Source of the DNA: a virus
Taxonomy: Duplodnaviria > Caudoviricetes
IMG/VR virus record: IMGVR_UViG_3300037467_000533
Location: 1-27,149 of that record
Length of the DNA stretch: 27,149 bases
Direction: 5' to 3' (one strand)
Part shown: positions 1 to 27,149 of the stretch, piece by piece
How the letters are laid out: each line of letters opens with the position of its first letter
Position numbering within the stretch: position 1 is the stretch's first letter
Made by a program: the position numbers and the translations under genes
Notes under the pieces: generated by a model
What the model was told of the DNA's origin: nothing
The model's input: only the letters and a program-made list of their open reading frames with translations
Database searches by the model: none

Positions 1-70
1 AGCAATCGCCAGCCTGCGTGCGTCTCGAGCCTGTTTTTTCGGCAGAACCTATGTGGCCTGACCACATGCC

Positions 71-114
71 CCGCGCCCAGGTGGAGCGGTTCCGACTCGC
101 CCAGGAGGCGGCTC
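71..114 (+). promoter_or_regulatory. Two tandem hairpins with CAGGT/CAGGA loops; the second contains the terS Shine-Dalgarno
   Basis: ccgc-g-cc[caggt]gg-a-gcgg (71-89) and ga-c-tcgcc[cagga]ggcgg-c-tc (94-114), directly before ATG 115. Confidence 0.55.
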
Positions 115-483
115 ATGTCCAAGAAGAAGGTTCCCGAGGGGCTCGGCAAGGCCGGGCGTGACCTGTGGTTGTCGGTCGCTGGGAAGTATGAGCTTCGCCC
201 TGATGAGAGGGCGACCCTGTTGGGTGCGGCTCGGGCTGCGGACATGATTAGCGACTTGCGGGCGGCTTGGGAGGCTGACGGCCGGCCGATGCTGACCAAG
301 GGCTCTATGGGTCAGGATGTGATTCACCCTCTGATTGGTGAGTTGCGGACGCAGGAGGCTCAGAAGGCGAGCCTGTTGGCGCGTCTTAAACTGCCGGACG
401 AAGCGTCGGCTGCTCCGGCGAACCAGAACCGTGACGCGGCGAACTCGTCATGGCAGCCTGGCGTCCGTAGTCGTGGCGCGTAG
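115..483 (+). CDS. terS: Terminase small subunit
   Basis: AGGAGG RBS; GLGKAGRDLW...KGSMGQDVIHPLIGELR...LLARLKLPD is the typical actinophage small terminase pattern; lies directly upstream of terL. Confidence 0.9.
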   Translation: MSKKKVPEGLGKAGRDLWLSVAGKYELRPDERATLLGAARAADMISDLRAAWEADGRPMLTKGSMGQDVIHPLIGELRTQEAQKASLLARLKLPDEASAAPANQNRDAANSSWQPGVRSRGA

Positions 484-2338
484 TCTCCGGGCCGCTTCTC
501 AGGTTCGCCCGAAGGACTCGGCTTACCGCGAGGTCATCGCGTGGTACGAGGATCAACTCGCCAACGCTGCGCCGCCGACTGGTCTCGCGTGGGAGCCGGT
601 GAAGATCGGCCCGACGTGGCAGTACGACAATGGGTGGGCGCTGCCGGCGTTCACTCTCGGCTGGCGGAACCTTGCATGGGCTGGGCTCAACCTGACGTCC
701 CCCAAGGGCGGCTCGTGGGTCTACACGCTCGAGCAGGCCCGCTTTCTGCTGTGGCATGACGCGATCGACCCGGAGACGGGAAGCTTCCTTTACCCGACGC
801 AGGTGCTTCAGCGCTTGAAGGGTTGGGGTAAAGACCCGTTCGCGGTCACGGACTCGACGACGCACATCTGCTCCGAGGATGCGATGTTTGACCGTTGGGA
901 CGGTGACGTCCCGCTCGGCCGGCAGATTCCGCAGCCGTACGTGCAGATCGTCGGTGTGAGTCAGGATCAGATCAAGCGCAACACGATGCCTTTGTTCCCG
1001 GCCCTGGTGCCGCCTGAGACGCGCCGCAAGTACGGGTTGCAGGTCGGCAAGCTCGATGTGTGGGCTCGTGGCGACGTGGCGCACATCGAGGCCGTGACGT
1101 CGTCGGTGATGTCGCTTGAGGGTCCACGTCCGACGCTGATTATCCGCAATGAGACGCAGAACTGGAACGAGAGCAACGGTGGGCACGCGCTTGCGGGCGC
1201 GATCGAGGGCAACATGGCGAAGGCCGATGAGGATCTCGCCCCGTCCCGCCAGCTCGACATCTGCAACGCGTACCGGCCCGGTGAGGACTCGGTGGGGCAG
1301 CGGGCTCGTGAGGCTTACGAGAAGACTGTCGGGAGCCGCTGCGACGCGCACTCGGGCGATGACGGGTGGTCTGAGGACTGTATCGACTGTCAGCCGCCGA
1401 CGGCGGCGGACTTCGGGATGTTGTACGACTCGCTCGAGGCTCCTCCTGAGGCGCCGCTGACTGTCGAGGCCGCGCCGGGCGTGGTTGAGGCGATCCGCGG
1501 TGACTCGGTGTGGCTGAACGTGAAGCGCATCCTGAACTCGATCAAGAACCCGGCGAACCCGCCGAGTGAGTCGCGGCGCAAGTGGTACAACCAGATCACT
1601 GCGGCCGAGGATGCTTGGGCGGACCCGAAGGATGTCGCGGCCGGCGCTCGCGATGATGGTTTGCAGGATGGCGACACGGTCGTCCTGTTCGGCGACGGCT
1701 CGAAGAGTGATGACGGTACGGGCATCGTGGCCTGCCGCGTCTCTGACGGGCTGTGCCAGGTGCTGCACTTCCAGCTGCCGAAGAAGGGCCAGATCGTCGA
1801 CCGTGACGCGGTCGATGTGGCCGTGGTGAAGGCGTTCAACCAGTTCCGCGTCGTGGCGTTCTGGTTCGACCCGTCCCATGCGAAGGATGACGAGTCCACC
1901 GAGGGCGACAACCGATTCTGGTGGCCGCTCGTGGATGAGTGGTCTCGCAGGCATGGCCGCCGGCTGAAGTGTCATCCCGTCAAGACGGGGAATCGCGCTC
2001 ATGCTGTCGCGTTCGACATGGCGCTCGACCTGAATCAGAAGGTTTTCGTCGAGGGCTGCGGTCAGACGCTCGGCGAGCTCGAGGAGCAGTCGCAGAAGCC
2101 GCCCGCTGACCGCGCTGTGATTTTCAAGCGTTCGGCGGTGCTTTCGGAGCACATGCGGAACGCGAAGCGCGCGCCGGGCAAGTGGGGCGTGTCGATCCGC
2201 AAGGAGCACCGCGAATCCGCCCGCAAGATTGACCTCGCCATCTGTCTCGTCGGTGCGCGCATGTTGCGCCGCATCTACCAACTCAGCATCAAGCAGGGCA
2301 CCCCAGGTCAGGGGCGCGTCATCGTTTTCGACAAGTGA
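473..2338 (+). CDS. terL: Terminase large subunit
   Basis: Walker A-like RLKGWGKD, Walker B-like LIIRNETQNW, nuclease acidic motifs FGDGSKSDDGT and RKIDLAI. Start moved to the in-frame GTG at 473, overlapping the terS end (the ORF track begins at 335). Confidence 0.93.
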   Translation: MARSLRAASQVRPKDSAYREVIAWYEDQLANAAPPTGLAWEPVKIGPTWQYDNGWALPAFTLGWRNLAWAGLNLTSPKGGSWVYTLEQARFLLWHDAIDPETGSFLYPTQVLQRLKGWGKDPFAVTDSTTHICSEDAMFDRWDGDVPLGRQIPQPYVQIVGVSQDQIKRNTMPLFPALVPPETRRKYGLQVGKLDVWARGDVAHIEAVTSSVMSLEGPRPTLIIRNETQNWNESNGGHALAGAIEGNMAKADEDLAPSRQLDICNAYRPGEDSVGQRAREAYEKTVGSRCDAHSGDDGWSEDCIDCQPPTAADFGMLYDSLEAPPEAPLTVEAAPGVVEAIRGDSVWLNVKRILNSIKNPANPPSESRRKWYNQITAAEDAWADPKDVAAGARDDGLQDGDTVVLFGDGSKSDDGTGIVACRVSDGLCQVLHFQLPKKGQIVDRDAVDVAVVKAFNQFRVVAFWFDPSHAKDDESTEGDNRFWWPLVDEWSRRHGRRLKCHPVKTGNRAHAVAFDMALDLNQKVFVEGCGQTLGELEEQSQKPPADRAVIFKRSAVLSEHMRNAKRAPGKWGVSIRKEHRESARKIDLAICLVGARMLRRIYQLSIKQGTPGQGRVIVFDK

Positions 2339-2351
2339 GGGAGGCTGGCGC

Positions 2352-3824
2352 GTGGGCGAACTCTCCTTCGATGGCGGGCACTGGATGACGGTGCCGCAGT
2401 TCTCTCCGACGTCGATTCCGGTCCTGCCGTCACTGTCGCTGTCCGACAGTGAGCGCGAGATGATCGCGGCGCTTCAGAACCGGGCGCAGCATGACCGGGT
2501 CGAGATGGAGTGCGCGAACTCGTTCTACATGGGAGCGCAGATCATTCGGAACCTCGACATCGCGATCCCTGACGACCTCGCGTCGAAGCTGACGGCTCTG
2601 GTTGGCTGGGCGCGTATCGCGGTCGACCCGTACGTGGAGCGGCTGTCCGTTGAGGGTTTCCGCCTTCCGGGCGACACGGACGTGAATCCCGATCTGGGCG
2701 AACTCTGGGCAGGTAATGGGCTCGAGTCTGAGCAGTCGTTGGCGTTCACGGACGCGCTGTCGTTCGCTCGGGCGTACTGGCTCGTCGGTTCGCGTCCAGG
2801 TGGCGGTCTGCCGCTCATCACGGCTGAGTCTCCGCTGAATATGGCGGTTCTGTGGGATCTGACTGGCACGACTGCGAAGGCGGCACTTCAGTCCTACGTC
2901 GTCGACGACCAGAGGCACGCCGCACTGATGCTGCCGGAGCAGACCATCACCATCGCGGAGGATGAGAGCAAGGTCTGGCAGCTCGTCAACCGCGACCAGC
3001 ACGGCTTTGGTCGGGTGCCGGTGCATCGGATGGCGAATGCGGCGCGCACGAACCAGCGTGACGGGTTCTCGAACATCACGCCCGAGCTTCAGTCTGTCAT
3101 CACGAACGCGTGCCGGCGTCTGATGGGGCTCGAGGTGGCTTCTGAGCTTTACTCGGTGCCGCGTCTGTGGCTTCTTGGCGCGTCACTGTCGGACTTCCAG
3201 GGGCCTGACGGGCAGATGAAGCGCGCCCTCGAGACGTACATGTCGATGATGAACGCGCTGGAGCGCGACGAGGACGGTAATGCGCCTGAGTTGAAGCAGC
3301 TCACGACGTATGACCCGGCGACCTTCACGAAGGTTCTGGAGATGTACGCCTCGCAGGCTGCTGGCATCCTCGCGGCGGTGCCGCAGGATCTCGGTCTCTA
3401 CACGCAGGGCAATCCGACGTCGTCTGAGGCGTGGGACTCGATGGAGACGCGCCGGAACCGTCGCGCGATCTCGATGACGCGCCAGTTTGGTACGTCGATC
3501 GTGGCCGCGATGCAGGACGGCATTCGTTTCCAGAACAACGGGGCGTTGCCGCGCGAGTTCGAGCGGGCCGTGACCGACTGGGCGCCGATCATGCCCGGCA
3601 AGACGGCTGACGACATTTCCAAGCTTGTCGCGGCTGGCGCGATCCCGCCGCGCTCTGATGTGACGTTGAAGCATGCCGGGTTCAATGCGGTGGAGCGGGC
3701 GCAGATGGAGCAGGACTGGGCCGCTGAGGACCAGCGTGTCGCCAAGGAGCAGGTTCGCGAGCAGATCCGTGCGACCCGTCCCGTCGAGCCGGTGAGTGAC
3801 GCTGATGGCGTCGCCGCAGGCTGA
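2352..3824 (+). CDS. Portal protein (SPP1 gp6-like)
   Basis: Follows terL; GAGGGAGG RBS then GTG 2352; motifs GWARIAVD..VERL.VEGF, HGFGRVPV, G.SNIT, SELYSVPR. Confidence 0.9.
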   Translation: MGELSFDGGHWMTVPQFSPTSIPVLPSLSLSDSEREMIAALQNRAQHDRVEMECANSFYMGAQIIRNLDIAIPDDLASKLTALVGWARIAVDPYVERLSVEGFRLPGDTDVNPDLGELWAGNGLESEQSLAFTDALSFARAYWLVGSRPGGGLPLITAESPLNMAVLWDLTGTTAKAALQSYVVDDQRHAALMLPEQTITIAEDESKVWQLVNRDQHGFGRVPVHRMANAARTNQRDGFSNITPELQSVITNACRRLMGLEVASELYSVPRLWLLGASLSDFQGPDGQMKRALETYMSMMNALERDEDGNAPELKQLTTYDPATFTKVLEMYASQAAGILAAVPQDLGLYTQGNPTSSEAWDSMETRRNRRAISMTRQFGTSIVAAMQDGIRFQNNGALPREFERAVTDWAPIMPGKTADDISKLVAAGAIPPRSDVTLKHAGFNAVERAQMEQDWAAEDQRVAKEQVREQIRATRPVEPVSDADGVAAG

Positions 3825-4695
3825 GGCGGCTCGGGCCGAGCAGGAGGCCATTGCGGCGCTGGCTGTTCCGCTTGCGGCGCAGGCGTGGTCGTCGTTCGAC
3901 GCGACGGACCTGTCGACGGTGCCGTCGTTCCGTGAGGTCGTCGAGGCGATCGTGGAGCTGTATGGTCGTGCCGCTTCTGGCGCCGCGGCTGAGTGGTTCA
4001 AGACGTTGCGTGCGGAGAAGGTCAAGGGCCGCGTTGCGGTGAGGGCGATCCCGTCGACGCCGCCAGGTTTCATCGACCAGGCGGTCGTGGAGGCTGCTGC
4101 GGCTCGCGTCGTGGATGGCGTGGACGTGCTCGGGTCGAGGGTTGAGCAGTTGGTGCTCAATGAGGGTCGCCGGCAGATGTTGTCTGCGGTTCGCGCTGAC
4201 GCCGAGGCCCGCGGATGGGCTCGCGTCCCGAATGCGGGTGCGTGTTCGTTCTGTCTGATGCTGGCGATTCGTGCCGGCGCTGGCGTGCTCTACGCGTCGC
4301 GCTCGTCGGCGAACTTCCGTGCGCACACGAAGCAGGCGAACGGTTCTGGCGGCGACTGCCGCTGTGGCGTCGAGCCGGTCTGGGGCCAGTATGAGCCGCC
4401 CAAGATCGTCCGTGACGCGATGGTGACGTGGGACAAGGCGACGAAGGGCCGCAGCGGCGCAGATGCGCGCGCAGCGTTCCGTCAGGCGATCGAGGGGCGG
4501 GCTGTGACTGGTGCGCCCGGCAAGTCGTCGAAGTCGAAGCGCGGCGACACGTACGCGAAGCCGTCCGGTGTGACGCCGGAGAACCAGCGATTTCAGCTTC
4601 AACTCTTGGAGGCTCTGCCTCCTGCACAGACTCCCGAGGCCGCCGCTTGGCGCGTTCGTCGGGTTGCCGAGATCCGCAAGTTCCTCGGCGAGTAA
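3805..4695 (+). CDS. MuF-like minor head protein (often annotated capsid maturation protease in actinophages)
   Basis: Follows portal; GWARVP..GACSFCLMLA.R...H...DCRC..EPVW motif; start may be 3796 or 3805. Confidence 0.8.
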   Translation: MASPQAEAARAEQEAIAALAVPLAAQAWSSFDATDLSTVPSFREVVEAIVELYGRAASGAAAEWFKTLRAEKVKGRVAVRAIPSTPPGFIDQAVVEAAAARVVDGVDVLGSRVEQLVLNEGRRQMLSAVRADAEARGWARVPNAGACSFCLMLAIRAGAGVLYASRSSANFRAHTKQANGSGGDCRCGVEPVWGQYEPPKIVRDAMVTWDKATKGRSGADARAAFRQAIEGRAVTGAPGKSSKSKRGDTYAKPSGVTPENQRFQLQLLEALPPAQTPEAAAWRVRRVAEIRKFLGE

Positions 4696-4703
4696 CAGCC
4701 AAT

Positions 4704-4746
4704 CCCCTTGCAGGCCAAGGGGTGTCCAACAACGCCCCAGGAGGGC
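4704..4746 (+). promoter_or_regulatory. Two tandem hairpins with CAGGC/CAGGA loops; the second contains the RBS of ORF 4753
   Basis: ccccttg[caggc]caagggg (4704-4722) and gccc[cagga]gggc (4734-4746). Confidence 0.6.
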
Positions 4747-4752
4747 ACTGCT

Positions 4753-4941
4753 ATGCGTCTGCAAATCGCTCCCACCACCACGTCCAAACTCGGAGACTCC
4801 TCACACGAGGGCTTCCTGATCGTGCTCGACGAGGTCGACGACTTCGACGAACTGCGAGACATGGACTGGGCCGAGTTCAAGAAGGAGAGTGGCGCCGCGG
4901 GCGTTCTCGCCTTTGAGCAGACGGTGGAGGTCGTTCGATGA
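4753..4941 (+). CDS. Small acidic hypothetical protein (62 aa)
   Basis: AGGAGG RBS, ATG 4753, stop overlaps the scaffold start (ATGA). Confidence 0.75.
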   Translation: MRLQIAPTTTSKLGDSSHEGFLIVLDEVDDFDELRDMDWAEFKKESGAAGVLAFEQTVEVVR

Positions 4942-5609
4942 GCGACCAGCCGATTCCCACCCCGGCCGACGTGGCACCCGCCGCAGCGCCGTCCACCCCG
5001 GAGCCTGTTGCAACGGCCCCGGCAACCGAGCCGACCGACACGGCCAAGGTGAACGTCTGGGAGAACCCAGAGACAGCCAAGGCCGAGATCGAGCGGCTGC
5101 GACGCGAGAACGGCGCCGCACGCACCAACGCCAAGCAGCAGGCCGCCGACGAGGCGCGCGCTGCTTTGGCGACCGAGATTGGGAAGGCGATTGGGCTCGT
5201 TAAGGACGATGCCCCCGTCGACCCGGCCCAACTCACTGAGCAGTTGACGACCGCACAGAGTGATGCGAAGCAGGCGCGGGTTGAGCTCGCAGTGTTCCGC
5301 AACGCCGACGCTGCGGGCGCCGATCCCCAAGCGCTGCTCGACTCTGCGTCCTTCTTGAAGAAGGCTGCCGCGCTCGACCCGTCCGACATTGATGGCCTGA
5401 AGGCCGCGATGACGGAGGCTGTCGCAGCGAACCCGCGGCTTGGTGCCGCGCCCGCCACTCGCGTTCCGCTCCCGAACCCCGCACAGGGCACGAGCGGCGC
5501 CGGCACCCCCAACAACCTTGACGCGCAGATCGCTGAGGCCGAGAAGGCGGGCAACTTCCGCCTGTCCATCGCCCTCAAGCAGCAGCGCGCCGCACTGACG
5601 AAGCCGTAG
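4938..5609 (+). CDS. Capsid scaffolding protein
   Basis: Pro/Ala-rich N-terminus, coiled coil (EIERLRRENGAART), ALLDSASF motif, C-terminal helix; immediately before the capsid gene. Confidence 0.88.
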   Translation: MSDQPIPTPADVAPAAAPSTPEPVATAPATEPTDTAKVNVWENPETAKAEIERLRRENGAARTNAKQQAADEARAALATEIGKAIGLVKDDAPVDPAQLTEQLTTAQSDAKQARVELAVFRNADAAGADPQALLDSASFLKKAAALDPSDIDGLKAAMTEAVAANPRLGAAPATRVPLPNPAQGTSGAGTPNNLDAQIAEAEKAGNFRLSIALKQQRAALTKP

Positions 5610-5619
5610 GAGGCTACAC

Positions 5620-6798
5620 ATGTCTGGTATCACCGGACTGGGCACGTCTTTCAACCTGCCCAACTACCACGGTGAGCTCATCGGGCTCACCCCGACCGAG
5701 ACCCCGCTTCTGTCCCTCAGTGGCGGCGTCGGCGGCGGCAAGCAGACCGACTCGCCCGTGTTCGAGTGGCAGACGGAGGACCTTCGGGACCCGGCCGTCC
5801 GCGCCCGTCTCGAGGGCGCTGACGCCCCGACCGCCGAGTCGCGCGTCCGCGCCAACGTCGAGAACGTCGCGCAGATCTTCCAGGAGGCCGTGAACACGTC
5901 CTACACGAAGCTCGCCTCGACCGGCCAGTTCGCCAACGGCAACGGTGGCGTCGGCGTCGGCAACCCCGTCCAGAACGAGCACAGCCACCAGGTCATGCTC
6001 GCCCTCAAGACGGTCGCCCGCGACGTCAACTACTCCATGTGGCACGGCGTGAAGAACAAGCCGGCCGACAACACGACCGCGCGTCAGATGGGCGGCCTTC
6101 TCTCGGTCGTCACGTCGAACCGCACCGGCACGGAGTCGACCGGTTCGGCCGCGACCGACACCATCACGGTCACGCACTCGCTGAGTGTCGGCGACAAGGT
6201 CGTGTTCTCCGACGTGGGCGCCTCGACGGCGATCACCAAGGGCGTCACGTACTACGTGCAGTCGGTCTCCACGACCGTCTCGTTCAAGGTCGCTGCGACC
6301 TCGGGCGGCTCGGCCATCACGATCGGCACCGCCACGGTCAAGTTCTACGCGGCCAAGACGACCCTCACGGTCGACGGCCTCGAGACCCTGATGCAGTCGG
6401 TCTTCGACAACGGCGGCATCACCGACCAGGCTGCGGCCACCCTGTTCTGCTCGAGCCGGCAGAAGCGCGCCCTCACGGCCGCCTACGCCGCCGAGTACGG
6501 CAAGGCTGACCCGTTCAACATGACCCGCACCGTCGCCGGCCTGAACCTCCAGACCATCGAGACGAACTTCGGTTCGCTCAACGTGGTCGTGGACCGTGCG
6601 CTGCCGGCCGACACCCTCGCCGTCGTCTCCCTCGAGCAGGTTGACCCGGTGTTCCTGTCGATCCCCGGCAAGGGTGTCCTGTTCGAGGAGGAGCTCGCCA
6701 AGACGGGCGCTTCCGAGAAGTCGCAGATCTATGGCGAGATTGGCCTCAAGTACGGCAACCAGGCTGCGCACGGCATCATGCGCGGCCTCGCCATCTGA
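5620..6798 (+). CDS. Major capsid protein (SU10/DUF5309-like) with an internal beta-rich insertion
   Basis: Motifs TETPLLS, FEWQTEDL, ENVAQIFQE.V..SYT, ARQMGGL, IETNFG.LNVV.DR, LAKTG.SEKSQIYGEIGLKY; AGGAGG RBS. Confidence 0.9.
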   Translation: MSGITGLGTSFNLPNYHGELIGLTPTETPLLSLSGGVGGGKQTDSPVFEWQTEDLRDPAVRARLEGADAPTAESRVRANVENVAQIFQEAVNTSYTKLASTGQFANGNGGVGVGNPVQNEHSHQVMLALKTVARDVNYSMWHGVKNKPADNTTARQMGGLLSVVTSNRTGTESTGSAATDTITVTHSLSVGDKVVFSDVGASTAITKGVTYYVQSVSTTVSFKVAATSGGSAITIGTATVKFYAAKTTLTVDGLETLMQSVFDNGGITDQAAATLFCSSRQKRALTAAYAAEYGKADPFNMTRTVAGLNLQTIETNFGSLNVVVDRALPADTLAVVSLEQVDPVFLSIPGKGVLFEEELAKTGASEKSQIYGEIGLKYGNQAAHGIMRGLAI

Positions 6799-6843
6799 GC
6801 CTCTGACTCGTTCCACAGGTACACCCCGAGCCAGGAGGCTGAC

Positions 6844-7452
6844 GTGAGCACACCACTCGCAACCCCCGCCGAACTCGGGGTGTACCTGACGGGCACCCCG
6901 CTCGCAGACGACGACCCGCGCGGTCTGCTGGTGCTGCAACTCGCGCACGACCTGTGTGAGACGGTCGTGTCACCGGTTCCGGCGCTCGGCAAGGGTGTCG
7001 AGTTGGCGGTCGCGTCGCGCGCGTACAACAACGTCACGTCGGCGCATCAGATGAGTCTCGGCTCGGCTGCGGTGTCGTTCGGGGCGCAGAACTCGAGCAT
7101 GGGCGTTGGCGGATTGTACCTGTCGAAGTCTGAGAAGGCGACGCTGCGTCGGCTGGCTGGCCGGTCGGGTGCGTTCTCTGTGAACATGCTTCTCGGTCGC
7201 GCTCCGGCGCTGGTCGCGTCAGTGTCGGCGGGCTTCCCGTCTGGCGCTGGTGACGATGACGTGGTCGTGTTCACCGGCTACGGCTTCACGTCGACGTCTG
7301 CGGTCACGGTCGGCGGCACGGCAGCGGAGTTCGAGGTCGTCGACGACACGATGCTGTCGGTGACGCTTCCCACCGGTTCGGCCGGCGACGTCGCCGTGGT
7401 CGTCACGAACGACGAGGGCGCGTCTCAGCCCTACACGTACACGCGCGCATGA
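6844..7452 (+). CDS. Head-to-tail adaptor fused to a C-terminal IPT/TIG (Ig-like) domain
   Basis: N-terminal PLATPAEL..YL...RAYNN...GGLYLSKSEKATLRR is the actinophage adaptor pattern; the last ~83 aa show the TIG pattern (V.FTG.GF....V.VGG....F.VVDDT.L.V.LP....G.V.VVVTN..G.S). Confidence 0.82.
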   Translation: MSTPLATPAELGVYLTGTPLADDDPRGLLVLQLAHDLCETVVSPVPALGKGVELAVASRAYNNVTSAHQMSLGSAAVSFGAQNSSMGVGGLYLSKSEKATLRRLAGRSGAFSVNMLLGRAPALVASVSAGFPSGAGDDDVVVFTGYGFTSTSAVTVGGTAAEFEVVDDTMLSVTLPTGSAGDVAVVVTNDEGASQPYTYTRA

Positions 7453-7763
7453 ACGTGCTCTGGAAGGTCCACACGGCCTCTGTGGAGACGTTCACGGGCG
7501 CGACTGAGACTGGCGACGGTTACGCGTCTGCGGTCGACGTGCTCGGCCTGTACGACGACGGGCTGATGCTTGTGCAGCGCCAGGGTGTCGAGGCTGTCGA
7601 GGGTCGCGCGAAGTTCTACGCGGACCTTGAGGATGCGGCGAAGTTCGTGCCTGAGTCCAAGGTGACTGTGCGTGGCCTGGTGTTTCAGGTTGAGCGAGTC
7701 CATCAGGGCGACGCTGGTGGCCTGTTTGGGCCGGTGTCGCACGTCGAGGTGTGGCTGAAGTGA
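7449..7763 (+). CDS. Head-to-tail stopper
   Basis: Position and size (104 aa); beta-rich with PESKVTVRG..F.V and a terminal HVEVWLK. Confidence 0.72.
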   Translation: MNVLWKVHTASVETFTGATETGDGYASAVDVLGLYDDGLMLVQRQGVEAVEGRAKFYADLEDAAKFVPESKVTVRGLVFQVERVHQGDAGGLFGPVSHVEVWLK

Positions 7764-8113
7764 GCATCGAGTGGCGGGGTTCTCTGCTGGGGAATCTGCG
7801 CGAGGTGCTCGCCAAGGTGCAGCGTCTCGACGATGACCTTTACGAGGGTGCGCGGATCGTTCTGGCCGACTCGGAGGCTCGCGTTCCGAAGGAGTCTGGG
7901 AAGCTCGTTGCCACTGGGGTCATCAAGCGTGACCGGGCTGGCAACAACGCTGTCGCGATCGAGTACGGCACACCGTATGCCCGGTGGATTCACGAGCATG
8001 TGCATTTCAAGCACCCCTCGGGCGGCGAAGCGAAGTTCCTTGAGACGGCGCTGCTCGTCAAGGGCCGCGAGGCCATCAACAAGGCCGGCGAGCACCTCTG
8101 GAGGCGACTGTGA
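7760..8113 (+). CDS. Neck/tail completion protein (HK97 gp10-like)
   Basis: VPKESGKL...YGTPYARWIHE....HP.GGEAKFLE motif; GTGA overlap with the previous stop. Confidence 0.8.
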   Translation: MSIEWRGSLLGNLREVLAKVQRLDDDLYEGARIVLADSEARVPKESGKLVATGVIKRDRAGNNAVAIEYGTPYARWIHEHVHFKHPSGGEAKFLETALLVKGREAINKAGEHLWRRL

Positions 8114-8514
8114 GCCACACTCGCGATCTCCTCACTGGGCTCAAGGCCGACCTTGTCGCGGCGGGCATCACGACGCCCATCTTCTTCGGTGATGTGCCTT
8201 CAACGCCTGATCGCGCCGTGGCTCTCACGGCGTATGCGGCGGTCGATCAGCCCACTGTGGCGCTGTCCACGATCCGGGTTCAGGTCATGGTCCGCGGCGT
8301 CGTGAACAACTCGCTCGACGCGGACGACCTCGCCGACGACATCTTCGCGATCTTGCAAGGCCGCGAGGACCGCACCTACGGCACCGCGCATCTCGTGCAG
8401 TGCAACCGGATCTCTGCGGTGCCGCTCGGCATCGACGCTTCCAAGCGTTCGTCGCGTGCGGACAACTACGAGATCGACGTCGACCTGCCCTTGACGGCTG
8501 GCCGGCCGTTCTGA
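8110..8514 (+). CDS. Tail terminator
   Basis: IFFG.VP.TPDRAVAL..Y...RVQV.VRG...PLG.D...R....NYEI motif; precedes the major tail gene. Confidence 0.8.
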   Translation: MSHTRDLLTGLKADLVAAGITTPIFFGDVPSTPDRAVALTAYAAVDQPTVALSTIRVQVMVRGVVNNSLDADDLADDIFAILQGREDRTYGTAHLVQCNRISAVPLGIDASKRSSRADNYEIDVDLPLTAGRPF

Positions 8515-8555
8515 CCAGCCGTCACTCAACACCGCCCCTTTGCGGGCACCAACCC

Positions 8556-8584
8556 AGACCCTGCCGCGGTGGGGTCTTTGTCAT
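8556..8584 (+). terminator. Hairpin upstream of the major tail gene
   Basis: agaccctgcc-gc-ggtggggtct followed by ttgtcat; includes G-U pairs. Confidence 0.45.
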
Positions 8585-8602
8585 GCCCCAGGAGGCACGC
8601 AC

Positions 8603-9316
8603 ATGAGCAACACCACTGCTCTTGCCCGCAAGTTCAGGGTCGATGTCACGACCGACCTGACTCTCGCGGGTGGCTGGACCGAGCTGAAGGGCATCTACGC
8701 CCTCAAGCCGACCGTCGACCCGAACACCGTCGACACGAGCGCGTACGACACGGACGGGTGGGACTCGTTCGAGATCACGAGCAACGCGTGGGGCCTAACG
8801 GCTTCCGTGTGGCGCCGCACGTCCACGGGCGTCTACGACCCAGGCCAGGAGATCGCCCGTGCATGCGTCGGCCAGTTCGGCGACAGCGCCCGCGTCGGTG
8901 TCCGCTGGTACGACAAGGATGGTGGCGCCGAGGCTTACAAGGGTGTCGCGATCGTCAAGTGGGAGCGCGCCAACGACGGCGTCAAGGATGCTGACGCGGC
9001 CACGCTGACCCTCATGGGTGACGGCGTCCGCACCACGATCACCAACCCTGGCGTCGCTGCTGCTGCTCCAGTTGTCCTGTCGGCCACGCCGTCGGGTGCC
9101 GCTGCGGGCGAGCTCGTCATCATCTCCGGTTCGGGTTTCGCGACCGTCACGGGCGCTACTGGCGTCAAGTTCGGTGGCGTCAACGCTGCGGACTACTCGA
9201 TCGTCTCGGACTCGCGGATCGTGGCTTCGCTGCCTGCCGGTTCGGCTGGTTCGGCTGTCGTCCTCGTGACGAACACGGTTGGCGCGTCGAACGCGCTGGC
9301 TTACACGCGGGCCTGA
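8603..9316 (+). CDS. Major tail (tube) protein with a C-terminal IPT/TIG domain
   Basis: ALARKFRVDV...D.SAYDTDGW...DPGQE..R...VRWYD..G..EAY.G.A.V.W tube motif; Ig-like tail from about 9065; AGGAGG RBS before ATG 8603. Confidence 0.9.
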   Translation: MSNTTALARKFRVDVTTDLTLAGGWTELKGIYALKPTVDPNTVDTSAYDTDGWDSFEITSNAWGLTASVWRRTSTGVYDPGQEIARACVGQFGDSARVGVRWYDKDGGAEAYKGVAIVKWERANDGVKDADAATLTLMGDGVRTTITNPGVAAAAPVVLSATPSGAAAGELVIISGSGFATVTGATGVKFGGVNAADYSIVSDSRIVASLPAGSAGSAVVLVTNTVGASNALAYTRA

Positions 9317-9330
9317 CGGTCCCTCTGATC

Positions 9331-9366
9331 GTGACGGGCGCGGCTTGGCTGGGTCGCGCCCGTCAC
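9331..9366 (+). terminator. Stem-loop after the major tail gene (attenuator or mRNA stabiliser)
   Basis: Perfect 12-bp stem GTGACGGGCGCG / CGCGCCCGTCAC with no U-tract. Confidence 0.6.
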
Positions 9367-9401
9367 TCACAGCCACCCCAGCCAACAGCCAAGGAGTCCC
9401 C

Positions 9402-9869
9402 GTGAAGTCATGGGAGGACGTCGCCCCGGAACCACTCGCGTTCCCGATCGGCGGCAAGACCTACACGATCCCCGACCTCGACTACCGCGCGATGCTCACT
9501 ATGCAGAAGATCCGCGCTGGCGAGTCCACCGAGTACGACGACGCACCCGCCGAGGTGACGTGGCGGCTCGTCATGGGCTCCGCGTGGGACGAGATGATCG
9601 CAGACAACGTCCCCGCCGAAGCCATCGGCCGCGCCGGGCTCGCAACCCTCGCCTACTTCGAGCAGGGCATCGAGACCGCTGAGGCGATCTGGGAGTCCGG
9701 CGTCGACCCAAAAGCACTAGCGGCGGCGATCCTCAGCAGGAGCGGGCAGTCGCAGCCGAGCAGTACGGGCGAGGCGAGCGAGACCCCGTCACCGGTTGCT
9801 ATCAGTGGTACGAGTTCCCGTCGGACTTCATCGACGAAATCGAGGCGGGCGAAGGCATCTCCGTCCTGA
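9402..9869 (+). CDS. Tail assembly chaperone (gpG-like, unshifted product)
   Basis: AAGGAG RBS, GTG 9402; PL.FPIGGKTYTIP...MGSAWDEMIADNVP...AEAIWESG motif; lies between major tail and tape measure. Confidence 0.88.
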   Translation: MKSWEDVAPEPLAFPIGGKTYTIPDLDYRAMLTMQKIRAGESTEYDDAPAEVTWRLVMGSAWDEMIADNVPAEAIGRAGLATLAYFEQGIETAEAIWESGVDPKALAAAILSRSGQSQPSSTGEASETPSPVAISGTSSRRTSSTKSRRAKASPS

Positions 9870-10042
9870 CGCTGTGCAAGAAGTGGGATCTCGTCGTCGC
9901 CGACTTCGCGTCCGAGTACGGAATCCGTTTGGGCGCAGGCGTGTTCGTGTCGTGGCGCGAGTTCGAGTCGCTGCTGACTGGCCTGCTCGCGTCTGACACC
10001 CGCCTGTATCGACACTTCGCCCCCTCTGGGGATGACGACTAG
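9402..10042 (+). CDS. Tail assembly chaperone, -1 frameshifted product (gpGT-like)
   Basis: Slippery heptamer C CCA AAA at 9707-9713 is in the correct phase; the -1 frame is open to TAG 10040-10042 and encodes ...WDLVVADFASEYGIRL...WREFESLLTGLLASDTRLYRHF. Not in the ORF track. Confidence 0.85.
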
Positions 10043-10051
10043 GAGGCCGAC

Positions 10052-12901
10052 GTGGCGGGCGAAACGAACATCGGCGGCATCGTCGGATTCCTCCGGCTTG
10101 AGAACGACCAGTTTGTTCGCGCCATCGACCACGCGATCTACAAGACCGAGATCCTCGACGGCAAGCGCGTCGACATCCGCGTCGACGCTGACACGACCGG
10201 CGCCGCTGCTGGGCTAGAGCGCACCGCTGTTCAGGCTGACAAGCTCGACGGTTCGGTGAAGCGTGTCAATGCGTCGTCGCGTTCTGCGCGTGGCGGTGTT
10301 GGTGCGCTCGCGACGGCTGTCATTGCCCTTGGTCCCGCGATGGTGCCGCTGGCTGCTGGCGCTGTCGGTCTCGGCGCCGCGTTCGGTGGCATGGGTGCTG
10401 CTGGTGTCGCCGCGCTTGTCGGCGTGATGCAGGAGATGAAGGCCGGCACTGTCGTCGGCGAGTCCTACCGTGCCACGCTCGGGTCCGCGAAGGCTGACCT
10501 TGAGGATCTGGCGTCGACCGCCGCTGGCAACGTCCTCGGCTCGTTCCAAGACGCCGTGACGGACCTGAACGAGCAGATGCCGGCGCTCAACGCGCAGGTC
10601 GGCGACCTCGCGACCATCTCCGGTCGCGCGGGCGCTGCTCTTGTCGGTGGGGTCGTGACGGGCTTCCAGACGCTCAACCCGCTCATGCTCGACGCGTCGG
10701 TGTACGTCCTTGACCTGATGCAGCGGTTCCAGGCTGCTGCTGGCGGGTCTGGGATGACCGAGTTCGTCGACTACGTGCGGTCGGTCTTCCCGACGGTCAT
10801 GTCTGACATTGAGGCCATCGTCGGCGCCGTCGCTCACCTTGTCGCTGCGCTCGCACCGCTGGGTGGTGGCACCCTGACGGCGCTGCGGACGTTTGCTGAC
10901 CTAATCTCGGCCATCCCGACGGATGTGCTGTCTGTCATTGCGACGCTCGCGACGAGTGTGTTCATCGGTTTCAGGTCGTGGCAGGCTCTTTCGGCTCCGA
11001 TCAATGGGCTGATCGGAATGCTCGGTGGCGTCGAGTCGATGTCCACGCGAGCCGCGACGGCTGTGCGCGGGCTTCAGATGGCTGCCGGTCTGATTGGTGT
11101 CGCAATCGCTGGCCTGTCGCTGCTGTTTGCGGCGAACGCCGAGGACCAGCGCAAGGCTGAGGACGCCACGAACCGTTACGCAGACGCCCTCCGCGCATCG
11201 AATGGAGTTATCGACGAGTCGATCCGGCAGAGCACCGCTAAGGCGCTCGCCGATGAGGGTGTGCTCGAGGCTGGCCGGAAACTCGGTGTTAATCTCGCGG
11301 ACCTGACCGATGCGGCGCTCGGCAATGCTGACGCGCAGGCCCGCGTGAACGCTGTGATCGGCGCCCAGAAGGACGTGCTCACTGAGGCGAACTCCGGTGC
11401 TAAGACTGGTGTCGCACGGAAGACTGAACTCGGCGAGGCCGCCGACAAGGTCACCAAGGCCATCGGGTTCGAGAACAACGCCCTCCATGACGGCATCCAG
11501 AAGAATAGGGATCTGGCTGCTGCGACGGCATCGACGGCTGGCGCGACGTCCAACGCTGAGATCGCGGCGCGCAACCTCGCGAGCACCTACGGCGTGAGCG
11601 CGACGACCTATGCGGCGGTTGCGACCAGCCAGGAGAAGCTCGCCGACAAGGCTGCTCAGGCAACGCTCAAGATGCAGCTCGAGAACGACGCTGCGGGCCT
11701 TCTGAAGCAGCAACTTGACCTCTTGGCAGGCGAGTCGCTGTCGGCGGCTCAGGCGCAGAACTCGTTCGACCGTGCGCAACTGTCGCTTGCCGGGCCCATT
11801 AAGGCGGCCAAGGAGGCGCTCGCTGCCGCTGAGAAGCGTGCCGGCGAGGTTGCGGCCGACTCTGGCAAGAAGTCTGCTGGTGGCGCCGCTGCGGTGCGGC
11901 GGGCGCAACTGTCGCTCGCTCAGGCTCAGGATCATCTCCGGCTCGTCCAGTCGAACGGCAAGGCGACCGCTTCGCAGTTGGCGTCGGCTCAGGATCGGGT
12001 CGAGCGGGCCACGCTCAACCTCTCCATCGCCCAGGGCAAGGCGGCTACGACGACCGGCGCCGCCACGCAGGCTCAGAAGGATGCTGCGAACGCTGCCGCC
12101 GCTCAGGCTCGGGCGAACCTTGAGGCCATGTACGCGCTCGAGGGCTCGTCTGAGGCTGCGGTGACGAACCGCGCGAACCTCCTCGGGCTGGTGCAGGCCG
12201 CCGAGCAGTCGGCCGAGGCTGAGGGGAACCGCACTGGTTCCAGCGAGAAGGGCCGGCTGAAGCTCATCGAGCTCCGCGCGGAGATCCTGAAGAACGCCGA
12301 GGCGAACGGCTTCAGCCGAAAGAAGGTTGAGGAGTTCATCGACTCGGTTCTGAAGATCCCCAAGTCGGTTCCGCCGACGAAGGTTGACCTTGACACGGCT
12401 GCCGCGCTCAAGAAGAAGGCGGCGCTTCAGGCTGCCATCAACGCCATCACGGGCAAGACGGTCACGGTCACACTCCAGCAGGTTTACACGACGCTCGGCC
12501 AGCCCGCCGCGCTGAGGGTGCACAACGAGCAGCGGCTGTCCGAGAACGGCGTCAACACTGAGTTTGCGCGGGGCGGCATCATCTCGGCTGGGGTGCGCAA
12601 GATGGCGCAGGGTGACATCTCGCGCCCGTCGATGATTATGCGGTCGACACGTCCGATCCTGTGGAACGAGGCGCCGGGTGGGGAGGCGTTCATCAGCCTG
12701 GCACCGCAGCAGCGGGCACGGTCGCTCGCGATCCACTCTGAGGTTGGGAAGATTCTCGGCGCAGGCGGGGGTGCTGGTGGCGGCATGACGTACGAGCAGA
12801 TGCGCACTCTCGCAGGGCTGCTCGGCCGTGAGTTCCGCAGATTGCCGGCGCCGAGCGTTGACATGGACGGCTTGTCGTCGCGGCTCGTGGGAGGTATGTG
12901 A
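10052..12901 (+). CDS. Tape measure protein (949 aa)
   Basis: Longest ORF; Ala/Gly-rich helical with hydrophobic segments and coiled coils; MAGETNIG.IVG.L.L start and C-terminal FARGG...WNEA.GGEAFI motif. Confidence 0.95.
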   Translation: MAGETNIGGIVGFLRLENDQFVRAIDHAIYKTEILDGKRVDIRVDADTTGAAAGLERTAVQADKLDGSVKRVNASSRSARGGVGALATAVIALGPAMVPLAAGAVGLGAAFGGMGAAGVAALVGVMQEMKAGTVVGESYRATLGSAKADLEDLASTAAGNVLGSFQDAVTDLNEQMPALNAQVGDLATISGRAGAALVGGVVTGFQTLNPLMLDASVYVLDLMQRFQAAAGGSGMTEFVDYVRSVFPTVMSDIEAIVGAVAHLVAALAPLGGGTLTALRTFADLISAIPTDVLSVIATLATSVFIGFRSWQALSAPINGLIGMLGGVESMSTRAATAVRGLQMAAGLIGVAIAGLSLLFAANAEDQRKAEDATNRYADALRASNGVIDESIRQSTAKALADEGVLEAGRKLGVNLADLTDAALGNADAQARVNAVIGAQKDVLTEANSGAKTGVARKTELGEAADKVTKAIGFENNALHDGIQKNRDLAAATASTAGATSNAEIAARNLASTYGVSATTYAAVATSQEKLADKAAQATLKMQLENDAAGLLKQQLDLLAGESLSAAQAQNSFDRAQLSLAGPIKAAKEALAAAEKRAGEVAADSGKKSAGGAAAVRRAQLSLAQAQDHLRLVQSNGKATASQLASAQDRVERATLNLSIAQGKAATTTGAATQAQKDAANAAAAQARANLEAMYALEGSSEAAVTNRANLLGLVQAAEQSAEAEGNRTGSSEKGRLKLIELRAEILKNAEANGFSRKKVEEFIDSVLKIPKSVPPTKVDLDTAAALKKKAALQAAINAITGKTVTVTLQQVYTTLGQPAALRVHNEQRLSENGVNTEFARGGIISAGVRKMAQGDISRPSMIMRSTRPILWNEAPGGEAFISLAPQQRARSLAIHSEVGKILGAGGGAGGGMTYEQMRTLAGLLGREFRRLPAPSVDMDGLSSRLVGGM

Positions 12902-13641
12902 TGAGCACGTCTGCGATCACTCTCGACTCGTTCCCGCTCGTGGGGTCTACTCCTGGCGGTGGCCGGGCACGGGTGACGGGCTTCGATGGTTGGCTGTCGT
13001 CGTCGCAGCGGCGCAATCGTGGCGACCGCACTGGCCGTCATGGCGGCTTCGGGTCGACGGGTCTGCGCACGGCGAAGGAGATGCGCCTGCGCGGCACGGT
13101 CACGTATGCGTCTGCTGCGACGTGTGCTGCTGAGCGTCGCACATTGCTGGCGCTCGGCGGGTCGGGACTGGCGGTCGAGCTCGAGGTGACGGACGCACTG
13201 GACACCCTCACGCTGAGCGTAGGTGTGGATGACGCGGACGTGAAGCCGCTGAACGACCGCACGCTGTCGTTCGAATTCACTGTCACGGCCGATGACCCGT
13301 TCCCAAAGGCTGACGCCGCGAACACCGCCGTCGCCATTGCGGCTTCGTCAACTGAAACTGTCGACAACGACGGTACCGCGGCGGCTGACCTGCTCGTCAC
13401 TGTCACGTCACCCGGAACGGTCATCCTCACCGCGGGTGGCCTGACGCTCACGACGACGTCACTCGCTGCGGGCACGGTCATCGACACGGGCGCGTGCACG
13501 GTCACCTCGAGCGGCGGCGCGGACTTGTTCTCGTCGGTGGTCGCTGGTTCGCAGTGGCCGGCGCTTCCCGCTGGCGGCGGTTCGGTGCAGCAGGCGGGCA
13601 CGGCCGGCTTGTCCGTCGTCTCTTACGACACTTACGCCTAG
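12901..13641 (+). CDS. Distal tail protein (Dit-like)
   Basis: First gene after tape measure; V.GFDGW......R....HGGF, L.G, F..TA.DPF, V.N.GT, IDT, W..L..GG pattern; start 12898 or 12901. Confidence 0.78.
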   Translation: MSTSAITLDSFPLVGSTPGGGRARVTGFDGWLSSSQRRNRGDRTGRHGGFGSTGLRTAKEMRLRGTVTYASAATCAAERRTLLALGGSGLAVELEVTDALDTLTLSVGVDDADVKPLNDRTLSFEFTVTADDPFPKADAANTAVAIAASSTETVDNDGTAAADLLVTVTSPGTVILTAGGLTLTTTSLAAGTVIDTGACTVTSSGGADLFSSVVAGSQWPALPAGGGSVQQAGTAGLSVVSYDTYA

Positions 13642-13649
13642 GAGGGCGC

Positions 13650-14015
13650 ATGGCTACGTTCCCCACTTCTTCGTTTGGTGGCGATCTGCTCGACCAGCTC
13701 TCGGGGCACACGACGGCGTTGGCGATCTACACGGTGCCTCCGACGAAGGCTGGCGGCGGCACTGAGGTGCAGCGTGTGACGTTCTCGTTGGGTGCGTCGG
13801 TGGATGGCGGCGTAGGTCGCACGTCACAGCGCACGGGCACGAACGTCCTGTTCCTGGCGGTGCCTGAGGACTCTGCGGACCTGCTGGGCATCGCGATCGT
13901 GGACGACGACACGGACGAGATCCTCGTGGTGGATGACGCCTGGACGCCTGCCAACACGTTCTCGGCCGGCGCGAACATGCTGGTCGATGCGCTGACCGTG
14001 TTCACCGAGAACTGA
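13650..14015 (+). CDS. Small minor tail protein
   Basis: AGGAGG RBS, ATG 13650; LAIYT.PP...GGGTEV...GIAIVD pattern of ~120-aa phage tail/fibre-associated proteins. Confidence 0.7.
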   Translation: MATFPTSSFGGDLLDQLSGHTTALAIYTVPPTKAGGGTEVQRVTFSLGASVDGGVGRTSQRTGTNVLFLAVPEDSADLLGIAIVDDDTDEILVVDDAWTPANTFSAGANMLVDALTVFTEN

Positions 14016-14025
14016 CGGAGGCGAC

Positions 14026-15384
14026 ATGGGCGACTTTGACACCGTCTGGGAAGACCTTCCCTCCACCGATACTCCGATCTCTGCGGCGTACCTGACTGCT
14101 GTCGATGAGGCTCTGCGGGTCGCGACGGTCGCGTTCGTGACGACGCCCGAGGAGCATGGCGCGGTCGGCGACGGCACGACGGACGACACGGCCGCGATCA
14201 ACACCGCGATCGACGCCTGCGTGACCGCGGGCGGCGGCACGGTGCGGTTCGGGGCGAAGACGTACCTGTGCAACGGGTCGCTGGACACCAGTCGCGGCGG
14301 CAACGCCGTGATCCCGCTGCCGACCGGTCCGCAGCCTGTCCGCCTCGTCGGGGTCGCAGCTCCGAACCAGTGCGACCCGCGGACCGACGCCGGCCGCTAC
14401 ACGATCATCAAGACGACCAAGACCGGCCTGACCCGGTCGGGCACGGACGGCGTGCCGTCGCTCATCGGCGGCCCCACCGACAGCACGTGGGCCGAGACGA
14501 TGACCACCATCGAGAACCTCTGCCTGTGGCTGCCGAAGAACCCGACCATCGCCGGCATCGACTTGTGGCACGTCCGCCGATACCTGCTCGACGGCGTGTC
14601 GGTCATCGCGCTCAACACGGGCGACACCGACTACACCGACCCGACCAGCGTCTACGCGTTCGGCATCCGCACGGCCGAGCCGCTGAACTACAATGCCTGC
14701 CTCATCCGCAACGTCCAAGTCCACGGCATGTACGCCGCGATCGTCGGCTCCGTCGAGTCGCAGGTCATCGCCTACTTCGTCGCGAAGTGGTGCAAGGTCG
14801 GCTGGGGAGTCGCCCCCGGTGGGCACGGCGCGTCTGTGCTCAAGATGGACCTCTCGTGGTGCCCGTATTCGATCTCGGGCTGGTCGGAGACGGCCGGCGC
14901 CACCAGCGTCCAGACGGGTGCCCTGGGCGAGACCACGGCGCAGATCTCGGTGAATTACCTCGCCATCGAGGACTGGGGCGGCGCGTCGAAGTGGTACGAC
15001 CCCGTGTACGCGCTCAACGACTCCACGAACCGCGTCAAGGGCGTCGTCTTCTACGACTACTACGACATGGTCGACGGCATCGGCTCGACGTTCACGAAGA
15101 ACGGCGGCACCGGCGTCACGGCGATCTCGCTGCTGTCGCCATCGTTCGGCGGCGCCGGGGCGTCGCTGACCGTGCAGGACGAGAACGGCAACGTCGCCAC
15201 TGGCGTCACGCAGATCGACTTCCAGGGCGCAGGCGTCACCGCCGCGGCAGGCTCCGGCGAGGTCGTCGTCACCATCGCAGGCGGAACCGCCACCCGTGCC
15301 GAGCTGCTCATGCAGGACGGCGTCACCGGACCACCCGTGCCCCTCGAGAACGAGGCGCGCGACGACTGGCTCTACCAGGACTGA
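14026..15384 (+). CDS. Tailspike with pectate-lyase-like right-handed beta-helix (candidate depolymerase)
   Basis: TPEEHGAVGDGTTDDTAAINTAIDA...GGGTVRF...TY is the Pectate_lyase_3-type cap; N-terminal W.DLPST.TPISA..L attachment-like motif. Confidence 0.82.
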   Translation: MGDFDTVWEDLPSTDTPISAAYLTAVDEALRVATVAFVTTPEEHGAVGDGTTDDTAAINTAIDACVTAGGGTVRFGAKTYLCNGSLDTSRGGNAVIPLPTGPQPVRLVGVAAPNQCDPRTDAGRYTIIKTTKTGLTRSGTDGVPSLIGGPTDSTWAETMTTIENLCLWLPKNPTIAGIDLWHVRRYLLDGVSVIALNTGDTDYTDPTSVYAFGIRTAEPLNYNACLIRNVQVHGMYAAIVGSVESQVIAYFVAKWCKVGWGVAPGGHGASVLKMDLSWCPYSISGWSETAGATSVQTGALGETTAQISVNYLAIEDWGGASKWYDPVYALNDSTNRVKGVVFYDYYDMVDGIGSTFTKNGGTGVTAISLLSPSFGGAGASLTVQDENGNVATGVTQIDFQGAGVTAAAGSGEVVVTIAGGTATRAELLMQDGVTGPPVPLENEARDDWLYQD

Positions 15385-15393
15385 GAGGCACCC

Positions 15394-15981
15394 ATGGCCA
15401 AGGCATCAGACAACGTCTTCCCCTACCTTCACGTCGCCCCGGCAGCGGCGCCCGCATCTCCTTCGGCTGGGTCGCAGCGGCTCTTCCTCGACAGCGCTGA
15501 CGGCAACAAGCTGAAGCGCAAGGACTCGTCTGGGACGGTGACCACGATCGAAGGTGGCTCTGCCTCAGGCGTGCTCGCTTACACGTCCTACAATCCCGGC
15601 ACGCTTTCGTCGTACACCACCACGTCGACCACCGTGAGCGACGTCGACGCGACGAACCTTGCCGTGACGTTCACGGCCCCAACCAGCGGCAAGGTCCTGG
15701 TCACGCTGAGCGGCGTCGGCGGTGCCAGTGGCACGGCCAACGACAACTCCCTGTGGGCGCTGCGCGAGTCGACGACGACCATCGCCGGCCCGTCGAATGC
15801 CCACGCCGGCAACGGTAGCGCCAACTCGAACCTGACCATGTCGTTCGTCATCACGGGCCTCACTGGCGGCTCGTCCTACACGTACAAGTGGGCATGGAAG
15901 TCGAGCGTCGGAACCAACACCGCGCGCCTGTACGCCGGGACTGGAATCCAGGCAGTCATGACGGTGACCGCCCTGCCGTGA
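15394..15981 (+). CDS. Minor tail / fibre protein with a C-terminal beta-sandwich
   Basis: Ser/Thr/Gly-rich; L.VTFTAPTSGKVLV...ITGLT.G.SYTYK motif frequent in actinophage fibre tips. Confidence 0.72.
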   Translation: MAKASDNVFPYLHVAPAAAPASPSAGSQRLFLDSADGNKLKRKDSSGTVTTIEGGSASGVLAYTSYNPGTLSSYTTTSTTVSDVDATNLAVTFTAPTSGKVLVTLSGVGGASGTANDNSLWALRESTTTIAGPSNAHAGNGSANSNLTMSFVITGLTGGSSYTYKWAWKSSVGTNTARLYAGTGIQAVMTVTALP

Positions 15982-16026
15982 CCGGCGCCACCAGCAGCGC
16001 AGGCCAGACGTTGGAAGGGGTGACCC

Positions 16027-18207
16027 GTGGCATATCCCGGTGACCACCCAGGATCATTCCCCGGCGCCGAAGCCGACACCACCGAGACCGTCGACCTTGG
16101 CATCCGCCTCGGCATGGAGGTCTCGGATCAGGTCGTCACGTTCGACACCGAGACTGTCGATGGCCTCGGCATCAGGCTTGGGCTTGAGGTTTCCGACGTC
16201 ATCATTCACGCAGTCGAGACCGTCACGCTCGGCATCGGGCTCGGACTGCGCACCTACACCCCGAAGGCGTGGGGCGAGGACGTCCGCACCGGCCGGCCCG
16301 CACCGCGCATCGACATCGCAGACCGCGACGGCACGCTCGTCGCGACCCTGCCGAAGTCGACGCTCAAGCCGCTCACGACCGGCGTCAACGTCCTCGACAG
16401 GTTCGGGTTCACCGTCGACCGGAACGACGCGCGGGCGCGGCTGATCCAGCCCGTCGCCCACGAGGCTTACCTGTACCGCGGGAACGTGCTGATGGCGAAG
16501 GGTCCGATCGGCCCCGGCAACTCTGGCGACGCGTTCACGTCCTACGACTGCGCCGACCCGCGCTGGCACTTCGCCGACGGGCGGCGCCGCATCGGCCGCA
16601 TCCCGAAGCGTCAACTGCTGCTTAACCCTGGCTTTACTGAGGGCGCTAACGGGCTCGCCCACTGGGTCGGCGGCTGGGACGCCGGCTCGGCGCTCGCGTC
16701 CGCACCTGAGGCTGAGGTCGTCGACGAGTCCTATGCGCGCTCCGGCAAGGCGCTCGAGCTCGGCGGCGTCGACAAGGTCATGCGCGGCACGGAAACCCTT
16801 GAGACCGCCGCCGTCTTCTATGGCAATCGGCCGTATGCGTGGGAGCCGCTCGCGAATGGGTTCCTGCCCGGTGGTGAGGCTGCCATCACCGCCATTGCGA
16901 ACATGATGACCGGGCCGGCTCCCGTCGTTCACATCACCGGCCACACCGCCGACGCGGACGCTGGGGACGGGCAGGCGCTCTCGGAGCGTCGCGCGCTCGC
17001 AGCCAAAGCTGTCGTGCTTGCGCGCTGGCCGCTCGCCGTCGTCACCACCGAAGGCAAGGGAGAGACGGAGCCTGCCGTCAAGGGCCACACTGAAGAGGCG
17101 TACCGGAAGAACCGCCGCGTCGTGTTCGAGTTCGACACGAACATCTCCGCGGTCGGCCACCGCCAGTTTTACTACCAGTGGGTGACGGTCACACAGCCGA
17201 CGTCGGCGAAAGTCCCTCTCCCGCTGACGTTCGCTGCGGACATGCGGATCATCGAATGGCTCGGCGCGCCCGGCGACGGGTGGGCCATCCTCGTGCGCGC
17301 CAAGCGCGGCTCGACCGTCATCGACGAGGCGAACGCGACGATGGACGAGTTCACGCCGCGGGTCCGGTGGGCGCACTACGAGGCGACCGTCGAGATCCCC
17401 GCGGATGGCATCGCCACCGCCGTGCAGGTCCGGCTGTACCCGCCAGCCGGTTCGTCCCGGTGGGCGAACGCCGGCTTGTGGCCGCAGGACCAGCTCGGCT
17501 TCTTCGACGTCGACCAGGCACTCATCGTCAAGGGCATCGTCGAGCATGTGCAGGACGAGTCCCTCGGGCACGGCGACCTCGGCATCGGCACCCGCACACC
17601 ACTCACGGGCGTCCCGCGAACGCGCGAGTACCCGTACCACGAGCGGATGCCGGCCGACACTGCGATGGAGTGGTTCACGTCCATCGACAAGGGCATGGAC
17701 ATCGACTACGACCAGGACCGGAATCAGGTCGTGACGCACTACCCGCGTCAGGGCACGTCGGCGGATCTGGCGCTGGTGCACGGCGGGCGCCGGTCGAACG
17801 TCGTGGCGTACAAGCCGCTGTCGACGTCCGCGCTCGCGCTCGCGTCGAACGTGATCGTGCAGGCTGACGGTTCGGGCGCATCCCGGCCAGAAGGCTACGC
17901 GCGTGACTCGGCCGCGCTCGGAGGGGCGCTGGTTGAGGCTGTCATCTCCGCCGAGGAGGAGACGCCACTGTCGGAGCTCGACGAGGGCGCCGCGTCCGCA
18001 CTGGCCGCGTCGCTGCACGCCCGTCCAGGCTGGGAAGTCACAGTGTCGCCGGATTGGACGACGCGCGTGCTCGACCAGACCGGCAAGGGCGACACGCTGC
18101 GGCTGGTCCTGCCAGACGAGGACGTGGACGGCCCGCACCGGCTCGTCTCGTCCGAGTGGAACCCAGAGACGGACATCGTCACCCTGACGCTCATCGAGGA
18201 GGCGTAA
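16027..18207 (+). CDS. Baseplate hub / Tal-like minor tail protein containing CBM-like and OmpA-like domains
   Basis: Hub-like N-part (LYRGNVLMAKGPI) and C-part (R.R.Y..., G.DID, YPRQG, SNV...ASNV...G.G, GD.LRL..D); inner LLNPGF CBM-like module; inner OmpA motifs ITGHTAD, LSERRA, GKGETEP, KNRRVVF. Confidence 0.8.
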   Translation: MAYPGDHPGSFPGAEADTTETVDLGIRLGMEVSDQVVTFDTETVDGLGIRLGLEVSDVIIHAVETVTLGIGLGLRTYTPKAWGEDVRTGRPAPRIDIADRDGTLVATLPKSTLKPLTTGVNVLDRFGFTVDRNDARARLIQPVAHEAYLYRGNVLMAKGPIGPGNSGDAFTSYDCADPRWHFADGRRRIGRIPKRQLLLNPGFTEGANGLAHWVGGWDAGSALASAPEAEVVDESYARSGKALELGGVDKVMRGTETLETAAVFYGNRPYAWEPLANGFLPGGEAAITAIANMMTGPAPVVHITGHTADADAGDGQALSERRALAAKAVVLARWPLAVVTTEGKGETEPAVKGHTEEAYRKNRRVVFEFDTNISAVGHRQFYYQWVTVTQPTSAKVPLPLTFAADMRIIEWLGAPGDGWAILVRAKRGSTVIDEANATMDEFTPRVRWAHYEATVEIPADGIATAVQVRLYPPAGSSRWANAGLWPQDQLGFFDVDQALIVKGIVEHVQDESLGHGDLGIGTRTPLTGVPRTREYPYHERMPADTAMEWFTSIDKGMDIDYDQDRNQVVTHYPRQGTSADLALVHGGRRSNVVAYKPLSTSALALASNVIVQADGSGASRPEGYARDSAALGGALVEAVISAEEETPLSELDEGAASALAASLHARPGWEVTVSPDWTTRVLDQTGKGDTLRLVLPDEDVDGPHRLVSSEWNPETDIVTLTLIEEA

Positions 18208-18842
18208 TGCGCGCACCTGACGGCAGGCCCTACGTCCGCGACGGCATCGGTGAGCAGCTCCGCGGCGGACGCAAGACGGTTGACGTGCTGTCGCGGCGCC
18301 TCGATCGGCAGCCAAAGATCCCCGACCCTGTGGCATCTGGTGGCATCGTCGGCATGGCTGAAGTTGTGTCAGCAGGCGGAGTCCAAATGCTGGCAGGACA
18401 AGCGCTGCTACGGAACAGCATCACCTACCAGACGCCGGACGACGCCTTCGCCGGGTCTCCGGGCGCCAGCTCCCAAGCGATCTCGTCATGGTGCACCATC
18501 GACGCCAGCGAGCCCTGGAAGATCGCGCTCATACCGGGCTGGTACAACCTCGCGGTCACACTCCAGGTCAACTGGTCCGTTAAGGCAGAGGCGCCGACCT
18601 CGCTGAGCCTCTACATGCAGGGCGGGTGGGATGTAGCCCACAACGACTGGAGCATCTTCGCCCTCGCCGACACGAGCGACACCTTGACGCCGCAGTGGGG
18701 CATCGCTCAGGTCGCCAGTCACGGCCCCACGTTCATCAACGACGGCGACGCCGTGTGGCTCGAGTGCCGCCCGTATGGCGGGAACCCGACTGGGGACAGC
18801 AATGCCGGCGCTGTGGTGTGGAACATCACGAAACTCGGATAG
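18207..18842 (+). CDS. Minor tail protein (possible receptor-binding, C1q/TNF-like beta C-terminus)
   Basis: TAATG overlap with the hub stop; short coiled N-terminus followed by a beta-rich domain with PGWY.L.V...W and GD.V.L motifs. Confidence 0.65.
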   Translation: MRAPDGRPYVRDGIGEQLRGGRKTVDVLSRRLDRQPKIPDPVASGGIVGMAEVVSAGGVQMLAGQALLRNSITYQTPDDAFAGSPGASSQAISSWCTIDASEPWKIALIPGWYNLAVTLQVNWSVKAEAPTSLSLYMQGGWDVAHNDWSIFALADTSDTLTPQWGIAQVASHGPTFINDGDAVWLECRPYGGNPTGDSNAGAVVWNITKLG

Positions 18843-18844
18843 CA

Positions 18845-18924
18845 GAAACCCCGCCCGCGTCGCGTTCGGGTGGCCGCTCACATGGGAGGCATGAGGGGCG
18901 CCGCGACGGGGCGGGGCCGGTTTC
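18845..18924. terminator. Large imperfect inverted repeat between convergent genes
   Basis: gaaacc/ccccgccc-g-cgtcgcg pairs with cgcgacg-gggcgggg/ggtttc; inner catg[ggagg]catg hairpin. Confidence 0.6.
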
Positions 18925-18932
18925 GTGGAGGG

Positions 18933-19082
18933 TCAGTGGCCGCGCTGGGCGAGGTGGGCGGCGAGGCCCGAACGGCTGGCGCGCTCGAGATGGTCGCGGA
19001 CGATGCTGCCGACGACGTCGGCCTTCGTGTCGCACGCGGCGATGAGGCGGGCCTTGATCTCGTTGCGCTGGGTCTCGCTCAT
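18933..19082 (-). CDS. Small hypothetical protein (49 aa)
   Basis: AAGGAG RBS 10 nt before ATG 19082; MSETQRNEIKARLIAACD...; ends at the inverted repeat. Confidence 0.65.
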   Translation of the reverse strand: MSETQRNEIKARLIAACDTKADVVGSIVRDHLERASRSGLAAHLAQRGH

Positions 19083-19229
19083 GTCGTCCCACTCCTTGGC
19101 TGACTGCGATTGGTTCACGGTTCCCCCTGTTGGGCTGTACCCCTCAGTGCCGCTCGCGTGGGTTCTGATACATCCGCTGCTATTGCGTTTCGTCAAGGGG
19201 TGTATTGAGCGTGCGCCTGCGTGGCTGGT

Positions 19230-19257
19230 TTGTCAAGACGCAAGAGGCAAGTAGTAT
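19230..19257 (+). promoter_or_regulatory. Housekeeping-sigma-type promoter for a leaderless transcript
   Basis: TTGTCA-N16-TAGTAT, 6 nt before GTG 19264; no SD present. Confidence 0.6.
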
Positions 19258-19263
19258 GCGGAC

Positions 19264-19449
19264 GTGCCCAAGATTGTCGGCGTTCTGGAGTTAGTGGACC
19301 TGCTCGGCGTGACTCGCCAGCGGGTGTGGCAGCTCATCAAGCGCGCCGACTTCCCGGAGCCGTGTTACCGGATGAAGGCCGGCGACTTCTGGCTCCTGGC
19401 CGACATCGAGGCGTGGGCCAAGGCGACCGGCCGGAAGGTGAACCGATGA
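19264..19449 (+). CDS. AlpA-family helix-turn-helix DNA-binding protein
   Basis: VG..E....LGVTRQRV.QL....DFPEP.......W....IEAWA motif. Confidence 0.85.
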   Translation: MPKIVGVLELVDLLGVTRQRVWQLIKRADFPEPCYRMKAGDFWLLADIEAWAKATGRKVNR

Positions 19450-19700
19450 GACGTTGGCTATGGCTGCACTTGACCCTTGCGGGCCGCTACGAGCGGCGGG
19501 CTGCTAAGCGCTACCAGCGGATGCTCGAACGCGGCAGACGCGACCCTGAACTGCTCGCCTTCCGCGCGCGCGTCAAGGCGTGCAAGCCGCACCCGAACCG
19601 GCGACCCAATCCTGAAGCGACGGCCATCCGACCGCCGAACGTCGCCGAGATCTGCGACGACTGCGGCCTGAGCATCGTTACGGTGAAGGTGGACCGGTGA
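19446..19700 (+). CDS. Hypothetical basic protein with C-x2-H ... C-x2-C
   Basis: ATGA overlap with the HTH gene stop; CKPH...CDDC. Confidence 0.65.
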   Translation: MRRWLWLHLTLAGRYERRAAKRYQRMLERGRRDPELLAFRARVKACKPHPNRRPNPEATAIRPPNVAEICDDCGLSIVTVKVDR

Positions 19701-19945
19701 GCGACGTGGTACTTAGTTATTTGAACCGCCTGCGCCGCATGGGGCCTAGCCTGCGACTGTCTGCCGACATCGACGAGGTATTGGCCGAGCGCATGCAGGA
19801 ACTCGCGCGGCGGGCCGGGGTGGGCGTCGATGAACTGTGCCACTGTGGCCAGCCCGTCAACGTCTCGGAACTCCGCAACCGAGGCATGTGCACTTTCTGC
19901 GACGACGTGCGCTGCGACGCCTACCCAGGTGAGTGTGGCCGATGA
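19697..19945 (+). CDS. Hypothetical Cys-rich (zinc-finger-like) protein
   Basis: GTGA overlap; CHCG...CTFC...C...C. Confidence 0.68.
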   Translation: MSDVVLSYLNRLRRMGPSLRLSADIDEVLAERMQELARRAGVGVDELCHCGQPVNVSELRNRGMCTFCDDVRCDAYPGECGR

Positions 19946-20070
19946 ACAGACTTCGCGCCCGTCTCGGCTGGTGCACATGCGGAGGCTGGGCCTGCTGGCT
20001 CGACAACATCTTCGACTGTCGCATCCGGCGCGTCTGCGATGCGCACGACCGGTACATCACCACCGACTGA
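19942..20070 (+). CDS. Tiny Cys-rich protein (42 aa)
   Basis: ATGA overlap; MNRLRARLGWCTCGGWACWLDNIFDCRIRRVCDAHDRYITTD; ends just before the terminator; below the ORF-track cutoff. Confidence 0.6.
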   Translation: MNRLRARLGWCTCGGWACWLDNIFDCRIRRVCDAHDRYITTD

Positions 20071-20081
20071 CCGACCACCTC

Positions 20082-20119
20082 CGAAGCCCTAGCCAACCCG
20101 GCTGGGGCTTCGTCATTTC
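20082..20119 (+). terminator. Intrinsic terminator closing the mini-cassette
   Basis: cgaagccctagcc[aaccc]ggctggggcttcg followed by tcatttc. Confidence 0.7.
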
Positions 20120-20141
20120 CTGAACCGAACGGAGCCCCCAC

Positions 20142-20342
20142 ATGGGTGACGAGATCCCTGGAGAGTCCACCGCCGTCATCCTCGCCCGCATGGAGGTCAA
20201 GCTGGACCAGGCGCTCACCGGCCACGCCGACCACGAGACACGCATCCGCGTCCTCGAGCGCAAGGTATGGGCTGCCGCAGGGTTCGCTGCCGCGCTGGGC
20301 ACTGCGGGCGGCGCGGGCATCGCACAACTCCTCGGGCGCTGA
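20142..20342 (+). CDS. Lysis-cassette membrane protein (coiled coil plus C-terminal TM)
   Basis: RMEVKLD...DHETRIRVLERKVW followed by a hydrophobic Gly/Ala helix, a pattern common beside actinophage lysins. Confidence 0.8.
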   Translation: MGDEIPGESTAVILARMEVKLDQALTGHADHETRIRVLERKVWAAAGFAAALGTAGGAGIAQLLGR

Positions 20343-20345
20343 GCC

Positions 20346-20486
20346 GTGAGCAGCCCCGAGCCGCCGACGTTCATCATCCCGTCGAAACGGTGCTGGCAGT
20401 GGTGGGGCCGACGCCCGCACCGGCCGCACCTGCACGGAAACCCGCCGCGCACCCGCTGGTGCCCAGGCATCAAGCCCCGCACCTGA
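20346..20486 (+). CDS. Tiny hypothetical protein (46 aa, C...PH.PH...WCPG)
   Basis: GTG 3 nt after the previous stop; MSSPEPPTFIIPSKRCWQWWGRRPHRPHLHGNPPRTRWCPGIKPRT; fills the gap; RBS weak. Confidence 0.5.
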   Translation: MSSPEPPTFIIPSKRCWQWWGRRPHRPHLHGNPPRTRWCPGIKPRT

Positions 20487-20504
20487 CAGCCGAGGAGGCA
20501 CCCA

Positions 20505-20654
20505 ATGGCCGAGAACGATGCGCCGGAGAACGACCCCGCCACCACCCCACCCGAGCCTGAGCAGCACGCGCAGGTGCTCACGGGCGAAGAGGAGGGTGTC
20601 GCCCTCTACCCCGACCAGACGCCCGAACTGCTCGACGACGAAGAGGTGATCTGA
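20505..20654 (+). CDS. Tiny acidic protein (49 aa), in frame with the endolysin
   Basis: GAGGAGG RBS, ATG 20505; MAENDAPENDPATTPPEPEQHAQVLTGEEEGVALYPDQTPELLDDEEVI; TGA abuts the endolysin TTG. Confidence 0.7.
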   Translation: MAENDAPENDPATTPPEPEQHAQVLTGEEEGVALYPDQTPELLDDEEVI

Positions 20655-21578
20655 TTGACCGCCACCGCGAAGCAGTTTCTCACCGCCCTCGCCGGCCAGA
20701 TCGGATACCGCGAAGGCCGCGACCCTGACGGCAACTGGAACAATGACAACAAGTTCGGCCGCTGGTACGGGATGAACTACGTCGCATGGTGCGCCATCTT
20801 CCAGAGCTGGGGCGCCAACGAGGTCGGAGCGCTCGGCACTCTCGTCCCGAAGTACGCCTCGTGCACGGCTGGCCTCAACTGGTTCCGGGCGCGCGAGCAG
20901 ACTGACGTGTGGCCGCCGCGGCCGGGAGACATCTTCATCCTGCTCGAGTACGCCCCCACGCGGTGGAACGCGCAGGCCAACGGCTGGGCGCCGATCCACA
21001 CTGGCGCCGTCGAGAAGTTCGTCGCCGACACCGGCAACCCAGACGCAGGGTTCATCGTCACCATCGAGGGCAACACGAACCTGGGCGGCTCCGACCAGGG
21101 CAACGGCGTCTACCGCCTCCAGCGCCGCGACACCAAGACGAGCAACGCCATCATCTACTGCCGCCCATCTTGGGCGCCGGAGCCACCGCCGACCATCCCG
21201 ACGAGTGGTGGCGACTCGGCTGTCGTCCACCCGAAGCCGTCACCGGCCAAGCCGAAGCCGATTCCTGGGGCGACCTACACCGGATCGCGCACGATCGACG
21301 TGTCTTCTGTGCGCCCCAACAGACGCAACGAGGCGTCTCGTCGATTCAACGGACTCATGTGGGCGTGGCTGTGCAGGAACAGCCCCACCTATGCCCGGAA
21401 GAATGCCTCGGCGTGGATGCGTGAGTCGTCCAACCTCTACGGTCCGCAGGCGCAGCGTGCGACGCAAGAGATGTACCGAGTGCTCTCGGCGCGTCAGCCG
21501 AAGCGGTTCCGTCCCGTGAAGCTCCCGACATGGCCCGGCCCCGAGGGTGTGGCGGCTATCGGCGGAAAGCCGGTCTGA
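20655..21578 (+). CDS. Endolysin with N-terminal CHAP domain
   Basis: QIGY.EG...NKFG.WYG.N..AWCA.F.SW (catalytic Cys), IHTG.VE (His), TIEGNT; Pro-rich linker; basic C-terminal domain; GAGGTG RBS and TTG start. Confidence 0.9.
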   Translation: MTATAKQFLTALAGQIGYREGRDPDGNWNNDNKFGRWYGMNYVAWCAIFQSWGANEVGALGTLVPKYASCTAGLNWFRAREQTDVWPPRPGDIFILLEYAPTRWNAQANGWAPIHTGAVEKFVADTGNPDAGFIVTIEGNTNLGGSDQGNGVYRLQRRDTKTSNAIIYCRPSWAPEPPPTIPTSGGDSAVVHPKPSPAKPKPIPGATYTGSRTIDVSSVRPNRRNEASRRFNGLMWAWLCRNSPTYARKNASAWMRESSNLYGPQAQRATQEMYRVLSARQPKRFRPVKLPTWPGPEGVAAIGGKPV

Positions 21579-21582
21579 CCCC

Positions 21583-21732
21583 GTGGCGGTCGACTCTCGG
21601 CCGCAGATCGAGCGGACGGCCCGCCGCGCCCTGCTCGCTGGCGCGTGGCTTATCGCGTCATGCGCGACGCTCGGCGGCTGCTCGTTCGCCTATCTCGCGT
21701 TCCACCACACCAAACCCAGGAGTCCGAAGTGA
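21583..21732 (+). CDS. Small single-TM membrane protein
   Basis: RRALLAGAWLIASCATLGGCSFAYLAF hydrophobic segment; stop overlaps the holin start (GTGA). Confidence 0.55.
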   Translation: MAVDSRPQIERTARRALLAGAWLIASCATLGGCSFAYLAFHHTKPRSPK

Positions 21733-21944
21733 CCAAGGTTGTTGATTTCCTGACGCCCGCCCGACGCAGGGCAATCTACGCGGCCGGCGCAGCACTGTTC
21801 GGCGTGCTCGTCGCGCTCGGCGTCATCGACGCCACCACGTCCGGCGAGTGGCTCGCGATTCTCGACAAGGTGCTCGGGTTCGCGTCGCTGCTCCTGGCCG
21901 TTCTGAACACGAAGGTTGAGCCTAAGGCTGACGACGCCGCGTGA
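21729..21944 (+). CDS. Holin (two TM helices)
   Basis: TP..RRAIY.....L.GVLVALGVI......WL..L..VLG...L.LA..N pattern; AGGAG RBS; follows the endolysin. Confidence 0.8.
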   Translation: MTKVVDFLTPARRRAIYAAGAALFGVLVALGVIDATTSGEWLAILDKVLGFASLLLAVLNTKVEPKADDAA

Positions 21945-22036
21945 GACGCGCCCTGCTGGCGTCCACGGTCGCTGCGGTGCTGCTGGTCGTGACCGCAACG
22001 GTCGCACATGCTGGCGGCTACTGGGGCGGCGTCTGA
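21941..22036 (+). CDS. 31-aa signal-peptide-like ORF (MRRALLASTVAAVLLVVTATVAHA-GGYWGGV)
   Basis: GTGA overlap with the holin stop; n/h/c signal-peptide architecture with an A-H-A cleavage motif; below the ORF-track cutoff. Confidence 0.55.
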   Translation: MRRALLASTVAAVLLVVTATVAHAGGYWGGV

Positions 22037-22096
22037 CCCCCCATAAGCCCAATGCGCGAAAACCTGTCAGACCTTATAGGTTTCCTGCAACGAACT

Positions 22097-22134
22097 GGCC
22101 CCGTCCTCCATGTGAGGGCGGGGCCTTTCGTCAT
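22097..22134. terminator. Terminator between the convergent lysis operon and integrase
   Basis: ggccccgtcctc[catgt]gagggcggggcc followed by tttcgtcat. Confidence 0.8.
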
Positions 22135-23246
22135 GCCTCGGGAGGATTGAGCAGCCGGTCCAGCGACCCCAGCGCGAGCCGGTGCCGGTCCTCGTTGCCG
22201 TGGATGTATGCCTGCCGCGTGATCTGCACCGACGAGTGCCCCAGGATCTCCGCGATCAGTTTGTCTGACGCGCCCGCCATGTCCAGCAGCGACGCCGTCG
22301 TACCGCGCGCCGCGTGCAGCGCAGGCATGTCGCCCTTGGGGGCATCCTTATCGCACACTCCGGCCTTAACGAGCAGCGCCTTCCACGCCTCCCAGTCGCC
22401 CTTGGGGTCTTGCTTCTTGCCGTAGAACACGAACTCGCCCCGATGCTCGACCTGTCGCAGCGCGAAGTCTGCGGGGCTGACCGCGCCGAACGGGATGGAC
22501 CTGCGTGACGTGTCCGACTTCGGCAACGTCATCACCAGCCCCTTCTTGCGGAGGCGTAGTAGCTCGTTGCGGACGTAGAGGCGGCCGGCGTCGAAGTCCA
22601 CATCCTCCCAGCGCAGGCCGAGGCATTCGCCTTGGCGCATCCCGAGCAGCAGCGCGCAGATCCAGCGGGCAGCGAGCGGGTCACCGTCGAGCGCGAGCAG
22701 CACCTTGCGGGCCTCGTCGAGCGTGAGCGGCTTGTGGTGGTTCTTCCCGACGGGTGGCGGGTCGACGAGCGCGGCTGCGTTGCGGGCGATCTTCCCGTCG
22801 CGTTCGGCGACGACGAGGGCACGCCGCAGGATCGCGTGCGCCTGACGCCTGGTCGAGTCCTCGAGCCCTTTCTCTTTCATCCACTCATGCAGGCGGCGGA
22901 CGTGCGCAGGGGTGAGCTTGTCGAGGCGGTGCTTGCCGAGTTGGGGGATGAGGTACTGGTCGAGGTAGGTGCGGTAACCGTCGAGGGTGCGCTGCTTGCA
23001 GCGGGTCGGCGCGACCTTCTCGAACCAGTACTCGAGCCACGTCGCGACGGTCATCGAGTCGGACAGCACGCCTGCCTCGACGTCGCGTTGGAGCTTGCGG
23101 AACTTGGGTGTGAGCTCGCGTTTGGTGCGGGCGGTGACTTGTTTACGGGCGCGTTTCCCGTTGACGATGCCGAGGTCGATGCGGCCGACCCAGAGGCCGT
23201 CGGAGCGTTGGAAGATGCTGCCCTCGCCGCGAGTGCGGCGACTCAC
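22131..23246 (-). CDS. int: Tyrosine integrase
   Basis: N-terminal arm-binding RGEGSIFQRSDGLW; catalytic set R (LGMRQGE), K (PKS), H-x-x-R (LHAAR), H (LGH), Y (QAYIH). Start is GTG 23246 (overlapping the upstream stop) or 23255. Confidence 0.95.
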   Translation of the reverse strand: MSRRTRGEGSIFQRSDGLWVGRIDLGIVNGKRARKQVTARTKRELTPKFRKLQRDVEAGVLSDSMTVATWLEYWFEKVAPTRCKQRTLDGYRTYLDQYLIPQLGKHRLDKLTPAHVRRLHEWMKEKGLEDSTRRQAHAILRRALVVAERDGKIARNAAALVDPPPVGKNHHKPLTLDEARKVLLALDGDPLAARWICALLLGMRQGECLGLRWEDVDFDAGRLYVRNELLRLRKKGLVMTLPKSDTSRRSIPFGAVSPADFALRQVEHRGEFVFYGKKQDPKGDWEAWKALLVKAGVCDKDAPKGDMPALHAARGTTASLLDMAGASDKLIAEILGHSSVQITRQAYIHGNEDRHRLALGSLDRLLNPPEA

Positions 23247-23653
23247 GGGCGCCACGCCTCGTCGTAGTCGGGGTGGTCCGAGTAGACGGCGGCGAGGTAC
23301 TTCACGACGTCGGGCTGGTCGTTCTCAGCCTCTAGTTGGTCGCTGCCCTTGCCGTAGCCCCACTCCCCTTCGATCTGAAGGTGGTCGCCCCATGCGGCCT
23401 TGATGGCGGCGCGCTTGGCCTCACACTCGGCTAGGACGCGGGCCGGGTCATGGCGAGCAATGTGACGCTGGTCGATCGGAAAGTCAATCAGTCCGACCAT
23501 GACGGGAATGTCTCCATCGGCTCGGATGTTGCGCTGGCCCATCGCCTGCCCCTGCTCATCCACGGTGAGCCATCGCCATGGCCCCGGCGTTGCATCCCGC
23601 GCGTCGCACTCATCCTCGGCGATGCGGGAGAGGAGGAACTCGGTCAGCGTCAC
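23243..23653 (-). CDS. DUF6221-like actinobacterial phage protein
   Basis: L.EFL..RIAEDE..A..ATPGPW...HIARHDPARVLAECEAKR...LA.VYSDHPDY.E.W.P; GTGA overlaps at both ends. Confidence 0.82.
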   Translation of the reverse strand: MTLTEFLLSRIAEDECDARDATPGPWRWLTVDEQGQAMGQRNIRADGDIPVMVGLIDFPIDQRHIARHDPARVLAECEAKRAAIKAAWGDHLQIEGEWGYGKGSDQLEAENDQPDVVKYLAAVYSDHPDYDEAWRP

Positions 23654-24003
23654 GGTCCTGCCGCTTCCGTCTCGGAGGAGTAGTCGCCGCTCAGGGCGTT
23701 GCGAACGCGCCCCGCGACGTAGCGCACCCAAGCCTCACTCTCGGGTGTGCCGGCCATGCTCTCCCAGTTCCCGATGAGCGCCTCGATTCGCGCCACTTTG
23801 GCCCGCTCCCCGGCCAGCGCCTCCCCAACTTCCTCACCGCGCAGTCGCTCAACCTCGGCGCGCAGTTCGGCCTTGTCGGCGTCCACGTTGAGCGAGTCGC
23901 GGTCGGGCTCGGCTGGCACCCTCTTGGCGGCCTCTTGGTACGCCTCTTCGGCGGCGCGGAAGGGTGCAGGGGTCATATAGCCGAGCGGCTTGAACTCACT
24001 CAC
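23650..24003 (-). CDS. Hypothetical protein (AELRAEVERL coiled-coil module)
   Basis: GAGGAGG RBS, GTG 24003 overlapping the upstream stop. Confidence 0.7.
   Translation of the reverse strand: MSEFKPLGYMTPAPFRAAEEAYQEAAKRVPAEPDRDSLNVDADKAELRAEVERLRGEEVGEALAGERAKVARIEALIGNWESMAGTPESEAWVRYVAGRVRNALSGDYSSETEAAGP
23842..23883. repeat. 42-bp direct repeat, copy 1 (copy 2 at 24282-24323)
   Basis: cagtcgctc(a/g)acctcggcgcgcagttcggcct(tg/gc)tcggcgtc; 3 mismatches between copies. Confidence 0.85.
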
Positions 24004-24431
24004 GGCGCCTCCTCGATCCGCGGGGTGATCTTGGCGCGCACCTCGGTGGCGCAGAACCTCACCGCACGGGCGACCGCCGCGTGACGGCCGTCGTCGTTCG
24101 CGTCGGCTTCGCTCTCCCACTGCTCGGCCATGAGGGTCAGGCTCTCGCGCTCCTCGGCCAGCGCACGCTCGGCGGCGTCAATCTGGCATTGCTTCTCGGT
24201 CACCAAGTCGCGGACCTTGGCCGCGCGGCAGCCCTTGCAGGAGCCGCACATGTGTGTGTCGCAGGCGAAGGGTGCCGCCTTCAGTCGCTCGACCTCGGCG
24301 CGCAGTTCGGCCTGCTCGGCGTCAGCCACAGCCATGACGGCGTGCGCTGCGTACTCGGCCCCGAGACCTGTCGACAGGCACAGCGTCTCGGCGTATCTCT
24401 GGACTCGCTCGTCGTTGGTAACCTCAGTCAT
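24000..24431 (-). CDS. Hypothetical protein (AELRAEVERL module plus Cys/His cluster)
   Basis: AAGGAG RBS, ATG 24431; CDTHMCGSCKGC. Confidence 0.75.
   Translation of the reverse strand: MTEVTNDERVQRYAETLCLSTGLGAEYAAHAVMAVADAEQAELRAEVERLKAAPFACDTHMCGSCKGCRAAKVRDLVTEKQCQIDAAERALAEERESLTLMAEQWESEADANDDGRHAAVARAVRFCATEVRAKITPRIEEAP
24282..24323. repeat. 42-bp direct repeat, copy 2
   Basis: Matches 23842-23883 with 3 mismatches. Confidence 0.85.
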
Positions 24432-24609
24432 ATCGACTCCTTGCTAGTCGGTCACGCCCCCGGACGTTCGCCCGTCGCGGGGGTACTTCTTTGTAGGTGT
24501 ACCCAAAACTGTACCCTAACCCCCTCTAGCGCACACTAGGTTGGGAACTGCCAATCAAGCCTCTGACCTGCGCAAACGTGTTTTGCCGTGCTCCACCAGT
24601 GTACCCTAT

Positions 24610-24660
24610 CAGCGGACTCATAATCCGTCGGTCGTCGGTTCAAGTCCGACCTGCCCCACC
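24610..24660 (+). other. attP common core: 3' half of a CAU-anticodon tRNA (Met/Ile2)
   Basis: Anticodon arm gcgga[ctCATaa]tccgt, T-arm gtcgg[ttcaagt]ccgac, 3' acceptor strand ctgcccc-a-cc; no D-arm or 5' acceptor strand upstream. Confidence 0.9.
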
Positions 24661-24662
24661 CT

Positions 24663-24697
24663 GCCCCACCTGCGGAAACGCGGGTGGGGCCTTCTTC
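24663..24697 (+). terminator. Terminator for the tRNA reconstituted after integration
   Basis: gccccacctgcg[gaaa]cgcgggtggggc followed by cttcttc. Confidence 0.75.
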
Positions 24698-24729
24698 AAT
24701 CCGTAGGCTGATGTACCCATCCTTGTACC

Positions 24730-25080
24730 CTAAAGTCCTAGGCGTGCATCCAGCGCGTACTGAGCGAGGCGAGCCAACATCGCCCGAGCATCTGGCGACA
24801 GCGACGGCCACGCATCCATGAGCTGCGCCAAGTACGGGTCCATCTCACGGTGTGGACGCCCGCCGCTGACCACCCGCATAGCCGACCCGAACTCCCACCC
24901 CAGCGCCGCCTCCACGGCCGCCAGGGTCGCCGCCGAGTAGTTGGACCGACGCCCCCGCTCGAGGTCGTCCACGACGCGCACAGACACGCCGGCCGCCTTC
25001 GCGAACGCGGCACGGGACCGCCACCGCCGAGACCGCTCCGACGCGATCCGGGCAGCAAGAAGCCCCCAACCTTCAACCAT
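24730..25080 (-). CDS. XRE-family HTH regulator
   Basis: SR..FAKAAGVS.R.V.DLE.G.R..YS..TL.AVE.ALGW..GS pattern; probably leaderless from ATG 25080 (CAGGCT 6 nt upstream); stop lies on an attP arm repeat. Confidence 0.85.
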   Translation of the reverse strand: MVEGWGLLAARIASERSRRWRSRAAFAKAAGVSVRVVDDLERGRRSNYSAATLAAVEAALGWEFGSAMRVVSGGRPHREMDPYLAQLMDAWPSLSPDARAMLARLAQYALDARLGL

Positions 25081-25147
25081 GACGGAAGCCTGTCGGGGGC
25101 CACTTCGCACCCGCAGCCGACGGGCCGCAAATGCAGGTAAATGCTTG

Positions 25148-25339
25148 TTAAGTCATGGTCCGAATACGCACCGACTCACCAGAGGGACTGGCCGTCGCAG
25201 TGCCGGCCCGATCCTCCTTGTACGCGAACAGCGGGCAACGCTCACCCGTCTCGCACAGGCACCGGCCACACATCTCGCGCACCATCGCCTGGACTGCGGC
25301 AGCCCTTGCAGGCTCCCACTCCCTCTCACACCGCTTCAT
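25148..25339 (-). CDS. Small Cys-cluster hypothetical protein (63 aa)
   Basis: CGRCLC-x5-CPL; purine-rich upstream region; lies between the two HTH genes in the same orientation. Confidence 0.55.
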   Translation of the reverse strand: MKRCEREWEPARAAAVQAMVREMCGRCLCETGERCPLFAYKEDRAGTATASPSGESVRIRTMT

Positions 25340-25502
25340 GCCTTACTCATCCCTGCCCCGTGAGGCGATCCCTGACCTACCCGGCTTGACCGACTGCCCC
25401 ATAAGGACACCACGGGGAAGCGACACTCGTACCCGCCAATGCGGACTTAACGGGCTTACTCACGAGAAATGGTCCGAAGTGACCATAACTGGCGACAAGT
25501 GA

Positions 25503-25916
25503 CTAGTCACCGACGACGGGCAGGCCTAGCGTCCTCGCGAGATCGCGCATCATCCGGTCAGCGTCATCCGGGTCCAGCACACGGAGCCGCTGCTCAACCA
25601 TGAACGCGAACGTCGCGATCCGGTCAGTCGCATGAATGAGCGAGTCCTCCTCGTCCTGCAACAGCGCATCGTCCCAGTCCGCACGATCGTCGACCAGCAG
25701 GCTCATCGACGTCCCCGCCCTCCAACGCAGCGCGGCGTCGAGCTGCTCGAGGAACTTCCGGTGACGCACCGACGGGTCGCCCGTCTCGTCCTTCAGCTTG
25801 TAGAACCAGGCCGGCGATGGTCCCCCGGCCGCGGCGAGCCCCGCCACGGTGTACCCCAAGTGCTTGCGTCGCGCGTCGGCGATGCGGTGCAGGCGGCGCC
25901 ATGTTGTCTCATTCAC
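25503..25916 (-). CDS. Immunity repressor candidate (HTH)
   Basis: W.RL....ARR..LG.T...LA..GGPS....KL......L..LD.AL.W..G pattern of actinophage repressors; divergent from the Cro/Xis-like gene. Start uncertain (25916 leaderless after TGcCACCAT, or 25925/25952); the 310-aa track ORF is overextended. Confidence 0.78.
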   Translation of the reverse strand: MNETTWRRLHRIADARRKHLGYTVAGLAAAGGPSPAWFYKLKDETGDPSVRHRKFLEQLDAALRWRAGTSMSLLVDDRADWDDALLQDEEDSLIHATDRIATFAFMVEQRLRVLDPDDADRMMRDLARTLGLPVVGD

Positions 25917-26016
25917 GAGACACATGGTGGCAGGCGTTGTTGTCGCGGACATACCTAATGGTTGCGTACCACCACCGTCTTGATACGCCCTTGACCAAAC
26001 TTTTTCCGCAACGTGG

Positions 26017-26050
26017 TGGACAAGTCTCCAAGTTGTGTCTAAGTTGGACG
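26017..26050 (+). promoter_or_regulatory. Rightward early promoter with overlapping operator-like repeats
   Basis: TGGACA-N17-TAAGTT, 7 nt before ATG 26053 (leaderless); tc(c/t)aagttg occurs twice; imperfect palindrome GTCTAAGTTGGAC covers the -10. Confidence 0.62.
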
Positions 26051-26052
26051 TC

Positions 26053-26250
26053 ATGAACCCCAACACACTCACCGTTAGTGTGCGAGACGCGGCACTTGCG
26101 ACATCCCTCTCAGAGTTCGAAGTTCGGAAGCTCGTCAACGACGGAACGCTGCCCGCCCGCCGCAACGGTCGCCGAGTCCTCATCGAGTACTCGGGCCTGG
26201 AGGCATACATCCGGTCCCTGCCTCTCGTCGTCCAGTCGGACGCATCATGA
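26053..26250 (+). CDS. Excisionase/Cro-like HTH_17 DNA-binding protein
   Basis: SV.DAA....LS...VRKLV.DG.LPARR.GRRVLI....LEAY motif. Confidence 0.85.
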   Translation: MNPNTLTVSVRDAALATSLSEFEVRKLVNDGTLPARRNGRRVLIEYSGLEAYIRSLPLVVQSDAS

Positions 26251-26477
26251 GCGCTCTCATCCGCTCCCTCTGGCTTGTCGCTGTCAACCGCCCCATCGAT
26301 GGCGAGCGGTTCGACCGCCACGACATGTGGGCGCTGACGCGCCCCTACTGGACCCACACGATCTTCACCACCGCCGAGGCTTGCGGCTGCCGCAAGCGGT
26401 TCGGTCTCTGGAACACCATCTACTGCGCCGACCACGTCTTCGGCCCGCGGATCAAGTGCGCCGAGCGTGCATCGTGA
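26247..26477 (+). CDS. Hypothetical protein (CGC...C..H)
   Basis: ATGA overlap with the upstream gene. Confidence 0.65.
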   Translation: MSALIRSLWLVAVNRPIDGERFDRHDMWALTRPYWTHTIFTTAEACGCRKRFGLWNTIYCADHVFGPRIKCAERAS

Positions 26478-26761
26478 CGGCCTACACGCCGGCTGACGTC
26501 GCGGCCCTCACGTCGGTGACGTGCCGCAAGCAGCACGGCCTCGGCGCTCCTGAGCAGCCGTGTTTCGGGTGCCGGGCGAGCGCTGAGCGGCTGCTTGATG
26601 TGGTCGCCGACGGCATCGCCCACCGCGCCAAGACCGAGGCTCTGCGCGGGGCCGCCGACGCGCTGCACGACCCGGCGTGTTCCGGCTGTGCCGACTCGCC
26701 GCACATCGCCGCAGCCGCTTGGCTCCGCAACCGCGCCGACTCTCTCGAGCGCGCCATCTAA
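26474..26761 (+). CDS. Hypothetical protein with C-x3-H and C-x2-C motifs
   Basis: GTGA overlap; AKTEALR.AAD...AAWLRNRAD.LE module common in actinophage early genes. Confidence 0.7.
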   Translation: MTAYTPADVAALTSVTCRKQHGLGAPEQPCFGCRASAERLLDVVADGIAHRAKTEALRGAADALHDPACSGCADSPHIAAAAWLRNRADSLERAI

Positions 26762-26764
26762 GCA

Positions 26765-26815
26765 CCGTCGCGCCGGGATGTTCCTTCATCCCCCCCGCTG
26801 GCCCCGGCGCGACGG
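26765..26815 (+). other. Intergenic 13-bp perfect stem with a pyrimidine-rich loop
   Basis: ccgtcgcgccggg / cccggcgcgacgg enclosing atgttccttcatcccccccgctggc. Confidence 0.7.
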
Positions 26816-26889
26816 CCCCTTTCCAGCAAGAAGGGCTGCCACAGGTTCCAGCCCCGGCAGCCCAACTCACTCACCTAGGAGTCTACTCA

Positions 26890-27149
26890 ATGAGCACCAG
26901 AAGCGTCACTACGCAGACCGAGTTCGACCAGGCCGTCAAGGATGGCGTCGACTACATCGACATCGTGTCCGAGGCGGGCGTGTGGATTGCGGTCAGGGCC
27001 TACGACTCGGCCACGGTCAGGGCCTCCGGCTCGGCCACGGTCACGGCCTCCGGCTCGGCCACGGTCAGGGCCTCCGGCTCGGCCACGGTCACGGCCTACG
27101 ACTCGGCCACGGTCACGGCCTCCGGCTCGGCCACGGTCAGGGCCTCCGG
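26890..27149 (+). CDS. Octapeptide-repeat protein (partial; runs off the window)
   Basis: TAGGAG RBS, ATG 26890; MSTRSVTTQTEFDQAVKDG...W followed by V(R/T)A(YD/SG)SAT repeats; no stop before the window end. Confidence 0.85.
   Translation, partial: MSTRSVTTQTEFDQAVKDGVDYIDIVSEAGVWIAVRAYDSATVRASGSATVTASGSATVRASGSATVTAYDSATVTASGSATVRAS
26992..27149 (+). repeat. 24-bp tandem repeat (about 6.6 copies visible)
   Basis: gtca(g/c)ggcct(acga/ccgg)ctcggccacg repeated without spacers. Confidence 0.97.

Follow-up and report, generated by a model that had tools for sequence, protein, structure and literature searches.

The window, which is the whole stretch of DNA analysed, is a virus record of 27,149 bases. 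It is 58% complete (CheckV) and has a GC content of about 66%. Its gene set, identified with Pfam and PHROG, includes a terminase, portal, capsid, tail tube, distal tail protein (Dit), endolysin, holin, and tyrosine integrase. Because of this gene content, the virus is judged to be a probable temperate siphophage. Its closest cultured relatives are actinobacterial phages. For instance, the capsid protein is 46-47% identical to those of Mycobacterium, Bifidobacterium, and Propionibacterium phages, the endolysin is 33-38% identical to those of Streptomyces phages (67 of 73 records), and the integrase is 40% identical to those of Propionibacterium phages. The host is likely to be an actinobacterium.

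A probable tape measure protein of 949 residues is encoded at 10052..12901 (+). This assignment is based on position and size. The protein has no Pfam or PHROG match, and is 51% identical over 737 residues to the long gene preceding Dit in a related locus (L009). The Dit gene follows at 12898..13641 (+; phrog_33, E 8e-7). Three genes lie between Dit and the hub (13494-15981), and extra genes are found there in related loci too. One of the three, at 14026..15384 (+), encodes a tailspike-like protein that is a separate candidate receptor-binding protein (PF12708, 29.9 bits); tail spike PHROGs match its residues 35-87 only. The hub gene thus lies downstream of the tape measure and Dit within the tail module, with other tail genes intervening between Dit and hub. 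By tblastn, Dit is upstream of the hub in five of six related loci, and the sixth (L013) has a tape-measure-sized ORF followed by a Dit-sized ORF.

The whole tail-tip hub (Tal-like) gene occupies 16027..18207 (+) and encodes 726 residues. It has a GTG start with a ribosome-binding-like sequence, GGAAGG, upstream. All the motifs quoted in an earlier note on this DNA are present, in order, in this single frame, with LLLNPGF starting at 16615 (aa 197). The protein begins with an extension of three loose repeats (aa 1-87; 16027..16287, +) that is modelled with low confidence (pLDDT below 50 for aa 1-75 in the full-length model). A first beta-rich sub-domain follows (aa 88-190; 16288..16596, +), as seen in the full-length model and by Foldseek. 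Next comes the first part of a CBM-type jelly-roll (aa 193-250; 16603..16776, +), then an OmpA-like domain (aa 254-371; 16786..17139, +), then the second part of the jelly-roll (aa 377-487; 17155..17487, +). Both jelly-roll parts were delimited by model and structure alignment, and the OmpA-like domain by Pfam, profile, model, and structure alignment. The remaining three hub sub-domains (aa 490-726; 17494..18207, +) were placed with phrog_1885, the model, and Foldseek, and the C terminus carries no spike extension.

The ORF is predicted to be a gp27-like tail-tip hub, in line with the baseplate hub of the earlier note. Residues 492-725 match the minor tail protein family phrog_1885 (E 8e-10). 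The full-length model (pLDDT 72) matches gp27-like hubs in Foldseek, with the four-sub-domain fold: 3cdd (E 6e-10), 7zhj_b, a T5 tail-tip chain (E 7e-9), and 1wru (E 7e-8). TM-scores to these hubs are low because of the insert. Position in the tail module agrees with this identity. Both fold and position are shared with gp27-like hubs and Tal N-terminal domains such as those of MuSo2 (3cdd), Mu gp44 (1wru), T5 (7zhj_b), and Listeria gp18 (3gs9). Unlike these, the window protein has a nested insert of about 300 residues after the first sub-domain, variable N-terminal modules, and no C-terminal extension. In the hub family (P0004-P0044), the region corresponding to 16027-16287 of the window holds variable modules, namely F5/8, LamG, DUF4082, and TIG, ahead of the hub. 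Tal extensions are, in contrast, usually C-terminal (PMC9437275).

The OmpA-like domain can be recognized in several ways. Pfam OmpA (PF00691) matches aa 284-363 with E 6.9e-6 and 26.8 bits, just below the gathering cut-off of 27.2, and reaches 30.3 bits in P0003, which is 83% identical to the window protein. With phmmer, Pal structures are matched (E 7e-5), and a 15-row profile matches solved OmpA-like domains down to E 5e-12. An AlphaFold2 model of aa 190-490, built on 70 rows, has a pLDDT of 94.5 and a pTM of 0.81, and was compared with 48,161 chains. TagL (5m38) aligns to model residues 65-182 with Z 15.6 and rmsd 2.0 (109 of 113 residues aligned). The model shows the four-stranded sheet and three helices of the OmpA-like fold in the order beta-alpha-beta-alpha-beta-alpha-beta, so the domain named in the earlier note is recovered by profile and by predicted fold.

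The surrounding module also shows its expected fold, a CBM beta-sandwich jelly-roll. The CBM16 structure 2zew aligns over model range 3-298 (Z 14.2, rmsd 2.6, 139 aligned), and 2xom, another CBM jelly-roll, scores Z 13.9. The same beta-sandwich is found in CBM16, CBM61, CBM4, and CBM22 jelly-rolls (2zew, 2xom, 4bj0, 4xup) and in a module of CBA120 TSP4 (5w6h), at Z 11.8-14.2; the window's differs in being split by a domain insertion. The earlier note had likened the module to CBM4/9. The jelly-roll part of that claim stands. Pfam CBM_4_9 has no match in the window protein and matches the relative P0020 under the cut-off (E 0.002); feature scores of 0.81 provide a lead only. Relatives that lack the insert match CBM22 by profile (E 2e-4).

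In the aa 190-490 model, OmpA-like chains align to residues about 60-184, and CBM chains align across 3-299. The nesting is therefore hub, then CBM, then OmpA-like domain, as the earlier note had described, and is established at the level of predicted structure. Long beta strands connect both ends of the OmpA-like domain to the jelly-roll, and the model shows no linker of low confidence between the two.

Insertion of wall-targeting modules into Tals has precedents. Streptococcus thermophilus phages SW13 and TP-778L have such modules inside the gp27-like domain, as well as CBMs on the Tal (PMC9437275). Theirs, however, are two lysin domains with long linkers between sub-domains 3 and 4 (PMC9437275), whereas the window has a non-catalytic binding fold inside a CBM that, as mapped from the model, would follow sub-domain 1. 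The words "OmpA" and "LysM" have 0 occurrences in PMC9437275. In the open-access main texts searched, no description of a tail hub with an OmpA-like domain was found, in line with the earlier note, which knew of no such domain in a virion tail tip. Two candidate precedents were set aside: in a huge-phage preprint, OmpA appears to refer to membrane barrels, and a Leptospira paper appears to concern Loa22. The points added here are the nesting within a CBM, the division of inserts into motif classes, LysM as an alternative passenger, the differing histories of insert and hub, and a carrier in a deposited strain.

The fusion was also sought in cultured phages. With P0001, P0039, and P0081 as tblastn queries, no hub and OmpA fusion was found in 50,697 GenBank phage records. 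P0001 had no match in these records. P0039 matched 21, each with the hub part only (as in Streptomyces phages Attoomi and mu1/6) or the OmpA part only, and P0081 matched 2, hub only.

The canonical DAP-binding motif of OmpA-like domains is TD(x7)NxxLSxxRA, in which Asp2, Asn10, and Arg17 are critical (PMC5104382). Wall binding by TagL requires the Asn, Leu, Ser, Arg, and Ala of the motif (PMC8253398). In the window, the motif is altered to G305-H-T307-A308-D309...G313-x-G315-x-x-L318-S319-x-x-R322-A323 (16939..16995, +), and an N362-R363-R364 motif lies at 17110..17118 (+), both located by alignment. A308 takes the place of the Asp and G315 that of the Asn, so only one of the three key residues, the Arg (R322), remains; L318, S319, A323, and NRR are kept as well. 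Compared with OmpA, Pal, and MotB (PF00691; TagL 5m38, A. baumannii OmpA 3td3 and 3td5, OprF 5u1h), the window shares the fold, LSxxRA, and NRR but lacks the Asp and Asn of TD(x7)NxxLSxxRA, and it sits in a phage tail gene instead of an envelope, flagellar, or secretion protein. The best PDB match of the 15-row profile (E 5e-12) is domain 3 of Treponema pallidum Tp0624 (5jir), which shares TAD in place of TD as well as the Arg. The two differ at the Asn position, where the window has Gly and the Tp0624 type has Glu or Gln.

The 64 aligned inserts fall into motif classes: 32 are Ala/Gly/Arg like the window, 15 are Asp/Asn/Arg, and 17 are other. Relatives of the Asp/Asn/Arg class reach 73 bits on Pfam OmpA. 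R364 is present in 64/64 inserts and R322 in 59/64, with Arg replaced by Gln in the other 5, and the strong conservation of the pocket with its kept Arg agrees with the earlier note.

The same note had taken the Asp to be shifted by one residue (GHTAD), which the alignment does not bear out, given that A308 fills the Asp column. One reading would still have D309 replace the canonical Asp, so that the domain binds unsubstituted meso-DAP stems like OmpA and Pal. It can appeal to the kept R322, L318, S319, and A323, to the presence of D309 in the window, and to the loop, which has one residue fewer than in the canonical motif and could thereby bring D309 into a different position. Within the Ala/Gly class, however, position 309 is D in 21 inserts, N in 9, and Y in 2 (n=32). 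It therefore provides no conserved substitute for Asp, being N or Y in 11/32. Tp0624, the one characterised TAD-type domain, has an Asp at the same place and showed no DAP binding in soaks or ITC (PMC5104382). The one host whose peptidoglycan type was taken from a paper has LL-DAP A3gamma (PMC6113628), and the window suits this reading less well than do the 15 Asp/Asn/Arg relatives. With both Asp and Asn replaced, standard meso-DAP binding by the window domain is therefore unlikely, the canonical clamp is not supported as first worded, and a rescue of such binding by D309 seems highly improbable.

A second reading treats the insert as a structural or vestigial passenger that was captured once and has been retained because it serves folding or the geometry of the tip; its pocket would be dead in this clade. 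The loss of two of three key residues fits it, as do the further decay in other branches (Arg to Gln in 5/64) and the absence of the insert from P0045, P0055, P0066, P0069, P0071, and P0074. Yet A308 and G315 are fixed together in 32/32 inserts of the Ala/Gly class, most of which share only 37-55% identity with the window insert. Two copies in one protein (P0018) and an apparent exchange between lineages, both described below, also speak against it. Among the 32 Ala/Gly inserts, conservation reaches 95% or more in 18 of 117 OmpA columns, compared with 8 of 169 CBM columns, which argues for a pocket under selection. The conserved columns include T307, A308, G315, L318, S319, R322, G345, R363, and R364. 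A dead passenger appears quite unlikely.

A first homologue search returned 15 proteins at 28-98% identity, and 15/15 keep the insert. In a profile search of 1.84 billion representatives, 331 proteins then had E values no higher than 1e-30. The insert profile matched 61 of the best 150 of these 331 hub relatives, a ranking that favours carriers because the search profile contained the insert, and 71 of all 160 proteins collected; it missed decayed copies in P0060 and P0142. Most of the remaining best-150 relatives consist of hub and CBM without the insert.

A hub-only tree was built from 141 rows with FastTree and rooted at the midpoint, leaving out partial proteins and three close relatives. 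A branch with support 96 sets all carriers, and with them the six rows named above that lack the insert, apart from the remaining rows. Six such rows amid carriers suggest losses, and the insert would be dispensable in some lineages. The two trees do not agree on a single origin of all inserts: carriers fall together in the hub tree, whereas at least two changes on starred branches are required by the domain tree.

The history of the insert apparently differs from that of the hub. Relative to its hub sisters P0004-P0006, the window protein is 38-40% identical in the insert and 49-67% in the C-terminal hub part. Relative to the distant hubs P0009, P0011, P0017, and P0026, the values are 52-55% and 27-29%. 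The insert data reject the hub-sister clade (p-AU 0.0066, 28 rows), although this clade was chosen from the hub tree when one domain tree had already been seen, and uneven rates could contribute. Judged from these sequence comparisons, exchange between lineages appears to have taken place. Third-position GC is lower in the insert (0.80) than in the hub parts and second CBM part (0.89-0.95), but the first CBM part has 0.83; the difference is a weak hint.

Other domains occupy the same CBM loop in relatives. P0136 has a LysM there (aa 260-301; 30 bits, cut-off 20.9), P0135 a LysM-like domain (aa 269-330; 18.9 bits, under the cut-off), P0150 a DUF3472 (aa 597-757), and P0128 a 115-residue insert of no named family (aa 200-314). 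These were placed by profile alignment to insert-free hubs, and their edges are imprecise; reading the flanks gives the same loop. P0018 carries two OmpA-like inserts (aa 565-681 and 742-871) in two different loops of one CBM. LysM and LysM-like domains in the same loop, together with the discordant insert history, make this loop look like a swappable slot, and it is likely to be one.

The variety of passengers bears on a third reading, in which the ligand of the insert is a surface protein of the host or an anionic polymer of its wall, of teichoic or teichuronic type, perhaps bound at a composite site shared with the CBM. With the acidic residue gone and R322, R363, and R364 retained, the pocket would be basic. 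The insert is joined to the CBM without a low-confidence linker, and the DUF3472 and the 115-residue insert show that some passengers are not among the known binders of peptidoglycan. The conserved residues are nevertheless those of the peptidoglycan pocket, the full motif is kept in 15/64 inserts, and LysM takes its place in P0136. This reading is considered unlikely.

In a domain tree of 108 columns, the Ala/Gly class forms a group of 36 rows (support 97), apart from both Treponema TAD and cellular domains. Descent from spirochaete TAD domains is unsupported, since three Treponema TAD domains are placed away from the class in this tree, which is weak and has long branches. Their separate placement suggests that the TAD change is probably convergent in the phage class and Treponema. 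Cellular OmpA domains have Asp/Asn in 30 of 31 cases from the host family, the other being MotB, and in 74 of 77 from metagenomes. For those examined, the idea that cellular actinobacterial OmpA domains already have the Ala/Gly pocket was thus rejected. Of 328 candidates in a search of shorter proteins bearing the insert, 2 were returned, and both have the canonical motif.

All carriers for which a host label exists belong to the Ala/Gly class. In Intrasporangium flavum MUSC 78, the carrier is a prophage within a contig of 325 kb. Others are Terrabacter sp. C0L_2 (P0016) and an Intrasporangium sp. MAG protein (P0035), which is not counted as independent of the genomes numbered with G. Carrier G155 is a 249-kb contig with host-type genes beside phage genes, and carrier G178 consists of short contigs. 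The monoderm host supposed in the earlier note agrees with this actinobacterial range of relatives. Terrabacter and Streptomyces share the glycine-bridged LL-DAP wall of A3gamma type, in which the bridge acylates the DAP amine. The peptidoglycan of I. flavum is also A3gamma LL-DAP (PMC6113628), and that of I. calvum has a triglycine bridge (PMC3035309).

The hub is present in 3 of 301 host-family genomes (3 of 401 in a larger set). FemAB-type ligases occur in 3/3 of these and in 129/301 overall (p=0.08, or 0.18 without the centre genome), so any association of hub with FemAB is weak. Of the hub-bearing genomes, G001 has a MotB as its sole Pfam OmpA match, and G155 and G178 have none. Against a link with LL-DAP, 4 of 27 cellular OmpA loci with the canonical motif are in FemAB-positive genomes. 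P0013, which is of the Ala/Gly class and is a partial protein without the C-terminal hub part, is also labelled Solirubrobacteraceae, on a 3.4 kb MAG contig. Solirubrobacteraceae have meso-DAP walls.

FemAB and cellular OmpA-like hits in 298 genomes give an odds ratio of 0.38 (p=1e-4), which is given little weight because related genomes are not independent and MotB is among the hits. Of the genomes G001-G301 whose best FemAB hit is in two pieces (E about 1e-29 to 1e-42), 3 of 61 have an OmpA-like hit; this scarcity may reflect wall chemotype or only kinship.

Hosts were also sought for the Asp/Asn class. None were found in 401 genomes of the order, 401 of the phylum, or a cluster look-up. A metagenome scan was dominated by cellular OmpA genes, and a viral scan returned one hub, which was insert-free.

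We judge it somewhat better than an even chance that the OmpA-like domain is a secondary wall grip, with its pocket altered for a stem with a substituted diamino acid, such as glycine-bridged LL-DAP, as opposed to free meso-DAP. The hub trimer would display three OmpA-like domains at the tail tip, a copy number taken from known hubs. First contact would be made by other adhesins, namely the tailspike-like protein and the CBM, and the insert would then hold the tip on exposed peptidoglycan ahead of DNA ejection. In the pocket, contact with the carboxylate would be maintained by R322. With the amine of the diamino acid acylated, no Asp would be needed, and G315 would make room for the bridge.

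Evidence for this wall grip comes from the fold and nesting, the position in the tail module, the conservation of the pocket, the 15/64 inserts with Asp/Asn/Arg, and the LysM in the same loop. The discordant insert history, the Ala/Gly-class prophage in I. flavum with its A3gamma LL-DAP, and the FemAB-type ligases in 3/3 hub-bearing genomes also fit, and SiiA binds peptidoglycan with L-x3-R alone of the motif (10.1101/641415). On the other side, Tp0624, with the same Asp to Ala change, did not bind DAP (PMC5104382), and the Asn lost in the window is among those residues needed by TagL (PMC8253398). The weak FemAB link, the 4/27 FemAB-positive canonical loci, the Solirubrobacteraceae label of P0013, and the six insert-free rows count against it as well.

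A broader version, possible but rather doubtful, is that the loop is a slot for peptidoglycan readers whose pocket reads stem chemotype, with Asp/Asn for meso-DAP and Ala/Gly for glycine-bridged LL-DAP. The motif classes and host data give indirect support to such chemotype specificity, which the earlier note had raised as a possibility. If it holds, peptidoglycan cross-link chemistry would help to determine phage receptors in actinobacteria, with a domain captured from bacteria as its reader, and nature would have supplied a probe for A3gamma walls in the Ala/Gly class.

To our knowledge, little is known of the receptors and tip mechanics of actinobacterial phages. A hub family with a captured wall-anchor domain in canonical and altered forms, and with LysM as an alternative, would show direct recognition of peptidoglycan by a tail tip. 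It would also provide a natural series for how OmpA-like pockets adapt to walls without meso-DAP, a question left by Tp0624. The idea can be tested now, given the small size of the domain and the availability of I. flavum MUSC 78 (DSM 29621), a deposited strain that harbours one of the carriers as a prophage.

Three further features of the window may be mentioned. In the major capsid protein (5620-6798, 392 residues), aa 4-390 span a Pfam profile of 292 positions, and the 12 listed cultured relatives match in two pieces at 78-84% coverage; it appears to carry an internal insertion of roughly 60-100 residues. An IPT/TIG (Ig-like) domain ends both the head-tail adaptor-like protein (6844-7452) and the major tail protein (8540-9316). 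Finally, a 760-residue open frame runs antiparallel to the hub gene on the minus strand (16054-18336) and is probably a shadow of high-GC codon use.
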